Assembly (NCBI GenBank): GCA_024614665.1 | Contig: GCA_024614665.1_4861.1 | Origin: a phage | Strand: one strand, 5' to 3' | Length of the DNA: 64,000 nt | In this document: positions 1 to 64,000 of the stretch, one piece after another | Layout: every line of letters begins with the position of its first letter | How positions within the stretch are numbered: position 1 is the first letter of the stretch | The notes under the pieces: generated by a model | Seen by the model: only the letters and a program-made list of their open reading frames with translations | The model's database searches: none | Told to the model about the DNA's origin: nothing | Made by a program: the position numbers and the translations under genes

Positions 1-945
1 TCAGGGTGTCTTTGAACACACGCTGGCGGATATTGTAATCATCGAAGTCACCGCCCAGCTGAGCAGTCAGATCGTCGATAGTTTCTTGAGAAACCACCAT
101 AACCGAAGACGCGTTGTTGATGGATGGGCTCAGTGTCAGCAGGCCAGACAGCCAGTTGGCGTTTTTCTTTTCCATCATCTTGCGGTAATAACCGGACTTA
201 TCACGGAAGCGGTTCTTACGGTATTCTTCGATGAGGTCATTACACAGCGCGATATCTTTCGCATAGCTGAGAGAGCCTACCTTCGCACGCAGTACGCGTT
301 CCCAGAATGTTTTGGTCTGATCGCTGAACGCAATCAGTGTCTTCATTTCATCGGTCGGCAGAGACTTCACATCAAGACGCAGACGCATCGGCAGCTCGAC
401 TTTATTACCGTCACGTTCGAAGGTAACAGAGAACACTTTACCGTTGGACAGACCTTCTTGATCATGCAGGAGCTTCAGCGTGTTGTTCGGCAGCACAGAA
501 CCTGCGGACGATTCAGTCGCTACTTTGTTATCGGATTTCTGGCGACGGGATTCACCGACCGCAAGCCCGATTTTATCGTATGACGGCAGCGCGTGACGGG
601 AGGACTCGCCGATAGCGAAAGACGCTAAGCGAGAACCCGAACGTGCAGCCGCGTCGAGGGCATTACGACGGGTGCTAACCTGGTCAAGCGTACCAAGGAT
701 ATCAACCTCAGGAACACCTACCAGAATTGAGATGGCGGTAAGTTGGTTGCCCGCGAGCAGGATTTGGATTTTCTCCAGAATACCTGGCAGGTAATCTAAG
801 CCCAACAGACTTTGTTCAACCAGCGTGGTGTGCTCGTTGTACAGCACAGAGTTGAATTCTTCCGTCGATTCCGCCCGCTGGCGAAGCAGCATGGGAAACT
901 TAGAAAGAAAGGAGACGAGCGATGTCTCAAATGTTTTTTCTGCCA
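1..945 (-). CDS. hypothetical protein (3' end probably beyond window start)
   Basis: ATG at 945 on minus strand with GGAG-like SD upstream; long minus-strand frame with protein-like composition; plus-strand ORF 86..583 is R/H-rich and looks antisense. Confidence 0.5.
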
Positions 946-968
946 TTTTTAACTAAACTCCGGAGTTA

Positions 969-2231
969 ATGATGAGTAACGAGACCGATAAGAACGATCC
1001 GGGGTATGACCCGAATACCGACTACGACAATTCGTATCAAAACCCGAATAATATCGATGCAGTACCATCGGTCGCCGACTACTTTGACCGTCGACTGTCC
1101 GATGCGAAACCCACCACGGCGTACAACGTTAATGATGAGTTATCGGGTTGGAATGACCGTATCCGTCTTACGTTAGGTTTGGGTCTGGCTGCGCAGCGTG
1201 TGACCAACCCCTACATGGGGTTCAACCATATGATGGCGTCGAACCCGACGCCTGTTAACCGTGAGTACGGTGGCCTAACCTTCATTACCCGCCCTGACTT
1301 CAACTTGTGCTTTGACAACATTGCCAACTCGCGCAAGATGTCGAACATGGCTTCTCAGCCGAAATCGTCACTCGACTATTCCATTCTGGCAGCGTTAGAC
1401 CCAGATTTTGAATTGGGGTTCTCTGATTCACCGATGGAAGATGGGCGAAGAAAGAACCGTTTGGGCACGCCATTCATGAAGGACATTATGTTTGACAATC
1501 TTCAGGCATTCATACCATTGCTGAGTACGCAGATGCTGAGCCTCTCGGGGATGCCTGACCAGTCTGTCGATAACTGGATGTCTGAAGAAGGTTTAATGCG
1601 CGAACAGTGGGGTATGGTTGACTCCACACATGAAATCAATAACCAGTACAGCATGTCAATGTCGCTGAACAACCCATACGGCAACCCCATCATGCGAATG
1701 ATGGGCGTGTGGCTGGAATATATGTCCGGCATTAAGATGGGTAAGTTCAAACCGAAGATGCGTAATTCCATCCAGCGTCGCATTGACTACCAGTCGAGGA
1801 TGTACGGGTTTAAATACGATGCGCTCGGAAACATCACTCGTTTCTGGACAGCGTGTGTTTGTTGGCCAATGAACGATAACGCCGGTCAAATGGCGAATGT
1901 CGATAACACCAAGCCTCAATTAAATGACGACACCACAATTAACCTCAACTGGCAATGCATCGGGGCGCGCTTCGATGACCCATTGTACATGGAGATGTTC
2001 AACTTGACGGTGTCTATGTTTAACCCGGATATGATGCCGCAACCAGGGAGCGTTGCAGCGGGCAACTTTATCCCGATTGCTGAAGACCAGCTTGTGCCGA
2101 TTGCACCACAGCTACTACCGCTGTTCAACTACTACGGCTATCCGCACATCGACTCCCTGCGTCGTAAACTGACCTGGTATGTTTATCAGGCAGATTACCA
2201 ATTCATCCTTAAACGAGCGGGCTTACTGTAA
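969..2231 (+). CDS. hypothetical protein (420 aa)
   Basis: Long ORF, SD GGAG before ATG, stop overlaps start of next gene. Confidence 0.7.
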   Translation: MMSNETDKNDPGYDPNTDYDNSYQNPNNIDAVPSVADYFDRRLSDAKPTTAYNVNDELSGWNDRIRLTLGLGLAAQRVTNPYMGFNHMMASNPTPVNREYGGLTFITRPDFNLCFDNIANSRKMSNMASQPKSSLDYSILAALDPDFELGFSDSPMEDGRRKNRLGTPFMKDIMFDNLQAFIPLLSTQMLSLSGMPDQSVDNWMSEEGLMREQWGMVDSTHEINNQYSMSMSLNNPYGNPIMRMMGVWLEYMSGIKMGKFKPKMRNSIQRRIDYQSRMYGFKYDALGNITRFWTACVCWPMNDNAGQMANVDNTKPQLNDDTTINLNWQCIGARFDDPLYMEMFNLTVSMFNPDMMPQPGSVAAGNFIPIAEDQLVPIAPQLLPLFNYYGYPHIDSLRRKLTWYVYQADYQFILKRAGLL

Positions 2232-5191
2232 TGACTACGAAAACGTACGACGCATTATCGAAAGACTTGCTACTGATGGCACATAACCCATCAGCAATGC
2301 AGTCGTTAATGCTGAACCAGCTCCAAGACGTGCAGGACGCCGACGGGCAAATCCTGCTACGTGACCCGACCGACCCGGTGGTCTACATGACCGAAGTCGG
2401 AATTACGATGGGCCACACGATTATCCAGGGCGATCGGGACACCATTCCGAAAATGTTCCCCTCTATGGCACAAACTCACGATGATCTGTTCCGCCACATG
2501 TCTGACGTGGATTATGTCGATGTTTTTGCCCAGCCATCACAAGCGACCTTACTGCTGCTTCTAGATGTCGACTCTCTATTAGCGAAGGCGATGCCATTAA
2601 ACGTGGCAGGTATTCGTAAAGTCGTGATTCCACGGGATACCGTCTTTACTGTTTCAGGTTACAACTTTGCCATTCAGTATCCCATCGAAATTCGAGTGCT
2701 GCCGTATGGTACCGTTGATAATCCAGCTTTCCAAGTCTTGTGGATTACCGAAACCCAGTCACCGATATCGCCCGTAACCACTAACGCGTTGGACTGGGAA
2801 CTGACAAGTGTTCCCAGCACACCGTCGCAGATACTGGCTATCCGTATTCCGGTGATGCAGTACAGTGTAAAGGACGAGAACGATACGTTGTTGGGGCAGA
2901 ACACGTTTGTGATGACGCGCACGTTCACCAACAAGTTCTTCTACGCACGGGTGTGGAATAAACCGTCCAATTCAAACACCTGGACAGAAATCCATCACAC
3001 GCACAGTCGTGACGTTTACGATCCAAACACACCTACGGCGCTGATTCAAGTCGTTAACCAGTCCATTCGCTGTACGATACCGTCTATCTACATGGCGAAG
3101 AACCTGGTAAGTGGTGAAATCCGCATGGACGTATATACGACCATCGGGCCACTCGACCTCGACGTTTCTGCATTTCCGGCGGACGAGTACACCTTCTCAT
3201 TGCGCGACTTGAACGGTGAATACGATGCGGGATACATCAACCCGTTGAAATCATTCTCCATCAAAATGTTGGTTGCGGAAGAAGGCAGTTACGCCACTGG
3301 GGGGCGTACACAACTTTCGTTTGATGAGTTGCGTGACCGTGTGGTAAACAATGCAGTGGGGATTCGCAAACTGCCAGTAACAGAGAAACAGTTAGAAGCC
3401 ACAGTATCGGATTACGGCCTGACCTTGTCCAAGCCGAACGATTACGTAACTGGGCGTACTTACTTCCTGACTGCGCCGATGCCGGAGTCCACGTTATCTA
3501 AAGTGAGTTCCCCTATCGGGACCATCACCGCCCCGCTGTACTTTAGCTGGGATGAACTGGTGAAACTGCCGACGGTCCGTATTAACGGCAACCGTTTGAC
3601 GATTGAGCCGGATACGCTGTATCGCTTTACGGATACCAGTCTGCAAATCGATGCGGAGATGACCATCCTTGCGAAGACCATGCGTAAAGAAGATTTGGTT
3701 AACGCGGGTAACACTAACCGTTACCTGTTCACACCGTTCCATTACGTGGTGGACATTAACAACAAATCTTGCGATGTTCGTATTTACCAACTCGATAAAC
3801 CGCAGTTGAACTCAAAACGTTTCGTTAGCACCAACGTGACAACGGAGCTGAGTGTTGTCACTGCAGATTATCAGATTGAGAAAACGAGCGAAGGTTATAT
3901 CCTGCGCACTGTGACTAAGTCAGAACCGCCATACCAGGCGTTAAGTGATGACCAAGTCTTTGCGCAGATTTCCTTCTCGCCACGCAACGCAGACGGTAAG
4001 TTGGCGTACATCAACGGCACCTTAGTGGGTCGTCAAGGTTCGGAGCGTGTATGGGAATTCTTGTTGAAAACCAATCTCGATGTTGACCGTAACGATGAGC
4101 TGATTATCAACAACACCCGAATCACCACCGAAGTGGATGTGGACACACCTGCACCGTTGTTAACCGAGTATAACGTGTTCTACGGCTGTACGGGTTACTA
4201 CCCCGGTAATTACGAACGCGCTGAAATGGATACAATGATTGTACCGCCTGCGCGCGATGGTATTGGGATTACTCATGAGATTTTCAAAATCGAGCTGGGT
4301 AAAGCCATGTCCTATTACTGGCGAAAAGCACGTGCAGTAACGGACAGCATCAACTACGAATACTACCAGAAGGACGTTCTGGCGTATTGGGAAAAGGATG
4401 TTATTAAAACCAAAGAAGATGGTGTAACGCCTGAGTATACGTACGACCCTAATGCTGTTCCACCGTTGCAAATCACGTACCTGCATCGCAAAGGCGATCC
4501 GAAAATAGACCCGGTCACCGGTGAACAAGAAATCGCACACCACGTTGGGGAGCAAATCTTCGACGGGAACGGTCAGCCTATTATTGCGAAACCGCGCAGT
4601 ATTAAGTTCCGTAGTGAAATGGCTGTCTTTGATGCCCGTTATAAGTTCGCAACCTCGAAGGCGGTTAAAACGTACCTTGATAGCGTAATTGACAACATCA
4701 TCAACTATGTTACGGTGGTACTGCCTAATCTGAAACCGCTGCTGTTGGAGCAAACTGAAGGCTTCTTTGTTCCTATCACCACGATGGGTTATATCGACGT
4801 ACGTACCGAAGACGGGGTTGTGTCACCACTGCCTGCTGAAAACCAGTTCACTGTCAAATATTACCTCACGGCAGCGAACCGCGCAAACAGCGAGCTTCTG
4901 GCACAAATCCGGAAACGGACTTCGCAAGTCATTAACGATTATCTGTCAACACATCTGACCGTTTCAGCAACCGAGATTGGTAATGCGCTACGCACCACGC
5001 TTAACGATGCCATTATCGGTGTTGAACTCGACGACATGGGGCCAGATAAAGACCTGCGACTGTTCACTGTCATTACCGAAGCGGCACGTGCCACGATTGG
5101 TAAGAAGCTCGATATCGAAGCCAATGGCGACATCGGTTTGAAAGATGACATCGTACTGTCGTACAACCGTCACGATACCGAAAAAGAATAA
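2231..5191 (+). CDS. hypothetical large protein (986 aa), possibly virion-associated
   Basis: Long uninterrupted ORF coupled to upstream gene; followed by stem-loop terminator. Confidence 0.75.
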   Translation: MTTKTYDALSKDLLLMAHNPSAMQSLMLNQLQDVQDADGQILLRDPTDPVVYMTEVGITMGHTIIQGDRDTIPKMFPSMAQTHDDLFRHMSDVDYVDVFAQPSQATLLLLLDVDSLLAKAMPLNVAGIRKVVIPRDTVFTVSGYNFAIQYPIEIRVLPYGTVDNPAFQVLWITETQSPISPVTTNALDWELTSVPSTPSQILAIRIPVMQYSVKDENDTLLGQNTFVMTRTFTNKFFYARVWNKPSNSNTWTEIHHTHSRDVYDPNTPTALIQVVNQSIRCTIPSIYMAKNLVSGEIRMDVYTTIGPLDLDVSAFPADEYTFSLRDLNGEYDAGYINPLKSFSIKMLVAEEGSYATGGRTQLSFDELRDRVVNNAVGIRKLPVTEKQLEATVSDYGLTLSKPNDYVTGRTYFLTAPMPESTLSKVSSPIGTITAPLYFSWDELVKLPTVRINGNRLTIEPDTLYRFTDTSLQIDAEMTILAKTMRKEDLVNAGNTNRYLFTPFHYVVDINNKSCDVRIYQLDKPQLNSKRFVSTNVTTELSVVTADYQIEKTSEGYILRTVTKSEPPYQALSDDQVFAQISFSPRNADGKLAYINGTLVGRQGSERVWEFLLKTNLDVDRNDELIINNTRITTEVDVDTPAPLLTEYNVFYGCTGYYPGNYERAEMDTMIVPPARDGIGITHEIFKIELGKAMSYYWRKARAVTDSINYEYYQKDVLAYWEKDVIKTKEDGVTPEYTYDPNAVPPLQITYLHRKGDPKIDPVTGEQEIAHHVGEQIFDGNGQPIIAKPRSIKFRSEMAVFDARYKFATSKAVKTYLDSVIDNIINYVTVVLPNLKPLLLEQTEGFFVPITTMGYIDVRTEDGVVSPLPAENQFTVKYYLTAANRANSELLAQIRKRTSQVINDYLSTHLTVSATEIGNALRTTLNDAIIGVELDDMGPDKDLRLFTVITEAARATIGKKLDIEANGDIGLKDDIVLSYNRHDTEKE

Positions 5192-5198
5192 AAAGCAC

Positions 5199-5234
5199 TA
5201 CCCTCTCCCGAAGGAGAGGGTAGCCTTTTATTTT
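5199..5234. terminator. bidirectional intrinsic terminator
   Basis: Hairpin CCCTCTCC-CGAA-GGAGAGGG with A-run before and T-run after. Confidence 0.7.
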
Positions 5235-6966
5235 ATTCGCCGTCAAGCATATTTTTGCGATTATTGCCTTTCACCAACGGGTTACGTTTGGCCAGGTTCA
5301 GTATCGTCTGCAGTGTAGCGGCAGCACCGCAACAACGCCGCACCAAAGACAGGTTACGTCGCAAGCCGACGAAGAGGTCTTCATCCCCGTCTGGGGAGAA
5401 TAACACCATCGAGAGTTCACGACCGTCGGTACGCAGGCCAGAAGGCTGATTAAGCTCATTCATGATGACTTCGCTAATCAGGTTAACGTATTCAACGTTA
5501 TCCTTGGTTGCTTTCTGGAACTGCTCCAACACTTTAATCGTGTTGTTAACCGCCTTATCCAGTGCACTGTAACGATTCAGGTTAGTCGCAGCGGTGTCGT
5601 TGGTAAAGCCTTGTTTACCTAACGTTACCACTACAGCCAGCAACTCACGTTCGTCACCAACCGATAACGTGCCTGCCTGACGCATTTGCTCTAAGCACTC
5701 GCGTCCCAAGAACGCAGATGCTTGTGCGTTGACCAATACCTTACCAGGCACGAAGTCCACACCATCGTCATGACCCACCAAACCACGAACTTTGTTTTCT
5801 GGGATAACGACCAAAGGTGCAGTAGCGTATTCGAATCCTTTGCGGGAAACGTCGCTGATGATGAAGTTCATCGTGGTGTTCAGCTGCGCTAACGCCTGAC
5901 CGAAAATAAGCGCGGTGTCGTGTGCTGCTTTGTTAACTTGCTTACCGTTGTGCGTGGTGGTTGAACCTTGCTGATTCTTAAAACCTTCGGCGACGCTTGG
6001 GTCAATCATCGCTTTAAAGGCACTCTGGAGCGAGCCAAAGTAACCGATAAGTTCGCTGGCAACATTCGACATCTGATGGAAGTTCAACAGGTTCGGAATA
6101 CGCACACCGGCTTCGCGAGCAGACTTCGGTAACGCCTGCCAGGCTTTCTTACCCACTTCAATCGGGTAGATACCGTACGTCACGTTGTGTTGTAACAGGG
6201 TGTCTAACAGATCGTGAATAACCTGCTGGCTTGACTGACGTTTCTTAGTGTAGCCTTTGAACAACTCAGTGAACGGCGAACGACCCAGCGCGCTGCTCAA
6301 GTCGTTCAGATACTCTTCCGCGTTCATGTTCGTAAACACTTCGTCGGCCATCGCGATAGCCAAGTTCAGGTTTTCCAGATCACGACCTTTCAGACCCTTA
6401 GAGGCTTCGATGTATGCATCTTTCACTGCGCTGATTTTCAACTGACCGATGATAGTGTTTTCGGTCTGGGAGAAACTCTCTGCTTTTTCGCCGACTTTCT
6501 CAGCGTAACCTTCGCCGTCGAATTCGCCATTACCAGCAAACCCGTTACCGTTGCTGATAATCCAACCGATGATTTTGATAATCGCGGTCATGATCAACAC
6601 AACCAATCCCACTTTACCTGCATTTGCCCAGGATTCGAGCGCAACAATAGTCTCTTTCTGGTGCGTGCGGGTATAGTTCGAAGTCAGGATTTTGCGAACG
6701 GCTTCGGGAATTGTACCTGGGCGAGAAGATTCAACAGCGACAGCGACATCTTTCGACAGACCTGCGCGACGCACTTCGTCAAGAATCGCGTCAATTTGCA
6801 GAATCAGTCGAGAGCCGTAGATTAAGTCAGCTTCGTTGCGTTGCATGTACAGATTGAGCTGGTTGACAGAATCAATACGCTCGGTCATACGTGAACGCAG
6901 GACTTCACCGATCTCCCCCAAACGCCATTTGGGGTGGGTGGCGTTACCTGTCATTTCCATGCTCAT
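5233..6966 (-). CDS. hypothetical protein with hydrophobic segment
   Basis: 577-aa ORF; hydrophobic stretch LVVLIMTAIIKIIGWII; terminator downstream. Confidence 0.7.
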   Translation of the reverse strand: MSMEMTGNATHPKWRLGEIGEVLRSRMTERIDSVNQLNLYMQRNEADLIYGSRLILQIDAILDEVRRAGLSKDVAVAVESSRPGTIPEAVRKILTSNYTRTHQKETIVALESWANAGKVGLVVLIMTAIIKIIGWIISNGNGFAGNGEFDGEGYAEKVGEKAESFSQTENTIIGQLKISAVKDAYIEASKGLKGRDLENLNLAIAMADEVFTNMNAEEYLNDLSSALGRSPFTELFKGYTKKRQSSQQVIHDLLDTLLQHNVTYGIYPIEVGKKAWQALPKSAREAGVRIPNLLNFHQMSNVASELIGYFGSLQSAFKAMIDPSVAEGFKNQQGSTTTHNGKQVNKAAHDTALIFGQALAQLNTTMNFIISDVSRKGFEYATAPLVVIPENKVRGLVGHDDGVDFVPGKVLVNAQASAFLGRECLEQMRQAGTLSVGDERELLAVVVTLGKQGFTNDTAATNLNRYSALDKAVNNTIKVLEQFQKATKDNVEYVNLISEVIMNELNQPSGLRTDGRELSMVLFSPDGDEDLFVGLRRNLSLVRRCCGAAATLQTILNLAKRNPLVKGNNRKNMLDGE

Positions 6967-7406
6967 GAAATTTGCCCTTTCAGTTCTGCCATGTAGAAAC
7001 CAACCACTTCCATAAAGCGGCTAATCCACAAACCGACGGTTTCCCAGATATCTTCACCGAGCGCCTGGTTGAAGATTTCACGAACAGAGAAACTTTCCAG
7101 GGCTTTAGCGCCGCCATACACGTTGCAGTAACGATTGCAGTACAGACCCACGGTCATGTCCTCAATCACGCCTAAATCAACACAGTACAGCTCGTTAACG
7201 TCGGAGACGATATTACGCATTACCGGACGTAAAAACGTCCCAGCGGCCTCTGCAGCGCCATATTGGCCATTATCAGCCAGTACCGCGTTATACGCCAGTG
7301 AGAAAGCAACCAGACCAGTCAAAGCACGCTGGGCGTGTACGCCTTTCCCTTCGTTGGTACGTTTGAAATCCAGTACCAGGTTATTTAAAGAAACTTTGTG
7401 CGTCAT
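6963..7406 (-). CDS. hypothetical protein
   Basis: 147-aa ORF, 4-nt overlap with downstream gene. Confidence 0.6.
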   Translation of the reverse strand: MTHKVSLNNLVLDFKRTNEGKGVHAQRALTGLVAFSLAYNAVLADNGQYGAAEAAGTFLRPVMRNIVSDVNELYCVDLGVIEDMTVGLYCNRYCNVYGGAKALESFSVREIFNQALGEDIWETVGLWISRFMEVVGFYMAELKGQIS

Positions 7407-7421
7407 GTTAAGTACCCTTAC

Positions 7422-8774
7422 TTAGGAAGAAGTCGCCTGACTAAGCTTCGCAGAAGCCACACGCAGGTCATTAGAAAGATAGCGCTCCATCGTACGCTGA
7501 TAATCCACCCCAGCACGCTCACGGCGACCGCCAGGGGTCAGCGTTTTCATGATGAAGCTAAAGACGTTGTCTTTGTCTTTCACGGTTTTCAGTAGTTCGT
7601 CGATAGACGCAATGCCCTGCAGAATACGTTTACGATGTTCGTTCGCTTCTTTCGTGGTGCTGCCTTTTAAGGTGTTCAGCTCCTCCACTAAGTTACGGCG
7701 CATCGTCTCAAAACGTTCCTGCGGCGGATCGTAGATGGTGTTGCGTGGGTCGTTCACAATCAGGCCGAACGCGACTGAGATAGTCGTGAAGAACAGACCA
7801 ACTGGATTAGTCGAAGCCACAATCAGCAGCGAAACGTTAAGCATCTCCAGCATCAGATGTACACCGTAGTTCATGTACGACGCGTTCCGGCAGAGATAGA
7901 ATTGGGACGTTTCGATTTTGTACAAGGCTGACGCCAGGTACGGGGCTGCACCAAAGCGAGCTGCGAAGTCATCTGCAGCACGTTCCCAGGTACGGTTAGC
8001 GAACCCTTCCGAACCGGTAACAAACGGACGCTCAAGCAGAATGTCTGTCACCAGATGCATGTAGATGTTCTCTTTAGACATCTCTTTGCAGATAGTTTCC
8101 GGCTGATTCACTTTGGTGTTCAGCATACGTTCAACGTCTTTTACGACTTTTAAACGCACTGTCGGGTCTTCTGTTTGCATCATGCGGTTCGCTGCAGCAT
8201 CCGCAATCAGGTTCGTTACCACCGTACGCATCAAGGTACGGAAATAGTAATAGACGTGACCGACTTCATGTAGAATAATCGCCGCGACTTCTAAATCCGT
8301 TAACTCGATACCTGTCAGTAGTTTCGGGGTCAGCCAAAGTGGGGACGGCACCTTGCTGAGTTCGCCTGAAAGCTTCGCATTTTTATCGTCGAACTCGCCG
8401 TTCAGCTCGTTCTCTTTTAAGAACTTACTGTAGACATCCAGGTCGGTGTTACCCTGCACCATCTTGCGTTGCAGGTCGGCGATGATTGGGTTGTTCGCGT
8501 CGAGCTTCGGTGGCTCCACACCCGCAAACACAACGTCCGCCACACCTAAGTCGGACCCGTTACGAGGCAGGACTGTAATACCGTTGTTGTCAAAGACCCA
8601 GGCAGCAATACCAGAACTCTGATAACCCGCTGGCGAGAAGTCGCCCGCATCACGGAACTTACGTACCACTTCCGCCAAAGAGGCGAGTTTCTTTTTATCT
8701 TGGAATCCGATGGACTCCGAGGCCACGGCTTTCGCGTCGGCCAACGAGGTTATGTGCTTTTGCCAGTGTCCCAT
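7422..8774 (-). CDS. putative membrane-associated zinc metallopeptidase
   Basis: HExxH motif (ILHEVGHVYY) plus hydrophobic segment LLIVASTNPVGLFFTTISVAFGLIV. Confidence 0.55.
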   Translation of the reverse strand: MGHWQKHITSLADAKAVASESIGFQDKKKLASLAEVVRKFRDAGDFSPAGYQSSGIAAWVFDNNGITVLPRNGSDLGVADVVFAGVEPPKLDANNPIIADLQRKMVQGNTDLDVYSKFLKENELNGEFDDKNAKLSGELSKVPSPLWLTPKLLTGIELTDLEVAAIILHEVGHVYYYFRTLMRTVVTNLIADAAANRMMQTEDPTVRLKVVKDVERMLNTKVNQPETICKEMSKENIYMHLVTDILLERPFVTGSEGFANRTWERAADDFAARFGAAPYLASALYKIETSQFYLCRNASYMNYGVHLMLEMLNVSLLIVASTNPVGLFFTTISVAFGLIVNDPRNTIYDPPQERFETMRRNLVEELNTLKGSTTKEANEHRKRILQGIASIDELLKTVKDKDNVFSFIMKTLTPGGRRERAGVDYQRTMERYLSNDLRVASAKLSQATSS

Positions 8775-8844
8775 TTAGACGTTCCTTTTAGAAAATACGT
8801 TACCCACAAATCAGTATAGCAGACACCATATTTGAGAGTAGACC

Positions 8845-10629
8845 ATGGAAATCAATACCTATTACGCACCCGAGGATGTCATCGCTAAAGAGTGCAAGCA
8901 CGTCGCTTATGCGACGGACGAAGAAAAAGAAAATGACTTTGTCCTCATCAAAGAGGTCATCCATACTAAGGATGGCAGGCTTATCCCGCGCTTGGTAATG
9001 CGTGAGAATTTAAAGCGTCCGGTGTACGTTACCCGTGAAGAATATCGTAACCACCAGGAGAAAAAGGAGTTCGAAGAAAAAGGAAAATGTCAAGAACTCT
9101 GGACTACTGATGCGCAGATGGCGAAGACGTTGCAGATGGGTTTAGGTGCACGTTTCCCTGACCCGAAAAAGAACCTGAGGCGTGTTTGTACTAGCCCGTA
9201 CGTTTATTGGGCCGACTTACCGATTACCAGCTGGATTAAACAGAAATACTTAAAGCGTTGGCCAAACAACATCAGTCCTAACCGTCTTTGTGTATACGAC
9301 GTAGAGACCAACGAAATGGACGGCACGAAGGAACCGTGGATCGTGTCATTTATCTTAGACGACGAAATCCATTTCTTTGGTGCTAAGAACTACATGGACC
9401 GCATCGGTAAAAACGCGGAAGAAGTCATTCTCAAAAAAGCGCAGGAACTCTTAAGCAAAATCGAATTCGATGAGAAAGACAAAAAGACTGGCGAAAAGGT
9501 GACAAAGACCAAAGACATTATCAGTGGTTATAAAATCTTCACCTATACCTGCGCTACAGCAGGGCAGTGCATCGTCAGGATGTTCGAAGAAATTCATCCG
9601 CGTCTTCCTGATTTGCTGGTCGCATGGAACCACCAGTTCGATATTTCACGCATGTTAGAAACCTTGCAGAAAGAAGGCATCGATCCACTGGGCGTCTTTA
9701 ACCATCCGGATGTGCCGGAGAAATACCGTCGTCTGTGGTTTAAAGAAGACCAGGCGAACAAAAAGACAGAATCCAAGTCACTCACCAAAGCACCGTCACA
9801 ACAGTGGCACGTACTCTACTGTACTGCGTCTTTCTACTGTGTGGATGCCATGGTGTTATTCCGTTCGTTGCGTGTCCACGAAGGCCAACGTCCTTCGTAC
9901 AAGTTATCTGCCATACTGTACACCGAACTCGGTTTACACAAACTCGACATTCCTGGCCTGCCGTATGAAGATAACCTGCAATGGCACATAAAAGCACAAC
10001 GGGACTACCCTGCCGAATACGCCGTATACAACATGATGGATAACTTGTTAATTGTGTTGTTGGATAAGAAGACGAACGACTTGTCTTCAGCAATATCCAT
10101 TCTGGCAGGTTTCTCGATGTACGATATCTTCCCGTCGCTACCAAAACGTATCTGTGTGGCCTTTACCTATTATCTGTATGACAAAGGATACGTCATCGGC
10201 TCCGTAGGATCTGCAATGCGTAACGATTACGATGAAGAGGTTATCGGTACAGACGGTTGGATTGTTACCCTGACAGCATGTATGAATGCTGAGAACGGTC
10301 TGAATAACATTCTGGAGGAGATTGACGAATATTACTCTGCGTTCCGTGGTCAAACTGCGGATGCGGACTTAACCCAGGCCTACCCTTCGGCCACAAACAT
10401 GATGAACCAGTCTCGTGAGACCACACTCATTGAACTGCTGTCCATCAATGGGGTTAGTGAAGAGATTCGACGTCGCACGGGCGTCAACTTAACTGCTGGG
10501 CGAGTTAATGCCATGGAAATAGCGACAGACTTCTTCTGCTTACCGGACAAAGACACTGTCCTGTCTACGTTCTTACGTAAGCAAGGGGAAGTAGTGACAG
10601 AGCCTATGGAGTACATCTGCGGGTTCTAA
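8845..10629 (+). CDS. DEDDy 3'-5' exonuclease domain protein (family-B DNA polymerase N-terminal-like)
   Basis: Exo I-like YDVETNE, Exo II-like WNHQFD, Exo III-like YNMMD in correct order and spacing. Confidence 0.6.
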   Translation: MEINTYYAPEDVIAKECKHVAYATDEEKENDFVLIKEVIHTKDGRLIPRLVMRENLKRPVYVTREEYRNHQEKKEFEEKGKCQELWTTDAQMAKTLQMGLGARFPDPKKNLRRVCTSPYVYWADLPITSWIKQKYLKRWPNNISPNRLCVYDVETNEMDGTKEPWIVSFILDDEIHFFGAKNYMDRIGKNAEEVILKKAQELLSKIEFDEKDKKTGEKVTKTKDIISGYKIFTYTCATAGQCIVRMFEEIHPRLPDLLVAWNHQFDISRMLETLQKEGIDPLGVFNHPDVPEKYRRLWFKEDQANKKTESKSLTKAPSQQWHVLYCTASFYCVDAMVLFRSLRVHEGQRPSYKLSAILYTELGLHKLDIPGLPYEDNLQWHIKAQRDYPAEYAVYNMMDNLLIVLLDKKTNDLSSAISILAGFSMYDIFPSLPKRICVAFTYYLYDKGYVIGSVGSAMRNDYDEEVIGTDGWIVTLTACMNAENGLNNILEEIDEYYSAFRGQTADADLTQAYPSATNMMNQSRETTLIELLSINGVSEEIRRRTGVNLTAGRVNAMEIATDFFCLPDKDTVLSTFLRKQGEVVTEPMEYICGF

Positions 10630-10637
10630 AACAAAAA

Positions 10638-10680
10638 AAGAAAGGCCTCTCTACCCTAGGGTAGAGAGGTACTTTTATTT
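10638..10680. terminator. bidirectional intrinsic terminator
   Basis: Hairpin CCTCTCTACCC-TAG-GGTAGAGAGG flanked by A-run and T-run. Confidence 0.7.
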
Positions 10681-11180
10681 AGCCGCCAAAGGCGTGCATA
10701 ACCAGCGAACGGAGGTCCGGGTCGTTCAAGCGACGGGCCAGACGGTCAACATCGTTGGTATCACGGAAACGACCTTTATCGGCGCAGCGTGCGTAACGAA
10801 TCAGCATGTTAATAAAGATAACGAAGACTTCACGCTCGTCACGATTCGGGAAGTTCTCACTGATACGGTTATTAGCAGCCGGTGCGTAGAAAATACCGTT
10901 ACGGTGCTTATTAGCCGCTTCTACAAAGGCGTAGAAACCATCCAGGAAGGCCTGACCGCGCAGTTTAAACAGCTCACGGAAAGAGTGATGCAGCTTATTA
11001 TACGCATCTTTCTCAGCCTGGGTACCAGATGCTTTACGTGGGCCGGCGTTGTTACCTGCTTCATCGAGCATCGTGGTGATCAGTTTAACACGATATTGGT
11101 CGTCGTTGCTGTAAGAAGCGCTATCACGGACCACGCCTTCTGTACGCGGGTCAAGGGTAGTAGTGTCTTTCTTAGTCATG
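10679..11180 (-). CDS. hypothetical protein (possible RNAP beta-prime distal fragment)
   Basis: ORF 10679..11254 trimmed to ATG at 11180 just after upstream stop; weak resemblance FRELFKLRG to beta-prime trigger-loop region. Confidence 0.45.
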
Positions 11181-11192
11181 AGGAAACAATCC

Positions 11193-12491
11193 TTAGGTGA
11201 TGTGGAATTTAGGGATGTACTCTTTAACCACGGTTTCACGACCGTGCATCGCACCCATTGCAGTGGTCATAACGTTCGAGAAGCCGGATGAGATATCCGC
11301 AGCGATTGCCCGTGGCTCTTCTGCTTTGTGTGCAGAGGCGCACGCCGCACAACAGTCTACGTGACCTTGCTGACATAAGATGGGTCGGCGGAGTCGAACA
11401 ACTTTACCGAATTGCGTTTTCAAATACTCTTCGGTGAGTTGGGTAACTTTACCGTTAATCATCGCGTTCATGCCAACATAACGCTTGTAGTTATACTGGT
11501 TAATTACAAGTGCATGAGTCAGTTTTGTCCCGCAATCTCCAGGCACGATTTTGTGGTTCTGGAAGATCATCTGGATGATACGTACCTGCTCACCACCCTT
11601 AGCGGTTTCTGCACCACGCATGAAGGAACCTTCACGAGTGTCATTGAACTTCTCTACCAGGTACTTCATCCCGGTCTGATCAACTTCCATCAGACTCGTT
11701 GGGATTAAGGTAAAATCTGCACCTTCTTTAAAAGCGGTCTGAATACCATACATCAGCATCAGCTTACGGCGACGCATACGCGCTTTAGGCGAGCTGTAGA
11801 ACTCAACGGACTGGTCGCCACTCAACCACTCTTTATCAAGTTCGTCGAGAGCTTTTTCAATCATAACGATAACCGCAGGGTTATCCAGTTCGTCTTTGTG
11901 CTTCAACAGCAACGCATCACGTACCTTATACGCGTCAGGATGCGTTGTAAGGCTTCTAATTGTTCCTGTTGGGGCAATCCCACGACACAACGGAGCAAGC
12001 TCGTGTAGACCCCCTACAAAGCGTCCTATCATGTATGGCCGAATCGCGTCTTCGTTGTCTGGATCGGTGTCATCGTATTCCACACATCGTTCGTACATCT
12101 CCTTACGGTAGGCTAGCGGGTCACGGGACTCTGCCAGATACGGGAGACGGGTACCGAATGCGTAATAGATAGCAATCCAGTTAAAGACATAGCGACCCAC
12201 GGTAGTCGGAATGGGACCAGCTAGACCTGGGTACATCTCAGGACGCAATTCAAACTGCTCTTCCGGCACGAACAGCTCTTCATCTTTTTTGCACCCTTCA
12301 ATCGGCACCCATTTAATTTCTTCGTTTTCCCAGTAGTGGGGCAAGCCGTCAATGTAGTTCAGGTCGTATTGCTCAGGTGGCTCACCTTTTTCATTAAAGA
12401 TTGCCACGTTGAAAACCGCAATACGCCACACCAGTCTACGCCAAGCTTCTGCTTTACACGCAGCGACCAGATAATCAATCTTGTTCATCAT
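11193..12491 (-). CDS. RNA polymerase beta-prime-like fragment
   Basis: GDCGT motif preceded by bridge-helix-like segment and followed by CAAC...AIAADISSGF...MTTAMGAMHG resembling the trigger-loop start; ends shortly after. Confidence 0.5.
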   Translation of the reverse strand: MMNKIDYLVAACKAEAWRRLVWRIAVFNVAIFNEKGEPPEQYDLNYIDGLPHYWENEEIKWVPIEGCKKDEELFVPEEQFELRPEMYPGLAGPIPTTVGRYVFNWIAIYYAFGTRLPYLAESRDPLAYRKEMYERCVEYDDTDPDNEDAIRPYMIGRFVGGLHELAPLCRGIAPTGTIRSLTTHPDAYKVRDALLLKHKDELDNPAVIVMIEKALDELDKEWLSGDQSVEFYSSPKARMRRRKLMLMYGIQTAFKEGADFTLIPTSLMEVDQTGMKYLVEKFNDTREGSFMRGAETAKGGEQVRIIQMIFQNHKIVPGDCGTKLTHALVINQYNYKRYVGMNAMINGKVTQLTEEYLKTQFGKVVRLRRPILCQQGHVDCCAACASAHKAEEPRAIAADISSGFSNVMTTAMGAMHGRETVVKEYIPKFHIT

Positions 12492-13359
12492 CTACCTCCG
12501 CGTCCCCACTAGCGTATATGACTTTCAACGCTTCCAATCCTTTCCGCAAGATTTCTCCAGGCGGGACGTTGTCGACGTTCAACAGGGCAAGGTTCTTTTC
12601 TAAGTCACCGTAAGCCCCATCAAACTCCGCATGAGGAATAATCGATAAGCCCACCGCATACATCGTCAGCAAATCAATTTCGCTAACATCTTCTACGCGA
12701 AACTCTAACGACTGCTGCACCACCGTTAAGTCTGGCTCAGCAGGCAGATTCATAAAGACAAACGCTGACGGGTTCTCAGGGAACAACCGCAAGTAAGCGA
12801 CGATACGCTCTTGGCGCTCATCGTCGCTGTTTCGTTTCTGGCTTTCCAACGACTCTGCTGCTAAGAAGTTTTCCATCACGGTAAGCACGCGTGGGCTGAC
12901 AACAGTAATCAGGTCTTCGAAGTGCAGGTTTTCGTCACCGTAAACATAACGACACATGTTCTCCAGGATATACTCTGGTGTCTCACCAGAGGAGACAATC
13001 CCGTAAAGGGCATCACTGTCTTCGAACTCCTCGAAGGCTTCCAACACACCGTGAAGGATACGTACGGTTTCTTTCGGTTTCTGGAAGACGATTTGTGGAT
13101 TAAGTCCGATACCGAGGCGGTTGCCTAATCCAACCGCTACCTTCACGATAATGGATTCCAGACGGACAGTTTCGTCCGCGTGGTCAGACAACGGGTTGCT
13201 ATAAACATCGGATAACGCCACATCGTAACCGTAATCCATACCGAGCGTCACTAAATCTAGCATCGGTGCTGCACGACCTTCGTGACGGTTGACTGTCAAT
13301 ACAGCCGCATAGTCGGTATAAATATCAATCATGGCTCTGTTCCATAGTGAAAAGGGCAT
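12475..13359 (-). CDS. hypothetical protein
   Basis: 294-aa ORF in same operon as beta-prime-like fragment. Confidence 0.65.
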   Translation of the reverse strand: MPFSLWNRAMIDIYTDYAAVLTVNRHEGRAAPMLDLVTLGMDYGYDVALSDVYSNPLSDHADETVRLESIIVKVAVGLGNRLGIGLNPQIVFQKPKETVRILHGVLEAFEEFEDSDALYGIVSSGETPEYILENMCRYVYGDENLHFEDLITVVSPRVLTVMENFLAAESLESQKRNSDDERQERIVAYLRLFPENPSAFVFMNLPAEPDLTVVQQSLEFRVEDVSEIDLLTMYAVGLSIIPHAEFDGAYGDLEKNLALLNVDNVPPGEILRKGLEALKVIYASGDAEVDDEQD

Positions 13360-13374
13360 TCATACCAAGGCGAA

Positions 13375-13410
13375 TAAAAAAAAAGAAAACGGGGCCGAAG
13401 CCCCGAATTT
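13375..13410 (-). terminator. intrinsic terminator
   Basis: Hairpin GGGGC-CGAA-GCCCC with A-run on plus strand (T-run on minus). Confidence 0.6.
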
Positions 13411-13413
13411 CTA

Positions 13414-13785
13414 TTAATGTCCCGTCAGATCTTTCTCCAGCTCTTTTAGCGCACGTTCACCTGCCACCTGTTCGCCGGCTTTGGCGATAATCGCTTTGCG
13501 ACGACGGATATTGTCGAGCATCAGCAGTATCTGCCAGCGGGGGCGGTCGAGGAACTCGTCTATCGACATCCGGTAGTTTTCACCGACCTCTTCACGTAAG
13601 TAAGTGGCGTACCAGATATCGTAAAGACTACCGTATACCGGGTTTTCAAAATCCGACAATCCTACCTGATGGTCGCCGGTATTAAGAGCCAGTGTACGGT
13701 CATACGCTTCCAGAAGCTCGTTATGGGCTTCCTGATACGTAATAGGACGTGTGCTACGCTGCTTGAAGAGAGAGGTGGTATCCAT
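13414..13785 (-). CDS. hypothetical protein
   Basis: 123-aa ORF followed by stem-loop terminator. Confidence 0.6.
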   Translation of the reverse strand: MDTTSLFKQRSTRPITYQEAHNELLEAYDRTLALNTGDHQVGLSDFENPVYGSLYDIWYATYLREEVGENYRMSIDEFLDRPRWQILLMLDNIRRRKAIIAKAGEQVAGERALKELEKDLTGH

Positions 13786-13829
13786 CTTGAGCGTTGTAAT
13801 GATTTGCTCGGACGGAACGTCTTCCTGGT

Positions 13830-15800
13830 CTAGCCAATATCGGCGTATTGATCCAGCAAGAATTTCTGAATCTCGGACACCACTCGAGAGAGCACGAAAA
13901 AAACCCTGTCCGGACTGATGGTAACAATACCACGATACAGACCGTCTTTCTCGCCGTGTGTTTTACCACACGCCGGGCAGCGTTTACCCATGTAACCGAA
14001 TACCGCTAAACGTGTACGTTCGTTGTATTCAGCAATCGCGTTTTCAAACTGACCAACGTAGATACGGTCGGAAGACAGCTCTTCCAACATCTCAACGATT
14101 TTCGCTGTGTCGGTTTCAGTTTGTGGGATAACCTGCATTTCACCGTTTACTTCACGTTGCTCATTAACGGTGATAGATTTCACCATGTGAGCGTAACGCG
14201 TTAAGCGACGGGCTTCTGCAGTTAAACGCATATGGGATTCACGTTCACGCTCGGTAGCAAATTCAGACAGCGCTGCCGTAGTTGACGCGTTAACGTCTTC
14301 AATCCACTTCTCGGTGGAGTCAAAGAAGCTACCCAGGGTAGAACGGCCAAATTCAACACGCACGTCGTGGTATTCAAATACCGAAGATGGGTCAACCTGA
14401 TGCGCCGCGATATATTCGCGCTGTTCTGCAATAGAAATCACTGGACGCTCAGTACCGCGTTGACGTGCCCACAATTGTTTCTGCAGGTCGCTAAACAGAC
14501 CGGAACCGAAACGGATACAGCGTGCGATATTCAGCTTCACATCTTCCTGCTGAGTACAACCGTCCTCACCACACATCAGCGTCCAAGGAATACCAGACGG
14601 CCACTTCGCCTGCAACGGACCCAGAATAACCAACCAGTAGTCAGCCAGATCAATGGTATCCAACAGCACCGTACGCAGATCGTTTCCCGCACAATCGATG
14701 GTTGCTTCGGTAACAAACTGAAGTGCGAATTCAACCATGTGGCGCATGTACACGCCAGACGACGACGACAGCATCAATCCGTAGGTCTGCATACCGATGG
14801 TCGCAGTTTCCAGCGTTAGACGCATGTCGAAGTCACAAAGGTCGCGTTCATGCGGTGCGCGGAAGCCCACGTAGATACCTGTGGCCGGCAACCAAACCAT
14901 GTTCGGAATACCCGATTTACGTACACGACGCAAAGCAGCCAGCGCGCCAGTGTGCATATTGTCACGCGGTGCAATAGCACCAGATGCCTTGCCGTCCGGC
15001 AACATCACGCGCTGTTCCCAAGCGGTATCACCACGGTCCAGTGCACCCGCGAATGCCGGTACGCCGTCCTGTAGACGTGGCGGGGTCATGTTCAAAGCAC
15101 GATAGATGTCGTCGTAAACCTGTTGCTGTTCAGGGCTTTCGAATAGCAGCCGGCCGTCTTTCGGTGAACGTTTAATATTACCGAGGAACTTTTGCAGGGA
15201 GTCTGCAATGATGTTAGGGTCTTGTTTCAGACCAATCAACATCTTCGACTGTGTCAGAATACGATCGGCTTCATCTTCACCCATTTCGGCGGTTTCAGCT
15301 AAATGGGTATTACCGAAGTCAATCTCACGCATCTGTTGTTGTTCCGGAACCTTCGGTGCTGCATCTTCCATTTCTTTTACAGCCGGCTGTGCCGGTGCAA
15401 CCGCTTCTGGAGCTTTTGGCTGCGGAGCAGGTTCTACCGCAGGCGCTTTCTCTACCACCGGTTCCGGGGCACGATGCAAGTGCTCCTGCACCTGTTCAGA
15501 GAAAGTCTGAGCTGCCGGTGATACAGGAGCAGCAGGTTCAGGCAACGCCTCTTCTACAAACGTCGGACGCTCAAGCTTAGGCTCCGGACGATGGTAGTGT
15601 TGGTGATAAACTTCTTCTGCACGGGCAAAAGAAAAATCGGGATTGGCTTGTTTAATAGCCATGATGATTGCATCCGAGGTCGCGTCATCAGGCACGGTCG
15701 GAAGAATCATCTCTTGTTGGGTAGCAGCCGCCACAGGGGCTGGCTGGTCGGGATTAGGGCGACGGGCATTACCCGGACGCTGATCTTGGATCTCAGACAT
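13830..15800 (-). CDS. hypothetical protein with Pro/Ala-rich N-terminal region
   Basis: 656-aa ORF; low-complexity PEPxxAP segment; CPACGK near C-terminus. Confidence 0.7.
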   Translation of the reverse strand: MSEIQDQRPGNARRPNPDQPAPVAAATQQEMILPTVPDDATSDAIIMAIKQANPDFSFARAEEVYHQHYHRPEPKLERPTFVEEALPEPAAPVSPAAQTFSEQVQEHLHRAPEPVVEKAPAVEPAPQPKAPEAVAPAQPAVKEMEDAAPKVPEQQQMREIDFGNTHLAETAEMGEDEADRILTQSKMLIGLKQDPNIIADSLQKFLGNIKRSPKDGRLLFESPEQQQVYDDIYRALNMTPPRLQDGVPAFAGALDRGDTAWEQRVMLPDGKASGAIAPRDNMHTGALAALRRVRKSGIPNMVWLPATGIYVGFRAPHERDLCDFDMRLTLETATIGMQTYGLMLSSSSGVYMRHMVEFALQFVTEATIDCAGNDLRTVLLDTIDLADYWLVILGPLQAKWPSGIPWTLMCGEDGCTQQEDVKLNIARCIRFGSGLFSDLQKQLWARQRGTERPVISIAEQREYIAAHQVDPSSVFEYHDVRVEFGRSTLGSFFDSTEKWIEDVNASTTAALSEFATERERESHMRLTAEARRLTRYAHMVKSITVNEQREVNGEMQVIPQTETDTAKIVEMLEELSSDRIYVGQFENAIAEYNERTRLAVFGYMGKRCPACGKTHGEKDGLYRGIVTISPDRVFFVLSRVVSEIQKFLLDQYADIG

Positions 15801-16413
15801 TGGCCGCTTCCTCGGTTTCTACTACAACGTCGTTGTGATCGACGATGGCGTTTTTAGGGAGTTCTTTCGAATTATTAGCCAGAGCTTCAGCCAACAGAAC
15901 CTCGGCTTGTTCCACGGTATGACCGTTATTCAGCGCCTGCTTCACGAACTTCACTTTCGCGTTATACGTGGAGAAGATTTCGATACTGGTGCCCTGAATA
16001 TCCATCGCAAGCATGTTTGTCTGCTGGTCAATCAGGGACAGTTCGGTGTGGTCGACGTGGAACTGGTCTTTGATTTCTTTCCACGTTTTGCTGTTATCGT
16101 TCAGCATGTCAAACACCGGCACAGCCTTAGCATCTGCCTCAACAATCAGTTTACCGAACAGCTCTTTGCCTTGCTGACACATGCCAAGGAAAGCCGCCTG
16201 TGCTTCATCCAGCGCTTTCAACGTAAAGGCTTTCAGCTCTTCGTGCGTAATGGCTTCAGTTACTTCACGCTCCCGATCAATTTTGCCTGACAGGAATTCG
16301 GTACTTTCGATAAACACAGCTTGTTTTTTCAACACAGACTGCATCATAGCCTTGACGAAATCGCGGGCGTCTTTACGTGGGTTATAAGCGGGTTTCTTTT
16401 TGCGACGACTCAT
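15793..16413 (-). CDS. hypothetical protein with basic N-terminus
   Basis: ORF trimmed to ATG (MSRRKKK) preceded by AAAGGA SD. Confidence 0.6.
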   Translation of the reverse strand: MSRRKKKPAYNPRKDARDFVKAMMQSVLKKQAVFIESTEFLSGKIDREREVTEAITHEELKAFTLKALDEAQAAFLGMCQQGKELFGKLIVEADAKAVPVFDMLNDNSKTWKEIKDQFHVDHTELSLIDQQTNMLAMDIQGTSIEIFSTYNAKVKFVKQALNNGHTVEQAEVLLAEALANNSKELPKNAIVDHNDVVVETEEAANV

Positions 16414-16437
16414 CGTAATAATCCTTTTGAAATTAGG

Positions 16438-16466
16438 GGTTGGGTGTATACACAATATACACCCAA
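16438..16466. promoter_or_regulatory. perfect palindrome GGGTGTATACACAATATACACCC (candidate operator or stem-loop)
   Basis: Inverted repeat between genes 16474..16857 and 15793..16413. Confidence 0.35.
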
Positions 16467-16473
16467 AACGTGA

Positions 16474-16857
16474 TTAACTTGCATCGTGTGGAACAGTCAC
16501 CCAATCGTGCCATTTTTCAGAGTAAAGACGATAAGCCATCTTTGGATTCTGATCGACACTACCGGCCGGGTTCTCATTCCACAACACGTACGTATATAAC
16601 TCGTACGACGAAGTGTTACGGATACTTGACGTGCGGGTGACGTAGTACGTCAACCCGCGTTGGTTAAGGAACAGGCCGCTGTAATGTTCAGTGACCATGT
16701 AGTAGTGAAACGCCTGGTTGATAGTGGCGTCGGTACAGAGTTTCTTAGCGACGTCTTCTACGCCGGGATACGCCTTTAGAATGTTTTCGAGAAAACTTGC
16801 TAAAGTCATTCCGATGTAGGGTGGCAGCGGCTCTGCTGGACGCGGCGGAGTGAGCAT
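16474..16857 (-). CDS. hypothetical protein
   Basis: 127-aa ORF with AAGGA SD before ATG at 16857; overlaps 3' end of helicase ORF. Confidence 0.5.
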   Translation of the reverse strand: MLTPPRPAEPLPPYIGMTLASFLENILKAYPGVEDVAKKLCTDATINQAFHYYMVTEHYSGLFLNQRGLTYYVTRTSSIRNTSSYELYTYVLWNENPAGSVDQNPKMAYRLYSEKWHDWVTVPHDAS

Positions 16858-18451
16858 GTGATTTCCTTACAACGTAGGGGGATGTCGCGATACGGAACGA
16901 CAATACGACATCCTTGAGTGATTTCTGGCGGGCATTCAGGTAATTGCAATGCTTCGGTACGTTATACGCATGGAATAACCACACCGTTGGGTCTATTTCA
17001 CCCCATTCGTTGTGGAGAATCTTACGTGGACGACCGGCCATCTGTTCGTTCAGTTGCTGGTCTTCTACCGGGGTTGAAATGTACATGTGTACCAACCCAG
17101 GTTTATCGACCGCAGTCCCCGCTTTCCCCGGTGTGGAGATAGAGAAGTCTGCTTGGATAAAGTCGTCATACGAATCGCCTGCATTATATTTCGCCACCAT
17201 CAACGGATGGAATACAGGGTCACGCGATAACTTATCTTTCACATACTCGGTAAAGAACTCACACATCGCTACCGTAGCAAAGAGTATCAAACATTTTTGG
17301 CCAGGTTGATACCGTTTAAGGAACGATTTCTCAACCACATCCCAGATCATGTTTGCGTATTCTAAATGCATGTTCTCTTTAATCAGCTTCCCTTCGAAGA
17401 GTTTGTGGTTATACGGCGTCATCTTCGATGCCCACCACGCAAACTTCTTATCATCCAGTCGATAGTACAACGCCTTCACGTCAACTACCGGAACGATAGG
17501 GATACTGATACGGCACTCCATTGGGAAACGCTCCATGTACCGTTCGGCGATAAACGCTTTACTGGAGCCAGGAGTTAACGTTGCCGACATTTCAATGCTT
17601 GGCGGCGGGTTAAGCATTACACCTGCCATGTAGACCAGGTGGAAATGCTCATGTACCTCATCCATTCCCAACAACCCGATACCCAGCACGTCGTAAAACG
17701 TATCCAGGTCCACAGGGTTAGTTGCAGCTGTGTTGATATACTCCTTCAAGAAACGTTGTAGCGTCACCGTAGGGAGGATTATCAGCTTAATCCCACGTCT
17801 ATCCAACTCACCCGATTTACCCATCTCCAGGGCCTCGTAGATGGCCTGTACGCCGGTACAAACCAGCACGCCATCGCGAGATTCCCTTAAGCCAGTCGGG
17901 TCATCAGTGGTATCGAATATCCACTTCGGAACATAGGTCGGTCGAATGATAAGACCTGTCCTAACGCCCTTCTTAACAACCACTTTCATGAAGCTCTTAG
18001 ATTTCCCGGCTCCGGTCTGGATGGCAAATATCGTCTGTTGTCGACCTGGGGTCATCGCCGCTTCGCTAACTTCGTTCTGATAATAGAAACGTGAGTTAGG
18101 ATCGGTGACCTCGAGGTCGAATCCGTAATTATCAAACGTGCACTTATAAGGTGTTCCTCGTACAGGATGGTGCTCTGTTAGCTTGTACTGAAAAGCGTAT
18201 TCAATTGCTGCTCGTTGGAGGATATGTTTAATCTTCTCAGCGAACACTTTATGGAAAATGAACGTCCTTAAAGACGGAATGTGAGCGTAGTACGCGTCAC
18301 CGCGTTCCGTAGTTATTCGTCCATGTTGCTTGCCCATCTTTGGGGCGTGCATATTCTCTTCGGCCCACGCGAGTATGGCCCTTTCAGCCTGGCGGATAGG
18401 GACTTCAACCCGTACCCCCATACTCGTGTAAGTCATTTGAATTTCTACCAT
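16745..18451 (-). CDS. superfamily 2 helicase (DEAH-type)
   Basis: Walker A TGAGKSKS, DEVH box (LGMDEVHE), motif VI-like QMAGRPRK; start set at MVEIQ after upstream terminator hairpin. Confidence 0.8.
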   Translation of the reverse strand: MVEIQMTYTSMGVRVEVPIRQAERAILAWAEENMHAPKMGKQHGRITTERGDAYYAHIPSLRTFIFHKVFAEKIKHILQRAAIEYAFQYKLTEHHPVRGTPYKCTFDNYGFDLEVTDPNSRFYYQNEVSEAAMTPGRQQTIFAIQTGAGKSKSFMKVVVKKGVRTGLIIRPTYVPKWIFDTTDDPTGLRESRDGVLVCTGVQAIYEALEMGKSGELDRRGIKLIILPTVTLQRFLKEYINTAATNPVDLDTFYDVLGIGLLGMDEVHEHFHLVYMAGVMLNPPPSIEMSATLTPGSSKAFIAERYMERFPMECRISIPIVPVVDVKALYYRLDDKKFAWWASKMTPYNHKLFEGKLIKENMHLEYANMIWDVVEKSFLKRYQPGQKCLILFATVAMCEFFTEYVKDKLSRDPVFHPLMVAKYNAGDSYDDFIQADFSISTPGKAGTAVDKPGLVHMYISTPVEDQQLNEQMAGRPRKILHNEWGEIDPTVWLFHAYNVPKHCNYLNARQKSLKDVVLSFRIATSPYVVRKSHAHSAASSRAAATLHRNDFSKFSRKHSKGVSRRRRRR

Positions 18452-18464
18452 GCTGCCCCTCTTC

Positions 18465-18494
18465 GCACAAAAAAAGAGGGGCGCAAGGCCCCTC
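18465..18494 (-). terminator. intrinsic terminator after beta-prime-like gene
   Basis: Hairpin GAGGGGC-GCAAG-GCCCCTC followed on minus strand by T-run. Confidence 0.65.
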
Positions 18495-18497
18495 GGT

Positions 18498-20603
18498 TTA
18501 CAACTCAATTACCACAGCGGCTCCTAGGTCATCGTACAACGATGCCGGGATTTTGTACTCGGTATAAAAACCAACGCGATCGATATTCCCCTGCTGTCCT
18601 TCAAACAACAACATCGGAATTGCCGAGCGCAAACTAATGAGCGTGTTGTGATCGACAAACCGTTTCCCGGTGGCATTAGTAGAATCCTCACTGTCAAATC
18701 CTACTGCCGGGAACGGGTTGGTTGGTGACTCTACACGAGATATCGCCAACATAATCGCAATATGCGTCATCGGTATACCACTCAGCTTACGCTGGATATA
18801 CTTAAACGTGTCCATCAATGCATAAGTACACTGTTTCTCTGTAGCACCACCCATTTCAACCAACGTTACCGGTTTCACACGACCTTGTTTCTTGTTCAGC
18901 TTCACAGTCGAGGCTGTGTTGATGATTTCCACAATGTCTTCGTTCTTATCGGCAGCAATCGAACGGAGCTTGGTTTCTAAGCCGGCTACGAACTCTGCCA
19001 TCGATTCAGAACGGTTGGTGTAGACCAGGACCGGGTGTTTCGGGTTCCATCCTTTTAAGGGGATTTCTACCGTCTTCTTCTCGATACGAATGTTCGCTCG
19101 TTGTTTCAAGAAGTAGTGCAGGAACGGTTTAGAGAAGTTCCCACAAACACCCATTCGCACATCGATAGAATCCGCAGCGATTATCTGCCCATCTTCTAAA
19201 CGACGTTGGAAAGTTAAGTCGGTGATTTCTGGTAATGCCGTTTCATCAATTGCATCGAGATCTTCATGATACGCAATCTGGCTCAGCTCCGAATAAACTT
19301 TGTCGGTAACAACCAACTCGTATTCTGACCAATTCCCACGCTGTGGTTTTGGCAGCAAGCACAACCCTTTCAGAGAGTTATGTTTGTATTCGGTCATATA
19401 CTCACGCATACGTGGGGTGAGTACCAGGTTGAGCAGATAACGCAAGAAGTCAAGGTGCTTGGTAGAGAGAATTCCCTGTGTACCCTTTTCCGAGATGGAC
19501 GTGGATGCCAGGTGACCTGGTGACGTACCTTCAGAGAGGTTATAAATCAAATCCCCCATACAGGTCGCACAGATGGACTGATTCGCCATCTCTTTACAGG
19601 TCATGGCACTACGGAAGACCAGCGGTTTACCAACCAGGTCAGCGTATCCACCTTTCTCAAATCGCAACCACGGACCGTTATCGCCCTCTAAACGATAACG
19701 CATTCCCACCATCGCTTTATAGGCACGCTCATCCAGCTGCGTATCCTTAAACGTGTAGCGGTGTGCGTGTGTTGTACCGCAGTCGTCGTACGTGAAATAC
19801 ATCAGTACGTTTGCTGCCAGCTGCAGTTTACGTGAGGCGTATTCTGCTTCGGCAATCTTGTCAGTGTTGTACAAGTGGGAACGTGAAGTTGCACCGGATT
19901 CTTTCAAACGCGAAATAACCGAATGCATCCCGGTAAAGAAGCCTTCCCACACCTGATTGGTGTATACGCGCGAGTCAATTTCTGACGTTTTACCACGCAC
20001 GAAGGCTTGCAGTACCTGGTTCATCTTCACGGTACCGTCCAGTACCGACATTACGACTGGGTTATACCGCAGCGCAGGGTCTTTGAAGATTTTCTCGATA
20101 AGCTTATACGCTTCTTCAACCATATCCTGACCATCTTCATCGTAGCCAGTAGGATACTGCACTTCCCACTGACGGATGAGTTCGAAGTTCGGGTGGTCGT
20201 AGATCTCCATCATCGTATCAAAGTCGATTGTCGTACAATAGGACAGCAAGTTCTTCACTGTCATGTTGAACGCATCGGCGTAGACATGTTGACTCAGGAT
20301 ATAACGCGTTTCAGCAAGGTCGACACCTGCTTTACGGGCCAGTACCGCTGCTTCCGACATAAAGTCCAGATGCAGGTCATCTGTTGCTACCTGACCTGGA
20401 CGATACGCCATGGTCGATGGAGTGGGCACCTGCGGATACAGACGCGACACACCCCAATACGGCCAGCTGAGTTTGATGTGGCGACTAGACATTTCCAACG
20501 ACTTACCATCGTCGAAAGTCACGTAATAACGCCCGCGTAGTTTCCACACCTGATCAGAGTTAAGCATACGCAAATCACGTACGTGTACAGAACGACCCGC
20601 CAT
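18498..20603 (-). CDS. RNA polymerase beta-prime-like subunit, C-terminal part
   Basis: YDDCGT and CATC...SEKGTQGILSTKH resembling E. coli RpoC DDCGT and GEPGTQLTMRTFH trigger-loop region. Confidence 0.75.
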   Translation of the reverse strand: MAGRSVHVRDLRMLNSDQVWKLRGRYYVTFDDGKSLEMSSRHIKLSWPYWGVSRLYPQVPTPSTMAYRPGQVATDDLHLDFMSEAAVLARKAGVDLAETRYILSQHVYADAFNMTVKNLLSYCTTIDFDTMMEIYDHPNFELIRQWEVQYPTGYDEDGQDMVEEAYKLIEKIFKDPALRYNPVVMSVLDGTVKMNQVLQAFVRGKTSEIDSRVYTNQVWEGFFTGMHSVISRLKESGATSRSHLYNTDKIAEAEYASRKLQLAANVLMYFTYDDCGTTHAHRYTFKDTQLDERAYKAMVGMRYRLEGDNGPWLRFEKGGYADLVGKPLVFRSAMTCKEMANQSICATCMGDLIYNLSEGTSPGHLASTSISEKGTQGILSTKHLDFLRYLLNLVLTPRMREYMTEYKHNSLKGLCLLPKPQRGNWSEYELVVTDKVYSELSQIAYHEDLDAIDETALPEITDLTFQRRLEDGQIIAADSIDVRMGVCGNFSKPFLHYFLKQRANIRIEKKTVEIPLKGWNPKHPVLVYTNRSESMAEFVAGLETKLRSIAADKNEDIVEIINTASTVKLNKKQGRVKPVTLVEMGGATEKQCTYALMDTFKYIQRKLSGIPMTHIAIMLAISRVESPTNPFPAVGFDSEDSTNATGKRFVDHNTLISLRSAIPMLLFEGQQGNIDRVGFYTEYKIPASLYDDLGAAVVIEL

Positions 20604-30837: not shown

Positions 30838-31492
30838 CGATCCCTACGATTGGCTGCGTTTGAGCTGGGGCTTGCACCGAAGTCTCTGCAGCTGTCGCCG
30901 TGTTTTTACCGCCGGTAATTTTATCGACGTATTCAACCAACCCTTCCGGATATGGCAATTGACCACCCACACCGTAGCGTCGGAAAATCCAGTTCAGCAA
31001 GTCAATAATGTACTTCGCACGAACTGAATTTTCAGCCAGAGACATATTTTCGATCCCGGTTAAGGTGTAATCGATCATCTTGTACATCTGGGTTTCACCG
31101 ACGGTTGCAATCACATCAACCTGACGACGGATGTACTCAGTCTCATCAGAGAGGGAAGGTTCGCCGTCAACGGTGATTAACGAGCGGCCGGTGTTCAGCA
31201 GAGCGGGGATGGTAAATAGCAGTTTGCTATTATCAGCATCGTCCACAATCTGTAGGGGTACAAATGGACTTCCTACGTAAGCCGTCCAGGTCTCTTCGTT
31301 AAAAGTACCATCAAGCATCCCGGACAACAGTGGTAAGCCCTGACGTCGGAACTGTGCTTCGGTGAAGACGCTACAGACGTTCTGGCTTTCCGCCAAATCC
31401 TTTTCAATCTCTTTGAGTTTGTTATACTCAAAGCGCATCTGCTCATTCATCTGACTTAACGGTACACCGTTAAATGTAGGTTCCTGGCTCAT
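30818..31492 (-). CDS. hypothetical protein
   Basis: 224-aa ORF in operon. Confidence 0.7.
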   Translation of the reverse strand: MSQEPTFNGVPLSQMNEQMRFEYNKLKEIEKDLAESQNVCSVFTEAQFRRQGLPLLSGMLDGTFNEETWTAYVGSPFVPLQIVDDADNSKLLFTIPALLNTGRSLITVDGEPSLSDETEYIRRQVDVIATVGETQMYKMIDYTLTGIENMSLAENSVRAKYIIDLLNWIFRRYGVGGQLPYPEGLVEYVDKITGGKNTATAAETSVQAPAQTQPIVGIGDGEDY

Positions 31493-31938
31493 TACATATC
31501 CTCAATCGCACTCGACTCGGTATCCACGTACCGCTCAACATCGTACCATTCACCGTCTGCAACTTCTTGCACACGGACACTAATGAAGATGCGGTAGCGC
31601 ACATCTGAATCTTTTAAAAACTCCCAGCTGGTTTCAACTTCAACGCCAGCAGGAAATACGTTCCCGTAGAGGTTCTCCAAATCCATTTTAATCTGGGCAA
31701 CCATCCCGTCGGGATCTTGTGCAAACACAGCTTGCGTATACGCAAGTGATTTAATGTTCCCACGATAAACTACCGATTGGCTATAGCCTGATTCGGTATA
31801 ATGGTTCATCAGCTCACGCGCCTTTTCCTGGGGTGTACGTGCCCAGCCACGTGTGGATAAAGTTCCTACCGCAATCATGTTAGCTCCTGTCAAATTCAAG
31901 GACGGAAATGTAATATTTGCCCGGTCGATAGTCCGCAT
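31492..31938 (-). CDS. hypothetical protein
   Basis: ORF in operon; true start may be internal ATG near 31878. Confidence 0.6.
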   Translation of the reverse strand: MRTIDRANITFPSLNLTGANMIAVGTLSTRGWARTPQEKARELMNHYTESGYSQSVVYRGNIKSLAYTQAVFAQDPDGMVAQIKMDLENLYGNVFPAGVEVETSWEFLKDSDVRYRIFISVRVQEVADGEWYDVERYVDTESSAIEDM

Positions 31939-32305
31939 ACTTAACGGTGTCGACTTGATGGTAAACTTTTACACCCCGAAATGTTAACCAATGATATTTG
32001 ATACTCAGCTTACGGCTAGCGATATACTCTTCGTCTAACCGCCAGGCTTGTTCAGGAGGCACATCTAATCCAACGAGCAGATCCTTCTCATCTATCTCGA
32101 GATACGCACCGTAATCACCAACCACCACACGGTTCCAACGTAGGCACACAGACACGCCACCTATTGTAGCAGTCCTTACCTTATCGAACCCGTTTAAGTG
32201 TTGCTGATAAACTGACAAAGCTTCTTCACGCACTTTCTTGGGCAATGGTCGGTATCGATACCGTGCTGCCAAGCCCTCGATATACGCCAATATAGGATGC
32301 TGCAT
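31880..32305 (-). CDS. hypothetical protein
   Basis: 141-aa ORF downstream of terminator hairpin. Confidence 0.65.
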   Translation of the reverse strand: MQHPILAYIEGLAARYRYRPLPKKVREEALSVYQQHLNGFDKVRTATIGGVSVCLRWNRVVVGDYGAYLEIDEKDLLVGLDVPPEQAWRLDEEYIASRKLSIKYHWLTFRGVKVYHQVDTVKYADYRPGKYYISVLEFDRS

Positions 32306-32320
32306 ACAGCCCCCAGTGAA

Positions 32321-32352
32321 GAAAAAAAGAGGGGCCGAAGCCCCGTCTTTTT
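32321..32352 (-). terminator. intrinsic terminator
   Basis: Hairpin GGGGC-CGAA-GCCCC with A/T-run flanks. Confidence 0.65.
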
Positions 32353-32932
32353 AACACGTCGCGCCAAGTTCCGAACAGGGATCACCATCTTCCCAGTCGA
32401 AAGCTGACATGCGTGCCCAGTTAAGTTGAATATCCACTTTATCGATTCGACTCAGTCGTACTGCACGATCTTCATTGGTAGCCCATTGCCAAATCTTATC
32501 TTCATCGTACTTCGTCGAAATGCCCGATGTTGCTTCGCGGAAGTGGTCATCGGTACGCATATACGCATTCCCTTTGAACACATCCAACCGCGAAAAGCCG
32601 TTCTCATAACCAGTCGCCATACCGTCATTATACAACTTACGATATTCCGGCATGGCAACGAGGAATGGCTGTAAAGCAGCATTGGCGAACTGGAATTCAC
32701 CCAACTCTTCGATCTGTCTTACCATCTCCACCGCATCGCTATAACGTAATTTACGTGCGGTACTGAATGTTTCACGGAAACGCTCCAGTGAGATTAAGTC
32801 CTGACAATGTTCTTTTACACGGTCAACGAGATCGGGTGCCAGGCTAGACAGCGAAAACGATTCTTTGAATACGCTGAGTGCCCCGCTACCTTCGGTCTGT
32901 TTCGTCCACACCGTGCTACCTTGTAGCCACAT
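32351..32932 (-). CDS. hypothetical protein
   Basis: 193-aa ORF followed by CGAA-tetraloop terminator. Confidence 0.7.
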   Translation of the reverse strand: MWLQGSTVWTKQTEGSGALSVFKESFSLSSLAPDLVDRVKEHCQDLISLERFRETFSTARKLRYSDAVEMVRQIEELGEFQFANAALQPFLVAMPEYRKLYNDGMATGYENGFSRLDVFKGNAYMRTDDHFREATSGISTKYDEDKIWQWATNEDRAVRLSRIDKVDIQLNWARMSAFDWEDGDPCSELGATC

Positions 32933-32945
32933 TACAATACTCCTA

Positions 32946-33185
32946 TTAGCCCATCACCGCTTCCAACGGAATGCCTTCTTCATCGTCCTCATCTGCCTCA
33001 ATAAGGAACTGGTTCTGCATACTGATTAGCTCGTTATGTAAAACCATGCCGTGTTCTACGCGGTCCACATCAGTAGAAGACATAAAGCCGTTATCTGGAC
33101 GGAATTGGAGCGCCAACTTCATCTCAGTTTCATCGACTGGCAAACGTACCTGGAACTGGTCACCATCGAAATCCTGTTTGTCCAC
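32946..33185 (-). CDS. RNA polymerase beta-prime N-terminal-like subunit, putative exon 2 (DFDGD catalytic loop)
   Basis: Encodes VDKQDFDGDQFQV resembling NADFDGDQMAV; no SD before the GTG; in-frame stop upstream at 33216-33218; exon boundary inferred. Confidence 0.55.
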   Translation of the reverse strand: MDKQDFDGDQFQVRLPVDETEMKLALQFRPDNGFMSSTDVDRVEHGMVLHNELISMQNQFLIEADEDDEEGIPLEAVMG

Positions 33186-33394
33186 CGTACACCGTTTCCG
33201 TATACAGCAGGTGTGCTAAGACACCCTCCTTATCTCTCGACAAGGCACAGACTATATCTTCACCATAGCTTACGCCTTAGGTGTTCTCCCACTTCGAAGT
33301 CCACTAGGACCCCTACTCGCATTTCAGCGATAGTCGTTGAACATTCCTCTCACGAGGCTTCGCTGCTGATTACCCATTATCACAACCCTTAGCA
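33186..33394 (-). other. putative intron in beta-prime-like gene (boundaries uncertain, may span about 33200-33600)
   Basis: ORF-free gap between beta-prime N-terminal homology and the DFDGD segment; no ORF inside. Confidence 0.45.
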
Positions 33395-34897
33395 CTATTG
33401 TTTAGCATAGGTCATCGTATCTGTTGTTTCAGACTTTCGTCCCCATTTCTGGTAGATACGCTTTAGGGTTTCCCAGCAATTCAGGAGAATACACATCGGA
33501 GGTTTCCCGTCCGATGGGGCTCTTTTCGAACCGTTAGCCATCTTTATCACACGGTCAGAGATACGCAGCGAACACTGGTTAACATCGGTAACAACTTCGT
33601 CGATGAACAGCGTCTGAATAGACAACTGTACCAGCGTTGGGTTACGTAGCGGTATAACCATGATCCCAAGACCGCCTGGGGATTCACGAATCAGTTCTTT
33701 AAAGATTTCGTCTACAAGCGGGTCATACTGCATTGCCGCTTTTGCGACGATACGTTCACACTGCCGCGACGAATAACCCCGGCGTAGCAGTTTGTTCTCG
33801 ATGTGGGTCGACATCAACCCAACCATCCAACGCCATGGTGCTTTTAACTTCCAGGCATCGTGTGGTTCTGAGATAGGTGAGATGGTTGCACGACCACCGA
33901 ACGGAATATGGGTGGAACCCAATTTCGCACGATAGTCACCCGGTTTACCTTCCATAGACTCACGACGGAAGTCCATGTGGAAGTACGTTAACTGACGGTT
34001 CGCTTTCAAAGCGCGACTAATCAGAAAACGCGGTTCGATCGCTTTACGCCGCGTATAAAGTAACGCGATATTTTTCACCGCATCAATAGCACCCGTGAAC
34101 ACTGGGTCTACCATGACACCACGACGACCTTCCTCAGTAACGATAAGTTTAGAGGAGATTAGCGGTAAGTGTCTTGGGAAGAATGCATGGCGTTGCGTTT
34201 CGAATAGCTCCTTCCATTGTAAACGTAAGCGTTCGCCTTCAGCGGCGTTATGCCGATTAGGTGCGAAGATTTCCTTCCAGGCTTCTGGCGTGGTAAGGAT
34301 GTTAAAGATACTAACGTGGTTATCAACCAGATTGCGCAAGCCACGAACGAAACCATGTTCTTCCAATACACGTTTCACAGCATGTGCGCGTTTACCGTCT
34401 GGTTCTTCTATAAGGTAATACGGGTCAATCATCCACATCATCAAGTCATTACCGCGTTCGATAGTGACCTTGTTACGTTCAAACTTCTTCAACTTGCTAT
34501 TAAAGAAAGCATTGAACATTGCCCAGAATCGTGGGTTGACGAAGTTACCCATTTCATCAGGTGCACGTAACCATACATCGGATTCAATTCGATGTTCAGT
34601 TACAACATAGCCACACGTCGGACACTTACAACCGAGATTGTAACGATGCGCGATCGGTGCCGGACAATCCAAACTACAAATCGGTGCAGAGTTCAGTTCT
34701 TCGTCAACGATTCTGTTCTGTACCATGCGATCGATAAGTTCAGCAACCTCGATCGCATCCCCGTTAACAGCGACATCGTTAATAATAGTGGGTGGTTTAA
34801 TACCTTTGGCAGCAGCTTCTATTTGCAAATCGGACAAATAGTTATCCTGACTAACCAACCGGCCGGATATTCCGTAGAATTTTGGTACCTTTCTCAC
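33395..34897 (-). CDS. RNA polymerase beta-prime N-terminal-like subunit, putative exon 1
   Basis: Zn-finger-like CSLDCP...CKCPTC; LRNPTLVQLSIQTLF resembling RpoC NRQPTLHRMSIMAF; catalytic DFDGD absent from this ORF. Confidence 0.65.
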   Translation of the reverse strand: MRKVPKFYGISGRLVSQDNYLSDLQIEAAAKGIKPPTIINDVAVNGDAIEVAELIDRMVQNRIVDEELNSAPICSLDCPAPIAHRYNLGCKCPTCGYVVTEHRIESDVWLRAPDEMGNFVNPRFWAMFNAFFNSKLKKFERNKVTIERGNDLMMWMIDPYYLIEEPDGKRAHAVKRVLEEHGFVRGLRNLVDNHVSIFNILTTPEAWKEIFAPNRHNAAEGERLRLQWKELFETQRHAFFPRHLPLISSKLIVTEEGRRGVMVDPVFTGAIDAVKNIALLYTRRKAIEPRFLISRALKANRQLTYFHMDFRRESMEGKPGDYRAKLGSTHIPFGGRATISPISEPHDAWKLKAPWRWMVGLMSTHIENKLLRRGYSSRQCERIVAKAAMQYDPLVDEIFKELIRESPGGLGIMVIPLRNPTLVQLSIQTLFIDEVVTDVNQCSLRISDRVIKMANGSKRAPSDGKPPMCILLNCWETLKRIYQKWGRKSETTDTMTYAKQ

Positions 34898-34911
34898 TCT
34901 GTCAACCTCAA

Positions 34912-34950
34912 CAAAAAAAGAGGGAAGGACGGAGGCGTTAGCCCCCGTCC
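34912..34950 (-). terminator. intrinsic terminator after the 617-aa protein gene
   Basis: Hairpin GGACGG-loop-CCGTCC followed on minus strand by T-run. Confidence 0.6.
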
Positions 34951-34979
34951 GTTTCCTAACTACTCAGTAACCGATTCGA

Positions 34980-36833
34980 TTACAGTTTGAAGTTGCTCAG
35001 AGACACGCCCAGACCGAAATCGGAACCGCTTGCAGACAGGCCGTTGCCAGACAGCGTGAAGTCTTCCCCACCGTTGTTGAAGAACAGAGAGGTCGCCATC
35101 GTGTTGTAGGCATTTACACCAGTCATAGACCAGGTGCAGTTGTTACGGACGAAGTCCAGCAGGCATTTACCGAAGATCGGGTTGATAGCCATATCCAGAG
35201 ATTCACCGGTAGCTTGCGGTGCTTTGGATGCGAACAGAGAAGCGGCCAGTTTCAGCATGTAGATACGCTGCTGACGCTCGTTCAGTTCACGGTGGCTGTA
35301 GGACTGTGCGTTCAGGTAGCTATAGACGTCGTTCGCGTTATCACCCAGTTTGGTAACAACGGAAATCAGGTCCATATCCTGGAAGCTGCGTTTCTGTGCA
35401 GTACCGGTGTAAACACCGGAAACAGTCGGTACGGCTGCTTTCACGATGTGGCTGCAATGGATGGTACCATTGAAGGCATCGCCCAGCTGTGCTTTCAGTG
35501 CAGAAGCAAATACTGCAGTGAAGCTGGTCGCTGCAACAACTTCGCCGTTCTGATCACGCGGGGACATGGAATTCAGAATAGCGAGCAGCTGTTTCAGAGA
35601 GTTGTCGTAACCGACCGCAATTTCAGACAGCATAGTAGACAGACCACCCAGGCCGTTACCGGCACGATGGCTAACTACCAGTGCTGCTTCACGCGGTGCG
35701 AACATATCCAGGCAACCTTCGATAGCTTCACGGCTACCGTCGATTTTGGATACATCAGGACGAGCGTCAGCACCCCAGGACAGGTATTCTGCCACACGGG
35801 AGAACTTGCGATCTTGTTTGTTCAGGCGTTTCACAAACAGGTCACGCCAGCCACCGATTGCCGCGATTTCTGCAAATGCAGCCAGCAGCAGCAGTTGACG
35901 TTCATACGGTGCCATTGCACCTTCAGTTTGAGAATCGACCAGACTTACTACGATTTCAGCCTGCAGCTGTTTCAGGTCGTAGACGCCGTTAACGACAGGT
36001 TTCTGACCGGTGAAACGCATATTGACGAAACCGGTACCGGATACACGCGGATACACCTGTACCTGATTGGTGTCCAGCAGAGTCGGAGTGGCATCGGTTA
36101 CGTTGCTTGGGCTGTGCTCAACGGTGATTGCGAAATCAGCACGCTGTGCGTGGCCGTTAGCATCCACAACCGCGCCATCTTCCAGCGGCATTACTGAGGC
36201 CTGATAACGGTCATGCTTACGCAGGTTCAGTGTACCCAGGTAGCCTGCGATACGACCGAAGATACCCATCATCATCTGACCCATCAGGGTACGTGCCCAC
36301 TCAGCATCCAGAACTTTACCCAGGTCTGGTACGGAGTTGATGATCATGAAGTTCGCATTGGTCAGACCATGCGCTTCCATGATGTTTTTCTGTACTACTG
36401 CCAGCACGTCTTTGTTGAACAGTTCAGTGATGGTGTAGTAGTCTTCCTGGCCGTTGTTGGTAGTTTCTTTCAGACGCAGAGACTGACCGCGTTCAAAGAA
36501 GATGATACCGTACAGCCAGTGGCCCTGCCATTGGCCTGCGACGTACGCCGCGGAACCCATTTCGTTACCCACGCCGACGATGGTGCCCCAGCGGAATGCG
36601 TTGAGGTATTCGTTGCTTTTCTTCAGCTCATCCAGGAGGTTGGTGAAGTGCATTGCATAAGTGCTGATGTTGCGGATGCCAAATGCGTTATCGAATTGGC
36701 TGACAGTAGAAGTACCCGGCACAGCAGTTTGCACTTTTACAGTCTCGTTGCCCAGACCGCCCAGTGGTGCGGTGTCTTGAGTCTGAGTGTTGTTCTGCTG
36801 AGCGTTGTTGTTAGAGTCAACGATTTTTACCAT
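34980..36833 (-). CDS. abundant 617-aa protein (major capsid protein or nuclear-shell protein candidate)
   Basis: Strong highly-expressed-type codon bias, AAGGAA SD, motif upstream, terminator downstream. Confidence 0.75.
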   Translation of the reverse strand: MVKIVDSNNNAQQNNTQTQDTAPLGGLGNETVKVQTAVPGTSTVSQFDNAFGIRNISTYAMHFTNLLDELKKSNEYLNAFRWGTIVGVGNEMGSAAYVAGQWQGHWLYGIIFFERGQSLRLKETTNNGQEDYYTITELFNKDVLAVVQKNIMEAHGLTNANFMIINSVPDLGKVLDAEWARTLMGQMMMGIFGRIAGYLGTLNLRKHDRYQASVMPLEDGAVVDANGHAQRADFAITVEHSPSNVTDATPTLLDTNQVQVYPRVSGTGFVNMRFTGQKPVVNGVYDLKQLQAEIVVSLVDSQTEGAMAPYERQLLLLAAFAEIAAIGGWRDLFVKRLNKQDRKFSRVAEYLSWGADARPDVSKIDGSREAIEGCLDMFAPREAALVVSHRAGNGLGGLSTMLSEIAVGYDNSLKQLLAILNSMSPRDQNGEVVAATSFTAVFASALKAQLGDAFNGTIHCSHIVKAAVPTVSGVYTGTAQKRSFQDMDLISVVTKLGDNANDVYSYLNAQSYSHRELNERQQRIYMLKLAASLFASKAPQATGESLDMAINPIFGKCLLDFVRNNCTWSMTGVNAYNTMATSLFFNNGGEDFTLSGNGLSASGSDFGLGVSLSNFKL

Positions 36834-36870
36834 TTTAAATATTCCTTAATAGTGATTGCAATCATAGTTC

Positions 36871-36885
36871 GGTTCGCAGAGATAA
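36871..36885. promoter_or_regulatory. palindromic motif AGATAATATCTGCCT
   Basis: 38 bp upstream of start of the abundant 617-aa protein gene. Confidence 0.5.
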
Positions 36886-36972
36886 TATCTGCCTGTAATT
36901 TCATGGAATGCAAGTATGCCGTCGCTTACTTACAAGGCACATAGTCCAGACATTTCTCAGGAACTGTCACAT

Positions 36973-36987
36973 AGATAATATCAATCT
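36973..36987. promoter_or_regulatory. palindromic motif AGATAATATCAATCT
   Basis: 53 bp upstream of plus-strand start 37040. Confidence 0.5.
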
Positions 36988-37039
36988 GAGATATTTTTGA
37001 CTGTGACTGACTTCCTATGTGGAATCTAAGGAGTCTGCC

Positions 37040-38107
37040 ATGTTCAGCCAAGCCGAGTTAAACCAAGTGGCCATAAAGGGTCACAGCACGGACCCCTCCG
37101 CTATAACATTAGCGGCTCACGTAAAAAACAACAGCCAGCGTATACGCAACTACTTCGAACAGCTTAATCGCAGTGCTGGTAATGGCCATTTGTTGCAACA
37201 GGTGTTGTCTGCCATCGGCTATGCCGGTGAACCAGAGTACGAAGACATCGAATGGGCTTGCCGTCGCAAGCTTGTTCAGATCGGTAACGCCTTACGCTTG
37301 ACGTCTGTTGGTGAGTACGGTCAAATCTTTAATAGCAAGTTTATCCAGGGCCAAGATGAGGTAATCTCTCTCGTAGCCCGCCCAGTAAATCCAGACCTTT
37401 CGTTCCGCGACTACACCCCCGCCCGTTACCTCTACCATGAGTATACCAACCTCAATTGGAAGTTCGGTGACGGACGGCCCCGAGGTGTTACGGTGATCGA
37501 AATCAACCTGGTTGCTTTGCTTTGGCAATATGTCAAAGGCCAGCAGCACTACAGTCGCGGTACCGAACCTATTGCCACACCTGTGTATCTCCAACGACAT
37601 GTGATCTCTCGCATGTTGCCGAGCTACATGGATATCGCCTTTGTAAATATACATCGTGCGATAGCCTTCGGGAAAGAGATTGAACCGGATGAAACATTAC
37701 GTGTCATTCCTGTTCCGCCGCTTCAAGCTTTAGCTGTGAAGCACGCAAAAGGCATCCGTAGTAAACTACTGGCTGCCAACCCGTTACCGGGACAAGTCTT
37801 AAACAACATCCCATTGTTCTTCCAACACCCTGATGAAGAAGGCCACACTGCACTGGAACTGATTGTCTTTCGAGAACCAGGTCAAACACTGCAGAACACC
37901 TGGCACCAGAACATGGTGAACTGGTACTGGGCACTGTTTTGTCTTCAATACAACCAGGGGAATATGGAGAAACACAAACGTACGATGTTGGTTGATTTGG
38001 CGCGTTATGTGGACTCTAAAGTCCTCACACGTTTGACCAAATCCTTCTATAACTTCATCCAACGCGATTTGATTATCCCGTTGATGACAGAGCTAGAAGA
38101 AAAATAA
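37040..38107 (+). CDS. hypothetical protein
   Basis: Start set at ATG 37040 with AAGGAG SD; motif upstream; terminator downstream. Confidence 0.7.
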   Translation: MFSQAELNQVAIKGHSTDPSAITLAAHVKNNSQRIRNYFEQLNRSAGNGHLLQQVLSAIGYAGEPEYEDIEWACRRKLVQIGNALRLTSVGEYGQIFNSKFIQGQDEVISLVARPVNPDLSFRDYTPARYLYHEYTNLNWKFGDGRPRGVTVIEINLVALLWQYVKGQQHYSRGTEPIATPVYLQRHVISRMLPSYMDIAFVNIHRAIAFGKEIEPDETLRVIPVPPLQALAVKHAKGIRSKLLAANPLPGQVLNNIPLFFQHPDEEGHTALELIVFREPGQTLQNTWHQNMVNWYWALFCLQYNQGNMEKHKRTMLVDLARYVDSKVLTRLTKSFYNFIQRDLIIPLMTELEEK

Positions 38108-38160
38108 GACTTACTCTCTCCTCGCGAACACTCTTTCGAGTATTCATACTATATACAAAA

Positions 38161-38198
38161 ACTACACACTTCGGTGTGTAGTTCTTTTTTTTATTTTT
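38161..38198 (+). terminator. intrinsic terminator
   Basis: Hairpin ACTACACAC-TTCG-GTGTGTAGT followed by T-run. Confidence 0.7.
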
Positions 38199-38208
38199 TG
38201 TCTGTCTA

Positions 38209-38406
38209 TTATTTTATCGTCTCCGTAAAATCACTTGCGTATGGTTTACCCCACACAGTGATTTTACGTTTCCGTTTGGCATCCAATGCCGTGATATGCA
38301 CCGTTTCGCCTGCCTGATGTAACTCAATATCCACGCAACCCCGTTCTTCGAGGTCGCGACGGATTGCGGTTATCATCTCTGTGGACTTCCCGCTATTTCG
38401 ATACAT
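38209..38406 (-). CDS. hypothetical small protein
   Basis: 65-aa ORF. Confidence 0.35.
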   Translation of the reverse strand: MYRNSGKSTEMITAIRRDLEERGCVDIELHQAGETVHITALDAKRKRKITVWGKPYASDFTETIK

Positions 38407-38674
38407 ACCCTTCCACCCGCACGTTTAAACCACCTATTGCTGCAAACCAACCGTCGAGAGGATTGTCAAATTGCTTGTCAATAGACACAACCGGTTTCAT
38501 GGTTTTCCAACGATCATCGCGTGGCGACACCGAACCTTCACACGATGCCAGTGTTTGAAACTGCGTTGGCAAAGACAACACATGCTGCCGTACCAGGTTA
38601 GGCTGGCTGTGCAAATAGAGCTGTCGCCAGCCCCAGTTATTTGCTTTACTGTTTCGTTTCGACACAATGTTCAT
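38393..38674 (-). CDS. hypothetical small protein
   Basis: 93-aa ORF. Confidence 0.35.
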   Translation of the reverse strand: MNIVSKRNSKANNWGWRQLYLHSQPNLVRQHVLSLPTQFQTLASCEGSVSPRDDRWKTMKPVVSIDKQFDNPLDGWFAAIGGLNVRVEGYVSK

Positions 38675-38778
38675 CCTTTAGATAAGATAACCAAAGATTG
38701 AGTAGCGCCGTCGGTACCGGTGCTGGGTCCACCCACGTAACGGTTATTGTTTGTGGTACACACGATCGTGACTTATTC

Positions 38779-41058
38779 TTACTCCTCCGCTTCTTCCCCA
38801 TCTTCTTCCTCTCCATCACGTTCAGATTTCTTAACGTACTCACCACTACCTAATTCTTCCTTGACGGAATCTACAGACTCACCGTAGTAATCCGAAAGCA
38901 GACGAGTTCTGTTCTTGTCCATCATGAACACACCCAGACATTCCAGAATGTGATAGTAAGGTTCTACTGTGGAGAATGCGCTTCGACGTGTGTCTGCAGC
39001 ATCAATCAGCTCCGGCGGAATACCGAAGTTTTCCACCAGGAACTCTGGCAGTATCAGAGTGCGATAGGTACGATAGTTGTTTTCTTCGAACCACCGTGTT
39101 GCGGTGGTCTTAATCATCGGGTCTTTAATGTTTTCCAGCCACTCTTTAACGGCTGTTTTGTTCTCCAGGTTTACCGGAAGTTTCACGGCGTCATAAGGCG
39201 GTTCGTCCAGGTAGCCGTACTTCGGTCCAAAGATAGCGTTGTACATGCGGTGGTAATGGTAACTCTTTTCATCATCTTCAGAGTACGCACTACGGTCTTT
39301 GACGTTGGTTGTTTTCAGGTAGCCTGCTTTACCAGCGCGAATAGAATCCACCACAACGTGCTCAATTGCAGCAACCTTTTCCAGCAGAGGCAGAATCTTA
39401 ATCTTGTCACCACGTGCCACGATCTCACAGAGTTCTTTAATCGTGCGTTTGAACTCTTTCATGACCACCGGAGGAATGTTCGACGTACGTAAAGACACGC
39501 CCTTAACTTCTAACTCAGGGTCAGACTTCAACTGCCCTTCCTGGCCAGTGATGATGGAGAAATAGTGTTTTGCTTTCGTGGTTAACGCAAAGGAGTCGAA
39601 CTTAAATTCGTTCTTCATTGCGTACAAAAACAGACGCTCTTTCGCCACACCGATATTCGCCGACATACTCGCCATCAGATGACGTAAGTGCTGGGTTGCG
39701 ATATAAATCATCGCATCCGATACGCGCGTAGCTTCACGACCGTAATGTTGACCGGTATACCACTGCGCCCACCACTGTGCAGTCATCATCGTGGAGTCGG
39801 TATCAGATACCACGCCAACACGACGAACCACGTCAGGCATCCTGGCAATGTTGATTGGCAGGTTTTTGGTGGTCAGGATATTACGAATCAAGCACGCGTA
39901 CTTACCGATGGTTTTCTGCAGATACACAGCTGAGCGAATCAGCTCTTTGTATTTTTCCTGCTTATCCCACGGTTCCGCTTTGTTCGTGTTTTCGTCTTTG
40001 AGTTTAACGTCAGAGAACGACTTACCTAATGGCACGATATCAGTACGGAACTGCGAGATAATGATCTGCATGTCACCGTCGATAGAGCGCTCAGCAGCAT
40101 CCCAATCAGTGATCTCGTCTTCCATCTCCTCGGCAATCAGCGCACCGATAAATCCACGCATGAATTCATCGTTATATTTCGCCAGGTGGTAGAAGTCACC
40201 CATGTAGACAAACGCTGCACGTACCAGCGGGCTACAATTACCGACGTAGTGACGAATGAACTCCACCCCTTCCTCGTTACGGAAGTAAAACTCTGCAGAG
40301 TACATAACCACTTCCATAACCTCGTCCACAGTTGGGTAGTGGAGGTTATAGAGTTCCATACACTTCTTGAACTCCGCAAAGTTAGTCAGTGTACCGATAG
40401 AGAGTAGGTGGTCGATGACACGAGACGGCGTGTCGTAGTGACGATTACCGCCCAGTAGTCGTTCGTTGCCCGCATTACCGAATGATGTAGCTGTACGGCA
40501 GGTTGACGTCAATACAGAGTGTGAAGACTGGTTAAAGATTACCGTGTACGGTGATGAGAATGCACCCGACATCCCGTTGTTCAACGTCTTAACAGCGTTC
40601 TGTTCGTTCTTTTTGTTAATACGTAAAACTTCGTTTCCTGCAGCACCGGCTGCATACATCTCTTTCTTAACCACCGCACGCTTACGCACGTTCTCTGCCG
40701 TAAATTCAGCAAGCTTAGAACGCTTGACGTGTTCCGGCAAATAGAAAGTCAACGACGGTGCAGAAATGATCTGCTTATCAATCACTGTACGGAACAGTTT
40801 ATCTACCGTGGTGTATTTTTCTTCGCGATCGCCGGTCTTTTGATTGCGCACCCACATCTTACACACGGGGAATTCGTGTACTAACTCACCACCAGGTTGG
40901 AACATTTCTTCGACCTGCTGTCGACAGAACTCCAAAGAATATTTCCCGTTGGTGACGGTATGAATGTAGAGCGCCAGTTGTTCGTAGTACGCATCGATAA
41001 CGTCAATGTCGCGATGATACTCGTCTTGACTAAGACGAAATGGTGAATTGTAGTCCAC
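38779..41058 (-). CDS. polymerase-like protein (possible family-B DNA polymerase catalytic part)
   Basis: VVSDTDS (motif C-like), KTLNNGMSGAF (motif B-like), KAKHY (KxY-like); acidic C-terminal tail. Confidence 0.5.
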   Translation of the reverse strand: MDYNSPFRLSQDEYHRDIDVIDAYYEQLALYIHTVTNGKYSLEFCRQQVEEMFQPGGELVHEFPVCKMWVRNQKTGDREEKYTTVDKLFRTVIDKQIISAPSLTFYLPEHVKRSKLAEFTAENVRKRAVVKKEMYAAGAAGNEVLRINKKNEQNAVKTLNNGMSGAFSSPYTVIFNQSSHSVLTSTCRTATSFGNAGNERLLGGNRHYDTPSRVIDHLLSIGTLTNFAEFKKCMELYNLHYPTVDEVMEVVMYSAEFYFRNEEGVEFIRHYVGNCSPLVRAAFVYMGDFYHLAKYNDEFMRGFIGALIAEEMEDEITDWDAAERSIDGDMQIIISQFRTDIVPLGKSFSDVKLKDENTNKAEPWDKQEKYKELIRSAVYLQKTIGKYACLIRNILTTKNLPINIARMPDVVRRVGVVSDTDSTMMTAQWWAQWYTGQHYGREATRVSDAMIYIATQHLRHLMASMSANIGVAKERLFLYAMKNEFKFDSFALTTKAKHYFSIITGQEGQLKSDPELEVKGVSLRTSNIPPVVMKEFKRTIKELCEIVARGDKIKILPLLEKVAAIEHVVVDSIRAGKAGYLKTTNVKDRSAYSEDDEKSYHYHRMYNAIFGPKYGYLDEPPYDAVKLPVNLENKTAVKEWLENIKDPMIKTTATRWFEENNYRTYRTLILPEFLVENFGIPPELIDAADTRRSAFSTVEPYYHILECLGVFMMDKNRTRLLSDYYGESVDSVKEELGSGEYVKKSERDGEEEDGEEAEE

Positions 41059-41104
41059 GTCTGGCCCCTTGGTTTTTACTCAGCTATAAGACTTGCGGGA
41101 TACG

Positions 41105-41142
41105 TGAAAAAAGAAAAAAAATAACCCACTCCGAAGAGTGGG
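41105..41142 (-). terminator. intrinsic terminator
   Basis: Hairpin CCCACTC-CGAA-GAGTGGG, T-run on minus strand. Confidence 0.65.
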
Positions 41143-41148
41143 CTTACT

Positions 41149-41559
41149 TTAACCGGCAATACTCTCAACGATTTCAAAATCGACATCATTGAAACCGTTG
41201 GCAGCCAGGGCGCGCTTAAGGTCGTCAATCTCCTGTTTGTTATCCAGGGTGACGGTAAAGCGCACTTTCGTGTTTTCGATAATCTGAACATCACGAATCC
41301 AGGCATCAGCAGCGACTTTGGGTTTGCCATCAACACCTTTAAAAATCAGATACGTGTATTTGTTCACGTTATCTTCTGGCTGAGAAACAATGGAAGAGTA
41401 GATATTCTTCTGCTCCGCCATCACATCCATATAGCTTTTGGCCATTTCATAGCCAACGCCGGTTGCCAGAATAATTACACGCGTCTCTTGCCCTTTCAAA
41501 GGGGTGTCGTAAACAATGTTAACTTTTTGCCCAGCGACCAGTGTGCGTAAATCGAACAT
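41149..41559 (-). CDS. hypothetical protein
   Basis: Member of a 9-gene minus-strand operon with overlapping stop/start codons. Confidence 0.6.
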   Translation of the reverse strand: MFDLRTLVAGQKVNIVYDTPLKGQETRVIILATGVGYEMAKSYMDVMAEQKNIYSSIVSQPEDNVNKYTYLIFKGVDGKPKVAADAWIRDVQIIENTKVRFTVTLDNKQEIDDLKRALAANGFNDVDFEIVESIAG

Positions 41560-42158
41560 TATTCCTCCTCAGGAACATCAATAAGCAGCCTCATATCCAA
41601 AGCATTGGTTAACGGTGTCTTCGGGAAGTCCACCTTCAGAACCAACGTACGGATAGCGCCATTATGCGCCTCTAAGAACATCTTCACCGGCTCAACATAA
41701 TGCGCCATAACTGCCTCCGTTACGGCGGTCGCCATTAGATCCAACGTATAGTGCTTGAGCGTGGCCCAGTGTGAGCTGTCTTGCTCTTTGTACATCAACG
41801 CTAAATCTAACAATGGTGTCAGCCCGTTAAAATGTGACTCAGTGCTGGCTTCCATTGCAACATTAAACTTCCACCGACGGTACTCGTCAGTCAGTAACGT
41901 AAAGAAGTCGTGCAAGAACGTAAGGTCGGTGCGAGCCAACATGCAACGAAACTCGTACGTGTAGCTGGTCAGCGTTTCACGTATAAGTTCGTGCATCTCG
42001 TCCTGGTCCAATTCTTTTACAGGTATCTCCACGGTGATACGCGGTAGGCGGACTACGGTGTCAACCACCAAATCCAAAAACCGCATACCGTCCGGAAGAT
42101 ACCCCACGACCCCCAAGTCCACATTAATCAAGTGGTTGGCGATCACCTTGTAGATCAT
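41559..42158 (-). CDS. hypothetical protein
   Basis: Operon member, start/stop overlap. Confidence 0.6.
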   Translation of the reverse strand: MIYKVIANHLINVDLGVVGYLPDGMRFLDLVVDTVVRLPRITVEIPVKELDQDEMHELIRETLTSYTYEFRCMLARTDLTFLHDFFTLLTDEYRRWKFNVAMEASTESHFNGLTPLLDLALMYKEQDSSHWATLKHYTLDLMATAVTEAVMAHYVEPVKMFLEAHNGAIRTLVLKVDFPKTPLTNALDMRLLIDVPEEE

Positions 42159-42167
42159 TCGTACTCC

Positions 42168-42599
42168 TTAACATTCAACACAGATGAGTGCGTTGCCAAT
42201 TTCATTCATAAGGAGTGAAACCTTTGTCTTTTTTGCTCCGTCTTCTGGAGTCAAGCCAGCCATGCCCCACACACGTTCTATCACGGAAAGGATTTCATAG
42301 AACCGAACTTCATCCTTAATCCCACTGCTCATGTTGTAGCAGTTTAGAGGCAGTACCTTTTCAGTACCCCACATCCCGCGCAACTGTTCCAGTATCAACG
42401 CAGGGTCTGGGGGAATAAAAGTAAGAAAGTTCTCACCCTTACCTAGCCCATTAACAATAGAACGTACCGTTAATTCGGCGTAACTGGCCAGAAACAAATA
42501 AGCGACAGCGGGCTCGATCTCGCTAGTATCAGCAATCTCGGCCCGTGCCAACAACGACTCATATTTGAAGACTTCGCCTATGGTCATGTACAGTTTCAT
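42168..42599 (-). CDS. hypothetical protein
   Basis: Operon member. Confidence 0.6.
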   Translation of the reverse strand: MKLYMTIGEVFKYESLLARAEIADTSEIEPAVAYLFLASYAELTVRSIVNGLGKGENFLTFIPPDPALILEQLRGMWGTEKVLPLNCYNMSSGIKDEVRFYEILSVIERVWGMAGLTPEDGAKKTKVSLLMNEIGNALICVEC

Positions 42600-43084
42600 T
42601 CGCAGATTAACACCACATCGTTAAAACTATCACCTACATACGTTTGATATCGCCCCGGATACAGCGACTCTATCAGTCCAGCAAAACCAGTTAAGTTTGT
42701 TAACTCTTCGACCAGCAAACTTACTGCAGCGCCGAAGGCTGCTTGATGTTGTTCGGACGAACCTTGTGCTGCCAGAAACGTCGTATCGACGGACGTTTCC
42801 TTAGCGAACTGGTCAACGGACAGACCATCGGTCACCAGCTCCCAATTGCCCAGAGGTTCAAGCGTGTCTTCCTGTAACAAATCAACCATCGTCGAAGGGT
42901 CACGAGTTTTCACACCGATGATATACGCAAACGCAAAACGTTGATAAAAATCACGTATCTGTGTTTCATCAATCTCCAGGTTACTGGCTTCCAGTACACG
43001 CAATGCCGCTTCACGAACATGCTCGTAAAACCGAGTCGCGCTATATTGGTTCGCAATATCCGCCACATCAAACAGAACGCTCAT
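42596..43084 (-). CDS. hypothetical protein
   Basis: Operon member, 4-nt overlap. Confidence 0.6.
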   Translation of the reverse strand: MSVLFDVADIANQYSATRFYEHVREAALRVLEASNLEIDETQIRDFYQRFAFAYIIGVKTRDPSTMVDLLQEDTLEPLGNWELVTDGLSVDQFAKETSVDTTFLAAQGSSEQHQAAFGAAVSLLVEELTNLTGFAGLIESLYPGRYQTYVGDSFNDVVLICE

Positions 43085-43590
43085 ACACGACCTCCGAGAT
43101 TACCGATAAGCAAATCGATAACAGGCAGAAGTTGTGGGGTGATTCGCTCGTACGCTTCCTGGCTGGCAAACTGTGGGAATTTATCACCACCATTATAGTC
43201 CAGTAAGAATTCGACATCCGCCGGATTATGCATTGTGTATTGTGCACCGACCCAACGACCGTAGTGAGTAAACCAATAAGGAGACTGCGCTACGGCAGTC
43301 ATATACGCTCGGCCGATGTTTTGAATTGCAGTGCCGTAGGTGATTACTTGCTCATTTTCCAGCACAACGCCGTGTGCATTCAGTGTACGAGAAACAAACC
43401 CAAAGGTGTTGTTCATCATAAACTTTAACTCACTACCAATGGTTCCACGTTCCACGAAGCTCATGGCGGTATTGATTATCGAGTTCAAATCGTCATTCAC
43501 TTCGCGGAGCACATCGTTTGGCGAAAACTCCGTTAACGGCCCAGCCAATAACTGATAGCCGGGGATATAAAAATGAGATCGCTCAATCAT
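43081..43590 (-). CDS. hypothetical protein
   Basis: Operon member, 4-nt overlap. Confidence 0.6.
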   Translation of the reverse strand: MIERSHFYIPGYQLLAGPLTEFSPNDVLREVNDDLNSIINTAMSFVERGTIGSELKFMMNNTFGFVSRTLNAHGVVLENEQVITYGTAIQNIGRAYMTAVAQSPYWFTHYGRWVGAQYTMHNPADVEFLLDYNGGDKFPQFASQEAYERITPQLLPVIDLLIGNLGGRV

Positions 43591-43990
43591 TGTAAGTAAC
43601 CCCTGTAGTCAACATTTTCCAAACACCGTCTCCTACATGCCAGAGGAGAAAGTCGGATTGTGGTAAATAAGTCATGTCCTCGTCGATTGCTTGCCAGATG
43701 CAATCGGTGTCCCGTATCAACAACTCAAATCGACAAAGAGCCCAATATTTTGCCGATGTGGTTGGAGTAATGATTGGGTTATCGTGAACATACTCCATAA
43801 AGAACTGGCGTATCATGCTATCGATAACGCCATATTTTTTCCGCAGAACATGCAACCGAACAATTTGCTCGATATAGTCGTCAAGCTCTACCGCAGCATC
43901 CTGGTAATCGATGCCGAGATTCTCTTTGACGAGAGCGGTGAGTCGGCAAGTCAATCGCACGAACTCAGTATAAACCGTCATCATAGACAT
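43583..43990 (-). CDS. hypothetical protein
   Basis: Operon member. Confidence 0.6.
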   Translation of the reverse strand: MSMMTVYTEFVRLTCRLTALVKENLGIDYQDAAVELDDYIEQIVRLHVLRKKYGVIDSMIRQFFMEYVHDNPIITPTTSAKYWALCRFELLIRDTDCIWQAIDEDMTYLPQSDFLLWHVGDGVWKMLTTGVTYND

Positions 43991-44432
43991 CTGTTACCTT
44001 ACGTGGAATGAAACGGAGAATTCTGTCTGCCTGATTATAATGATACCGATACCCTTTCGGAGGAATGCCCATTTCCTCACAGATAGCACGATGAACGTGT
44101 GACGCGATGGTGTGGATTTCCCGCGAATGACTTCTGGGACGATAACACCTAACAATCAGTGAGACTGTTTCTGTGTCCCACGCACCGTGTTCTGTAAATG
44201 TCGGAATCATGTATTCGAGCATACAGAGAATGATATGCTTCAACCCCGTGTTAACATCATACATGCTGAACATGATGTCGCTGGGGTCATTCAATATCCT
44301 GACGTATGCCGTCGAGGCAATGTGATCGATCAGTACCAGACGGACGATATCGTTTGTTTGGGAAGCATTGGCGGTAGTGGATGAATCTGATGTCTTCTCC
44401 AATTTGTAACTCCAGAGATTGCACCTGCCCAC
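43965..44432 (-). CDS. hypothetical protein
   Basis: Operon member; start uncertain (internal ATG at 44273 possible). Confidence 0.55.
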   Translation of the reverse strand: MGRCNLWSYKLEKTSDSSTTANASQTNDIVRLVLIDHIASTAYVRILNDPSDIMFSMYDVNTGLKHIILCMLEYMIPTFTEHGAWDTETVSLIVRCYRPRSHSREIHTIASHVHRAICEEMGIPPKGYRYHYNQADRILRFIPRKVTDVYDDGLY

Positions 44433-44850
44433 GACGGGTTATGTGTGGTTCCAGTTTAATCGTCGCATAACGATTAAACGGGTGTTTGGCGGCCTTCACA
44501 GCATTCTCCACAAGCGCATGGATACTGTCCAGGAAACTGTTGTAACAGTCTTCGAATGCCAATCCGATAAGATATTCGGTAGAACGTAAAATCGCTACGG
44601 TCTCCTTCGTCTTATTAACCGGAGTACCCAAACCGCCGCTGGAAACGTGTGTACGTTCCACAGGAACTGTTTTCGGTGGAAGTATGATCTGGTCAGCCAC
44701 CAACATCATCGTGAGATTAAAAGCGTCAGTATAAGGTTCCAGCAAAGGTTCCATACGTGCATTAGGCATTTCCGGAACGGAGTAAAAGATATCTTCGAGC
44801 GCAGTGTGTAACAGTTGTACAGTTAACATCTCGCGTTCTTTTTGGCTCAT
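44287..44850 (-). CDS. hypothetical protein
   Basis: Start set at ATG forming ATGA overlap with upstream stop. Confidence 0.55.
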   Translation of the reverse strand: MSQKEREMLTVQLLHTALEDIFYSVPEMPNARMEPLLEPYTDAFNLTMMLVADQIILPPKTVPVERTHVSSGGLGTPVNKTKETVAILRSTEYLIGLAFEDCYNSFLDSIHALVENAVKAAKHPFNRYATIKLEPHITRRGQVQSLELQIGEDIRFIHYRQCFPNKRYRPSGTDRSHCLDGIRQDIE

Positions 44851-45167
44851 CCGCAGAGCGGTAGCGTACTGGGAAGCATCGACAGGCCCCCAGAAGCTAG
44901 AATGAACCGCAGCTGGTTCGAGGTATATTCTGACCACGTTTGCACAACTCCATTTTTGTAATGAAAGGGATAGCTATGGTTTCGGCCCAACGCCGAAATA
45001 ACAAACCACGCTTCCGTGCCAAAATAACTTTCGGCAATGCGTATCCACTCGCGTGGAAACTCATGCGTGCCGGGATAAATGACTTCTTGTATCGCGCACA
45101 GTAACGTGTCCGCAGGCACAATCTGTTCATTTGTCCCTGGAGAGAAATTAAAGAACATGCGCGTCAT
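44847..45167 (-). CDS. hypothetical protein
   Basis: First gene of operon; motif 31 bp upstream. Confidence 0.6.
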   Translation of the reverse strand: MTRMFFNFSPGTNEQIVPADTLLCAIQEVIYPGTHEFPREWIRIAESYFGTEAWFVISALGRNHSYPFHYKNGVVQTWSEYTSNQLRFILASGGLSMLPSTLPLCG

Positions 45168-45197
45168 CGAGAAATGCTCCTTAAGGATAATTCACGA

Positions 45198-45212
45198 AGA
45201 TAATATCTATGC
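45198..45212. promoter_or_regulatory. palindromic motif AGATAATATCTATGC
   Basis: 31 bp upstream of 9-gene operon start 45167. Confidence 0.5.
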
Positions 45213-45330
45213 AAAATTTCTTCGAGTATGGTGCGCACATAAAGGTCGTAAAACGTATTTTAATGTCAGGTAATGGGATAGCATTACCCGATGGTATGAG
45301 TTGTCCTACGAGCTTCATAGGAGCCTTAGA

Positions 45331-46143
45331 ATGAATGTTATCGACTACTGCCTGCGTAAAATCAGACAGCATATCCCTGCCCCGATTCTACAGGCGGCTT
45401 TTGTTCCAGAAAACCTCAAGTTACTGGGAATTGCAAGCTCTGTAGATAACGAAATTCAACAACGCGTTATTCGTGAAATTCTGGTCCCTGAAATCTCCAG
45501 AATGGGGCAGTATCAAGAAGTAGATTTGCAAGGTGTTCCTTGGGATAACGACACGCAAGATTATTTCAGTCGCGTGTACTATCTCGACGACATCAAAACA
45601 GGCGGTCGCCCTATTCTGGACGCCCATATCTCTGTAACACCTGTTGCCGGGCAGGCGTACACCATGCCACCTGCCGGTTCGTATCTGGACGGTGCAACCT
45701 CCGGTGTACTGGCGTCCACTCAACAAGTGGTTGATAGCCAATCGGCGATGCCACGTATCGCCTCGCCAGAAGTTGAGGTGCTCGGTCCGAATACCATTCG
45801 TATCAAAGACCCAGGCATGTTCGTTTACTCTACCAAACTCGTGGTGAAGTACGAACTGTCCCAGGAGATGAACGAAATCAAACCAGCATTCTATCCGGTT
45901 GTAGGTGAGCTGGCAGTCATGGCTGTTAAGCAATATATCTACAACACCATGATCTTCGACATGGACTCTGGTAAACTGGAAAACGGTATGGAGTTCGGTG
46001 CCTTCAGAAACGTTATTGAAGGTTACTCGGACGCAGGTCAAATGTTCGAAGACACCTTGCCGAAAATGCAGCGTTGCCTGGTCCACAACGACAACATCGG
46101 AAACCGTTGGAACTACATGAACGGTGGACGCTTCAAGTCGTAA
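45331..46143 (+). CDS. hypothetical protein
   Basis: Start set at ATG with AGGAG SD; bidirectional terminator downstream. Confidence 0.65.
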   Translation: MNVIDYCLRKIRQHIPAPILQAAFVPENLKLLGIASSVDNEIQQRVIREILVPEISRMGQYQEVDLQGVPWDNDTQDYFSRVYYLDDIKTGGRPILDAHISVTPVAGQAYTMPPAGSYLDGATSGVLASTQQVVDSQSAMPRIASPEVEVLGPNTIRIKDPGMFVYSTKLVVKYELSQEMNEIKPAFYPVVGELAVMAVKQYIYNTMIFDMDSGKLENGMEFGAFRNVIEGYSDAGQMFEDTLPKMQRCLVHNDNIGNRWNYMNGGRFKS

Positions 46144-46200
46144 CAAAAAAAAAAGAAAGATTCCGTACCTCTACGCAAGTAGAGGTACTTCTTCTTTTTT
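46144..46200. terminator. bidirectional intrinsic terminator
   Basis: Hairpin GTACCTCTAC-GCAA-GTAGAGGTAC with A-run and T-run. Confidence 0.7.
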
Positions 46201-46588
46201 AACCGGCAACACCCAGCACATCCTTAAGATGATGGGTAATACCTGACGTCCACGCCTCACCTTCACGCACGATTTCCGGTTGAGCGTTAACCAGTCGGCG
46301 GAGAGAAATTGTGTGTTCCGCTAAACCCGCTACGGGAAACACAGGTGGAACGGTGGCTTGTTTGACATAATCGACGACATCGTTGAAGCCTTCGTTAGAA
46401 GACCAATCAATTTCTACACCGTCGCAGACATCTAATTGACGCGTGTTATTCTCTTCATCGGGGTGGAAAGTAAAACCCCATTGAATTGTATCCAGGAGAC
46501 CACGGTCAAGTTCGTTGACCACTTTAATTTTCTTGAGGGTATCCGGATGCGCCATAATCACGTCCAGCGGACGCAGTTTGTTTTTCAT
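46199..46588 (-). CDS. hypothetical protein
   Basis: 129-aa ORF. Confidence 0.6.
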   Translation of the reverse strand: MKNKLRPLDVIMAHPDTLKKIKVVNELDRGLLDTIQWGFTFHPDEENNTRQLDVCDGVEIDWSSNEGFNDVVDYVKQATVPPVFPVAGLAEHTISLRRLVNAQPEIVREGEAWTSGITHHLKDVLGVAG

Positions 46589-46655
46589 CGAGCATCTCCT
46601 TTGGAATCTATTACAGCACAGACTCCCTACAAGATAGGTGCCTGCCGTAAAAAAG

Positions 46656-47072
46656 TCAGTGTAAGGTTCCGAGGGTTTTATAGTGTTTATAATTCATTGC
46701 GTGGATGCTGTCTAACACAATGGCGAATACTTCCTCATAAGGTAGTCGTTTCTGCATAACTGCAGCACACATCGAATCGAATAAAGAAGGCATTAATTGC
46801 GGCATTTCATTTAACGCCGATGATTCGCTACGGGATAAACACTCGCTTGTGTTTATTGTTGGTGTGTTTGGCCCAGTGTAGATAGCCACAGCCTCTACCA
46901 CATCTAGTGAGTCGAGCCACGGCTGGAATTGGGGCAACTGCATTAGCACTGGAAAGACCTCACTTGCAAGTATTCTTGAATAACTGCACTGCGGTCTTAA
47001 AGTCGTGGGTAATTTATTTTCTTCCAATGCTTTAAATAAATCTTTCGTCTGGTAGTAGCACTGCGTAATCAT
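46656..47072 (-). CDS. hypothetical protein
   Basis: 138-aa ORF; terminator upstream. Confidence 0.6.
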   Translation of the reverse strand: MITQCYYQTKDLFKALEENKLPTTLRPQCSYSRILASEVFPVLMQLPQFQPWLDSLDVVEAVAIYTGPNTPTINTSECLSRSESSALNEMPQLMPSLFDSMCAAVMQKRLPYEEVFAIVLDSIHAMNYKHYKTLGTLH

Positions 47073-47104
47073 GGTAACTTCCTCCTATAAGATTCTGAGG
47101 CAGT

Positions 47105-47143
47105 CGTGAAAAAAGAAAAAAAAGAGGGAACCGAAGTTCCCTC
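47105..47143 (-). terminator. intrinsic terminator
   Basis: Hairpin GAGGGAAC-CGAA-GTTCCCTC, T-run on minus strand. Confidence 0.65.
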
Positions 47144-47157
47144 AAAAGCATCGACTA

Positions 47158-48105
47158 CTAATCAAACTGAAAATCGTACACGCTAAGCCATTGCTCACGT
47201 GGAAACAAATTATAAACTTCCTCAGGGATGTGGAGTACCAACCATCTAGCTCCGTTACCGCCAACGTACCAGGAAGCGTACGGATATATAGAATCCTTCG
47301 GTGGTGCTAACGGAGAAGGTAATTGCTGAGCCCCATAAACGATGCTACCGACCATCTCGCCGTCCGGTAGGACTGCCGCAACCATCCAATTCGCGGGATA
47401 ATAGGTTCCAGCATCGGGAGTCGCTAAATAACGCAAGTATAAGTTATCTGGCTCAAACCGCTTGCGTAGAGTTAAGAATAAACACAACTCATACGGTTCG
47501 ATGTTCAATCTGGTGTTCGGGAGACTGTGCTCTTTATACCAGTTTGCATAACCTGCCTGCAGTGCTCTGATTGCCAGGATTGGTTTGTCTATATCCACAG
47601 GTAGCTGGAGTGGTGTAACGTTCAAATCTGCGGCGGTTGGAAACATTACCGGTTCAGGATTGATGAGCTGGTTATACGCTTCCCGTAAACGATTCATCTT
47701 GATGCGTAATGCACCGTTCGTTAACACCAGCCTACGTCCATGGTTTTCATCTGCCGCACGTTCCGTAAAAAGTGCATCGCCGAAGTGGCGAACAAACTCA
47801 ATGCTTAGGAACTTGGTGTGGTACGTAGGTGATGTGTACTCAATGAACTCATTCTGTCTGAATCCAAAATGGTGGAGCAATTCGCCGTTGGTCCATTTGA
47901 ACACAAATCGGAATTCGAAGTTCTTGTACTGTAGCGCATCTTTTACAGCACGTATCGCTTCCCAAGCGTCGAAGTTCGTTCTGTATAACGAACCAAAAGG
48001 GAAGAATCTGCGAGGTAAGAAAGGTCGAATGCGGGTTGCTTCTGCGAGGCTGAAGCCATCCTGGTTTAATCCTTCGATAGCGCTAGGATTACTTGGTCTG
48101 TACAT
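47158..48105 (-). CDS. hypothetical protein
   Basis: 315-aa ORF; motif variant 61 bp upstream; terminator downstream. Confidence 0.7.
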   Translation of the reverse strand: MYRPSNPSAIEGLNQDGFSLAEATRIRPFLPRRFFPFGSLYRTNFDAWEAIRAVKDALQYKNFEFRFVFKWTNGELLHHFGFRQNEFIEYTSPTYHTKFLSIEFVRHFGDALFTERAADENHGRRLVLTNGALRIKMNRLREAYNQLINPEPVMFPTAADLNVTPLQLPVDIDKPILAIRALQAGYANWYKEHSLPNTRLNIEPYELCLFLTLRKRFEPDNLYLRYLATPDAGTYYPANWMVAAVLPDGEMVGSIVYGAQQLPSPLAPPKDSIYPYASWYVGGNGARWLVLHIPEEVYNLFPREQWLSVYDFQFD

Positions 48106-48165
48106 GATGCATACCTTTTATAGTCGAGTTGGGAGAATTCAGATGAGGATTTCTCATCTCACTTA

Positions 48166-48180
48166 GGTAATATCTATCTG
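48166..48180. promoter_or_regulatory. palindromic motif variant AGGTAATATCTATCT
   Basis: 61 bp upstream of minus-strand start 48105. Confidence 0.45.
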
Positions 48181-48196
48181 TGGATATTTGGAATGC

Positions 48197-48240
48197 AAAA
48201 AAAAATAAAAGAGTTGTCCTCACTCCGAAGAGTGAGGACT
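48197..48240 (-). terminator. intrinsic terminator
   Basis: Hairpin GTCCTCACTC-CGAA-GAGTGAGGAC, T-run on minus strand. Confidence 0.65.
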
Positions 48241-48329
48241 TCCCTGGTGTTGGCATGTAAATCTACAAGGTCTTACAAGGTCAGACGAGGGCTAATCGTC
48301 AGGAACATAGCTACTGGGCGTTAGCTAAT

Positions 48330-49151
48330 TCAGCGAAGGGCGTCGGTAGTCTTACCGTGAGAGTTAACCACGTAGACTTCGTCGCCTTTATAAAACAGTT
48401 CGTACAACGCACCGGTACTGATCTGGTTATCAGGATCGTATCCAGATTCTTCTTCGATGCACATTGCGCCAATCAGTTCATCGACTGACCGGTCGCCAGG
48501 GCGAGCGCCTTTTAAAACAGTGACAACGCACTCACCATTAACCCATTGTGAGTGTTCCTGGACATCAGTGAACTCGATAGATGGACCAGGCTCTAATTTG
48601 GCTTGTTGCAGTTCTTCCTGAGTGTAGACAATAATCGCCATGTCGCTATCAGGAGACGGCTTGTACCAACCTAATTTTTCTAAGGGCGTACCGAAACCAA
48701 CGAGTTCGCCGCAGATACTATCCATGGCTTCCGGTTCACATAAATTTGTCGCCAGTACCAAGATAGCGTTGCCCTTATTATCTAGCACGTAGCTAATAAA
48801 CTCGCGTGCGTTGCAGTTAAACACCTCGACCGTTTCCAAATCGGGGATAATAAGGTTGGGGAAAAGCTGCCTCAGGTATACGTGAGCATAAAGCTGACTT
48901 GTAGACAGGCGCTGCTGCCAGCTACAATAATCAGACAAATGCATGGTGTTCGGATCAGGCACATCAGGGGCAACGCGTTTTAACCCCGGATTAAGGGCTA
49001 ACTTTTCATCACCGACAACGATGTCGAAGCGCTCGTTCTCGAGCATTTTTAATGCCTCGCGGAATACACGAGACTTACGGTCACCGATACGAACCTTTTC
49101 ATGTTCGGTAATGATACGGTCACCATCAATCACACGTTTAACTGTAAACAT
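48330..49151 (-). CDS. hypothetical protein
   Basis: ORF 48330..49523 trimmed to ATG (MFTVKR) with AAGGAAAG SD; the longer N-terminal extension is low-complexity. Confidence 0.6.
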   Translation of the reverse strand: MFTVKRVIDGDRIITEHEKVRIGDRKSRVFREALKMLENERFDIVVGDEKLALNPGLKRVAPDVPDPNTMHLSDYCSWQQRLSTSQLYAHVYLRQLFPNLIIPDLETVEVFNCNAREFISYVLDNKGNAILVLATNLCEPEAMDSICGELVGFGTPLEKLGWYKPSPDSDMAIIVYTQEELQQAKLEPGPSIEFTDVQEHSQWVNGECVVTVLKGARPGDRSVDELIGAMCIEEESGYDPDNQISTGALYELFYKGDEVYVVNSHGKTTDALR

Positions 49152-49529
49152 GTTGCTTTCCTTCTTACTACTATTGCTGCTTCTATTGGTAGTCCACGAC
49201 ATATCCCTCGTGGGTGGGTTCGGTGTGTAACCGAATAAGTTTTTCTGTTCCCAGGGCAACGCACCAGGCTTAATTGATTTAGTTGGCAAACCAGGAACAG
49301 AAAAGGGTGAACAGACCAGGGCGCGAGGTGGCTCTGTAAGGATGCGTAAGAAAAACCCAAACGGCCCTGGTCTGTAATTTGGCCCGAAGTCACCGTGTCG
49401 GAGGACAGCCCATGCAGGTAGGCGGCAATGGACACGGTGACCGCGGAAGTGGTTCGTGTTACCCTTGACCCGTGTGTGGATACGCGTCTTATTTCGAATG
49501 CCTTCGGGATAAGGATAACACAAATGGGG

Positions 49530-49605
49530 CGAGCAAACGGACGGATTCGAACCGTCGAAATATCCGATTATGAGTCGGGTGTTAATTCCTCTAACTTCGC
49601 TGCTC
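49530..49605 (-). tRNA. tRNA-like, anticodon CAU (Met or Ile2), imperfect acceptor stem
   Basis: T-arm GACGG-TTCGAAT-CCGTC, anticodon loop CTCATAA, D-arm GTTA..TAAC; acceptor pairing imperfect. Confidence 0.5.
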
Positions 49606-49606
49606 T

Positions 49607-49675
49607 TGCTTTGACCGGTCTCGAACCGGCGACCTTCCTCAAAGAGGTTGCTCTACCTACCTGAGCTACAAAGCC
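49607..49675 (-). tRNA. atypical tRNA-like element (about 69 nt), anticodon uncertain
   Basis: Acceptor GGCTTTG/CAAAGC, D-arm TAGCTCAGGTAGGTAGAGC, T-arm GCCGG-TTCGAGA-CCGGT; anticodon/variable region 3-4 nt too short. Confidence 0.4.
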
Positions 49676-50450
49676 ATTGTAAGGTGCCGGTGCATCCCGG
49701 CGTGTGTTAGTGCAGTCAGCTCCCTCGGGCCTATCTGCGGCAACACGTTGCCCGGCGCACCGACATATACCACAGTAACCTCGTAAAGTCACTCTGGTAT
49801 TGTTCGTTGCATATTACTAAGTTATCACGTAAACGATTTCACCACTTCCAATAATTAACCTAAATTCATTTCTGAATGCAGGTGATGGACTTCTTCTTCT
49901 GAGCCTGGCCATAAGGTCAGGTCTTAGCGTCTCCAAGCACCACCCGCTATCACGTACATTCGTGGCGTACCGGCCGTATGAGGTACCGCGCCTACGGTGA
50001 CACACAGTCACCCTAACACTGGGAACTCAATCCCATTTGATTATCAGATTGTGGATTTACAGGCGTAGCGTAGCGGCTTAATGGGCCGGTGCTTGCCTGT
50101 CCCCTAGGGACGGTTGTCGTGGAGACGCCAGTCTGTAAGTGGGGCCCTTACGGGAAAACCCATCGCCTGTAAACCAAACATGACTGAATACCCAGAACCG
50201 GACGTTTGAAATCAACATCCTGATGTACTGGAGTATTTCATGCATAAACGTGTCTCGTATCGAATGAGGTTATGACCGGTCAGATACCCAGCATCCTGTA
50301 CAAGCGACCTGGTGCTTTGTGTACCTGGCTGCTACGGATTTATCGGTTTACCGTAGGTCTGAGCTGCTACCGGCTCATGCGGGACATCAACCCGCACAAT
50401 CTGAGTAAGTATCATGGCTCGAATAGGGTTAGTGGGCCGAAGCCCACTGT

Positions 50451-50693
50451 TTAGCCAGCATTGAACGATTCATGAACGACGGTCCCAGCAGGATAGTGCG
50501 TAGTGCCGATAAGAGTAACGGTCAGGGTAAGCCCTTCATCCCAGCGCTCTTTCGGTAACCAGCGGCAGTCCATCCAATGACCACAGTCGGGAGGAATTGC
50601 ACACGCGGCTTGCTCCGTAGGAGCCGCCACGATTATGGAATCAAATTCATCGTACCCGATATCGTCAGTTCGTTCTAGCAAGTACAAATTCAT
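50451..50693 (-). CDS. hypothetical small protein
   Basis: 80-aa ORF with GGAGAA SD, just downstream of tRNA-Trp. Confidence 0.5.
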   Translation of the reverse strand: MNLYLLERTDDIGYDEFDSIIVAAPTEQAACAIPPDCGHWMDCRWLPKERWDEGLTLTVTLIGTTHYPAGTVVHESFNAG

Positions 50694-50757
50694 GTTGTTC
50701 TCCTACAGTTGACAAATCTGTGTCTTCTGTGTTGAACCTGAATTCGTTGGCTAAATG

Positions 50758-50834
50758 TGGCGGGGGCACGAGGTTTCGAACCTCGAACCTTCGGTTTTGG
50801 AGACCGGTGCGCTACCAATTGCGCCATACCCCCA
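50758..50834 (-). tRNA. tRNA-Trp (anticodon CCA)
   Basis: Minus-strand GGGGGTATGGCGCAATTGGTAGCGCACCGGTCTCCAAAACCGAAGGTTCGAGGTTCGAAACCTCGTGCCCCCGCCA: canonical cloverleaf, loop CTCCAAA, 3' CCA encoded. Confidence 0.85.
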
Positions 50835-50926
50835 GAATTCTTTAAACGTGTTTATACGGATGCGCTACCCCGTTATCGCAGGCGATTGATGGGGTCAAGC
50901 TTGCGTGCTTCTGACTCCCGCATGAT

Positions 50927-51418
50927 TCACCTCCGTAGTTCGTAAGTGCTAATCTCACCACCGGTGTAGATATCGCATTCGGACGCAATCTCAACAGCAC
51001 GAACCGCATTCGCGCCCATCTTCATCGCACCCAACGCGTACTCGTAACCGCTTCCGGTTGCCAGAGGTGGTGTGGCTTCACTCCACCACAACGACACGTC
51101 GTCTTCACGCTTCCCACCGACTATCGCTTTCCCTGAGGCCAGAAGCATCAGGAAAGTAAAATCCATCTTCGCAGGTAACTGCGAGCTTTGTGTTAACCCC
51201 TTGTAGCCGGGTCTCAAGCGGATAGTTTCCAGCAGGGCCAATTGTCCTGTGATGTCGCCGCTTACCCCGAACACCACAATTCGTTCACCGGTAATCCACC
51301 ACTCCTCGTCAGGAGGACAGACGAATAACTTCTGGGTATTCAGGTTGCAGATATTCGACCCACGGGTTAACTGGCCGTCAGCAGCTAAGACTTTTCCATC
51401 GAACGCTATCGTGGTCAT
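50927..51418 (-). CDS. HslV-like N-terminal-nucleophile peptidase
   Basis: MTTIAFDGK..AADGQLT..VFGVSG..TGSGYEYA..ASECDIYTGGE resembles E. coli HslV including Thr directly after initiator Met; GGAGA SD. Confidence 0.7.
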   Translation of the reverse strand: MTTIAFDGKVLAADGQLTRGSNICNLNTQKLFVCPPDEEWWITGERIVVFGVSGDITGQLALLETIRLRPGYKGLTQSSQLPAKMDFTFLMLLASGKAIVGGKREDDVSLWWSEATPPLATGSGYEYALGAMKMGANAVRAVEIASECDIYTGGEISTYELRR

Positions 51419-52388
51419 GATTTAATTCTCCGTTTGGTTTATCATACCTCACGCAGAATCTGTAAATTTTAATCAGCCAGGTACCGTCGTTTCTCAACGG
51501 GAGTACCCACCCCTCTCGTCTGTTCCGAGCCGCCAAGATTTGGACCAACCTCCTCGTCGGAGTTATCCCCCAAGTCTGCGGTTCTACACGCAGACCCCTT
51601 TTCGACGCAACGCCGAATTCGAATCAGTTTTGGCCCGACGCCAGAGCGGAATCAGCGATAACTATCGGAGGTAAGTTCAACGACGTCTCTCCGCTGCCCA
51701 GTCCTCTGGCGCTGCCACGGTCAACTCGGATTTTGTCATGGGTGCGCAGTCGACTTTCTCGACACTCTCGCAAACCGAACTACGCCCGACGTAGCACCGT
51801 CGGCAGGTCGGTTATTTACCGAGTACCTGAATGGGTGGTGATTGTCGGAATCCCCGCCGACGCTCACCGGTTCTGTTCCACGGCGAAAGTTTTCCAGAAC
51901 ATAATAAATCACGCAGTGTTAGATTGCGCTTTGTCGAAGACACCACGGTAGGTATTTTCGAAAAAGCGTCCTGGGTAACAATCCCAGGACTTGGAGCCCT
52001 AGCGTGCAGGGTTTAAAAGTGATTGGACCATTGGCGCGGTCAATCGCTATTCGCATATAACAACAAACTCACGTAATCAAAAAATTACCGGCTCGAGGCG
52101 TAGGCGTCCAGGAGCCGGTGAGTCACACAGCAGTGAGTCCCTCTGCGGGGATTTTCGTGGAGCTTGTCGTTGGAATAAAAATCCGTCCCCGGACGGGTTG
52201 GTGGTGTGGGTCGACTTGTCAGAGTCTGCCGTCCAGGGAGGCGGCCACCGAAGCTATGGGTTTTGGACATCGAGTGGTGGTCTGAACACACGATAGGGAA
52301 ACCACGTAAAAAATACACAGGGTACCCAAACCAGGACGTCTGTCCGATCACGATCTCTTAATAAGGATCACGCGCGCGCCCGCACGCG

Positions 52389-52497
52389 TTTTAAGATCTT
52401 AATATATTAATATATTTATTTATATAAATAATTATAATAATTAAATATAATACCTAAAGGTATTATTATATTTAATATTATTATATATTTTAAAAGA
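52389..52497. repeat. 109-bp almost pure AT island with internal palindromes, flanked by alternating CG tracts and ATAAGGA direct repeats
   Basis: Perfect 16-bp palindrome TTATTTATATAAATAA at 52416-52431; CG tracts 52369-52388 and 52511-52532; ATAAGGA at 52361-52367 and 52533-52539. Confidence 0.7.
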
Positions 52498-53124
52498 TCC
52501 TGGAGGATACGGGTGTGCGCACGCGCACGCGTATAAGGAAAGGGTCTTCGACCCGATCCACAGGATCGATCTAAAAAACAATCTAAGTGATTGTTTTAAA
52601 AAGAAATTTTGAGAATTAGATTAAATTATCCCCTAAGGGGGATTTTAGAGTGAGTTAAACAACCCAAAGAACTCGTAAGTAACCGACAGTGTGTGTCGGT
52701 TACAGAACGATCCAGTTTTCACCCAGACATGGCACGAAGTGCTACCCAACGTGTGATCGTCGTCGCCGGCCGCGACCGTCACCTCGGAGCCGAAACGGGA
52801 ATGGCACTCTCGCGCTCTCAACGGCCCGCTGGCGCGATTTTCCGGTAGGGGGAACCCAAGTGTACTGGGTCAGGTATAAATCTCGTTCTAGCGCTTTCTA
52901 GAGCGTTTTTAATAACTGGTTAAAAAACATACAATCCTGAATCCACATTCCCTGAATTTCCTCGCCCCGACAAAAATAAATTCTCTGTCTCGATACATAA
53001 CCCCCTCTAAAACGCACGTAACCGACCCTAGAAAACGATAAACTGCCAAAAACGAGCTACCCTACATCCAGACCACTTAATCGTTTTCTGACGTCTCCTA
53101 GACCCCCTTTAACCGGCCGGTTAA

Positions 53125-53184
53125 AAAATAATCAAAAAAAAATAAAAAAAATAAGATTGGCGTACTCCCCGAAGAGAGTACGCC
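53125..53184 (-). terminator. intrinsic terminator
   Basis: Hairpin GGCGTACTC-loop-GAGTACGCC followed on minus strand by long T-run. Confidence 0.65.
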
Positions 53185-53191
53185 TAGTGAC

Positions 53192-53701
53192 TTAACACTT
53201 GATGGTATAGCCATCAAGGCCAAGGTGTACTGGTTTTATCCATAACCCTGGCTCCCCGAAAATATTCAGGTCGTAAGTTTGGTAATGCATGATCTTTGCA
53301 GGAACATGCACACCCATGCGCTGCAGAAATTCCCAGACGGCGATGTAGCGTTCACGTGTGATGAACATTAACCCGGAGTCGAACCCGGAACCGATGTCTA
53401 AGAAATTACCAAGAGAACTGTCAAAACTTGACACACCATCTTGAGTAAGTGCGACCAACCCTTTAGTTAAATCTCTGTGGTTGTCAATGAAGTTACAGAG
53501 ATCTACGATGGTTATTTGACCGTAAATACGACGGAGGACGGCAGCAACAGCCAAAATCTCGCTGGTATTTCCGTAGTCACCTAAAGGGTTATGGTCCATC
53601 ATCGCAGTAATTATGCTTGTGTCACAGAGGTCGATTAACCGCTGGTCGTGTACCACCAGGTTAAGACCTTGCCCCACCCGCATGGTTGGCGCAGTAAACA
53701 T
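53192..53701 (-). CDS. hypothetical protein
   Basis: Start set at ATG (MFTAPTMRV) with AAGGAG SD; terminator downstream. Confidence 0.65.
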   Translation of the reverse strand: MFTAPTMRVGQGLNLVVHDQRLIDLCDTSIITAMMDHNPLGDYGNTSEILAVAAVLRRIYGQITIVDLCNFIDNHRDLTKGLVALTQDGVSSFDSSLGNFLDIGSGFDSGLMFITRERYIAVWEFLQRMGVHVPAKIMHYQTYDLNIFGEPGLWIKPVHLGLDGYTIKC

Positions 53702-53711
53702 AGGATGCTCC

Positions 53712-54845
53712 TTACGTTTTGACTGACTGTGAAGGTAATCTGGCATCGTACATTAAAAAGATTTCCAGCAGGCTCATACCCGTCGCGTAAAAGATTTGGT
53801 CTGTGATGACACTCACTAACGCTTCCGGGTCTATTGCATCTACCGCAAAATCACTGTCGAACTGCCAGAACTCGACGTCATCCCCCTTTTCAAACATTGC
53901 GGCATATAGTCCAGGTTTTACACCACGCCGGAACGAAAAGAGTTTTGCGTCAGACTCAGTGTCCTTACCATAGATTTCCCCATCAGTCCGTGTGATCGCT
54001 GCACGTTTACACCGAGTTACCGTAAGGAGCGCACGGTTTGCAGATGCTTGCGATTTAAACGGATAGGGGCCATCGTATGTCGGGACATTCTGGTCGCCTA
54101 AGGCATCAAGTGCCTTACTCCGATAGACTACCGGAGACTTAAAATTACACAGTCGATTCCCTTCGGTAAACATTGTGTATTCGACCTTAACGTCGGTACC
54201 GACGAGGTCAGCAGGGGACACTTTGTAGTGTGCTAATTGTCCCTGCACGCGGCGAGAAAGCATCGATGCCAGGAACGTGTGGTTGCCCTGTGTGCGCAAG
54301 ACATACCCAAACTCTGTGCAGTCGATGATACGAGCGTCCATACGTCGTACAGGCTCCAGCCGGTAAGTCACATCATTCGCTTCGATAAGAAACTGACTGA
54401 TGCTAACATCGCGAGATCGATGTTTGATTGCTTCAAACACTTCACCCGCTTCCAGAATGGCTGGTTCAATTACATTGACCTGGAATGGGAGGGGTTTCGT
54501 CGGCCGTTGACCCATTGTTGTCACTGTCATCGAACGTAGCCATGGATCGTCCTCGCTAGGGTCATTGGAAAGCCAATGTGTTAACCAGCGAGAAAGGTTC
54601 TGTGGAATCGTTGCGGTAGAATATAAAATCACGGTACCCATTATGCCTGCATCGGCCAGCAAGCGTGCGAGTACCGTGTTCATCGAATCGTATTTACCAT
54701 TTCGAAGAATAGGTAATCCTCCGACCTGGACCATTTCGCAGATGACGCCGTGCGGCAGCACCCACATCTTCACTTGTTGGGCAGAATGTATCTGTCCCGT
54801 GCGTAGCTTTTCCTGCCACGCGTGCTTACGTTCATAGTTCATCAT
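53712..54845 (-). CDS. hypothetical protein
   Basis: 377-aa ORF. Confidence 0.7.
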   Translation of the reverse strand: MMNYERKHAWQEKLRTGQIHSAQQVKMWVLPHGVICEMVQVGGLPILRNGKYDSMNTVLARLLADAGIMGTVILYSTATIPQNLSRWLTHWLSNDPSEDDPWLRSMTVTTMGQRPTKPLPFQVNVIEPAILEAGEVFEAIKHRSRDVSISQFLIEANDVTYRLEPVRRMDARIIDCTEFGYVLRTQGNHTFLASMLSRRVQGQLAHYKVSPADLVGTDVKVEYTMFTEGNRLCNFKSPVVYRSKALDALGDQNVPTYDGPYPFKSQASANRALLTVTRCKRAAITRTDGEIYGKDTESDAKLFSFRRGVKPGLYAAMFEKGDDVEFWQFDSDFAVDAIDPEALVSVITDQIFYATGMSLLEIFLMYDARLPSQSVKT

Positions 54846-54917
54846 TGGGTAAAATCTCCTTCAGGTATACTCTCAGTATGATAACATATATCCGTAAATT
54901 TTTAGAGGTTTAGCGCC

Positions 54918-56294
54918 ATGTCTGAATTGGTTTATGATTTCAGTGCCGGTTGTTATCGTGATACCGGAGCGAAGGTTGCCGTCGAATCATTCGGACGTGA
55001 CCCATTCTTCGACGATGACACGTATTCTACGGGCTTGTATTACGACTATGGTTTTGGCGGTTACGTTCCGATGGGGCTGGTAGTTGCTGCAGAAGCCATG
55101 AAGAATGACCGATTACGTAAAGTGTTTGACGAATGTTTTAAACACGTCGTTATCGATCGTCGTTTTGCAAAGCAAATTCAACTTCACGTGGATAACATTC
55201 TTAAACGTGAAGGCAATGTGGAGTGGCTAGGGTCTAATCTATTAGGCGTCCACACCATTCGTTTCTACGATTCTGACCGTAACCGCTTTTTTGAAGATGT
55301 CTTGAAAGTGGATGAAGATTATCTGTTCGAGATGATTAAAGAATCAGGTACGATTAACACCGACTGGGCAGTGGCGGGTGATCCGTATAACCTCTCTACG
55401 GTGTATACTCTACATCGAATGATGTCGAAATTCGCCGATCGTGAAATCCACGCCGCGGCGGTATCGTTAGTAACGCTTCTGCAATTCAAATTCTACTCCA
55501 GTATATATTATCACTTCTTCCCCAAGCCGGTCGACATGGCCGCTGCCGACGCCGCATACTCGATGTTGTCGTTAAAGTTCGATATCCGTCGTTTAGGCAA
55601 CTGGGGTCTGCACATGCAGGAGCGTTCAGAATACTTCTGTTCTCCGGAGTACCCAAACTACGACGCGGTTAAACGTTTTGATACGCCAGACCTGGTATTG
55701 CGTTTTATCACCGACCTGAACACCCGTACCAAACAAACCGTGAAGGACTATTACGCGGTGCTGGACAAAGTGCGTCGTGATAACAGTCGTGTGATTACGC
55801 AGTCAACCCGAATTGAGTTAGACGGCGAATCGATTATCCGTGACAAAGTGGGTGCACTGGATATCGCTAAGCAGAATCTGTTCGATGCGTCTTACGATAT
55901 CAACAATCTTTACAAAGAGCAATTAGCAAAAGTGGTGTTGGAGCTAGTACCCAAAGCATCTCCCGCGGCACTGAAAACTTTGCTGGCGTATATTGCAAGT
56001 CTACCGCTTGGCAAAAAGCGCGATGAGATTAACGCTATCATGGAGGACACGCTATCGCACGCGTTCGACGAAATTGTTACTTCTCGTCTGAACTTTAACG
56101 ATGCGAGTACGGTTCTACTGCGTATGCGTTCGTTGTACCAGGCTTCGAAGTCCCCCAATCCGTACGTGTTATCGTTACGTGAACGTATTGAGAAACTGGC
56201 TGCACGAGAAACACATATCCGCCATGAAGCCGCATTGGCCGCTTTGCGTAATGCGTTGTTGTTGTACTTCTTGATCCGCTCTTTGCAGAAATAA
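54918..56294 (+). CDS. hypothetical protein
   Basis: 458-aa ORF followed by terminator. Confidence 0.75.
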   Translation: MSELVYDFSAGCYRDTGAKVAVESFGRDPFFDDDTYSTGLYYDYGFGGYVPMGLVVAAEAMKNDRLRKVFDECFKHVVIDRRFAKQIQLHVDNILKREGNVEWLGSNLLGVHTIRFYDSDRNRFFEDVLKVDEDYLFEMIKESGTINTDWAVAGDPYNLSTVYTLHRMMSKFADREIHAAAVSLVTLLQFKFYSSIYYHFFPKPVDMAAADAAYSMLSLKFDIRRLGNWGLHMQERSEYFCSPEYPNYDAVKRFDTPDLVLRFITDLNTRTKQTVKDYYAVLDKVRRDNSRVITQSTRIELDGESIIRDKVGALDIAKQNLFDASYDINNLYKEQLAKVVLELVPKASPAALKTLLAYIASLPLGKKRDEINAIMEDTLSHAFDEIVTSRLNFNDASTVLLRMRSLYQASKSPNPYVLSLRERIEKLAARETHIRHEAALAALRNALLLYFLIRSLQK

Positions 56295-56302
56295 AATAAA
56301 AT

Positions 56303-56346
56303 GCCACCTCTCCAGTTTCGGAGAGGTGGCTACGTCGTATTTTTTC
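56303..56346 (+). terminator. intrinsic terminator
   Basis: Hairpin GCCACCTCTCC-AGTTTC-GGAGAGGTGGC followed by T-run. Confidence 0.7.
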
Positions 56347-56360
56347 GAGTTAAAGTTGAT

Positions 56361-56603
56361 TCAGGCGAGTGCTCCCGATACGGCAACTTGATGTAGGGTA
56401 TACACAACGTGTAGCCCCGCGGTCGATAGTCCACCGATAAGCAATACGCCAAAGCTACAGGTGATCTGTCCGAGCCGCATTGTGCGTGTGCAGACATCGT
56501 GGCTTTGTGCGTGGATGCGTATTACTTCGATGGTGTGGCGTAAGCCAAAGTACAGGCAAATCCACATTACCATCACGATTGCATAGTAGAGTTGAGTCAT
56601 CAC
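56361..56603 (-). CDS. small membrane protein (two hydrophobic segments)
   Basis: 80-aa ORF with segments YYAIVMVMWICLYFGL and FGVLLIGGLSTAGLHVVY; 4-nt overlap with terminase stop. Confidence 0.5.
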   Translation of the reverse strand: MMTQLYYAIVMVMWICLYFGLRHTIEVIRIHAQSHDVCTRTMRLGQITCSFGVLLIGGLSTAGLHVVYTLHQVAVSGALA

Positions 56604-58711
56604 TTCATCCTCTGTCGTTGGATTAGCTCTTTCAAGCTTTCCATCGATGCGACGTTACGAACGTCAGTGTTGAGTTGAGAGACGAGCGCTTGAATACGAT
56701 TCTTGTACATGAGCTGTTGTACCGGGTCGGCTACAACTTGACTCTGTCTAATCATCGTTTCAATTTGCCCCATCAGTTGTTGTTGCTTTTCTTCTTCCTC
56801 GACTGCAGCCTCTTCATCGAATTCACCTGCCATGCCCCCGAGCATATTGCGGTTGCGCATCATCAGTCGGCTGTTACTTATACCGTAGTGGCCTAAGTTG
56901 TTGCCGAACAGAAGTAACCACATTGCCAGAAGCCAGGATATTACCAGGTCATCGTGACCGGATGCACGGTGGTCTATGCGCCCGTTTCGTTCGACGAGAC
57001 CGAGGATTTGGTCGATCAATTCGCCTGACCGCAGTAAGTCCGCAGAAAGACGCAACGCCGTGGTAAATACTTCACCATACAACTTACGGCGTTTATCCTG
57101 GTCGGTTGAGAAACCGATGTATTTACGGAATTTGTCCCAGAAGCGCTCTGGACTGCCCACAGGGCCACGATGGAACTCTTTGTAAAGTTCATCGTTCCTT
57201 GAGTAATCCTGGGTCACTTTCACGTACAAACGACGATGCAAATCGCGAACCTTAGATTGCAGCTGCAGTATGATGGCATCTGCTACCGAGGAGCCGGTAG
57301 ACCGTCGTTCCAGAATGAGTACCGTGTTCGGATATTCGATCATGAAGTCTGCTAAGTGAATCGCAAACCCGATGACGTTCGTTTCGTTCACGGTGAGCTT
57401 GCCGGCATATTCGGCAGTGACAGAGTTGACGATTGACATGGCAATGGCGTCACGTCCAACGGCTTCGGAGGTATCCAAACCGATGATGTGGCGGTCTTGC
57501 ATTTTAACCAGCATCTGTTCTTCAGTGTAATACCAATCCGTTACGTAGTTGGAAGCAGAGATAATTTTCTGTGCTGCCCGAATACGCGAGGCGTTCATAC
57601 GTCTTGCATCATCGCCTGAGAACGGTTTGTTGTAACCACCGGTTGTCCATTCACCACCGAAGTCACGGCGGATTTGGTCTGGTGTACCTGGGGCGTTCGC
57701 AATCATATCTGCGAGTTCTTCGTCCGTGGTACCGAGTTGGCGGTGGTTGTATTTCACGTAGAACATGATACGTGGAATCTTCGCAGTAGAGCCTTTGCGA
57801 ATCATGTCAATCAGTTGTGCACGAGTCGGAATGTCGATATACCGTTCATCCCACGAAATCCCCGACGTCATCAGGCTGTACATGTACTCACCTTCTTCTG
57901 TCGCCAAATCCCCAGGTGTTGTTGCGAAGACGTTGCCGTATGGAACACCTTCGGCTTCGTTAATACGACGCGCCGCAGTACCCGATGCTAGTGCAGCGGG
58001 GAGGATATGGTGGATGTTGTTGGTAAACGGTCCTTCATCCGAGAACAGGCGTCCGGCTGTGAGTCCACGGCCTACCCCGTTCGCAGCTTCCTTATCGTTT
58101 TGACCGATGCCGGTGATAAGTTTGTTACCCTGCGCTAGACATGCAAACGTCTCACGGTTATCAGGATCGTCCGGATGATGAGGCCAGAGGTAATCCGGTA
58201 ACGCGTTACGCAGTTGTTTCATTTTGTTGATAGTTTCTTCACGCAGGGCAGGACCCTTCGTGATAAGAATCGTACGTGAGTTCTCCAGGAAGCGCATCAG
58301 CCACAATAGCAATGCGGACATCCCGACAGTTTTACCATGCTGACGGAGAAACTCGATAGCGGCGTCGATGTTGTTGAAGAAAATCCAATACATCGAAAAG
58401 TTACCGCGGTCTAGACGAAACGGCATCCCGTTTTTTACACCATCCGCAGGGACACGGACACATTCACGGAAGAAGTACCATGGGTTTTCCGCGCACTCCG
58501 TAACAATCATCGCTTTTTGTTCGAGTGTTAAATCCGGGCTAAATGGATCAACACCACGGAGTTCGGGATTGTGTAATGCCAGGTGGACGTACCAATGCTG
58601 GACACCTAATCCTTGTAGTGTTGTGGCGAACTGAAGGAAGTGCACATTTGGTGTGACATCGTCAACAATCGCGCCAGGATAGTGTCGCCAATCGTTTTTT
58701 CGCAGTATCAT
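56600..58711 (-). CDS. terminase large subunit
   Basis: Walker A-like RQHGKT (T4 gp17 has SRQLGKT); C-terminal nuclease-like IIGLDTSEAVGRDAIAMSIV; GGAGA SD. Confidence 0.75.
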   Translation of the reverse strand: MILRKNDWRHYPGAIVDDVTPNVHFLQFATTLQGLGVQHWYVHLALHNPELRGVDPFSPDLTLEQKAMIVTECAENPWYFFRECVRVPADGVKNGMPFRLDRGNFSMYWIFFNNIDAAIEFLRQHGKTVGMSALLLWLMRFLENSRTILITKGPALREETINKMKQLRNALPDYLWPHHPDDPDNRETFACLAQGNKLITGIGQNDKEAANGVGRGLTAGRLFSDEGPFTNNIHHILPAALASGTAARRINEAEGVPYGNVFATTPGDLATEEGEYMYSLMTSGISWDERYIDIPTRAQLIDMIRKGSTAKIPRIMFYVKYNHRQLGTTDEELADMIANAPGTPDQIRRDFGGEWTTGGYNKPFSGDDARRMNASRIRAAQKIISASNYVTDWYYTEEQMLVKMQDRHIIGLDTSEAVGRDAIAMSIVNSVTAEYAGKLTVNETNVIGFAIHLADFMIEYPNTVLILERRSTGSSVADAIILQLQSKVRDLHRRLYVKVTQDYSRNDELYKEFHRGPVGSPERFWDKFRKYIGFSTDQDKRRKLYGEVFTTALRLSADLLRSGELIDQILGLVERNGRIDHRASGHDDLVISWLLAMWLLLFGNNLGHYGISNSRLMMRNRNMLGGMAGEFDEEAAVEEEEKQQQLMGQIETMIRQSQVVADPVQQLMYKNRIQALVSQLNTDVRNVASMESLKELIQRQRMK

Positions 58712-58755
58712 ACAATCTCCATACCTCCACCCCCGAAGGGGTGGAGGAAGGTTTG

Positions 58756-60399
58756 TTACTCGATGTGGTGCGCCAGCATTGGCGTAGCCGCGAGGTTAAG
58801 CGTATCCGTAGGAGTGCGACGAATCCAGCGAATAACTAACGAATCGTCCAGAGCGATACGATAATCTACCGTTTGCTCATTTAACCACTCATCGATGCTG
58901 TGGGTGTAAACCTTACCACCGACATGCACCTCAAAGTGTGTAGGCTCGGGAGCCTCAGATTCATTACGACGATCGTAGAGTGGATAAACCGGCTCATACA
59001 ACGCTTTAAGCCACTCGGCTTTAGAGGCACAACCACAACGAAGGTTCAGCGTGGAGTAGTTGACGTTAGAGTATTTGAACTCTGCCCAAATTTCATTACC
59101 ATAGACCAGCCCATCAGGCAGGTACTCGATAAGGAAGTTGGTGTTCAACTCGTTACCTGGGTTAACCAGTGTGATAGCGAAAGACTGCGCCTGGATGAAT
59201 GCACGGAACTGTGGATTCACTTTGCTGATATCCACCTGCACGTTCAGACGCTGTTTCACACCCATCAATAGTGGGTCGAAAGTAGTCCCTGTGGTGTACT
59301 GGATGTTTGCGGTCGCGTCGTAGACTTGGCCGCGAGTCAGGTTGTACAATAGGAACGACAGACGATAGCCACGGTTCGCATCCAACCAACGCGGAACCAC
59401 AAACAGCTTCATGGAGTACGCCCCATCAACAGTTTCGGTCACAGCGGTATAGTCTTTGACAATCGTATCTTTAACGATATCGGTGCCACCGTAGGTTTCA
59501 CCACGGGCCAGCTGATAGCTTAACTGGCAAGGTAACTCATTACCGGCGTTTGACGCAATGTAGAATGTGTCGTGAGCACCAGAGTTGCGCAGACCGTTAA
59601 ACTTCACACGCGAGCCATCAATAGGTAGGCGTTTGGTTCCGTCGCTGTACTGGATGTCACACCACAGCGGAATAGATTCCAGCGGGATGTTAATCGGCAG
59701 CGTCAGCGTAGTACCGTTGTCGTCTACCAGGAACGGAGAAACCAGTTTAATACCTAGCACAGTGCGAGACGGAGTCTCTTGCGCCATCACCAGATTGGTC
59801 TTGATGATGTGACCGTGAGCGATCTGAACAACGTTACCGACGTCGGAGTAGACTAGGAAGGTACACTCTTCGCCGTTACTGACTTCGGCCAGGCAGCTCC
59901 CAGGAATCGCTTGCTTCACCACGGTTTCTGCGTCAGCCGCACTGATAGTCTGCACCGGCAGATAGTTCTTTTTCAGAACCCCGTCTTTGTAATAACCAGA
60001 CAGGATTTCCGCATCATCGTTTACAGATGAGCCACGCAAGATACGCACACCGTCGATATCGGGACCGTTGAAAGTGACGGCATCATCGATGACCATCGTC
60101 GGTGGAAGTTTGGTGCTGTCCACGTAGACGCGATATCTGTCAGAGCGTAGTGGGTAGTGACCATTAAGACGCCCGTCTTGGTTTGCCACACCAACGCCAC
60201 CGAACGGTTCTGTTTCCCACGACGGTACCGAATAGTTTACGCTAACCACACGGTCAAAACCGGAGGTCATGTCGTTCACGATAAGGTCACGTGGGTTAGG
60301 TACGTAACCTGTTGGTTTGTTTGGTTCGTACAATTCACTCGGGTCCCAGACTTCGAACCCGCGATCCTTGTCGATTAATTTGGACGCAATCTTCGCCAT
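58756..60399 (-). CDS. hypothetical protein (possible virion structural protein)
   Basis: 547-aa ORF rich in T/N/G/V. Confidence 0.7.
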   Translation of the reverse strand: MAKIASKLIDKDRGFEVWDPSELYEPNKPTGYVPNPRDLIVNDMTSGFDRVVSVNYSVPSWETEPFGGVGVANQDGRLNGHYPLRSDRYRVYVDSTKLPPTMVIDDAVTFNGPDIDGVRILRGSSVNDDAEILSGYYKDGVLKKNYLPVQTISAADAETVVKQAIPGSCLAEVSNGEECTFLVYSDVGNVVQIAHGHIIKTNLVMAQETPSRTVLGIKLVSPFLVDDNGTTLTLPINIPLESIPLWCDIQYSDGTKRLPIDGSRVKFNGLRNSGAHDTFYIASNAGNELPCQLSYQLARGETYGGTDIVKDTIVKDYTAVTETVDGAYSMKLFVVPRWLDANRGYRLSFLLYNLTRGQVYDATANIQYTTGTTFDPLLMGVKQRLNVQVDISKVNPQFRAFIQAQSFAITLVNPGNELNTNFLIEYLPDGLVYGNEIWAEFKYSNVNYSTLNLRCGCASKAEWLKALYEPVYPLYDRRNESEAPEPTHFEVHVGGKVYTHSIDEWLNEQTVDYRIALDDSLVIRWIRRTPTDTLNLAATPMLAHHIE

Positions 60400-60401
60400 G
60401 A

Positions 60402-62915
60402 TTAACCCTTGATTATCAGATACTGATTAAGCTGCACTTCGCCATTCAGATAACGTTCATTGACGCGGTCTAAGAAAGCAAAGCCAAGTTCGTTGATTTC
60501 TACCGTTTCGTACTTCACATGCGGATGCAGTTTCACAAACGCTTTATCGTAACCGATATAGGCCGGGTCAAACGGCAGGAGGTCTTTATAACGCTCCATG
60601 ATGTTATCCAGCTGTGACGTCGAGATACGATACTCTGGATCGTCTTCCCGCAGAATCAGAATACCTTGCAAGTAGTCCCACAAGATCTTGTTCAGGGTTG
60701 GCGAATAGAGGTGATACAGATACGGCAACGGTACCGGGTTAACCGGTGGGGGTGTCGGGAACCAGTTAGACAGATAAGCCTCGACGCGTGTATCCAAATC
60801 ACGGGCAGTGTCGCGCAAGTCGTACGTATCGCCGCTTACCAGCGTCCGCAACGGAATAGTCGGATCGTCGACCGAGTATGGGAACCCGTCTTGTACGATG
60901 TCGACACCTACAGTGTTGTCTTCACGGAACACGACTTCGTCACGCAATAGCAGTGAACCACCACCCACGACACGAATCACTTTGTCGTCACGGCAATCAA
61001 ACTGGCTGTTATTAGACAGCAGTCCGCTTGACACGAAACCGTGTTTAGGAATACGGAGTTCACCGGTCACGCCACGACAACGCACTGAGATTTTATTTGT
61101 ATCCCCGTCCGCCATCCATGCTTTACAAACCACCACGATTTCCGGCCAGCGGGTGTGGTAATCGATACCGTGCACCAGTGGGTGGTTGTTCAACCACACT
61201 TCAACCGTTTCCATCGGTAGCCACAGCGTGCGCTGCTGCCCGTCTTGGTTACGTGCTACAATCGGAATACGTATCTGACCTTCCGACACCTTAACATCTA
61301 CTTCGAAGAACAGATGGAAGTCGTCGTAAATCACTGTCGGGTGACGTCGTGTCCGATCTACGGTCCAGGTGATTTTATTTCCGTCGCGGGTATAATCCGT
61401 TCCTTCCTCGGCTTTGTAGTAGTCGTTAGTTGGAACTTCCCCGACGACCATTCGAATCCAGAGCCCAACGTTTGAACCTGGCTCAATTTCAAAGTCAGGT
61501 GCGTTGTCAACAACCTTCACCGCATCCGAGACTTCGCCTGCAATAGCCTCGATGATTCGTGCTTCTGGATTGCGAGGGATGTAAACATCGTAGCCTGCAT
61601 TACGGTGATGTTCTAACAGCAACCCATCGGCATCGTACTCGTATACAGTTGACAGCGTTGCCAGTAAGTCGGGCAGAGTACCACGATAACCACCGGATGT
61701 AAGTTCCAGACGCTGTGGAGTGTCGGCACTGTAACGTGCGGCGGCATTGTAGCCGTACGCGTCAGTGCAGAGATCGCGTGTGATGTTCCGGAGTTTGGCT
61801 GCCGCTAACCGATTCGCTGCCGATTCTTCGAGCGCTGCTGCGGTCCACTCCGGTACGTTGGAGTTTGCCCCCACCATCGCACCGATGATTTGCTCGTCGT
61901 TAAGACGATAGAGATCGTGCGTGTGGGTGGAATTATACAGCGGCTTCAGGTCAAGGAAATCGTCACGTATCAATAAACGAATCGTTAGTTCGTCGATATC
62001 ATTCATCGGGGTATTGAACGCGGTGCGGTACTTCGAAATCCGCATCGAAGGAATCGATAGATCGTTCCACGTCAATTGTCGTACGGCCAGATGGCGGTGA
62101 CGATGGTAGTAACGCCCCTCACCTTTCCACAACAACTGAATTTCACAGTCGTTGTTGAAAATCCAAACGCCGTCCCCTTTTGGAATGTGCAGCAAGTATT
62201 TTCGTGTTTGGTCAAGCGTTGAGTAGAACGTTTGCAAATCCCCACAACGGTATTCAACCACACGACGAATACGTCCATCGACACGGATTTCAACATCATC
62301 CCATGCTTTGATATCCCCAGGTTTAGGATCGACAATCATCTTTCCGTTTACCCAGAAATCGACATAGCCGATTTTCTGGCTCTTCAATAGATTATAACGG
62401 TCTAAGACGATCTGGATCTGTTGTGGGTTCGGCGGATTATACGGTTCGATGAACGTCGGTTTAACAACAGGAGCGTTTTCACCGCCATCATTACCGGCAT
62501 AAATGCGCAGATAACATGGCGTGTCGTCTAACCACTTGTAGCGTTCCGTTTGCGGAATCGCCATGTAAATCTGACCAGAGAGTGTCCGCCAGAAATACAC
62601 AGAGTTCGACGGGATAATTGTCCCATCTTCGTTGTACACCTGCATCCACGCATGGAAGTTATTTACACACGTAGTAAGTTTCTTCCAGCGCTCAAGAGGG
62701 ATGCTCAAGTTGCCGTAGTTGAGGTGGAGCTTGTCAATTACAAACGCGTGCCACCACCCCTCGCCCGGTAAAGGAATCGGATTACGCCCGTGCTTGAAAA
62801 ACCCGATCGCTCCGGTCTTTTCAGTTAATCGAAAAGGCGCAATGTTCAACACCCCATCGAGGTACGGACGCTGCCACGCATTTTTAACGGCGTGAGCGAC
62901 CAGCCAGTTCTCCAT
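60402..62915 (-). CDS. hypothetical large protein (837 aa)
   Basis: Long ORF with AAGAGG SD. Confidence 0.75.
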   Translation of the reverse strand: MENWLVAHAVKNAWQRPYLDGVLNIAPFRLTEKTGAIGFFKHGRNPIPLPGEGWWHAFVIDKLHLNYGNLSIPLERWKKLTTCVNNFHAWMQVYNEDGTIIPSNSVYFWRTLSGQIYMAIPQTERYKWLDDTPCYLRIYAGNDGGENAPVVKPTFIEPYNPPNPQQIQIVLDRYNLLKSQKIGYVDFWVNGKMIVDPKPGDIKAWDDVEIRVDGRIRRVVEYRCGDLQTFYSTLDQTRKYLLHIPKGDGVWIFNNDCEIQLLWKGEGRYYHRHRHLAVRQLTWNDLSIPSMRISKYRTAFNTPMNDIDELTIRLLIRDDFLDLKPLYNSTHTHDLYRLNDEQIIGAMVGANSNVPEWTAAALEESAANRLAAAKLRNITRDLCTDAYGYNAAARYSADTPQRLELTSGGYRGTLPDLLATLSTVYEYDADGLLLEHHRNAGYDVYIPRNPEARIIEAIAGEVSDAVKVVDNAPDFEIEPGSNVGLWIRMVVGEVPTNDYYKAEEGTDYTRDGNKITWTVDRTRRHPTVIYDDFHLFFEVDVKVSEGQIRIPIVARNQDGQQRTLWLPMETVEVWLNNHPLVHGIDYHTRWPEIVVVCKAWMADGDTNKISVRCRGVTGELRIPKHGFVSSGLLSNNSQFDCRDDKVIRVVGGGSLLLRDEVVFREDNTVGVDIVQDGFPYSVDDPTIPLRTLVSGDTYDLRDTARDLDTRVEAYLSNWFPTPPPVNPVPLPYLYHLYSPTLNKILWDYLQGILILREDDPEYRISTSQLDNIMERYKDLLPFDPAYIGYDKAFVKLHPHVKYETVEINELGFAFLDRVNERYLNGEVQLNQYLIIKG

Positions 62916-62925
62916 AGTGGGCCTC

Positions 62926-63831
62926 TTACTTGATGTTCAGTGGTTTGGTGTTTTGATTCAACAGAAGGTTGTAAGTGAATTCAAACTTATCGCGTTTCTT
63001 AGCGGTGTCTGACTTCTTCACAATCCCACCTAACCGACTGCGGTTAAACATGTTATTATCCAGACAAGCCTTAATCATAACGAAGAGGCTAGGCGGATAT
63101 TCGATGGCGCTAGTAGCGAGTTGTTTTTCATAACTCACCCCGAAGAAGCTGGTATTCAACATCTGCTGCAGAGACAGAATGCTCAGGTCACGCACCCGCG
63201 GAGTGATATCTGCAGCCTGCACCATTTCGACGAATTCTGCGATATTACGCGGGAAAAGATATTCTGTGTGGCCTGTCACTGATTCAAACAGTTCCGCAGG
63301 TAAGCCTAATTGCTGCTCCAGCATCTGCTGCAAACGTAACGCTTTCACGTCATCTTCGACGTGGTTATAGAACTGCCCCACTGAGAATAATGCAGCCAAC
63401 GCTTTGATTTGCCCACTTTGATATGGAGCAAGTGCAAACGTGTGGGTAATCGCATCCGACACCCATTTGCTGAAAATCTCATGGTGGTAGGGCATCTGTG
63501 CCATCAGTGCAGCAAGCTTACCATTACTCCGTTTCCACACCAATTCCCAGCGAGCCTGGTCGAGACGCAATGCGTGTTCGACTGGGTTTCGTATTTTTAG
63601 CTCGTTGGTCTTATCCAGCGTGGTAAACGTGGCTGCGTATACATAAACGTCGTCGCCGATAACAATCGGCAAAGGAAACGGTTTTACATCAGCGGTCTCA
63701 ACAACGTAATGAACTTCATCGGACTGCGAGACAGTTTGGTTAAGTTTACGGGCTAATTCCAGGTCTGCCTTGGTGCGAGTAAGGTCGATTGCATTAAAGG
63801 GATTACCGCTGTAAGCGTTTTCGAGTGCCAT
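62926..63831 (-). CDS. hypothetical protein
   Basis: ORF 62926..63993 trimmed to ATG (MALENAYSG) with AAGGAT SD. Confidence 0.6.
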   Translation of the reverse strand: MALENAYSGNPFNAIDLTRTKADLELARKLNQTVSQSDEVHYVVETADVKPFPLPIVIGDDVYVYAATFTTLDKTNELKIRNPVEHALRLDQARWELVWKRSNGKLAALMAQMPYHHEIFSKWVSDAITHTFALAPYQSGQIKALAALFSVGQFYNHVEDDVKALRLQQMLEQQLGLPAELFESVTGHTEYLFPRNIAEFVEMVQAADITPRVRDLSILSLQQMLNTSFFGVSYEKQLATSAIEYPPSLFVMIKACLDNNMFNRSRLGGIVKKSDTAKKRDKFEFTYNLLLNQNTKPLNIK

Positions 63832-63896
63832 GAGTATGATCCTTAGTATGACCATCAGGTCTTTAAGACGAATATATGGAGACGTTCCATGACTTT

Positions 63897-64000
63897 TATT
63901 CCACGAAACGGCGCGCCGTTGAATAACAAGCAAGGTTGGCAGGATAACTCTGTCCCCGAGCTTGTGCGTACCCCTACGGGTGACGCAATTCATAAGCCGC
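63897..64000 (+). CDS. hypothetical protein (5' fragment, continues beyond window)
   Basis: ATG at 63897 with GGAGACG SD; open frame to window end. Confidence 0.35.

Follow-up and report, generated by a model that had tools for sequence, protein, structure and literature searches.

The window, the whole 64,000-nt stretch of phage DNA analyzed here, comes from an SPN3US-like (Seoulvirus), nucleus-forming Salmonella jumbo phage and shares 99% identity with SaP7/SPN3US. The minus strand is the coding strand for the genes of its tRNA locus (Table 1). The initial annotation had described a tRNA cluster, which was overstated: the locus holds one confident tRNA-Trp and two weak tRNA-like genes, neither of which was called as a tRNA by ARAGORN. 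Relatives carry 6–17 tRNAs at the homologous locus, and small hypothetical proteins are annotated there in some of them. No Pfam match was obtained for the neighboring and inserted ORFs. The start point of several deposited genomes lies inside or beside the tRNA locus. The gene-poor intervals, previously outlined as candidate large non-coding RNAs, merge three structured RNAs, a tRNA leader, promoter-like motifs, and small terminator-bounded units. Comparison with related phages indicates that they encode at least three conserved structured minus-strand RNAs, named A, B, and C1. Large RNAs beside tRNA genes are thus supported by covariation, but "non-coding" does not apply to B, which holds a micro-ORF.

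Table 1. Positions of RNA elements, genes, and motifs at the tRNA locus of the window.
Feature	Positions	Strand	Description
Element A	49152-49529	minus	six hairpins in a row, flanked by the tRNA-like genes and gp262
Hairpins of A	49453-49524, 49384-49446, 49311-49375, 49241-49304, 49218-49236, 49194-49213	minus	
Inverted repeat	49384-49399 / 49431-49446		contains GTCACCGTGTC / GACACGGTGAC
Weak tRNA-like gene	49532-49603	minus	CAU anticodon loop; Rfam tRNA 30.6 bits
Weak tRNA-like gene	49606-49675	minus	anticodon loop truncated to 3 nt; Rfam tRNA 38.1 bits
Spacer, B to tRNA-like genes	49676-49865	minus	invariant TATATG and structured tRNA 5' leader
TATATG in spacer	49764-49769		late-promoter-like
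Element B	49874-50399	minus	multi-domain structured RNA, ~0.53 kb; covariation, alignment A2
3' domain of B	49874-49951	minus	long irregular hairpin, helices 14 and 15, purine-rich internal loop
Variable arm of B, variant 1	49963-49996	minus	from alignment columns
Central domain of B	50056-50173	minus	10-bp helix around covarying small hairpins and the ORF stop codon
Inverted repeat (10-bp helix)	50056-50065 / 50164-50173		TTTACAGGCG / CGCCTGTAAA, complementary 10/10
Micro-ORF in B	50078-50245	minus	55 aa in the window, 55–63 aa in relatives
5' domain of B	50274-50399	minus	hairpin P1 and junction; helices 1 and 3–5 of the A2 consensus
Junction-closing helix	50369-50373 / 50274-50278		encloses P2 and P3
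P3	50282-50326	minus	inside the junction
P2	50332-50356	minus	inside the junction
P1 hairpin	50375-50399	minus	7-nt loop
UUCG-tetraloop hairpin	50431-50448	minus	directly past the gp264 stop codon, upstream of B; Seoulvirus only
tRNA-Trp	50758-50833		confident; Rfam tRNA match 50761-50833
Promoter-like motif	51443-51466	minus	TTTACAG-N12-GTATG, upstream of the HslV-like gene
Element C1	51475-51720	minus	structured RNA, ~245 nt; covariation, alignment A4
Long-range closing helix of C1	51717-51720 / 51530-51533		
GTCTGCG / CGCAGAC	51589-51596 / 51573-51580		helix of C1
Inverted repeat	51639-51646 / 51704-51711		CGCCAGAG / CTCTGGCG
Putative transcription unit	51960-52059	minus	small, conserved; alignment A6
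CCTGGG / CCCAGG	51968-51990		stem of terminator-like hairpin
A+T island	52400-52520		flanking palindromes; outside A, B, and C1

All inverted repeats listed by the initial annotation were found, at coordinates differing by a few bases; its stems GTCTGCG/CGCAGAC and GCCAGAG/CTCTGGC are included in C1. The intervals had also been called GC-rich, and the rise is only mild (GC 0.50–0.58 vs about 0.46–0.48 in the flanks). Minimum free energies (MFE) were converted to z-scores against dinucleotide shuffles, with coding segments as controls. Only 49152–49529 (A) stands out as strongly exceptional in thermodynamic stability (z = −6.3), while z was −3.8 for 49676–49865 and −2.8 for 51800–52100. The core of B and C1 gave z of about −1, within the coding-control range (−0.1 to −3.3), and thermodynamics alone would therefore miss both.

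Element B is conserved in four jumbo-phage genera (Seoulvirus, Machinavirus, Erskinevirus, and Wellingtonvirus) and in uncultured relatives, with a size of ~0.53–0.6 kb and a single copy per phage (nhmmer). In all relatives examined it sits at the head of the tRNA array, downstream of a protein gene and on the array's strand, and is adjoined by tRNA-Tyr or tRNA-Gly. The 5' and 3' domains are retained whether the neighbor is gp264, ParB, a TRAP-like gene, or an immediately adjoining tRNA. Aligned to SPAsTU and pEa_SNUABM_29, B and C are 70–77% identical in nucleotides; for the HslV coding sequence next to them, blastn gives hardly any alignment, and amino-acid identity is 37–43%. HslV was dropped as a tblastn anchor toward more distant jumbo phages because the family is too widespread.

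The consensus structure of B was computed with RNAalifold from an alignment of 15 lineages (A2) and comprises 15 helices and 81 pairs, 39–40 of them showing compensatory changes. Paired cells amounted to 95.3% (81.9% in shuffles, 35–46% in slid controls) and compensatory cells to 176 (58 in shuffles, 8–29 in slid controls); as the alignments consist of 11–15 related sequences, the shuffle controls overstate significance, and comparison with the slid controls is fairer. In the 5' domain, five pair types were seen in helix P2, and the helix closing the junction is kept in 15/15 sequences, inspection of which shows compensations at two of its positions. The covarying hairpins of the central domain are helices 7–10 of the consensus. 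The 10-bp stem around them is invariant in nine sequences and missing from the six of the Erskinevirus/Wellingtonvirus type; the consensus is incomplete, and some helices, such as this stem, are clade-specific. The variable arm, present once in the window, occurs as three unrelated hairpins exchanged mosaically among close relatives. No other sequence of the locus is as conserved as the 3' domain (85 nt), which has 45/85 columns invariant across genera, a mean between-clade identity of 76%, and compensatory pairs at A2 columns 567/635, 570/632, 571/631, 594/608, and 596/606. Pseudoknot candidates from an automatic helix scan (P1 loop with the region of the second Trp codon; AAGCACC with GGUGCUU) were rejected, being invariant or in conflict with supported helices.

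Many G·U pairs are invariant or frequent, e.g., GU in 15/15 sequences at A2 573/629 and in 11/11 at A4 325/363 of C1. Such pairs fit minus-strand RNA only, and the structures of A, B, and C1 were assigned to that strand accordingly. The same pairs bear on whether the repeats are due to DNA-level elements (a replication origin, packaging site, or recombination hot spot), as the genome start points at or near the locus and the A+T island with its palindromes might suggest. A conserved G·U is, however, an A·C mismatch on the other strand and meaningless in duplex DNA, covariation keeps pairing rather than sequence, and the island lies outside the three elements; we regard this explanation as improbable.

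C1 has 51 pairs in an alignment of 11 lineages (A4), 25 of them compensatory (12.6 ± 2.2 in shuffles, which overstate significance here too), and 93.8% paired cells vs 37–48% in slid controls. The hairpins of A have perfect 11–12 bp arms, with 24 compensatory pairs among three Seoulvirus lineages; A was found within Seoulvirus only and runs up to the strong gp262 ribosome-binding site. Covariation across related phages, which the initial annotation had proposed to check, is hence seen in B, C1, and A alike. That the elements are the decayed leftovers of a formerly larger tRNA array is suggested by the many more tRNAs of relatives and by the degenerate state of the two tRNA-like genes in the window. 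Yet B and C1 (and A within Seoulvirus) coexist with full arrays in relatives, in the same positions outside the array, the Rfam tRNA model (E ≤ 10, 48900–53400 scanned) matched nothing in A, B, or C, and conservation with covariation is incompatible with pseudogenes, so that decay is very improbable.

Known RNA families were searched with cmscan and 4227 Rfam 15 models, at the gathering threshold for the window and at E ≤ 10 for 48900–53400 and four divergent homologous loci (L010, L012, L013, and L014). At E ≤ 10, only tRNAs and chance matches were found in 48900–53400 and these four loci. The same gathering-threshold scan detected a group I intron at 33228–33537 (65.5 bits), and scan sensitivity is thus not the problem. 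The families proposed by the initial annotation (GOLLD/ROOL, group I/II intron, tmRNA, RNase P) found no support, since none of their models matched at E ≤ 10. GOLLD and ROOL models gave no match at either threshold in the window locus or the four homologous loci; Intron_gpI gave none at E ≤ 10, and none of A, B, and C1 adjoins a split gene; no tmRNA was called by ARAGORN and no tmRNA-clan match was seen at E ≤ 10; and RNase P RNA was absent at E ≤ 10 from the locus and the four homologous loci. The AAGUCC of the B 3' domain is presumably a mere 6-nt resemblance to RNase P CR-I.

In being large, ornately folded, phage-encoded, and next to tRNA genes, the elements nonetheless recall GOLLD/ROOL (PMC5737381, PMC7567579), which would fit membership in one of these families. 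B shares further traits of that type, being 525 nt long with several domains, 15 helices, 40 compensatory pairs, and a tRNA array next to it, but it has no covariance-model match, differs in host range (jumbo phages of Enterobacterales), and carries a conserved, seemingly translatable ORF and a mosaic arm. There is also a loose likeness to tmRNA in the internal ORF, whose Shine-Dalgarno sequence is weak at best; tmRNA is likewise a structured RNA with an internal frame ending in a structured region and has phage-encoded versions. Unlike tmRNA, B lacks a tRNA-like domain, and its ORF has a conserved AUG, 55–63 codons, and no end resembling a degradation tag. With cmscan (E ≤ 10) and ARAGORN negative and the control intron detected, a known family is extremely improbable.

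The L17 leader (RF03132) was rejected as an identity for the variable arm (22 bits, E = 7.7, gathering threshold 34.9; no match in L012, which has the same arm). The arm loop is near-identical to the L17-leader loop, CGGUACCU(C/G)AUACGGCCGG, which is a lead only. A hok-like type I toxin mRNA was also rejected, as the peptide is charged and basic rather than hydrophobic and B contains no conserved plus-strand pair of promoter and terminator. No match to B was found in E. coli genomes; four 22-mers, at chance level, matched the B 3' motif in 100,044 species genomes; and IMG/VR motif scans returned the same jumbo-phage clade and one 27-nt chance fragment (L036). Literature searches found no description of A, B, or C1. 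These comparisons indicate that B founds an RNA family not described before, one restricted to SPN3US-related jumbo phages.

The micro-ORF takes up 168 of the about 525 nt of B. It is open in 15/15 sequences (0 in-frame stops vs 16–22 per half in the other frames), its indels are multiples of 3, codon position 2 is least variable, and it matches phrog_26199 (E = 7.6e-5); the peptide of the window had no match in a 5.8-billion-protein database. Open frame, indel pattern, substitution pattern, and family match all point to a protein-coding gene. The N-terminal half of the peptide is a conserved amphipathic helix bearing H, E, and R residues, and the AF2 model has a helix at residues 2–26 (pLDDT above 90 over the first ~20) followed by a disordered basic tail. 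The 3' half of the ORF contains covarying hairpins (AGGAC-GAGA-GUCCU vs AGGGC-GCAA-GCCCU), and the C-terminal half of the peptide appears to be dictated by them, evolving as RNA rather than protein. The UAA stop codon falls within the invariant stretch CCGGCCCAUUAAGCCG, and the 3' domain begins about 130 nt and ends about 205 nt downstream of it. The start and the helical half lie in a little-structured segment of B, with a weak accessibility signal at the start site (single-sequence partition functions) and, upstream of the AUG, weak Shine-Dalgarno-like purine tracts only (GAG, GGUGA). The statement that the intervals lack credible ORFs therefore holds for C and A, but not for 49676–50450. 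Short coding genes with homologs, named at the outset as evidence against RNA genes, were found to this extent: one ORF inside B, its 3' half made of covarying hairpins.

Ordinary unannotated protein genes with incidental structure would be in keeping with the small hypothetical proteins of some relatives and with several open frames in the window (397 aa across A, 161 plus-strand codons over C1, 88–90 aa at 52085–52357). Six-frame tblastn scores are, however, similar in all frames, i.e., conservation is at the DNA level. When followed into SPAsTU and pEa_SNUABM_29, none of the frames of ≥40 aa in C remains open with indels restricted to multiples of 3. The 397-aa frame, read as an N-terminal extension of gp262 through A, is broken by 20 stops in SPAsTU and lacks PHROG support, and the indels of the B arm are not multiples of 3. 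With only the 55-aa micro-ORF passing these tests, there is little chance that protein genes account for the locus.

The spacer between B and the tRNA-like genes contains TATATG within GTATATGT, invariant in alignment A1. It resembles the phiKZ-type late promoter, T-3ATG+1 (PMC7598289), and may act as a promoter; pattern match and conservation suggest the same function for the motif upstream of the HslV-like gene. No promoter-like motif was found between the gp264 stop codon and B. Terminator-like hairpins are in excess (16 vs 4.6 ± 2.6 expected, terminator scan).

Given its micro-ORF, B could be simply an mRNA. A purely cis-acting reading would take it as a small-protein mRNA with long structured UTRs controlling stability or translation, and C1, A, and 49676–49865 as leaders, trailers, and processing or stability signals of a tRNA/mRNA precursor, none existing as a free RNA. 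The conserved micro-ORF with its accessible, little-structured start region, the intergenic position of A, B, and C1 on the gene strand, the end of A at the gp262 ribosome-binding site, and the interspersed TATG motifs and terminator-like hairpins are all consistent with this. The invariance of the B 3' domain is, on the other hand, a constraint far beyond that of typical UTR stabilizers, the C-terminal half of the micro-ORF evolves as RNA hairpins, and the 5' and 3' domains are kept despite differing neighbor genes. Exclusively cis-acting roles are possible, though we lean against them.

The best explanation overall, which we hold with about as much confidence as doubt, is that B is a stable, processed dual-function RNA of a new family, with C1 and A bracketing the tRNA genes. 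The family itself is probably one of tRNA-operon-linked phage RNAs that are both structural and coding. B would be transcribed by the phage non-virion RNA polymerase within an HslV/tRNA-Trp/gp264 transcript and freed by host tRNA-processing nucleases. In Erskinevirus, tRNA-Gly begins about 10 nt past the last conserved block of B (4–5 nt past the aligned core), so RNase P cleavage there would create the 3' end of B. The stability, ends, and processing of B are predicted from sequence. The released RNA would then be stable, its folded 3' and 5' domains carrying an RNA-level function, probably protein binding or RNP formation, possibly with its own basic peptide. Ribosomes that translate as far as the invariant stop would open the central helices, and in this way translation of the micro-ORF would be coupled to the fold. 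Nucleus-forming phages separate transcription from translation spatially, which limits co-transcriptional coupling models.

Structured non-tRNA RNAs are known from the T4 tRNA cluster, where species 1 and 2 (rnaC, rnaD; about 120–140 nt, without an ORF) are co-transcribed and released by tRNA-processing enzymes. B resembles them in kind and place but is larger and has an ORF. SgrS/SgrT, RNAIII/hld, and hok each combine an ORF of ~50 aa and long-range structure in one transcript, and in hok the structure gates translation. B differs in that its peptide is an amphipathic charged helix with a disordered basic tail instead of a hydrophobic membrane toxin, no antisense RNA is evident, and its 3' domain is considerably longer and better conserved. 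Abundant lncRNAs of phage K and ICP1 (~800 nt) lie in ORF-less gaps, those of phage K adjoining tRNA genes (PMC9241854, PMC7567579); they were defined by expression, without reported covariation-supported structure, whereas B, C1, and A were defined by structure from sequence.

Structured phage or bacterial RNA classes over 500 nt are rare, and those discovered to date (OLE, GOLLD, ROOL, and others) each opened new biology. B is covariation-supported, absent from Rfam 15, and found in genetically tractable model phages; an amber-mutant system exists for SPN3US. Its ultra-conserved RNA domain, the micro-ORF terminating within the fold, and the recombining arm are testable handles, and the nucleus-like compartment raises the question of what becomes of a large folded RNA there (retention, export, or processing with the tRNAs). 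GOLLD and ROOL form multimeric cages (bioRxiv 10.1101/2024.12.08.627333). It is a speculative and rather doubtful proposal that B, perhaps with C1 and A, represents a new ornate RNA class acting as an infection-time machine or scaffold of RNA only or RNA and peptide, comparable to these cages, with a translation-switched fold and partner specificity set by the arm. The annotation is corrected for about 60 deposited genomes in which the locus appears empty or with doubtful small ORFs.

Two smaller units were also noted. The UUCG hairpin was read from the sequence and alignment A1. The putative transcription unit consists, in order, of TATATG (52054–52059), two hairpins, and the terminator-like hairpin with a U-run, and the stem of the latter covaries across Seoulvirus and Erskinevirus (A6).

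The 3.5 kb around the locus was 99% identical to the Salmonella phages SaP7 and SPN3US (Seoulvirus, phiKZ-related jumbo phages of ~240 kb), and 41 phage records matched it. All genes of the locus are carried on the minus strand, with three unannotated gaps, A, B, and C, between them. The initial annotation had placed candidate large non-coding RNAs around a tRNA cluster here; one tRNA was solid, and the other two were degenerate. In the one at 49606-49675 (-), annotated as tRNA-OTHER in SPN3US, the acceptor, D, and T arms were normal and the anticodon loop had 3 nt only (CCUC-UUU-GAGG). Since it is unable to decode, the gene may have become a pseudogene, or its product may be a tRNA-like RNA that serves some other purpose. 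A 78-aa protein is annotated at 49428-49664 (+), antisense over both tRNA-like genes (SPN3US gp263 and its SaP7 homologue), and is probably a spurious gene call.

Features of the locus in order of transcription
Feature	Coordinates or length	Strand	Remark
Gene with 3' end at 53192	3' end 53192	-	Strong terminator; first in transcription order
Gap C, unannotated	~1.77 kb	-	Between the gene ending at 53192 and the HslV-like gene
HslV-like peptidase	51418..50927	-	
tRNA-Trp	50833..50758	-	
gp264	50693..50451	-	
Gap B, unannotated	775 nt	-	gp264 to the tRNA-like genes
Two weak tRNA-like genes	49675..49606 and 49603..49532	-	
Gap A, unannotated	378 nt	-	tRNA-like genes to gp262
gp262	49151..48330	-	Last in transcription order

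The minus-strand RNA structures of the locus and an ORF embedded in one of them are conserved, and their synteny with the tRNA array is fixed. The main structure, element B (49874-50399), is a block of ~0.53-0.6 kb. A single copy per genome was found in 61 phage records, which span four genera, and also in contigs of ~240 kb phages from IMG/VR and metagenomes. Its position was constant, with a protein-coding gene, either gp264 or one resembling a TRAP receptor, on one side and the array's first tRNA on the other; a small gene or ParB was sometimes inserted between these two flanks. No second copy was found in the window, none of 5,426 E. coli genomes gave a match, and the 3' motif had only chance-level occurrences in 100,044 species genomes. 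Full-text literature searches found no description of B.

Fifteen non-redundant B sequences, 45-75% identical between clades, were aligned, and RNAalifold predicted 81 pairs in 15 helices. Pair statistics were obtained by an independent count, with column shuffles and slides by 1-3 columns as controls. Paired cells made up 95.3% (shuffles 81.9%, slid 35-46%), 40 pairs were changed on both sides (27.7 ± 2.5 and 5-12, respectively), and 176 cells were compensatory (58 and 8-29). All 15 sequences also kept an extra helix that closes the 5' domain, two of its positions showing compensation. G·U pairs, frequent or invariant, assign the structure to the minus-strand RNA. The peak of conservation was in the 3' hairpin domain, where 45 of 85 columns were invariant across genera and helix 14 joins 49935-49951 to 49874-49892. 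The five inverted repeats named initially were all present, within a few bases of the positions reported. The 10-bp stem among them (50056-50065/50164-50173) was invariant in nine sequences, but the Erskinevirus/Wellingtonvirus-type group lacked it; the stem is therefore clade-specific, with no covariation support.

In blastn against the ~70-75% diverged SPAsTU and pEa_SNUABM_29, B and C aligned end to end at 67-77% identity, whereas the HslV coding sequence between them was barely alignable (protein identity only 37-43%). Six-frame tblastn scores were alike in every frame, real genes excepted, and C had no frame of at least 40 codons that both relatives kept open with length changes in multiples of 3. 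At this level of comparison, the conservation of the locus speaks for non-coding, functional sequence. A 397-codon frame running from gp262 through A was rejected: it had 20 stops in SPAsTU, and its upstream part was not matched by the PHROG profile.

GC content was raised only slightly. Minus-strand folding energy relative to dinucleotide shuffles was exceptional for element A (49152-49529; z = -6.3) and notable at 49676-49865 (-3.8) and 51800-52100 (-2.8); in the parts that matter most, z was about -1, no better than in coding controls. Terminator-like hairpins were enriched (16 vs 4.6 ± 2.6).

The absence of credible ORFs, as first described, held for C and A, where frames were not kept open in relatives, and was wrong for 168 nt of B because of a conserved micro-ORF (50078..50245, product MHEILQYIRMLISNVRFWVFSHVWFTGDGFSRKGPTYRLASPRQPSLGDRQAPAH); the ORF does not account for the remaining ~360 nt of B. 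A counterpart with ATG was present in 15/15 sequences, with 0 in-frame stops vs 16-22 per half in other frames and indels in multiples of 3. Within the N-terminal half, the second codon position varied least. The ORF matched phrog_26199, a family of unknown function built from versions annotated in Machinavirus. AlphaFold predicted that residues 2-26 form a helix, with a mean pLDDT >90 for the first ~20 of them, and that a disordered tail follows. The part encoding the tail consisted of small, freely covarying hairpins, with GNRA-type loops in some lineages, and the stop codon lay within an invariant hairpin loop. In the tail region, RNA rather than protein is the main constraint, yet the frame is open up to the fixed stop. 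Upstream of the AUG there were weak Shine-Dalgarno-like purine tracts only; translation is putative.

A hairpin arm of B (49963-49996) occurred in three unrelated versions, mosaic even among phages 90-95% identical (it differed between the homologous loci L011 and L013, L006 and L012, and L020 and L024), and phages of different genera could have the same version in common. This mosaic implies that the arm is exchanged as a module by recombination. An L17 ribosomal-protein leader was considered at 49965-50015 (-), where the loop CGGUACCUCAUACGGCCGG differs little from the one conserved in that family, and was rejected (Rfam 22 bits, E = 7.7, not significant; not reproduced in L012).

The suggested known RNA families did not materialize: Rfam 15 (4227 models, E <= 10) returned only tRNAs and chance matches for the region and four divergent homologous loci, and ARAGORN found no tmRNA. 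A bona fide group I intron at 33228-33537 (-) served as positive control for the Rfam scans; Intron_gpI matched it over the whole model at 65.5 bits (E = 2e-14). B is outside all tested families. It is alike in kind to GOLLD and ROOL, without being a member, to the lncRNAs of phages K and ICP1, and to the stable RNAs of the T4 tRNA cluster, but is set off from them by its embedded ORF and swappable arm.

The structural evidence for B is strong; the way it works is put forward as a proposal. B would lie on one transcript with HslV, tRNA-Trp, and gp264, because the stretch from the gp264 stop codon to B holds no promoter-like motif. The tRNA-processing enzymes would trim it; in Erskinevirus, tRNA-Gly starts about 10 nt past the last conserved block of B and 4-5 nt past the aligned core. 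B would then persist as a dual-function RNA whose 5' and 3' domains would bind a partner, and ribosomes translating the micro-ORF up to its invariant stop codon would pass the central helices and so change the fold of the RNA. The main rival, that the structures are all cis-acting UTRs, leaders, or trailers, is disfavoured by the extremely conserved domain that lies some 130-205 nt past the micro-ORF stop codon and by the retention of B in differing gene contexts.

Element C1 (51475-51720), containing two of the initially noted stems, was kept across genera. It had 51 pairs, 25 compensatory (12.6 ± 2.2 in shuffles), and 93.8% of cells paired (37-48% when slid). Conservation of A was limited to Seoulvirus; the sequence of its long stems was wholly changed with pairing kept (in the fourth hairpin, for example, CUGUUCC, CUGGGGCAG, and CCGGGAUGG), giving 24 compensatory pairs in total. 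In relatives, extra ORFs of 0.3-0.6 kb were inserted upstream of the HslV-like gene or in the stretch separating it from C1 (L003 5678-6253, L004 4981-5370, L005 5405-5719), none with a Pfam match; these insertions account for the larger spans of the relatives and for BLAST matches split into several pieces. For several of the SPFM Salmonella phage records (LR535901-LR535921), the alignment to the locus was broken up into 9-40 short pieces per kb, and for others it was in one piece, which looks like indel-rich assemblies, not biology.

The CCTGGG/CCCAGG repeat proved to be a terminator; the ~95-nt unit to which it belongs has an invariant TATATG at its start and is kept in two genera. Invariant TATATG or GTATG also preceded the tRNA-like genes (49764-49769) and HslV (51443-51447). 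Since phiKZ late promoters are defined by the motif T-3ATG+1 (PMC7598289), these are likely start sites of the non-virion RNA polymerase. Upstream of the TATATG unit, two further terminator-like sites, each a hairpin plus U-run, ~100 nt apart (52183-52196 and 52087-52119, -) suggest further short transcripts within 52075-52196. GCGCGC-rich palindromes and inverted GATCTT flank a 130-bp pure A+T island at 52400-52520. The island could be a block of early promoters or else a DNA-unwinding or origin element; it was about 80% conserved across genera, contained sigma-70-like hexamers, and coincided with the start point of several deposited genomes (SPN3US, SEGD1, JN03).

What the first reader, a model, noticed from the sequence alone, without database searches (positions are those of the whole stretch)
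49530..50834. tRNA cluster with one canonical tRNA-Trp and two atypical tRNA-like elements
tRNA-Trp(CCA) at 50758-50834 folds into a canonical cloverleaf with encoded CCA. Two abutting tRNA-like elements at 49530-49605 (anticodon loop CTCATAA) and 49607-49675 have good T-arms and D-arms but an imperfect acceptor stem and a compressed anticodon/variable region (the second is only about 69 nt). They may be non-canonical tRNAs, pseudo-tRNAs or tRNA-like domains of a larger RNA.
Basis: seen in the sequence. Interest (0 to 1): 0.55.

Follow-up and report, generated by a model that had tools for sequence, protein, structure and literature searches.

The report
Jumbo-phage tRNA-like pair beside tRNA-Trp
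Next to an ordinary tRNA-Trp, this Salmonella giant phage keeps two conserved odd RNAs, a tRNA-shaped RNA with no anticodon loop and an unusual isoleucine-type tRNA, which its lineage retained while losing nearly all its normal tRNA genes.

Summary
All three genes lie on the minus strand of an SPN3US-like Salmonella jumbo phage. tRNA-Trp(CCA) (50758-50833) is canonical. Element 1 (49531-49605) is a CAU-anticodon tRNA of a phage isoleucine (Ile2) type. It has an 8-bp acceptor helix, here with one bulged U, an invariant C27.A43 mismatch and no encoded CCA. Element 2 (49606-49675) has normal acceptor, D and T arms, but its anticodon loop is replaced by a 3-nt cap, so it cannot decode. It also has an invariant G1.A72 mismatch. 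The two abut and form a tandem module conserved across several genera of Salmonella and Erwinia jumbo phages. Covariation is strong: 97.6-100% of stem cells are paired, and 0 of 500 shuffles reached the observed score. In relatives the module ends a large canonical tRNA array. The SPN3US lineage deleted that array but kept these two. So they are neither decaying pseudogenes nor domains of a larger RNA. Element 1 most likely reads AUA. Element 2's function is inferred only: a tRNA top-half mimic acting as a processing element or protein decoy. This is a new variant of a known kind, of moderate interest. An unannotated ~780-nt structured RNA lies just upstream.

The parts
50758..50833 (-). Canonical tRNA-Trp(CCA) with genome-encoded CCA
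   Evidence: ARAGORN. Rfam RF00005 65.6 bits over the full model. Conserved in relatives.
49606..49675 (-). Element 2: a 70-nt non-decoding tRNA-like RNA. G1 (49675) and A72 (49607) form a mismatch. Acceptor pairs 2-7 are GCUUUG/CAAAGC. The D-arm (UAGCUCAGGUAGGUAGAGCA) and T-arm (GCCGG-UUCGAGA-CCGGU) are canonical. A73 is at 49606. No CCA is encoded.
   Evidence: Rfam 38.1 bits, with 4 nt of the anticodon loop deleted. Top-half covariation: 100% of cells paired and 8/11 pairs with double changes. G1.A72 and A73 are invariant in 16/16 sequences.
49637..49647 (-). Element 2 'anticodon arm': a 4-bp stem CCUC/GAGG capped by the 3-nt loop UUU (49641-49643). There is no 7-nt loop, no U33 and no anticodon.
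   Evidence: Sequence and the Rfam alignment. The loop is UUU, UUC or AUC in near-identical phages and is replaced by a 41-nt structured insert in SPAsTU.
49531..49605 (-). Element 1: a non-canonical tRNA(CAU) of Ile2 type. It has an 8-bp acceptor GAGCAGCG (49605-49598) / CGUUUGCUC (49539-49531) with one bulged U. The D-arm is GUUA-GAGGAAU-UAAC. The anticodon arm is CCCGA-CUCAUAA-UCGGA, with the anticodon CAU at 49572-49570. The T-arm is GACGG-UUCGAAU-CCGUC. The trailer is GCCC (49530-49527); no CCA is encoded.
   Evidence: Rfam 30.6 bits. The orthologs in several relatives (SNUABM_10, SNUABM_43, phiEaH2, Caitlin, Asesino) are called tRNA-Met(cat) by ARAGORN. Covariation. Isoleucine typing.
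49676..49680 (-). Conserved 5' lead-in ACAAU immediately before G1 of element 2. It is A-rich, like an RNase P leader.
   Evidence: Conserved as A(C/U)(A/U)A(U/A/C) in all 16 relatives. ACAATGG is not enriched in the window, so it is not a general promoter motif.
49676..50450 (-). Conserved, non-coding, structured stretch between the 80-aa ORF and element 2. In relatives it lies upstream of the full tRNA array. It is context for the pair and not part of either tRNA-like element.
   Evidence: 10-20 stops in each frame on this strand in 4 phages, with indels not multiples of 3. It is 77-79% identical to SPAsTU and pEa_SNUABM_29. The core 49883-50095 has 44 predicted pairs, 14 of them with double changes. 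No Rfam family matches.

Best explanation
The locus is the reduced remnant of a jumbo-phage RNA-gene island on the minus strand. It holds a canonical tRNA-Trp and, about 1.08 kb downstream, a conserved two-gene module. Element 2 is a tRNA-shaped RNA that keeps the acceptor/T-arm 'top half', a D-arm with the elbow GG, a fixed G1.A72 mismatch and A73. Its anticodon loop has been replaced by a short hairpin cap, so it cannot read a codon. Element 1 abuts it directly. It is a CAU-anticodon tRNA of the phage isoleucine (Ile2) type, with an acceptor helix one pair longer than normal (an invariant G:C pair at the -1:73 position) and, in this lineage, one bulged U. Neither gene encodes CCA. Shown here: both are under purifying selection for these structures across several phage genera, and the SPN3US lineage retained them while deleting the canonical tRNAs around them. 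Inferred: they are transcribed together and cut by host RNase P, with the A-rich leaders ACAAU|G and CAA|G. They are then 3'-trimmed and given CCA by the host enzyme. Element 1 is then lysidinylated by TilS and charged with isoleucine to read AUA. Element 2 acts through its acceptor/T minihelix and elbow. It could be a processing (punctuation) element for the unusual tRNA next to it, or a mimic that occupies a protein recognising tRNA acceptor ends.
For: The window is 99.3% identical to Salmonella phage SaP7 and 98.5% to SPN3US. Relatives carry 6-12 canonical tRNAs in the syntenic slot, ending in element 2, element 1 and tRNA-Asn. Element 1: allowing the bulge, 103/104 acceptor cells pair in an 8-bp helix, with 3-4 pair types at pairs 5-7. 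The first G:C pair, the C27.A43 mismatch and the anticodon arm are invariant. With the tool's own controls, 97.6% of cells are paired against 27-47% when slid, 13/21 pairs show double changes, and 0/500 shuffles reach the score. Isoleucine typing rests on four results. Element 1 has U12-A23, C29-G41, A35, U36, A37 and A38 of the bacterial Ile identity set (PMC9976931). Its ortholog is annotated tRNA-Ile2(cat) in pEa_SNUABM_29. A prophage CAU tRNA with the identical anticodon arm is typed tRNA-Ile by PGAP. A 90.6%-identical homolog in a distant 222-kb relative carries the Ile anticodon AAU and is the only RNA gene left between the HslV-like and gp262-like genes. phiEaH2 and ChrisDB carry a separate canonical tRNA-Met(CAU), so element 1 is a second CAU species. 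Element 2: the top half is 100% paired against 27-49% when slid, 8/11 pairs show double changes, and 0/500 shuffles reach the score. G1.A72 and A73 are invariant in 16/16, and no variant has a 7-nt anticodon loop. All variants fold with the same closing stem and T-arm. Within the SPN3US clade, all of at least 6 substitutions and 1 indel fall in unpaired positions: (32/70)^6 = 0.009, my own arithmetic. The module is absent from 185,579 cellular genomes.
Against: There are no expression or processing data. No transcriptome paper covering this locus was found. ARAGORN does not call either element in the window, and their Rfam scores are near threshold. AUA is rare in the phage (4.4 per 1,000 codons), so there is no evident extra demand for an AUA reader. 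Element 1 lacks the Ile determinant A73: it has G in the 8-bp numbering or C in the 7-bp numbering. Its bulged, over-long acceptor could impair EF-Tu binding or aminoacylation. In phage 1252 its T-stem is broken. The interior of element 2 differs so much between lineages (at least 4 types) that common descent of the whole element is not proven. Asesino and the 222-kb relative do without element 2. The G1.A72 and A73 invariance could be a by-product of leader constraints on element 1 and not an identity signal for element 2.
Confidence: 0.6

Rival explanations
1. Both elements are non-functional relics (pseudo-tRNAs) left over from the decay of a tRNA array, and they persist only because too little time has passed to erase them.
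For: The SPN3US lineage has clearly lost an array: relatives have 6-12 tRNAs in this slot, and the window lost tRNA-Asn and a 264-nt block. ARAGORN rejects both elements. Neither encodes CCA. AUA is rare. The loop of element 2 drifts between near-identical genomes. Element 1 of phage 1252 has a broken T-stem.
Against: Stems are 97.6-100% paired across genera, with many compensatory double changes. Relics would accumulate uncompensated changes. Within the SPN3US clade, all changes in element 2 avoid the paired positions (p about 0.009). The two odd genes are exactly the ones retained when the canonical ones were deleted. Element 1 is the sole RNA survivor in the distant 222-kb relative.
Confidence: 0.12
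2. Element 2 is a tRNA mimic or decoy. Its conserved acceptor/T minihelix, elbow and 1:72 mismatch bind or titrate a protein that recognises tRNA acceptor ends. Candidates include a host toxin or defence enzyme acting on the 3' end or on aminoacyl-tRNA, the CCA-adding enzyme, a formyltransferase-like enzyme or a phage factor. Decoding is irrelevant in this model.
For: Only the top half, the D-loop GG, G1.A72 and A73 are conserved, while the anticodon arm is free to vary or expand. G1.A72 with G2-C71, C3-G70 and A73 resembles the initiator-tRNA acceptor end (C1xA72, G2-C71, C3-G70, A73; my own knowledge). The element was retained after the loss of the decoding tRNAs.
Against: No partner protein is identifiable. 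The neighbouring genes have no Pfam domain. Asesino and the 222-kb relative lack element 2. The mismatch may only reflect overlapping leader constraints.
Confidence: 0.15
3. Element 2 is a real decoding tRNA with an unconventional anticodon stem-loop, for example a 2-3-bp stem with the 7-nt loop UCUUUGA and anticodon UUU (Lys). It is annotated 'tRNA-Asp' in Proteus phage 7.
For: Rfam scores it above the gathering threshold. Annotators called it tRNA-Asp in Proteus phage 7 and tRNA-OTHER in SPN3US.
Against: That reading puts C, not U, at position 33 and leaves only two Watson-Crick pairs in the stem. The would-be anticodon changes UUU, UUC, AUC (Lys, Glu, Asp) among genomes about 98% identical. 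Relatives have a GUAA tetraloop, other non-anticodon hairpins with 3-6-nt loops, or a 41-nt insert at that position.
Confidence: 0.03
4. The two elements are tRNA-like domains of one larger structured RNA that continues into the conserved 780-nt non-coding stretch upstream.
For: The upstream 49676-50450 stretch is non-coding, conserved and structured. It is contiguous with element 2 in the window.
Against: In SPAsTU, the Erwinia phages and L034, canonical tRNA genes lie between that RNA and the pair. Each element is closed by its own covarying acceptor stem. The 222-kb relative has element 1 alone. Co-transcription remains possible.
Confidence: 0.05

Closest known systems
Phage- and prophage-encoded tRNA-Ile2 (CAU, lysidine-dependent AUA reader), for example the tRNA-Ile next to antiterminator Q in lambdoid prophages (L062)
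   Same: Element 1 has the CAU anticodon and the identical anticodon arm CCCGA-CUCAUAA-UCGGA with C27.A43. It also has the Ile identity elements U12-A23, C29-G41, A37 and A38.
   Different: Element 1 has an 8-bp acceptor with an invariant extra G:C pair, a bulged U in this lineage, G or C instead of A73, and no encoded CCA. The prophage gene has a 7-bp stem and ends in ACCA.
tRNA-His (G-1:C73) and bacterial tRNA-Sec (8/5 acceptor/T architecture)
   Same: Both have an acceptor helix one pair longer than the canonical 7 bp. By analogy with tRNA-His, RNase P would cut one position upstream. That cut would leave element 2 ending exactly at A73 (inference from my own knowledge).
   Different: The anticodon is CAU, not GUG or UCA. 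The D-stem is an ordinary 4 bp. Only the ChrisDB and SNUABM_6 copies have a long variable arm.
tRNA-like processing signals: mascRNA at the MALAT1 3' end and plant-mitochondrial t-elements
   Same: Element 2 likewise has a tRNA-shaped acceptor/T-arm module with a defective or absent anticodon, sitting at the boundary of another RNA. Its plausible role is to recruit RNase P and RNase Z.
   Different: There is no sequence relationship, and the Rfam mascRNA model gives no hit in the window. The known examples are eukaryotic or organellar. Cleavage was not tested here.
Bacterial and phage Y RNAs (YrlA), tRNA mimics bound by Ro60
   Same: These are non-decoding RNAs with tRNA-like D and T arms that tRNA enzymes recognise, and some are phage-encoded (PMC4201824).
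   Different: In YrlA the 'acceptor' is an internal stem-loop, and the RNA ends form a Ro-binding helix. Element 2 has the normal tRNA topology with open acceptor ends. Rfam YrlA gives no hit in the window. No Ro60 gene was seen near the locus.
Phage T4 'RNA species I and II', stable RNAs of unknown function inside the T4 tRNA gene region
   Same: These are also non-tRNA stable RNAs embedded in a phage tRNA cluster (named in the Figure 1 legend of PMC2330249).
   Different: BLAST of element 2 against phages returned only T4-like tRNA-Thr genes. The T4 RNA sequences were not examined here.

Membership tests
Canonical bacterial-type tRNA (Rfam RF00005 / ARAGORN cloverleaf) | Covariance-model score at or above the Rfam gathering threshold of 29 bits | tested here: met
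   Trp 65.6 bits, element 2 38.1 bits, element 1 30.6 bits.
Canonical bacterial-type tRNA (Rfam RF00005 / ARAGORN cloverleaf) | Fully paired 7-bp acceptor stem | tested here: not met
   Met for Trp. Element 1 has an 8-bp helix with a bulged U. Element 2 has an invariant G1.A72 mismatch.
Canonical bacterial-type tRNA (Rfam RF00005 / ARAGORN cloverleaf) | 5-bp anticodon stem with a 7-nt loop, U33 and an anticodon | tested here: not met
   Met for Trp, and for element 1 except the C27.A43 mismatch. Not met for element 2, whose loop is 3 nt. No relative of element 2 has a 7-nt loop.
Canonical bacterial-type tRNA (Rfam RF00005 / ARAGORN cloverleaf) | 3'-terminal CCA, either encoded or added | not testable with these tools
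   Encoded for Trp. Not encoded for element 1 (trailer GCCC) or element 2 (A73 is followed directly by element 1). Whether CCA is added needs RNA data.
tRNA-Ile2 (CAU anticodon, lysidine at position 34), for element 1 | CAU anticodon plus the bacterial Ile identity elements A73, C4-G69, U12-A23, C29-G41, A37 and A38 | tested here: inconclusive
   CAU, U12-A23, C29-G41, A37 and A38 are present and invariant. C4-G69 holds only in the 8-bp numbering. A73 is absent (G or C).
tRNA-Ile2 (CAU anticodon, lysidine at position 34), for element 1 | Typed as Ile, not Met, by isotype-aware annotation of homologs | tested here: met
   pEa_SNUABM_29 'tRNA-Ile2(cat)'. Proteus phage 7 'tRNA-Ile'. PGAP 'tRNA-Ile' for a CAU gene with the identical anticodon arm. 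The homolog in NZ_CP173450.1 has the Ile anticodon AAU. ARAGORN and Prokka label CAU genes as Met by default.
tRNA-Ile2 (CAU anticodon, lysidine at position 34), for element 1 | C34 converted to lysidine by TilS, and the tRNA charged by IleRS | not testable with these tools
   Requires mass spectrometry or charging assays.
Initiator tRNA-fMet | 1x72 mismatch plus three consecutive G:C pairs at 29-31/39-41 and a CAU anticodon | tested here: not met
   Element 1 has a paired acceptor end, and its anticodon stem pairs are C29-G41, G30-C40 and A31-U39. Element 2 has a 1:72 mismatch (G.A) but no anticodon.
tmRNA (tRNA-like domain) | Detected by ARAGORN, with a tag reading frame | tested here: not met
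   ARAGORN finds no tmRNA in the window. Rfam gives no tmRNA hit.
Y RNA / YrlA | Match to Rfam RF02553, with the acceptor as an internal stem-loop and a Ro60-binding terminal helix | tested here: not met
   No RF02553 hit in 49000-51200 up to E=10. The topology is that of an ordinary tRNA.
tRNA-like processing signal (mascRNA / t-element type), for element 2 | Acceptor/T-arm mimic without a functional anticodon, cleaved by RNase P and RNase Z at the boundary of another RNA | not testable with these tools
   The structural part is met. Cleavage needs in vitro RNase P assays or 5'/3'-end mapping. This is a 'works like' comparison and not a family membership.

The most novel reading that the evidence does not exclude
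Element 2 and its lineage-specific variants are an undescribed class of phage non-coding RNA: anticodon-less tRNA top-half mimics. Their body varies (tri- or tetraloop-capped arm, 41-nt rod, long variable arm). In this reading they do not serve translation. They target a tRNA-acceptor-end-binding factor, for example as a counter-defence decoy against toxins that modify or cleave tRNA 3' ends, or as a regulator of tRNA maturation. Together with the 8-bp-acceptor CAU tRNA and the ~780-nt structured RNA upstream, they would form an RNA-based functional island, which the SPN3US lineage kept when it discarded its ordinary tRNAs.
Probability: 0.2. Interest if true: 0.75.

Novelty: new variant of a known kind. 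Interest (0 to 1): 0.5.

Why it matters
Genome notes on SPN3US-like phages count one tRNA, or list a 'tRNA-OTHER', and annotate a hypothetical protein antisense to these RNAs. This analysis shows that the two odd elements are selected, structured genes. Phage tRNAs are currently debated as codon-usage helpers versus counter-measures to host tRNA-targeting defences. A lineage that dropped its decoding tRNAs but kept a non-decoding tRNA mimic and an architecturally unusual Ile-type tRNA is a natural test case for functions of tRNA-shaped RNAs beyond decoding. It is directly testable in SPN3US, which has an established genetic system. It also flags that standard tRNA finders miss, or inconsistently label, a conserved RNA module in more than 60 deposited jumbo-phage genomes.

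Tried and rejected
1. ACAATGG, which precedes element 2 and recurs before other RNA elements in relatives, was tested as a phage promoter motif. It gave 10 hits against 9.5 expected in the window, so there is no enrichment. The sigma-70 scan found no promoter in 49300-51100.
2. Codon-demand rationale: AUA is only 4.4 per 1,000 codons. This is neutral, not supportive.
3. Neighbouring proteins as clues: the 273-aa, 315-aa and 80-aa ORFs have no Pfam domain and fall in PHROGs of unknown function. The wider neighbourhood gave only a divergent family B DNA polymerase and a DUF.
4. Known RNA families for the region (tmRNA, YrlA, mascRNA, RNase P, GOLLD/ROOL-type large RNAs): nothing besides tRNA reached the gathering threshold in this region, and nothing meaningful appeared in the 49000-51200 scan up to E=10.
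5. Host ancestry of element 2: no E. coli match. The nearest canonical genes are the tRNA-Thr genes of T4-like phages, at 81% over 58 nt.
6. Cellular homologs of the module: none in the GTDB representative genomes. The metagenome scan added only close relatives and one Machinavirus-like contig.
7. Literature: nothing describes these elements.
8. I considered whether element 1 in the window is a fusion made when tRNA-Asn was deleted. I rejected this because its 3' half does not match tRNA-Asn.
Full report
**Origin and orientation.** The window is an SPN3US-like Salmonella jumbo phage (genus Seoulvirus). It is 99.3% identical to phage SaP7 and 98.5% to SPN3US over 49300-51000. All RNA genes of the finding lie on the minus strand and are co-oriented with the flanking genes. 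The gene order is: an HslV-like peptidase, tRNA-Trp, an 80-aa ORF, about 780 nt without a gene, element 2, element 1, about 380 nt, then a 273-aa and a 315-aa ORF.

**Check of the observation.**
- ARAGORN calls one gene, tRNA-Trp(cca), at 50758-50833(-). Its CCA is encoded.
- Rfam's tRNA model (gathering score 29 bits) scores Trp at 65.6 bits, element 2 (49606-49675) at 38.1 bits and element 1 (49532-49603) at 30.6 bits.
Element 2 has canonical D and T arms, but its anticodon arm is CCUC-UUU-GAGG, four nucleotides short. Element 1 has the loop CUCAUAA and a 5' acceptor strand one nucleotide shorter than its 3' partner.
- The two abut with no spacer.
- GenBank annotators disagree about them. 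SPN3US has 'tRNA-OTHER' on element 2. Proteus phage 7 has 'tRNA-Asp' and 'tRNA-Ile'. Most records have nothing, or a 78-aa hypothetical protein on the opposite strand.

**Context in relatives.** The syntenic slot holds 6-12 canonical tRNAs in Salmonella phage SPAsTU, in Erwinia phages of the genera Machinavirus and Erskinevirus, in phiEaH2, and in a 239.5-kb IMG/VR contig. These tRNAs include Tyr, Gln, Glu, Asp, Ile(GAU), His, Ser, Gly and Met. The slot is bounded by homologs of the same flanking genes. In most of these relatives the array ends with the same three genes: an element-2 homolog, an element-1 homolog joined to it by the junction GCA|AGAGC, and tRNA-Asn(GUU). Asesino is an exception and lacks element 2.

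The window, like SPN3US, has lost the array, the tRNA-Asn and a further 264-nt block flanked by ACAATGG repeats. It kept Trp and the odd pair. The module was not found in 185,579 representative bacterial and archaeal genomes. A metagenome scan added only further phage contigs.

**Element 1.** I parsed 13 distinct orthologs, allowing one bulge. They give an 8-bp acceptor helix paired in 103 of 104 cells. The first pair is an invariant G:C, the fourth an invariant C:G, and pairs 5-7 show 3-4 Watson-Crick types each. The T-stem is fully paired, with four pair types at its third position. The anticodon arm CCCGA-CUCAUAA-UCGGA is invariant apart from one compensated pair in Caitlin and a U33-to-C change in Asesino, and always includes a C27.A43 mismatch. 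The trailer is usually GCCC and never CCA. One bulged nucleotide in the 3' strand recurs in the window group, MET_P1/SPAsTU, pEa_SNUABM_29, L034 and Asesino. The other orthologs have a perfect 8-bp helix. ChrisDB and SNUABM_6 carry an extra long variable arm.

On the MAFFT alignment, which mis-registers three bulges and is therefore conservative, the tool's controls give:
- 97.6% of cells paired, against 27-47% when the 3' partners are slid;
- 13 of 21 pairs with changes on both sides;
- a covariation score of 0.403 against 0.136 in shuffles, with 0 of 500 shuffles as high.

So element 1 is a selected, structured gene. ARAGORN misses the bulged copies, including the window's, and also the two long-variable-arm copies (ChrisDB, SNUABM_6). 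It calls the remaining orthologs, plus the bulged Asesino copy, as tRNA-Met(cat).

**Isotype of element 1.** phiEaH2 and ChrisDB also have a canonical tRNA-Met(CAU) scoring 65-69 bits, so element 1 is a second CAU species. It carries U12-A23, C29-G41, A35, U36, A37 and A38 of the bacterial isoleucine identity set, but not A73 (PMC9976931, Table 1). pEa_SNUABM_29 annotates its ortholog as tRNA-Ile2(cat).

The only E. coli matches are genes that PGAP types as tRNA-Ile:
- One sits in a lambdoid prophage beside antiterminator Q and a tRNA-Arg. It has a CAU anticodon and the identical anticodon arm.
- The other is on a 221,873-bp circular 'plasmid', NZ_CP173450.1. This replicon is a distant relative of the phage: its HslV-like protein is 34.5% identical and its gp262-like protein 28%. 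There, the whole RNA island between those two genes is reduced to a single gene. That gene is a 90.6%-identical homolog of element 1 with the same D-arm, an 8-bp acceptor and the anticodon AAU, which is also isoleucine.

I therefore read element 1 as an Ile-type tRNA that most likely reads AUA after lysidine modification. That last step is inferred. AUA is rare in the phage at 4.4 per 1,000 codons, so codon demand does not explain its retention.

The extra G:C pair can be read in two ways: as a tRNA-His-like -1:73 pair, or as an 8/5 architecture with the next base (G, or A in the distant relative) as the discriminator, followed by CC in most sequences. The sequence cannot decide between these.

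**Element 2.** Sixteen sequences were parsed, representing at least eight distinct acceptor stems.
- Acceptor pairs 2-7 are paired in 96/96 cells and the T-stem in 80/80 cells.
- G1.A72 is a mismatch in 16/16, and A73 is invariant.
- The lead-in is A-rich: ACAAU, ACAAA, AUAAU or AUUAA.
- On the concatenated top half, the tool gives 100% pairing against 27-49% when slid, 8 of 11 pairs with double changes, and a score of 0.778 against 0.315 with 0 of 500 shuffles as high.

The interior comes in at least four forms:
- **Window type and L034:** a canonical D-arm plus a 4-5-bp stem with a 3-6-nt loop. In SPAsTU the same stem carries a 41-nt structured insert ending in a GAAA tetraloop; that fold has z = -4.1.
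- **phiEaH2, ChrisDB, Caitlin and pEa_SNUABM_29:** a compact form made of two hairpins, capped by GUAA in phiEaH2 and by 6-nt loops in the other three.
- **SNUABM_10 and SNUABM_43:** a third, different form.
- **SNUABM_6 and L056:** a form with a long variable arm.

Every form keeps a GGU in the first hairpin loop, which is consistent with a D-loop/T-loop elbow. None has a 7-nt anticodon loop.

Among SPN3US-clade genomes about 98% identical, the cap is UUU, UUC or AUC, and position 27 is A, G or C. All of at least six substitutions and the one indel fall in unpaired positions; (32/70)^6 = 0.009 by my own arithmetic. The nearest canonical genes are the tRNA-Thr genes of T4-like phages, at 81% over 58 nt. 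There is no match in E. coli. Element 2 is therefore a tRNA-derived RNA that cannot decode. Its acceptor/T minihelix, elbow and acceptor end are under selection.

**Mechanism.**

Shown:
- structure conservation of both elements;
- tandem linkage;
- absence of an encoded CCA;
- retention of the pair after the array was lost.

Inferred:
- co-transcription with the island;
- RNase P cleavage after the A-rich leaders ACAAU|G and CAA|G;
- 3' trimming and CCA addition by host enzymes, as known for CCA-less T4 tRNAs (my own knowledge);
- lysidinylation and isoleucylation of element 1;
- a non-decoding role for element 2 through its top half.

For element 2 the simplest reading is a processing or punctuation element for the unusual tRNA next to it, working like mascRNA or plant-mitochondrial t-elements. 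The more novel reading is a decoy for a protein that binds tRNA acceptor ends. The G1.A72/A73 invariance may be an identity signal; the acceptor end resembles that of initiator tRNA. It may also be a by-product of these bases serving as the leader of element 1. I could not separate the two.

**Rivals.**
- *Relics.* This is contradicted by the covariation and by the selective retention, but it fits the reductive history, the marginal predictor scores and the broken T-stem in phage 1252.
- *A decoding tRNA with an odd loop.* This is contradicted by C33, by a 2-bp stem in that reading, and by a would-be anticodon that changes amino-acid meaning between near-identical genomes.
- *Domains of a larger RNA.* This is contradicted by the tRNA genes that lie between the pair and the upstream RNA in relatives, and by the self-contained acceptor stems.

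**Comparison with known things and novelty.** No paper in the searchable library describes these elements. Genome notes report '1 tRNA' for the SPFM phages. Pseudo-tRNAs are otherwise only listed in phage genome papers. Related concepts are:
- phage tRNA-Ile2 genes;
- the 8-bp acceptors of tRNA-His and tRNA-Sec;
- the tRNA-like processing signals mascRNA and t-elements;
- YrlA Y RNAs (PMC4201824);
- the uncharacterised 'RNA species I and II' in the T4 tRNA region (PMC2330249).

The pair is best classed as a new variant of known kinds. Interest is moderate: the biology is not yet demonstrated, but the retention pattern is unusual and testable.

**Side observation.** The 49676-50450(-) stretch is non-coding, with 10-20 stops per frame on this strand in four phages, yet it is conserved. 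A 215-nt core (49883-50095) is about 75% identical in distant Erwinia phages, where it always lies just upstream of the first tRNA of the array. RNAalifold predicts 44 pairs, 14 of them with double changes. The controls give 97.4% paired against 29-44% when slid, with 0 of 500 shuffles as high. The caveat is that the structure was derived from the same alignment. No Rfam family matches. It looks like an undescribed structured RNA or leader associated with jumbo-phage tRNA arrays and deserves its own follow-up.

Noticed in passing
window 49676-50450 (-), core 49883-50095: A conserved non-coding stretch of about 780 nt with many hairpins that show compensatory changes. Its 215-nt core is conserved at about 75% in distant Erwinia jumbo phages, always just upstream of the first tRNA of the array. 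RNAalifold predicts 44 pairs, 14 with double changes, and no Rfam family matches. It is a candidate new structured RNA or leader.
   Followed up: partly
window 33228-33537 (-): A group I intron (Rfam RF00028, 65.5 bits, full model) lying between or overlapping the minus-strand ORFs 33395-34897 (500 aa) and 32351-32932 (193 aa). The host gene was not identified.
   Followed up: no
window 49428-49664 (+): A 78-aa ORF, annotated as a hypothetical protein in SPN3US (gp263) and many relatives, runs antisense across both tRNA-like elements. Because the RNA structures covary on the other strand, this is probably a mis-annotation.
   Followed up: partly
L004 1527-1790 (SPLA5c); also in L005, L006, L007 and L008; absent from the window at about 49675/49676: A 264-nt block flanked by ACAATGG repeats is deleted in the window and in SPN3US. 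It begins with a cloverleaf-like element of about 95 nt: GGGAGCG...CGUUCCC closes three hairpins, one with a T-loop-like AUUCGUA and one with a GGAA tetraloop. By eye, the element is conserved with compensatory changes in Erwinia phages.
   Followed up: partly
L007 about 1527-1603 (and the L008 counterpart); L052 2360-2480 and L019 upstream of 3565: Relatives' arrays contain further non-decoding tRNA-like elements. One has an anticodon arm capped by UUCG (CUCAUC-UUCG-GAUGAG in SNUABM_10, against CUUACC...GGUAAG in SNUABM_43). Another is a 121-nt element annotated 'tRNA-Ile(aat)' in Asesino and also present in phiEaH2.
   Followed up: partly
L063 (NZ_CP173450.1 147500-154500): A 221,873-bp circular E. 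coli 'plasmid', with almost all of its listed genes hypothetical, encodes HslV-like and gp262-like proteins 28-35% identical to the window's. It also carries a homolog of element 1 with an AAU anticodon. It looks like a jumbo-phage genome deposited as a plasmid.
   Followed up: partly
L005 1999-2538 (Salmonella phage 1252): A 180-aa CDS is inserted directly downstream of element 1, and the T-stem and 3' acceptor strand of element 1 are disrupted there. It may be a mobile (homing-endonuclease-like) insertion.
   Followed up: no
L003 1727-1884 against window 49527-49605: MET_P1_082_240 is about 98% identical to the window in the flanks. Yet it carries a SPAsTU-like 3' half of element 1, with 8 substitutions in 35 nt that all preserve pairing, plus an intact tRNA-Asn. 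This indicates mosaic recombination within the RNA island.
   Followed up: partly

Follow-up and report, generated by a model that had tools for sequence, protein, structure and literature searches.

What does a phage gain from a gene that resembles hslV when no hslU lies beside it? The stretch of DNA analysed here (64,000 nucleotides from a phage, referred to below as the window) carries such a gene, and an earlier note, made from the sequence alone, described its product as an HslV-like proteasome-type peptidase that could partner with host HslU or act alone. The locus raises the questions whether the protein is an HslV in the family sense, whether an unfoldase is likely to serve it, and how the gene relates to the tRNA genes and the extended non-coding DNA that flank it.

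Gene model, phage and family of the peptidase

The gene, its ribosome-binding site and the codons of the putative active-site residues are located as follows.

50927..51418, minus strand: gene for a predicted PPH-family proteasome-like peptidase (163 aa, ATG start; equals SPN3US gp001)
51428..51431, minus strand: Shine-Dalgarno sequence GGAG of this gene, 9 nt 5' of the ATG, as read from the sequence
51415-51413, minus strand: catalytic equivalent Thr2
51379-51377, minus strand: catalytic equivalent Asp14
51331-51329, minus strand: catalytic equivalent Lys30
51259-51257, minus strand: catalytic equivalent Gly54
51055-51047, minus strand: Gly122-Ser123-Gly124

The open reading frame lies on the minus strand and its sequence is identical to the one quoted in the earlier note. 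On that strand the DNA upstream of the ATG reads cGGAGaattaaatcATG, which contains the GGAG (51431-51428) as well as an in-frame TAA (51424-51422) two codons 5' of the start. This stop leaves no possibility for an N-terminal extension or propeptide, so that threonine indeed follows directly upon methionine; loss of the N-terminal Thr in a corrected gene model, which the note had named as a ground for abandoning its assignment, did not occur.

Positions 50000-53000 match Seoulvirus jumbo phages at 93-99.5% in megablast (SPN3US, SaP7, SPLA3, the SPFM series and others), and by this similarity the window belongs to a Seoulvirus, i.e. an SPN3US-like Salmonella jumbo phage. The peptidase has the same sequence as its SaP7 homologue (100% identity) and shares 99.4% identity with SPN3US gp001, which is listed in RefSeq NC_027402 (ACQ60_gp001 / YP_009153295.1) with the product name 'peptidase HslV family', a label also found on several other deposited genomes; relative to SPLA5c the gene has 12 synonymous and 5 non-synonymous codon differences. 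A profile search recovered a single PPH copy in the whole SPN3US genome. SPN3US gp149 (161 aa, 'head maturation protease' in RefSeq) was considered as a second copy and rejected, as it does not match the PPH profile. Several SPFM-series records (e.g. LR535901, LR535907) align with the locus only in 25-40 short fragments, and the PPH homologues in them are split into odd 'hypothetical proteins' (P0002-P0006), which looks like a problem of sequence quality and not like biology. The finding of the peptidase as such is a rediscovery: the SPN3US orthologue is already annotated, the PPH family has been published, and HslV genes without HslU were remarked upon in 2020 for the related phage pSal-SNUABM-04 (PMC7823757).

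The protein matches PHROG 1040 ('peptidase HslV family') with an E-value of 5.5e-38, and hhalign pairs it with E. coli HslV at a probability of 97.2% (E 3.4e-11), whereas a tblastn search of the window with E. coli HslV returned nothing at E<10; the similarity to HslV thus exceeds chance at the profile level only. The blocks that had been matched by eye (MTTI, AADGQ, VFGVSG, TGSGYEYA and CDIYTGG) occupy the same columns in the hhalign alignment, and the remark that the protein is shorter in the middle agrees with a gap opposite helix H2 of HslV (residues ~67-97). A profile search that failed to place the protein in the Ntn-hydrolase/HslV family, the other outcome that would have spoken against the note, was likewise not encountered. 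The best PDB sequence-profile matches are 20S proteasome beta subunits (beta5, E 2.6e-13), and the family profile fits proteasome beta5 no worse than HslV. The score against Pfam Proteasome (PF00227) is 13.2 bits, below the gathering score of 22.4, and the NCBIfam HslV models score 16.6 bits, with cut-offs of 157.75 (TIGR03692) and 137 (NF003964). Taken together, profiles and predicted fold identify the protein as a member of the proteasome-beta/HslV superfamily.

Across 51 homologues (27-95% identity) the residues M1, T2, T3, A5, A12, D14, K30, G54, G122, G124, A128 and A141 are invariant, among which are the equivalents of proteasome Thr1, Asp17, Lys33 and Gly47 and of the GSG motif; 129 of 139 further family representatives also start with MTT. 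In the predicted structure (AF2 monomer) a single helix (56-67) connects strands 45-54 and 87-93, and the closest folds are peptidases without exception. K30 and G54 are separated by 23 residues, compared with 12-13 in most members, and the approximately 10 extra residues are predicted to form a short beta-hairpin, and not a helical lid, at the S3/S4 site, which adjoins the active site. Roughly one in four of the homologues aligned has this insertion, and two further loops are lengthened in the jumbo-phage subgroup.

The PPH family was described as comprising proteins of ~140 residues, without propeptide and without helix H2, in Caudovirales and prophages (Fuchs et al. 2021; PMC8665760). The protein studied here combines a predicted proteasome-like core, including the equivalents of the Thr1/Asp17/Lys33 triad and of the Gly47 oxyanion hole, with the absence of the second flanking helix H2 (in the AF2 secondary structure and as the hhalign gap); it shares the Met-Thr-Thr start, is short, lacks a propeptide as well as a C-terminal domain, and belongs to a group that is carried, without an associated unfoldase, by tailed phages and prophages, mainly of Proteobacteria. 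With 163 aa, as against the usual ~140-148, it stands at the long end of the family range (median 148 aa, range 137-266), the extra length being due to the loop and hairpin insertions of the jumbo-phage subgroup. On its sequence and modelled fold we assign the protein to PPH and not to HslV, an assignment made by PHROG 1040 and the defining traits of the family and not by clustering with the published representative WP_042125023.1.

Homologues were found by tblastn in 491 phage records (phages of Salmonella, Pseudomonas, Escherichia, Klebsiella, Erwinia, Vibrio, Rhizobium, Aeromonas and others), and an exhaustive profile search yielded 986 clusters (50% identity, E<=1e-30), in nearly all of which the match starts at residue 1. 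Among the matches listed, most PPH-bearing phages have genomes of ~40-50 kb. BFVD contains 42 viral proteasome-like folds, mostly named 'uncharacterized'. Our literature search retrieved no biochemical or genetic data on any PPH, and a search of the SPN3US literature other than the 2019 infection-proteomics paper retrieved nothing on gp1 expression or essentiality.

With HslV/ClpQ (MEROPS T1B) the protein has in common an N-terminal Thr after presumed Met removal, the Lys33 equivalent and the GSG motif. It differs in its score (16.6 bits versus cut-offs of 137-158), in the absence of H2, of a conserved pocket for the HslU tail and of pairwise BLAST similarity, and in that hslU is found neither in the operon nor elsewhere in the phage. 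One half of the original description stands, namely that of a phage-borne homologue of the Ntn peptidases with N-terminal Thr, and the other half has to be given up: by its scores below every curated HslV/Proteasome threshold, its missing H2 and its deleted or unconserved HslU-tail pocket, the protein is not an HslV orthologue. The 20S beta subunits (PF00227) have the same catalytic residues and provide the best PDB profile matches, but possess propeptides, helices H2 and H5 and alpha-ring partners. BPH (PDB 5ovs/5ovu; PMC5777263) is ~185 aa long, possesses the two apical helices as well as a long, acidic pore loop, and is chromosomal in bacteria, whereas PPH is phage-borne. Connectase (MJ0548; PDB 6zw0) resembles the phage protein in its proteasome-like fold, its N-terminal nucleophile and the use of the S3/S4 site for an insertion.

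Unfoldases of the phages and the HslU-binding surface

The earlier observation that no AAA+ unfoldase is encoded nearby holds for the whole window and, beyond it, for the remainder of the SPN3US genome, in neither of which an HslU-like ORF was found. BLAST with E. coli HslU as query showed nothing significant in the window, and phmmer (--max) with E. coli HslU and gp116 of Erwinia phage RAY gave nothing below E=1 among 1379 ORFs, the set of all ORFs of 60 aa or more from both sources. In two inspected PPH phages of the ~40-50-kb genome class (42 and 48 kb) no AAA+ ATPase is annotated within 5 kb of PPH.

HslU-like ATPases are nevertheless encoded by other jumbo phages, for instance at the following positions.

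Locus L006, 4353-6062: HslU-like ATPase RAY gp116
Locus L097, 301-2040: HslU-like ATPase Caitlin gp127

RAY gp116, called 'HslVU-family' and reported to be nuclear in the RAY preprint, was considered as a nuclear 'HslV-family' homologue of PPH and discarded, being in fact a 569-aa HslU-like AAA+ ATPase, so that its nuclear localisation is uninformative on PPH. Homologues of this ATPase occur in Caitlin, Machina, SPAsTU, pSal-SNUABM-04, Wellington and Kwan; in several Erwinia and Salmonella jumbo phages it measures 570-580 aa, with an N-terminus that is closely HslU-like. The 'ORF 116 HslV' of the pSal-SNUABM-04 paper (PMC7823757) may be this same ATPase, the tblastn match in that phage lying at 106144-107817 under the annotations 'putative DnaA protein' and 'hypothetical protein'. 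The ATPase genes are located ~100 kb away from PPH, and the presence of one gene is independent of the other: Caitlin and SPAsTU carry the two together, SPN3US carries PPH without the ATPase, and Kwan and Wellington have the ATPase and no PPH at the syntenic position. Moreover, the C-termini of the phage ATPases (...TLRGLDG, ...GTLVNN) are unlike the HslU docking tail (...DLSRFIL).

The C-terminal tail of HslU is held by F54, F57, A79, K80 and Q114 in Ec/Hi HslV (PMC6429459). A79 and K80 fall inside H2, which is deleted in the phage protein. F54, F57 and Q114 are replaced by Leu, Leu and Ser in columns that vary across the family, where the register of the H1 alignment is uncertain by about 3 residues. 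HslV Lys28, which we take to pair with the C-terminal carboxylate of HslU, aligns to Asn25. Because the pocket residues are deleted or variable, canonical docking of HslU appears unlikely, and of the two options left by the note, partnering with host HslU or acting alone, the former has become the weaker one.

The surrounding locus and its structured RNA

The DNA around the peptidase gene contains the following elements.

50758..50833, minus strand: tRNA-Trp (CCA), found by ARAGORN (Rfam 65.6 bits), 93 nt 3' of the PPH stop
50451..50693, minus strand: 80-aa ORF, equal to SPN3US gp264 (PHROG 5444), between tRNA-Trp and the remaining tRNA region
49532-49603 and 49606-49675, minus strand: two weak tRNA-like matches (Rfam tRNA, 38.1 and 30.6 bits)
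51419..53190, minus strand: ORF-free stretch of 1.77 kb between the gp002 terminator hairpin and PPH, without any ORF >88 aa
53159-53184: gp002 terminator hairpin
51461..51623, minus strand: conserved structured RNA element of ~160 nt with 7 predicted helices, ending 43 nt 5' of the PPH start
51538-51510, minus strand: 29-nt core of this element, UCUUGGCGGCUCGGAACAGACGAGAGGGG, invariant save one inserted base in the window

The placement of the gene in a tRNA/non-coding region, as originally stated, is evident from the tRNA-Trp and from the ORF-free stretches on both sides. The gene order reads gp003, gp002, terminator hairpin, ~1.7 kb without ORFs, PPH, tRNA-Trp, gp264, tRNA region and gp262; the order of the PPH locus is kept in SPAsTU and phiEaH2, and the tRNA-Trp neighbourhood also in metagenomic relatives. 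The gp264 product is 57% identical to its SPAsTU counterpart, and a homologue adjoins tRNA genes in every lineage examined, including the PPH-less Kwan (Kwan gp1, by eye). ARAGORN detects 7 tRNAs in the locus of SPAsTU and 12 in that of phiEaH2, whereas the window holds tRNA-Trp and two remnants; a 'tRNA-OTHER' is annotated in the SPN3US RefSeq record. A second ORF-free stretch (49150-50450), 3' of gp264, aligns with the intact tRNA array of SPAsTU/phiEaH2, and looks like a decayed tRNA cluster of which tRNA-Trp alone was kept intact.

On the other side of PPH, many sibling Seoulviruses have an extra 191-aa gene directly 5' of it (in SPLA5c at locus L014, 1918-2493; no family match), which by its ATGA stop/start overlap is predicted to be translationally coupled to PPH. 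In the window, SPN3US, SaP7 and SPLA3 this gene is missing exactly from ATG to ATG (junction at window positions 51416-51421), and PPH here consequently uses the ribosome-binding site (GGAG) of the missing gene. The second half of the 191-aa protein is weakly similar to gp264 (E 0.03-0.14), a relationship that we did not accept. This position is occupied by an unrelated 129-aa gene in SPAsTU, and in Machina and Kwan by further small genes or one for an HNH endonuclease; judged from these comparisons the site is a hot spot of gene gain and loss.

The 51419-53190 stretch matches 63 phage records, mostly without annotated feature. Compared with SPAsTU, 72.7% of the positions are identical over 1357 nt; the mismatches are spread over the codon phases as 74/66/66 and many indels are of non-3n length, whereas the adjoining PPH coding sequences of the same two phages are too diverged for blastn. 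By this pattern the stretch is conserved as non-coding DNA, of a length unusual for a phage. It holds 16 terminator-like sites (hairpin plus T-run) where 4.1 ± 1.8 are expected, shows a folding z of about -4 on both strands, and includes an AT-rich promoter-like block at about 52400-52600 with GC down to 0.30. Conserved islands are found at about 52850-52875, 52580-52625 and 52346-52543, the last of which includes the AT-rich, palindromic, promoter-like block with flanking GC hairpins.

The most conserved island is the RNA element at 51461-51623. It was aligned over ten phages of Seoulvirus, Erskinevirus, Machinavirus and Wellingtonvirus, and RNAalifold predicted seven helices with compensatory changes at 18 of the 43 pairs. 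A covariance model (R1) has a single match in the window (161.6 bits) and further ones in viral and metagenomic contigs. For the 17 distinct sequences, in an alignment that was fitted to the model, 94.4% of the cells are paired, versus 38-44% when the partners are slid; double changes occur in 26 pairs, as against 4-13 pairs after sliding; the covariation score reaches 0.458, as against at most 0.097; and 0 of 500 shuffles reach any of the observed pairing or covariation values. Conserved G-U pairs are frequent, which indicates an RNA of the PPH strand. Rfam 15 gave no match to the element even at E<=10. A 19-base pattern from the core has 59 metagenome matches, and eight loci fit the covariance model (seven at E<=1e-17 and a weak one at E 0.006, several being duplicates of each other or of viral contigs); the remaining matches, which do not fit, were dismissed as chance matches.

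In 16 of the 20 loci scanned the element ends 13-50 nt before a Shine-Dalgarno-like sequence and start codon. The first gene 3' of it is PPH in four lineages (at +43 to +49), and elsewhere a variable cassette comes first. PPH is missing 3' of the element in Kwan/L028 and in L036, both of which have same-strand tRNAs 3' of it, and at locus L029 neither PPH nor a tRNA is found within 1.7 kb 3' of it. Since the element is also present where PPH is missing but tRNAs follow, it heads the PPH/tRNA-cluster unit and not PPH alone, and we regard it as a candidate 5' leader or small RNA in that position. This arrangement recurs in four phage genera, and the element is always situated 5' of the variable cassette, PPH and the tRNA cluster, in the same orientation. 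It appears to be the sole element of the locus that has not been described before.

Proposed role, rival readings and significance

The reading that we consider probable is that of a catalytically competent threonine peptidase of the PPH family, without a phage unfoldase and probably without HslU, encoded by an accessory gene that heads the tRNA-cluster unit. It is built on the homology, the fold, the conservation of the catalytic residues, the absence of H2 and of a phage AAA+ partner, and the gene order. Methionine aminopeptidases prefer a small P1' residue, and the host enzyme would be expected to remove Met1. The exposed Thr would then act as N-terminal nucleophile, assisted, as it is in HslV and the 20S beta subunits, by an Asp/Lys pair and an oxyanion hole formed by the backbone. 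Isolated proteasome-type subunits are generally inactive, from which we infer that activity of PPH depends on assembly, presumably into rings. Such a small threonine peptidase would most likely need neither a phage unfoldase nor host HslU, and might act on peptides or on unfolded or specific proteins in the infected cell. Its gene would be accessory and not core, and, lying 3' of the putative structured RNA leader, it would probably be the first to be expressed from the unit that carries the phage tRNA cluster.

Six other phage contexts were compared and have no conserved PPH neighbour. A polynucleotide-kinase gene lies next to PPH in RcXuper and RpAliso, and weakly so in VLCpiS13a. In Rhodobacter phage RcXuper (locus L013, 3233-8726) the genes are those for RNA ligase, polynucleotide kinase, PPH, NMN adenylyltransferase/ADP-ribose pyrophosphatase, nicotinamide phosphoribosyltransferase and DNA ligase, a setting of RNA repair and NAD salvage that is suggestive of the kind associated with counter-defence. 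Aeromonas phage 4L372D has two adjoining 'peptidase HslV family' genes (locus L018, 3432-3983 and 4001-4885), coding for 183 aa and for 294 aa with a C-terminal extension like that of the published RPC group; this pair could form a hetero-oligomer.

The protein might instead form HslV-like rings that dock onto Salmonella HslU and replace or compete with host HslV, whereby ATP-dependent unfolding would supply a protease under phage control, or the phage protein would titrate host HslUV. The PPH-bearing phages found here all infect Proteobacteria, which possess HslU, and this counts against an HslU-independent enzyme. Docking of this kind is still unlikely in our estimation, given that helix H2, part of the pocket for the HslU tail (A79/K80; PMC6429459), is absent, that the other pocket columns vary across the family, and that the family profile fits proteasome beta5 at least as well as HslV. 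It is also conceivable, if rather improbable, that a minimal protease, acting alone or loaded by host HslU, removes particular host proteins, for instance defence or translation factors, early in jumbo-phage infection, with its expression and that of the tRNA cluster governed by the upstream RNA.

The other two alternatives do away with proteolysis by PPH. The specificity element of connectase sits at the S3/S4 site, and an insertion at this very site implies that the chemistry could differ from simple proteolysis: the protein could be an Ntn enzyme that carries out transpeptidation or ligation, as connectase does, or hydrolysis of small-molecule amides, in a role that could be anti-defence or related to RNA or tRNA. 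The nearest folds are all peptidases, however, the insertion is predicted as a short beta-hairpin and not as a helical lid, no partner gene is kept across contexts, and the link to tRNA genes is positional only, which together make this reading very unlikely. A catalytically dead scaffold or decoy, whose fold was kept for binding, e.g. to a regulator of a host protease, would agree with the fact that no activity is on record for any PPH and with the scores below the curated peptidase-family thresholds. Yet neither the Met-Thr start nor any member of the catalytic set varies in homologues down to 27% identity, a pattern not expected without selection on catalysis, and loss of activity therefore strikes us as extremely improbable.

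As an annotated member of a described family the peptidase gene adds no new fact, and the RNA upstream of it is worth a separate look. Proteasome-like enzymes normally act together with an unfoldase or in a large assembly. The occurrence of a partnerless version of ~150 aa in hundreds of phages raises the question what the minimal functional proteasome-like unit is, and, secondly, what it is that phages degrade or process with PPH. SPN3US, for which a genetic system is available, would be a reasonable place for the characterisation of a PPH.

Follow-up and report, generated by a model that had tools for sequence, protein, structure and literature searches.

The 64-kb window, by which we mean the whole stretch of DNA that was analysed, contains a non-coding element of about 230 bp (52346-52571, 226 bp) that is present in one copy per genome, and in which a 109-bp AT core lies between GC-rich alternating tracts, ATAAGGA boxes and eight GATC sites. 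The element is real, conserved and unusual and makes a good experimental lead, its function being one that we infer. We tentatively read it as a cis-acting DNA site of the SPN3US-like, nucleus-forming jumbo phages, of which a replication origin would be the most likely kind, a reading that we rate at somewhat below an even chance. The fuller proposal, in which it would be the origin, or the combined origin and packaging start, of the SPN3US-like chimalliviruses, with a phage protein that recognizes its AGGATC half-sites and with gating by the phage's own Dam in the phage nucleus, is more doubtful still.

Full-text literature searches returned no described origin or pac site for SPN3US-like phages or chimalliviruses, and no description of the element itself. 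Should the origin reading be true, nucleus-forming jumbo phages would have their first defined origin, and with it a handle for constructing replicons or for engineering these phages. The element offers a single, sharply bounded and tractable candidate in the genetic model phage SPN3US, and its natural variants reveal which parts are constrained.

Locus and anatomy of the element

A megablast search with 51000-54000 gave matches of 95-100% identity to Salmonella phage SPN3US and some 30 closely related 240-kb jumbo phages of the genus Seoulvirus, and thus identified the window as part of an SPN3US-like jumbo phage of that genus. The complete SPN3US genome (240,413 bp) served for all genome-wide comparisons; position 1 of its GenBank record corresponds to position 52603 of the window, and the element lies at record positions 65-243, on the opposite strand. 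In the window, the AT element sits within a 1.77-kb stretch without annotated genes, a non-coding gap of about 1.8 kb, and the genes around it all lie on the minus strand. About 4 kb to the right, on the same transcription strand, is the large terminase gene, with four genes without assigned function in between. The features of the locus are as follows.

50927-51418, minus strand: HslV-like peptidase gene, one border of the 1.77-kb gene-free stretch
52346-52369: left box GATCACGATCTCTTAATAAGGATC, with three GATC sites and the left ATAAGGA copy (52361-52367)
52369-52388: left GC-rich alternating tract CACGCGCGCGCCCGCACGCG, self-complementary
52389-52497: AT core, 109 bp, with GATC sites at both edges (52395, 52496)
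52406-52441: near-palindrome of 36 bp, with 18-nt arms that are 89% complementary and no loop; includes the perfect 16-mer and does not exceed what chance gives at such a composition
52416-52431: perfect 16-bp palindrome TTATTTATATAAATAA, read from the sequence
About 52440-52476: hairpin or dyad (imperfect palindrome), with the perfect core ATAATACC-TAAA-GGTATTAT at 52447-52466
52492-52509: box 3 AAAAGATCCTGGAGGATA, an imperfect dyad GATCCT-NN-AGGATA
52511-52535: right GC-rich alternating purine-pyrimidine tract (CG tract 52511-52532), with a 23-nt run at 52513-52535
52527-52542: right box ACGCGTATAAGGAAAG, with the right ATAAGGA copy (52533-52539); consensus CGCGtaTAA.gaAagga
52542-52571: small hairpin GGGTCTTCGACCC followed by the right GATC cluster (GATC at 52555, 52564 and 52568)
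53192-53746, minus strand: gene without assigned function, the other border of the 1.77-kb gene-free stretch

The initial annotation, made from the letters of the window, had described an AT island (52389-52497) bracketed by CG tracts (52369-52388 and 52511-52532) and by ATAAGGA direct repeats (52361-52367 and 52533-52539), and all of its coordinates were correct. The larger imperfect palindrome that it had placed in the island is likewise present, at about 52440-52476, around the perfect core at 52447-52466. Both CG tracts include CGCACGCG. Within 52389-52497, the only bases other than A and T are G52395, C52398, CC52453-54, GG52459-60 and G52496, and the dyad at 52440-52476 contains the only C/G pairs of the AT core. 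The eight GATC sites fall at 52346, 52352, 52366 and 52395 on the left and at 52496, 52555, 52564 and 52568 on the right. The conserved boxes contain four copies of the half-site AGGAT(C/A), which frequently overlaps GATC: one in the left box, two in box 3 and a degenerate one in the right box.

We then compared these features with the rest of the genome. The AT island, already singled out in the initial annotation, is indeed extreme, as it holds both the most AT-rich 100 bp and the least stable duplex of the SPN3US genome. Its top 100 bp reaches 95% AT, and the runner-up has 72% in the 64-kb window and 74% in the whole SPN3US genome. By nearest-neighbour calculation, the duplex stability of the island is -87.9 kcal/mol per 100 bp, against an SPN3US mean of -140.1 (sd 6.1) and a next value of -111.9, which places the island 8.6 sd below the mean, lower in stability than any other 100 bp of the 240 kb. 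The GATC sites are similarly concentrated: eight lie in 226 bp, any other 230-bp window of SPN3US contains at most four, and the genome-wide density is 2.0 per kb, about half the expected frequency. The alternating purine-pyrimidine run at 52513-52535, with 23 nt, is the longest in the SPN3US genome, the next being 16 nt, and the suggestion that the flanking tracts are prone to form Z-DNA was thus borne out at the level of sequence only.

Shuffling of the AT core separated two kinds of inner symmetry. The placement of its two C and two G residues as CC-N4-GG, at the CC-TAAA-GG centre of the dyad, is not random, since it was found in none of 20000 shuffles. The AT-only palindromes of the core are no better than chance, because a perfect stem equal to the best one arises in 31% of the core shuffles; the perfect 16-bp palindrome pointed out earlier is thus present at 52416-52431 but carries no statistical weight. 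A search of the core for A-tract helical phasing (10.5 bp) gave none, suggesting that the core is flexible or meltable and not intrinsically bent. Neither the left box nor box 3 has a second match in the SPN3US genome, even with 3-4 mismatches allowed (up to 3 for the left box), and the right box has one other genome match, with 2 mismatches, at record position 39918.

Conservation and variation among relatives

A BLAST search with 52250-52650 recovered the segment 52344-52542 at about 81% identity in the Erwinia phages Asesino, phiEaH2 and Stratton, and partial matches to it turned up in Huxley, Machina, Kwan, Wellington and others. The matches in the Erwinia phages were limited to 52344-52542, and the surrounding non-coding DNA of the gap went undetected in them. 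The initial annotation had called for a comparison with related phages to see whether the unit is present as a block, and the element was indeed found, with its boxes kept, at the orthologous spot in four genera, Seoulvirus, Erskinevirus, Machinavirus and Wellingtonvirus, as well as in several metagenomic contigs. In each of these cases, it is found downstream of the same pair of genes in homologous form, and their proteins share only 48-60% identity with the counterparts in the window. Scans of IMG/VR added further metagenomic variants on contigs of 225-240 kb, and the pattern scan of that collection found true copies of the element in the SPN3US-like clade only. At the syntenic spot of the sister genus Derbicusvirus (CR5, EarlPhillipIV and Phobos), the element is absent, and a different, milder AT-rich stretch takes its place. 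In sequence and layout, the element is a family of its own, apparently restricted to one jumbo-phage clade.

The layout was compared over 14 distinct versions of the element. The boxes are conserved among them, and the core, of 67-139 bp and 82-97% AT, keeps neither its sequence nor its length. The left box has the consensus gAtctC.taaTAAGGA.TCaCgCGCG over the 14 sequences and is usually preceded by more GATC sites. Box 3 is the best conserved block, with the consensus ttAAAAgATCCTGtAGGAaA. The left GC tract is present in all relatives at a length of 7-25 nt, and the right GC-rich palindrome occurs in every variant with a differing sequence, as in CGCGTGCACGCG, GCGCGTACGCGC and GCGTGTGCGCGCACACGC. 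The GATC sites of the region corresponding to 52542-52571 recur in most relatives.

The core of the variants usually bears a short dyad, or two, in which a change in one arm is matched in the other, for example ACC-TAAA-GGT, ATATC-TAAA-GATAT, CCC-TAC-GGG (ATCCC-TAC-GGGAT) and AAACCC-GTA-GGGTTT. The dyad at 52440-52476 is kept in most relatives with an altered sequence, and the Kwan-type variants carry AT-only dyads. The dyads of the core and of the right GC tract are thus maintained through changes in both arms.

Replication origin and packaging site as candidate functions

A single-copy, conserved cis element with specific boxes, and with a core that is conserved only in its easy melting, looks like a replication origin. 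In such an origin, a phage protein would bind the conserved AGGAT(C/A) boxes (the left box, the dyad of box 3 and the right box), the near-pure A/T core of 67-139 bp would melt under negative superhelical stress as the unwinding element, and the phage DnaB-like helicase and the replisome would be loaded at the melted core. The flanking GC-rich alternating palindromes would clamp the bubble on both sides and keep it confined, and may absorb supercoils as a cruciform or in the Z-form. The eight GATC sites, several of which overlap half-sites, would be the targets of the phage Dam-type methylase, and their methylation state could be coupled to firing, in the way that the GATC clusters of oriC and P1 oriR tie initiation to the methylation of the site. 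What we infer in this scheme is that a protein binds, that the core unwinds in vivo, that the sites are methylated and that the element works as an origin. The twofold variation in core length, together with the lack of A-tract phasing, fits bulk unwinding better than a precisely spaced nucleoprotein machine.

In kind, the element resembles known origins and pac sites. With the 13-mers of oriC and with P1 oriR, it shares an easily melted AT-rich segment, GATC at the edges, a GATC cluster, an available Dam and a single copy, and the core edges GATCTCTTAATAA and GATCTTAATATAT resemble the E. coli oriC 13-mer GATCTnTTnTTTT. Unlike oriC and P1 oriR, it shows, by eye, no conserved DnaA boxes and has no clear iteron array, no initiator was found adjacent to it, and its core is much longer, purer in A/T and flanked by GC-rich alternating palindromes. 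The herpes simplex virus origins oriS and oriL consist of an AT-rich palindromic centre with GC-rich initiator boxes on each side, and the hairpin-prone A/T dyad centre of the element, between GC-rich recognition boxes, is similar by analogy only; there is no homology of sequence or protein, the boxes are direct and not inverted, and the core is far longer. The T4 origins oriF and oriG and the T7 primary origin comprise a promoter followed by an unwinding element, with R-loop priming. The phage would share with them a transcription apparatus of its own and an AT-rich stretch for unwinding that lies where transcription is co-directional. Unlike in these origins, no recognizable phage promoter motif abuts the core, as checked with the candidate early motif described below.

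We also looked for the proteins that such a site would require. Among the phage proteins is a Dam orthologue (Pfam PF02086, E 2.5e-52; E. coli Dam, E 1.4e-54; DpnII methylase, E 1.9e-37), which is conserved in all four genera with the element. Since Dam homologues were found in Cronobacter phage records as well, the co-occurrence of Dam and the element carries no information. No initiator gene was recognizable beside the element: the Pfam searches were empty for gp002, gp003, gp004 and gp005, gp002 gave no fold match, and the predicted fold of gp003 is ligase-like and not initiator-like. There is no clear iteron array, the half-sites numbering four only, and inspection of the flanks by eye gave no conserved DnaA box, the ATCCACA at 52556-52562 not being conserved in relatives. 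The phage replicates inside a protein shell that is thought to keep out host proteins, which makes DnaA or SeqA unlikely players.

Several points weigh against the origin reading. T4-like, and possibly chimallivirus, replication may depend mainly on recombination. As the element is absent in this form from Derbicusvirus, an origin here would have to be clade-specific or fast-evolving. The architecture of the GATC clusters fits a P1-type pac site equally well. The proposal in the initial annotation of a replication origin or a packaging site still provides the best candidate pair on sequence grounds, and the GC-skew analysis that it suggested, now performed on the window and cumulatively on the whole genome, adds no signal: the skew tracks gene orientation and transcription, and neither an origin nor a terminus is readable from it. 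The lowest skew value, at record position 802, is an artefact that arises from the start point of the record.

A P1-like pac site is the main rival to the origin. The P1 pac is a 162-bp site with GATC hexamers clustered at both ends, and its cleavage depends on Dam methylation. By analogy, a terminase complex would bind the GATC boxes on both sides of the element and make the first cut in the central region, and methylation by the phage Dam would control the timing and the number of sites cut; we consider this reading rather unlikely. The resemblance lies in two GATC clusters around a core of about 100 bp with GATC only at its edges, in a Dam-family methylase of the phage's own and in a site that is unique in the genome, and the large terminase gene, only about 4 kb off on the same transcription strand, would also suit a pac site. 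Against this, none of the GATC sites of the element is in the P1 hexamer context TGATCA/G, inspection of the core by eye gave no IHF-like site, and the core shows no A-tract bending. The centre, unlike that of P1 pac, is pure A/T and of variable length, which suits a fixed cleavage geometry poorly. The element is also not in or beside a small-terminase gene, the nearest terminase gene being that of the large subunit, and no small terminase could be recognized. Furthermore, PhageTerm analysis of related chimalliviruses reported headful packaging without pac (PMC6690015), and the papers on the SPN3US-like clade assume headful packaging of the phiKZ type for the family, with base 1 set by alignment (PMC6256631).

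The ends of public genome records seemed at first sight to favour a pac site, since at least eight records end inside the 109-bp island and two IMG/VR contigs stop at it.

52404/52405: ends of the records of EC001, Lh1B, JN03 and SPFM17
52460-52468: ends of the records of SPFM16, Proteus phage 7 and SPFM2
Near 52487: end of the record of SEGD1

We thus compared these ends with the other ends of the same records in five cases. Three of the five turned out to be gaps in which 35-225 bp of the region is missing: SPFM17 lacks 52406-52630 (225 bp), SPFM16 lacks 52397-52459 (63 bp) and Proteus phage 7 lacks 52467-52501 (35 bp). The other two, EC001 and JN03, are cut seamlessly at the edge of the 36-bp near-palindrome 52406-52441. 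Many assemblies, moreover, run through the island uninterrupted. We therefore rejected the record ends as physical termini, and attribute the lost sequence and the cuts at palindrome edges to dropout in sequencing or assembly, in a stretch that is extremely AT-rich and prone to form hairpins. The record ends in the island speak neither for nor against pac. As the island is broken or partly missing in several deposited "complete" genomes, the assemblies of this clade need checking here.

Architectural, transcriptional and insertion readings

The element could also be an architectural site of another kind, such as a supercoil sink (cruciform or Z-DNA), a strong topoisomerase site, a recombination hot spot or a genome anchor or organizer. 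A hot spot would seed recombination-dependent replication, and an anchor would act in the phage nucleus or in the capsid. The longest alternating purine-pyrimidine run of the genome adjoining its least stable duplex, the conserved dyads, the single copy, and the SbcD-like and SMC-like proteins encoded by the phage are consistent with such a role. No specific family fits, however, and the conserved half-site boxes and GATC sites indicate recognition of specific sequences, a property that the origin and pac models already account for; we regard the architectural alternatives as having a low probability. A telomere-resolution site for a protelomerase, suggested by a CG/TATA similarity to N15 and by the resemblance of the ACGCGCGTATAATG of Asesino to telO, was rejected on the orientation of the repeats. 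A site of the N15 telRL kind consists of a single long, perfect dyad around an alternating CG/TA core and comes with a protelomerase gene. The element is flanked by direct, not inverted, repeats, and the SPN3US annotation includes neither a protelomerase nor a tyrosine recombinase.

An element that acts at the level of transcription, either as a strong promoter or terminator region or as a structured non-coding RNA in which the paired GC tracts enclose an AU-rich domain, is improbable. Folded as RNA, the minus strand, which carries all of the neighbouring genes, does form a stable structure in which the two GC tracts pair with each other (-53.8 kcal/mol, z -5.8), and folding of the plus strand as DNA gave z -4.0; these z-scores are weak evidence, because alternating CG tracts pair trivially with anything similar. 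Terminator-like hairpins are enriched in 51300-53300 (10 vs 2.5 expected) and are mostly on the minus strand, but neither strand has a proper U-tract (T-run) after the conserved GC palindromes. AT-rich motifs have been described as marking the early promoters of these phages (PMC7598289). From recurrence in the SPN3US genome, we derived CAGATA(G/T)ATATTAYCT as a candidate early-promoter motif, of which the genome contains about 19 copies on one strand and the window six, where 0.13 would be expected. Scanning of the window and the genome revealed no copy in the island or within 4 kb of it, and an early-promoter reading of the island was rejected on this basis. A generic promoter or terminator is likewise unlikely, because a 240-kb genome must contain dozens of each, yet it has only one such island. 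Rfam 15 returned nothing at the gathering score and no match to the element even at E 1, the one 15.6-bit chance match (E 0.31) lying outside it. The twofold variation in core length also argues against a structured RNA, and the conserved parts resemble dyad operator boxes and not helices.

Finally, the initial annotation had offered, as an alternative, that the direct repeats mark a small inserted element, which would be a MITE-like mobile insertion with a 7-bp target-site duplication. The identical ATAAGGA copies that flank the unit in the window are what suggested it, but a recent insertion is excluded by the occurrence of the element at the orthologous spot in the four genera and the metagenomic contigs, by the one copy per genome, with true copies in the IMG/VR pattern scan confined to this clade, by flanks that are direct and not inverted repeats, and by 7-mers that are unlike each other in most relatives, so that the probability left to this reading is negligible. 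The 7-mer itself occurs 23 times in the SPN3US genome. ATAAGGA is not a target-site duplication: its counterparts in the relatives, such as ATAAGGA/ATAATGA and ATAAAGA/ATATAGA, lie inside the conserved boxes.

Record breaks at the AT island

The AT island (52389-52497) was found to be a break point with partial loss in several deposited 'complete genomes' of the clade (records LR535914.1, LR535915.1 and MT679221.1). In all, 225 bp of the island region are missing from SPFM17, 63 bp from SPFM16, and 35 bp from Proteus phage 7. Two IMG/VR contigs end at the island, and the break points within it are positioned at the palindrome edges. Many of the SPFM-series records (LR535901, LR535903-LR535908, LR535911-LR535913 and LR535917) matched the region only as 27-40 short pieces, suggesting that many SPFM deposits are error-rich or fragmented sequences.

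The surrounding gap and its Derbicusvirus counterpart

Within 51300-53300, 10 terminator-like hairpins were detected where 2.5 would be expected. Most of them lie on the minus strand, as exemplified by:
53184-53159, terminator-like hairpin
52196-52183, terminator-like hairpin
51990-51968, terminator-like hairpin

Given this enrichment, decayed genes or short transcripts may lie in this non-coding gap. In phage 1252, about 570 bp of extra DNA adjoin the HslV-like peptidase gene (416-991 of its locus L126) and encode a 191-aa ORF of unknown function that gave no match in a Pfam search. The window lacks this DNA at the corresponding place (about 51419), which lies between the HslV-like gene and the element. 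SPFM4, SPLA5c and others possess an additional DNA of comparable size, about 555 bp, within the same 3-kb stretch.

In the Derbicusvirus phages EarlPhillipIV, CR5 and Phobos, another AT-rich stretch, with an AT content of about 79%, occupies the syntenic position of the element, at the following locus coordinates:
L117, about 2000-2150
L118, about 2010-2160
L120, about 2020-2170

It contains the palindrome AATTGATACAATCAATT, CATTCATT repeats, and CCCCCTT-GATC-CCCCCTT, and may be a functional analogue of the element.

Genome-wide motifs and RNA genes

Across the whole SPN3US genome (L006-L010), GATC occurs at approximately half its expected frequency, and this depletion coexists with a phage-encoded close orthologue of E. 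coli Dam (46875-47669 of the SPN3US piece L007). The recurrent motif CAGATA(G/T)ATATTAYCT is present in 6 copies in the window, versus 0.13 expected:
22871, 26614, 28030, 36880, 36973 and 48165, all minus strand

The SPN3US genome harbors about 19 copies, on a single strand throughout and mostly upstream of genes, and the clade's virion RNA polymerase probably uses this motif as its early-promoter consensus.

The window also includes the following RNA features:
33228-33537, minus strand, group I catalytic intron, matching the full-length Rfam model RF00028 at 65.5 bits
49532-49603, 49606-49675 and 50758-50833, minus strand, tRNA-Trp and two weak tRNA-like matches

The tRNA-Trp was detected by both ARAGORN and Rfam, and the two weak matches (30.6 and 38.1 bits) by Rfam only.

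Follow-up and report, generated by a model that had tools for sequence, protein, structure and literature searches.

A G-poor, strand-asymmetric tract in the gene-free region of Seoulvirus phages, tentatively read as a relic of gene turnover

Gene turnover offers a tentative explanation of the G-poor tract at 52935-53117: a relic that has been retained on the sense (minus) strand, where it would serve as a C-poor spacer or leader, and that contains three conserved blocks of unassigned role; we put the probability of this reading at roughly 0.4. The tract lies in a window of 64,000 nucleotides (the whole stretch of DNA analysed) that belongs with the SPN3US-like jumbo phages (genus Seoulvirus), at 94-99% identity. 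SPN3US-like jumbo phages have multisubunit RNA polymerases of their own. The reading is preferred because the repeats flanking the tract match gene ends, its distribution is patchy, the junction is hyperplastic, its divergence falls in the neutral range and its open reading frame has a neutral substitution pattern. In addition, its skew has the sign of that at four-fold degenerate sites, its variable columns are near neutral, and it gives no fold or Rfam signal. We infer in addition that the body of the tract descends from a gene, that it is transcribed as a minus-strand leader with little structure, and that the blocks and the fixed length have a secondary role in cis and are not a matter of chance.

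The tract forms the right end of a 1.77-kb region without a credible ORF (51419-53191). This region is flanked on the left by an HslV-like peptidase gene (50927-51418, minus strand) and on the right by a minus-strand gene at 53192-53746 (phrog_9731, function not assigned), whose stop codon occupies 53192-53194. The minus strand carries nearly all neighbouring genes as well as tRNA-Trp. The terminase gene is 3.4 kb from the tract, and the replication genes are 10-45 kb away. Searches with the neighbouring and inserted genes gave no match in Pfam and only families of unknown function in PHROGs. In the literature searched on SPN3US-like phages there was neither a transcriptome nor a described replication origin, packaging (pac) site or large non-coding RNA, and the region went unmentioned. 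In GenBank, the SPN3US record has both its ends in the non-coding region, and 51 bp (window 52606-52656) are missing where they join.

The remainder of the gene-free region contains three conserved segments. The first, 51450-52340, comprises about 900 nt without an ORF and is 70-90% identical to SPAsTU, with parts 77% identical to Erskineviruses. Its conservation exceeds that of four-fold sites in neighbouring genes (47-49%), and Rfam gave no match to it; the segment may be a large non-coding RNA or a cis-element. In the second, 52344-52542, some 100 bp consist of A/T only (GC 6%) and have a hairpin at their centre, the stem of which co-varies between phages. This A/T-only element is clamped by CG-alternating arms (52369-52389 and 52512-52531) and keeps about 80% identity across Seoulvirus, Erskinevirus, Machinavirus and Wellington-type Erwinia phages. 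It resembles an element of the DNA-unwinding, origin or pac type. The third, 52540-52905, is a hairpin-rich module in which 16 (plus strand) or 22 (minus strand) predicted pairs show compensatory changes among six phages of three genera, for example GTAACCGAC/GTCGGTTAC against GTAATTCGC/GCGAATTAC.

The strand asymmetry of the tract is far beyond chance. The stretch 52900-53110 contains 24 G in 211 nt on the plus strand (11.4%), together with 65 C, 70 A and 52 T. Of 63,790 sliding windows, the 52 poorest in G all overlap this site, and the stretch is one of them; it also has the strongest GC skew of the 64-kb window. The best-scoring G-poor segment extends over 280 nt (52875-53154) and contains 31 G (11%). 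The core at 52935-53117 consists of 31% A, 34% C, 10.5% G and 24% T on the plus strand; it is unique in the genome and confined to Seoulvirus. The homologous 181 nt of SPN3US hold 64 G and 19 C on the sense strand. Their skew of 0.54 is the most extreme in the 240,413-bp genome, where the runner-up reaches 0.48. The scarcity of G on the plus strand reported in the preliminary description is thus borne out, and is extreme for a 240-kb genome. The suggestion made there that this is other than random intergenic DNA also holds, in view of the extreme skew, its retention in three lineages at 58-68% identity and the clustering of invariant columns.

Part of the skew follows a general trend of the genome. 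Sense-strand four-fold sites of SPN3US (ORFs of at least 100 codons) contain 31% T, 29% G, 22% C and 18% A, a GC skew of +0.14. The tract skew shares this sign and is four times as strong; no other intergenic stretch of SPN3US exceeds +0.22. Strand bias in SPN3US follows gene orientation, and the cumulative GC skew tracks gene direction. The composition of the tract is kept in every genome, with 10-14% G and 32-38% C. The columns that are invariant in three lineages include only 5 G in 83 (6%) on the plus strand, whereas variable columns hold 17% G against a neutral expectation of 22% (P 0.06). The asymmetry therefore arises mostly from conserved C/A-rich positions, atop the general strand bias. 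On the minus strand, GGG occurs 11-16 times against 6-9 expected (z about 1.3-2.5), a mild clustering of G runs. The tract may display the raw mutational strand bias of a genome with almost no unconstrained DNA.

Read along the minus strand, gene 53192-53746 is followed by a hairpin with a U-tract, the repeat R2, about 185 nt of G+T-rich and C-poor sequence, the repeat R1, the hairpin module and the A/T-only element. The left border of the G-poor segment is a terminator-like hairpin on the plus strand (52884-52910), with arms CGTTCTAG and CTAGAGCG followed by TTTTT; the block CGTTTTTAAT is invariant in 12/12 Seoulvirus genomes. On the right, the minus-strand hairpin GGCGTACTCTC-TTCG-GGGAGTACGCC (53159-53184) has 11 pairs, 7 of them G-C, and ends gene 53192-53746. 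The A-run of the plus strand (53125-53158) is its U-tract, T8-A-T9 on the minus strand, and varies in length between isolates. The whole element (53125-53184) thus combines a G+C-rich hairpin and a U-tract directly after a stop codon. Like a Rho-independent terminator, it has a G+C-rich 11-bp stem, a UUCG loop and a long U-tract after the minus-strand stop codon; it differs only in that the U-tract is bipartite, very long and of isolate-variable length. Its position is shared by phiEaH2, Asesino, SPAsTU and pEa_SNUABM_29 (pEa29 below), but the stem sequence is different. A 239933insT difference has been reported in SPN3US stocks (PMC7411985), and this homopolymer difference maps to the A-run. 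The A-run and terminator hairpin pointed out in the preliminary description are hence real, but as the terminator of a minus-strand gene they are ordinary.

The short repeat and the palindrome singled out earlier fare less well. CCTGAAT does occur twice on the plus strand (52936-52942 and 52951-52957), but 31% of shuffled versions of the tract also contain a 7-mer repeated within 30 nt. The heptamer has 7 occurrences on the plus strand of the window, the pair has a P of 0.12-0.31, and both copies are mutated in SaP7, MET_P1, SPAsTU and pEa29. A 15-nt tandem duplication behind the pair was considered and dropped, the match being limited to the 7-mer. The palindrome TTAACCGGCCGGTTAA (53109-53124) is likewise present and overlaps the start of R2. 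It is one of five perfect 16-nt palindromes in the window, where about one is expected. Only the window, phage 1252 and SaP7 have it intact; nine other genomes, SPN3US, SPLA3, SPFM4, JN03, Lh1B, MET_P1, SPAsTU and pEa29 among them, have it broken. It is neither beyond chance nor conserved. A palindromic operator or restriction-like site was rejected on this lack of conservation in relatives. A protein-binding array in the iteron sense, with at least three conserved copies at regular spacing, was rejected as well: the tract holds no array of a repeated motif, only the two chance-level copies of CCTGAAT, which are mutated in relatives. What related phages do conserve is the composition and the three blocks.

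A 17-nt direct repeat, R, brackets the core. Its two copies are 201 nt apart and 82% identical: R1 at 52916-52934 (plus CTGGTTAAAAAACATACAA; minus TTG TAT GTT TTT TAA CCAG) and R2 at 53118-53135 (plus CGGTTAAAAAATAATCAA; read, like R1, on the minus strand). The sequence GGTTAAAAA has only one further occurrence in the window. No terminal inverted repeats were found around the tract, only the direct repeats. A transposon- or MITE-type insertion was rejected, given the lack of terminal inverted repeats, a single site per genome in 35 records and no internal homology. Nor is the tract an internal duplication of the remaining non-coding region, against which the best local score equals the shuffle mean.

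The tract occurs once per genome in all 35 matching phage records, including the distant SPAsTU (72% identity). A third distant Seoulvirus lineage, pEa29, is outside these records and was found by a search with 52300-52930; direct alignment shows that it also carries the tract. An alignment of 12 Seoulvirus genomes covers the three lineages (SPN3US clade, SPAsTU and pEa29). Pairwise identity of the core among them is 58-68%, and at this divergence of about 40% its length varies by only one or two single-base indels. The sister genera are arranged differently. In the Erskineviruses (phiEaH2, Asesino and a metagenomic relative), two R copies stand 5 nt apart with no tract between them, and an additional 182-aa gene has a third copy across its stop codon. 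Machina (Machinavirus) has a single R and no tract. The hairpin module and the A/T element are kept in these tract-less phages, so that the tract is dispensable for the module. By the same distribution, the tract is either a Seoulvirus-specific insert between R copies or was deleted elsewhere. Distant copies were sought in three further ways: a pattern scan of IMG/VR gave two chance matches in an unrelated phage and was discarded, a metagenome scan returned only 95-97% relatives, and a protein-anchored search returned phiEaH2-type loci without the tract.

The repeat R matches the end of a gene family that sits at this junction. In the minus-strand frame, R2 of SPAsTU and the R copies of the Erskineviruses and Machina read TG TAC ACT TTT TAA CCA. 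The 176-aa gene of pEa29 ends in TAC ACT TTC TAA, and the 182/183-aa genes of the Erskineviruses phiEaH2 and Asesino end in CTG TAC AAA TTT TAA CCA. The 182-aa Erskinevirus gene and the 176-aa pEa29 gene belong to one family, phrog_23699. Its terminal codons and stop are recognisable in R, for which the best interpretation is the fossil end of a phrog_23699-type gene. Residues 121-175 of the phrog_23699 profile are collinear with a frame of the tract and end beside R1, with a score of only 0.2 bits. This match has an E value of 0.24 among nine frames and is reached by 1% of composition-matched shuffles; it is post hoc and below inclusion thresholds. At the nucleotide level, with R excluded, the tract shows no significant similarity to phrog_23699 gene ends (P 0.06-0.77). 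Descent of the tract body from phrog_23699 is thus plausible from context, the homology not being statistically established.

The junction has clearly been unstable, and the gene contents of related phages mark it as hyperplastic. Beside the terminator and R2, SPAsTU carries an inserted gene of 205 aa, pEa29 genes of 199 and 176 aa, and the Erskineviruses the gene of 182 aa. The 205-aa and 199-aa genes are homologous (46% identity), and the SPAsTU and pEa29 inserts separate gene 53192-53746 from the terminator/R2 module. At the opposite edge, beside hslV, SPFM4, phage 1252 and SPAsTU carry other inserted genes. Lineage-specific genes without an assigned function are thus found at both edges of the gene-free region, at window positions 51415-51418 and 53145-53151. 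On the preferred reading, the tract marks the junction beside the terminator as a hot spot of small-gene gain and loss.

A sequence of events consistent with the preferred reading can be outlined. Gene turnover at a recombination-prone junction would leave non-coding DNA behind. R1 and R2 would be the fossil last codons and stop of a phrog_23699-type gene (..Y-T/K-F-stop, then CCA), and the interval from R2 to R1 would most likely be the decayed C-terminal part of such a gene. The 5' side of the gene would have been cut off before the three Seoulvirus lineages split. The hairpin and U-tract would stop transcription after gene 53192-53746, and the tract would then be read as a minus-strand leader through read-through or restart. 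The skew would have two sources: the genome-wide sense bias (G>C and T>A at four-fold sites), unchecked by coding, and the invariant positions, which are C/A-rich on the plus strand.

The tract shares with phage gene remnants and pseudogenes its fossil stop-codon motifs, a frame with internal stops, neutral substitutions and absence from sister genera. It differs from them in its conserved length, its three invariant blocks and a skew far above that of synonymous sites, and in that homology to a parent is not statistically established. T4-type phages have hyperplastic regions with repeated promoter/stem-loop cassettes (PeSL), as Arbiol et al. reportedly described in 2010. The present junction resembles them in the short repeats beside terminator stem-loops that flank variable inserts, in its lineage-specific small genes and in the remnants. 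Unlike those cassettes, R occurs at this locus only and looks like a fossil gene end, not a regulatory cassette. If the tract is such a relic, it is an ordinary by-product of gene turnover and is valuable mainly as a marker.

Several observations weigh against a simple relic. Invariant columns are clustered, and the blocks they form have starts 42 and 43 nt apart. The length is nearly constant despite about 40% divergence. Four-fold sites have only a quarter of the tract's skew, and no other intergenic stretch of the genome is comparable. The flanking 17-nt direct repeats should favour deletion, but all 35+ genomes keep the tract. The nucleotide similarity to phrog_23699 ends is not significant and the profile match was found post hoc. 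Finally, pEa29 has both the tract and an intact member of the family, and an extra, older copy must be assumed.

Three blocks are identical in 12/12 genomes of the three lineages: AAAATAAATTC (52973-52983), CACGTAA (53015-53021), which starts 42 nt after the start of the first, and TACCCTAC (53058-53065), which starts 43 nt after that of the second. The spacing is close to four helical turns. The blocks are unrelated in sequence and share no motif, and none of them is found elsewhere in the genome. The invariant columns fall into 29 runs where 43 +/- 3 are expected, and 26 of them are in runs of at least 6, against 2.8 expected (P about 1e-4). Between lineages, identity at four-fold sites is 47-49% in two neighbouring genes (g377 and g458) and 69% in the adjacent g184; the divergence of the tract lies between these neutral benchmarks. 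The tract has almost no indels, although comparison of these genomes shows many in the structured module next to it. The clustered blocks and the near absence of indels suggest some constraint on the tract.

The main rival holds that the tract is a Seoulvirus-specific DNA cis-element, accessory to an origin or packaging site at the adjacent A/T-only element, and is rather unlikely. In one version, a protein complex would assemble on AAAATAAATTC, CACGTAA and TACCCTAC, about four turns apart and on one face of the DNA. In another, the G-rich non-template strand would promote an R-loop upon leftward transcription. The clustered blocks, their 42/43-nt spacing and the length fixed in three lineages agree with such an element, although two equal spacings among three blocks are weak evidence and the blocks neither share a motif nor recur in the genome. 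The site is unique in the genome and is 400-700 nt from the 100-bp, 6%-GC element, which is about 80% conserved in at least three genera. The terminase gene at 3.4 kb and the replication genes within 10-45 kb would suit this function. However, the sister genera keep the A/T element and the module without the tract, which therefore is not part of a core machinery. The tract has the most extreme GC skew of 240 kb and a mild clustering of minus-strand G runs (11-16 GGG against 6-9), yet the runs are too widely spaced for canonical quadruplexes. The cumulative GC skew follows gene orientation and does not switch here; an origin called from that curve was rejected for this reason.

A stronger form of this proposal, that the tract is a working replication or packaging cis-element of nucleus-forming jumbo phages, with a G-rich non-template zone and three phased protein footprints forming the origin or pac region of SPN3US-like phages together with the A/T element and the module, is improbable. 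R-loop-primed origins include ColE1 RNA II and T4 oriF and oriG. The tract would resemble them in having a G-rich non-template strand upstream of an A/T-only, unwinding-type element within a large gene-free region. It differs in that it has no known promoter or initiator and is missing where sister genera keep the A/T element. If the fixed length and the three blocks do reflect function, the tract would matter more. It lies inside a 1.77-kb gene-free region conserved across several chimallivirus genera. That surrounding conserved region is more worth experiments than the tract itself.

A small protein is also doubtful. A 29-codon ORF, MYRDREFIFVGARKFRECGFRIVCFLTSY, runs on the minus strand from 52998 to 52909, with a Shine-Dalgarno-like block, GAGGGGG, upstream, and would be translated from an ATG or TTG behind this ribosome-binding block (GAGGGGG or GAGGGTG). 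The predicted peptide reads MYRDREFIFVGARKFRE(C/W)GFRIVCFLTSY. The 12 genomes all keep the frame open, stops being expected at about 7% of random codons on this strand, but its openness under random substitution is not significant (P 0.17 for SPAsTU and 0.34 for pEa29). Translation would start at ATG, at TTG or at an ATG displaced by one codon, and the distance from EFIF to the stop is exactly 24 codons in three lineages; in pEa29, however, the N-terminal frame is shifted by a 1-nt insertion, which leaves the start in a poor context. Three of the C-terminal changes between lineages are synonymous (R, V and L), whereas in the close clade about 12 substitutions are non-synonymous and only 2 synonymous. 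By this pattern the ORF evolves neutrally, with no sign of purifying selection. The ORF is unannotated in the matching records, and two of the invariant blocks (53015-53021 and 53058-53065) lie outside it.

If the tract is transcribed, the context favours the minus strand rather than the C/A-rich plus strand. In the adjacent hairpin module the covariation term is slightly better on the minus strand, and in the hairpin ACCCA...TGGGT the pairing is kept in SPAsTU and pEa29 only through G.U pairs of the minus strand. This slightly minus-favouring pattern suggests transcription along the neighbouring genes, in which case the tract would be a C-poor 5' spacer or leader.

A Rho-loading (rut) site or single-strand landing pad in a plus-strand RNA, which would stop antisense transcripts before they enter gene 53192-53746, is very improbable. 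The composition is suitable: the plus strand has 34% C and 10.5% G over about 190 nt, and for a threshold of at least 80 nt C/G is 3.3 over 181 weakly structured nucleotides. The minimum free energy of the plus strand is only -20.8 kcal/mol for 195 nt. The tract also comes directly after the plus-strand terminator-like hairpin with its T5. In contrast to known rut sites, which are likewise C-rich, G-poor and weakly structured, this strand is antisense to all neighbours and has no known promoter. The G.U patterns of the neighbouring hairpins favour the minus strand, if either, and G is avoided in the conserved blocks rather than at variable sites. Transcription by the phages' own polymerases takes place within a vesicle and a proteinaceous nucleus (PMC13282480), and with this compartmentalisation host Rho is unlikely to reach the RNA.

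That the tract is a structured non-coding RNA, or part of one, is extremely improbable: it adjoins the module with 16-22 compensatory base pairs and can form a 10-bp stem (53030-53039/53080-53089), but this stem is not retained in SPAsTU and pEa29, folding is no more stable than in shuffles (z -1.0 on the plus and -1.3 on the minus strand), Rfam has no match to the tract at gathering score or even at E<10, and a strand with 10% G (or 10% C) allows few stable pairs. A hairpin at 53030/53074 is absent from SPAsTU and pEa29. Two related candidates were rejected. A long-range pairing between 52643 and 52998 is not kept in SPAsTU, and the 4-6 minus-strand GGA motifs of a CsrA sponge compare with 4.4-5.8 expected from composition.

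Promoter-like motifs of the window were searched for in the tract. It has no copy of the recurrent motif CAGATAGATATTATCT or of the weaker candidates CTT(A/G)TAG and CGACTAT, and a sigma-70 scan found nothing in it. Elsewhere in the window, AGATAATATCTATCT on the plus strand (the minus-strand form being CAGATAGATATTATCT) has 9 matches against 1.2 expected, with sites at plus coordinates 22871, 26614, 28030, 36880, 36973, 45198 and 48165. CAGATAGATATTATCT sits 30-60 nt upstream of minus-strand genes; in all probability this phage group uses it as its AT-rich early promoter, the one read by the virion RNA polymerase.

Two other RNA features were noted on the minus strand of the window. A group I intron is located at 33228-33537 (Rfam RF00028, 65.5 bits). 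The segment 49532-49675 gives two tRNA-like Rfam matches (30.6 and 38.1 bits) that are uncalled by ARAGORN, and its equivalent in SPN3US is annotated as one 'tRNA-OTHER'.
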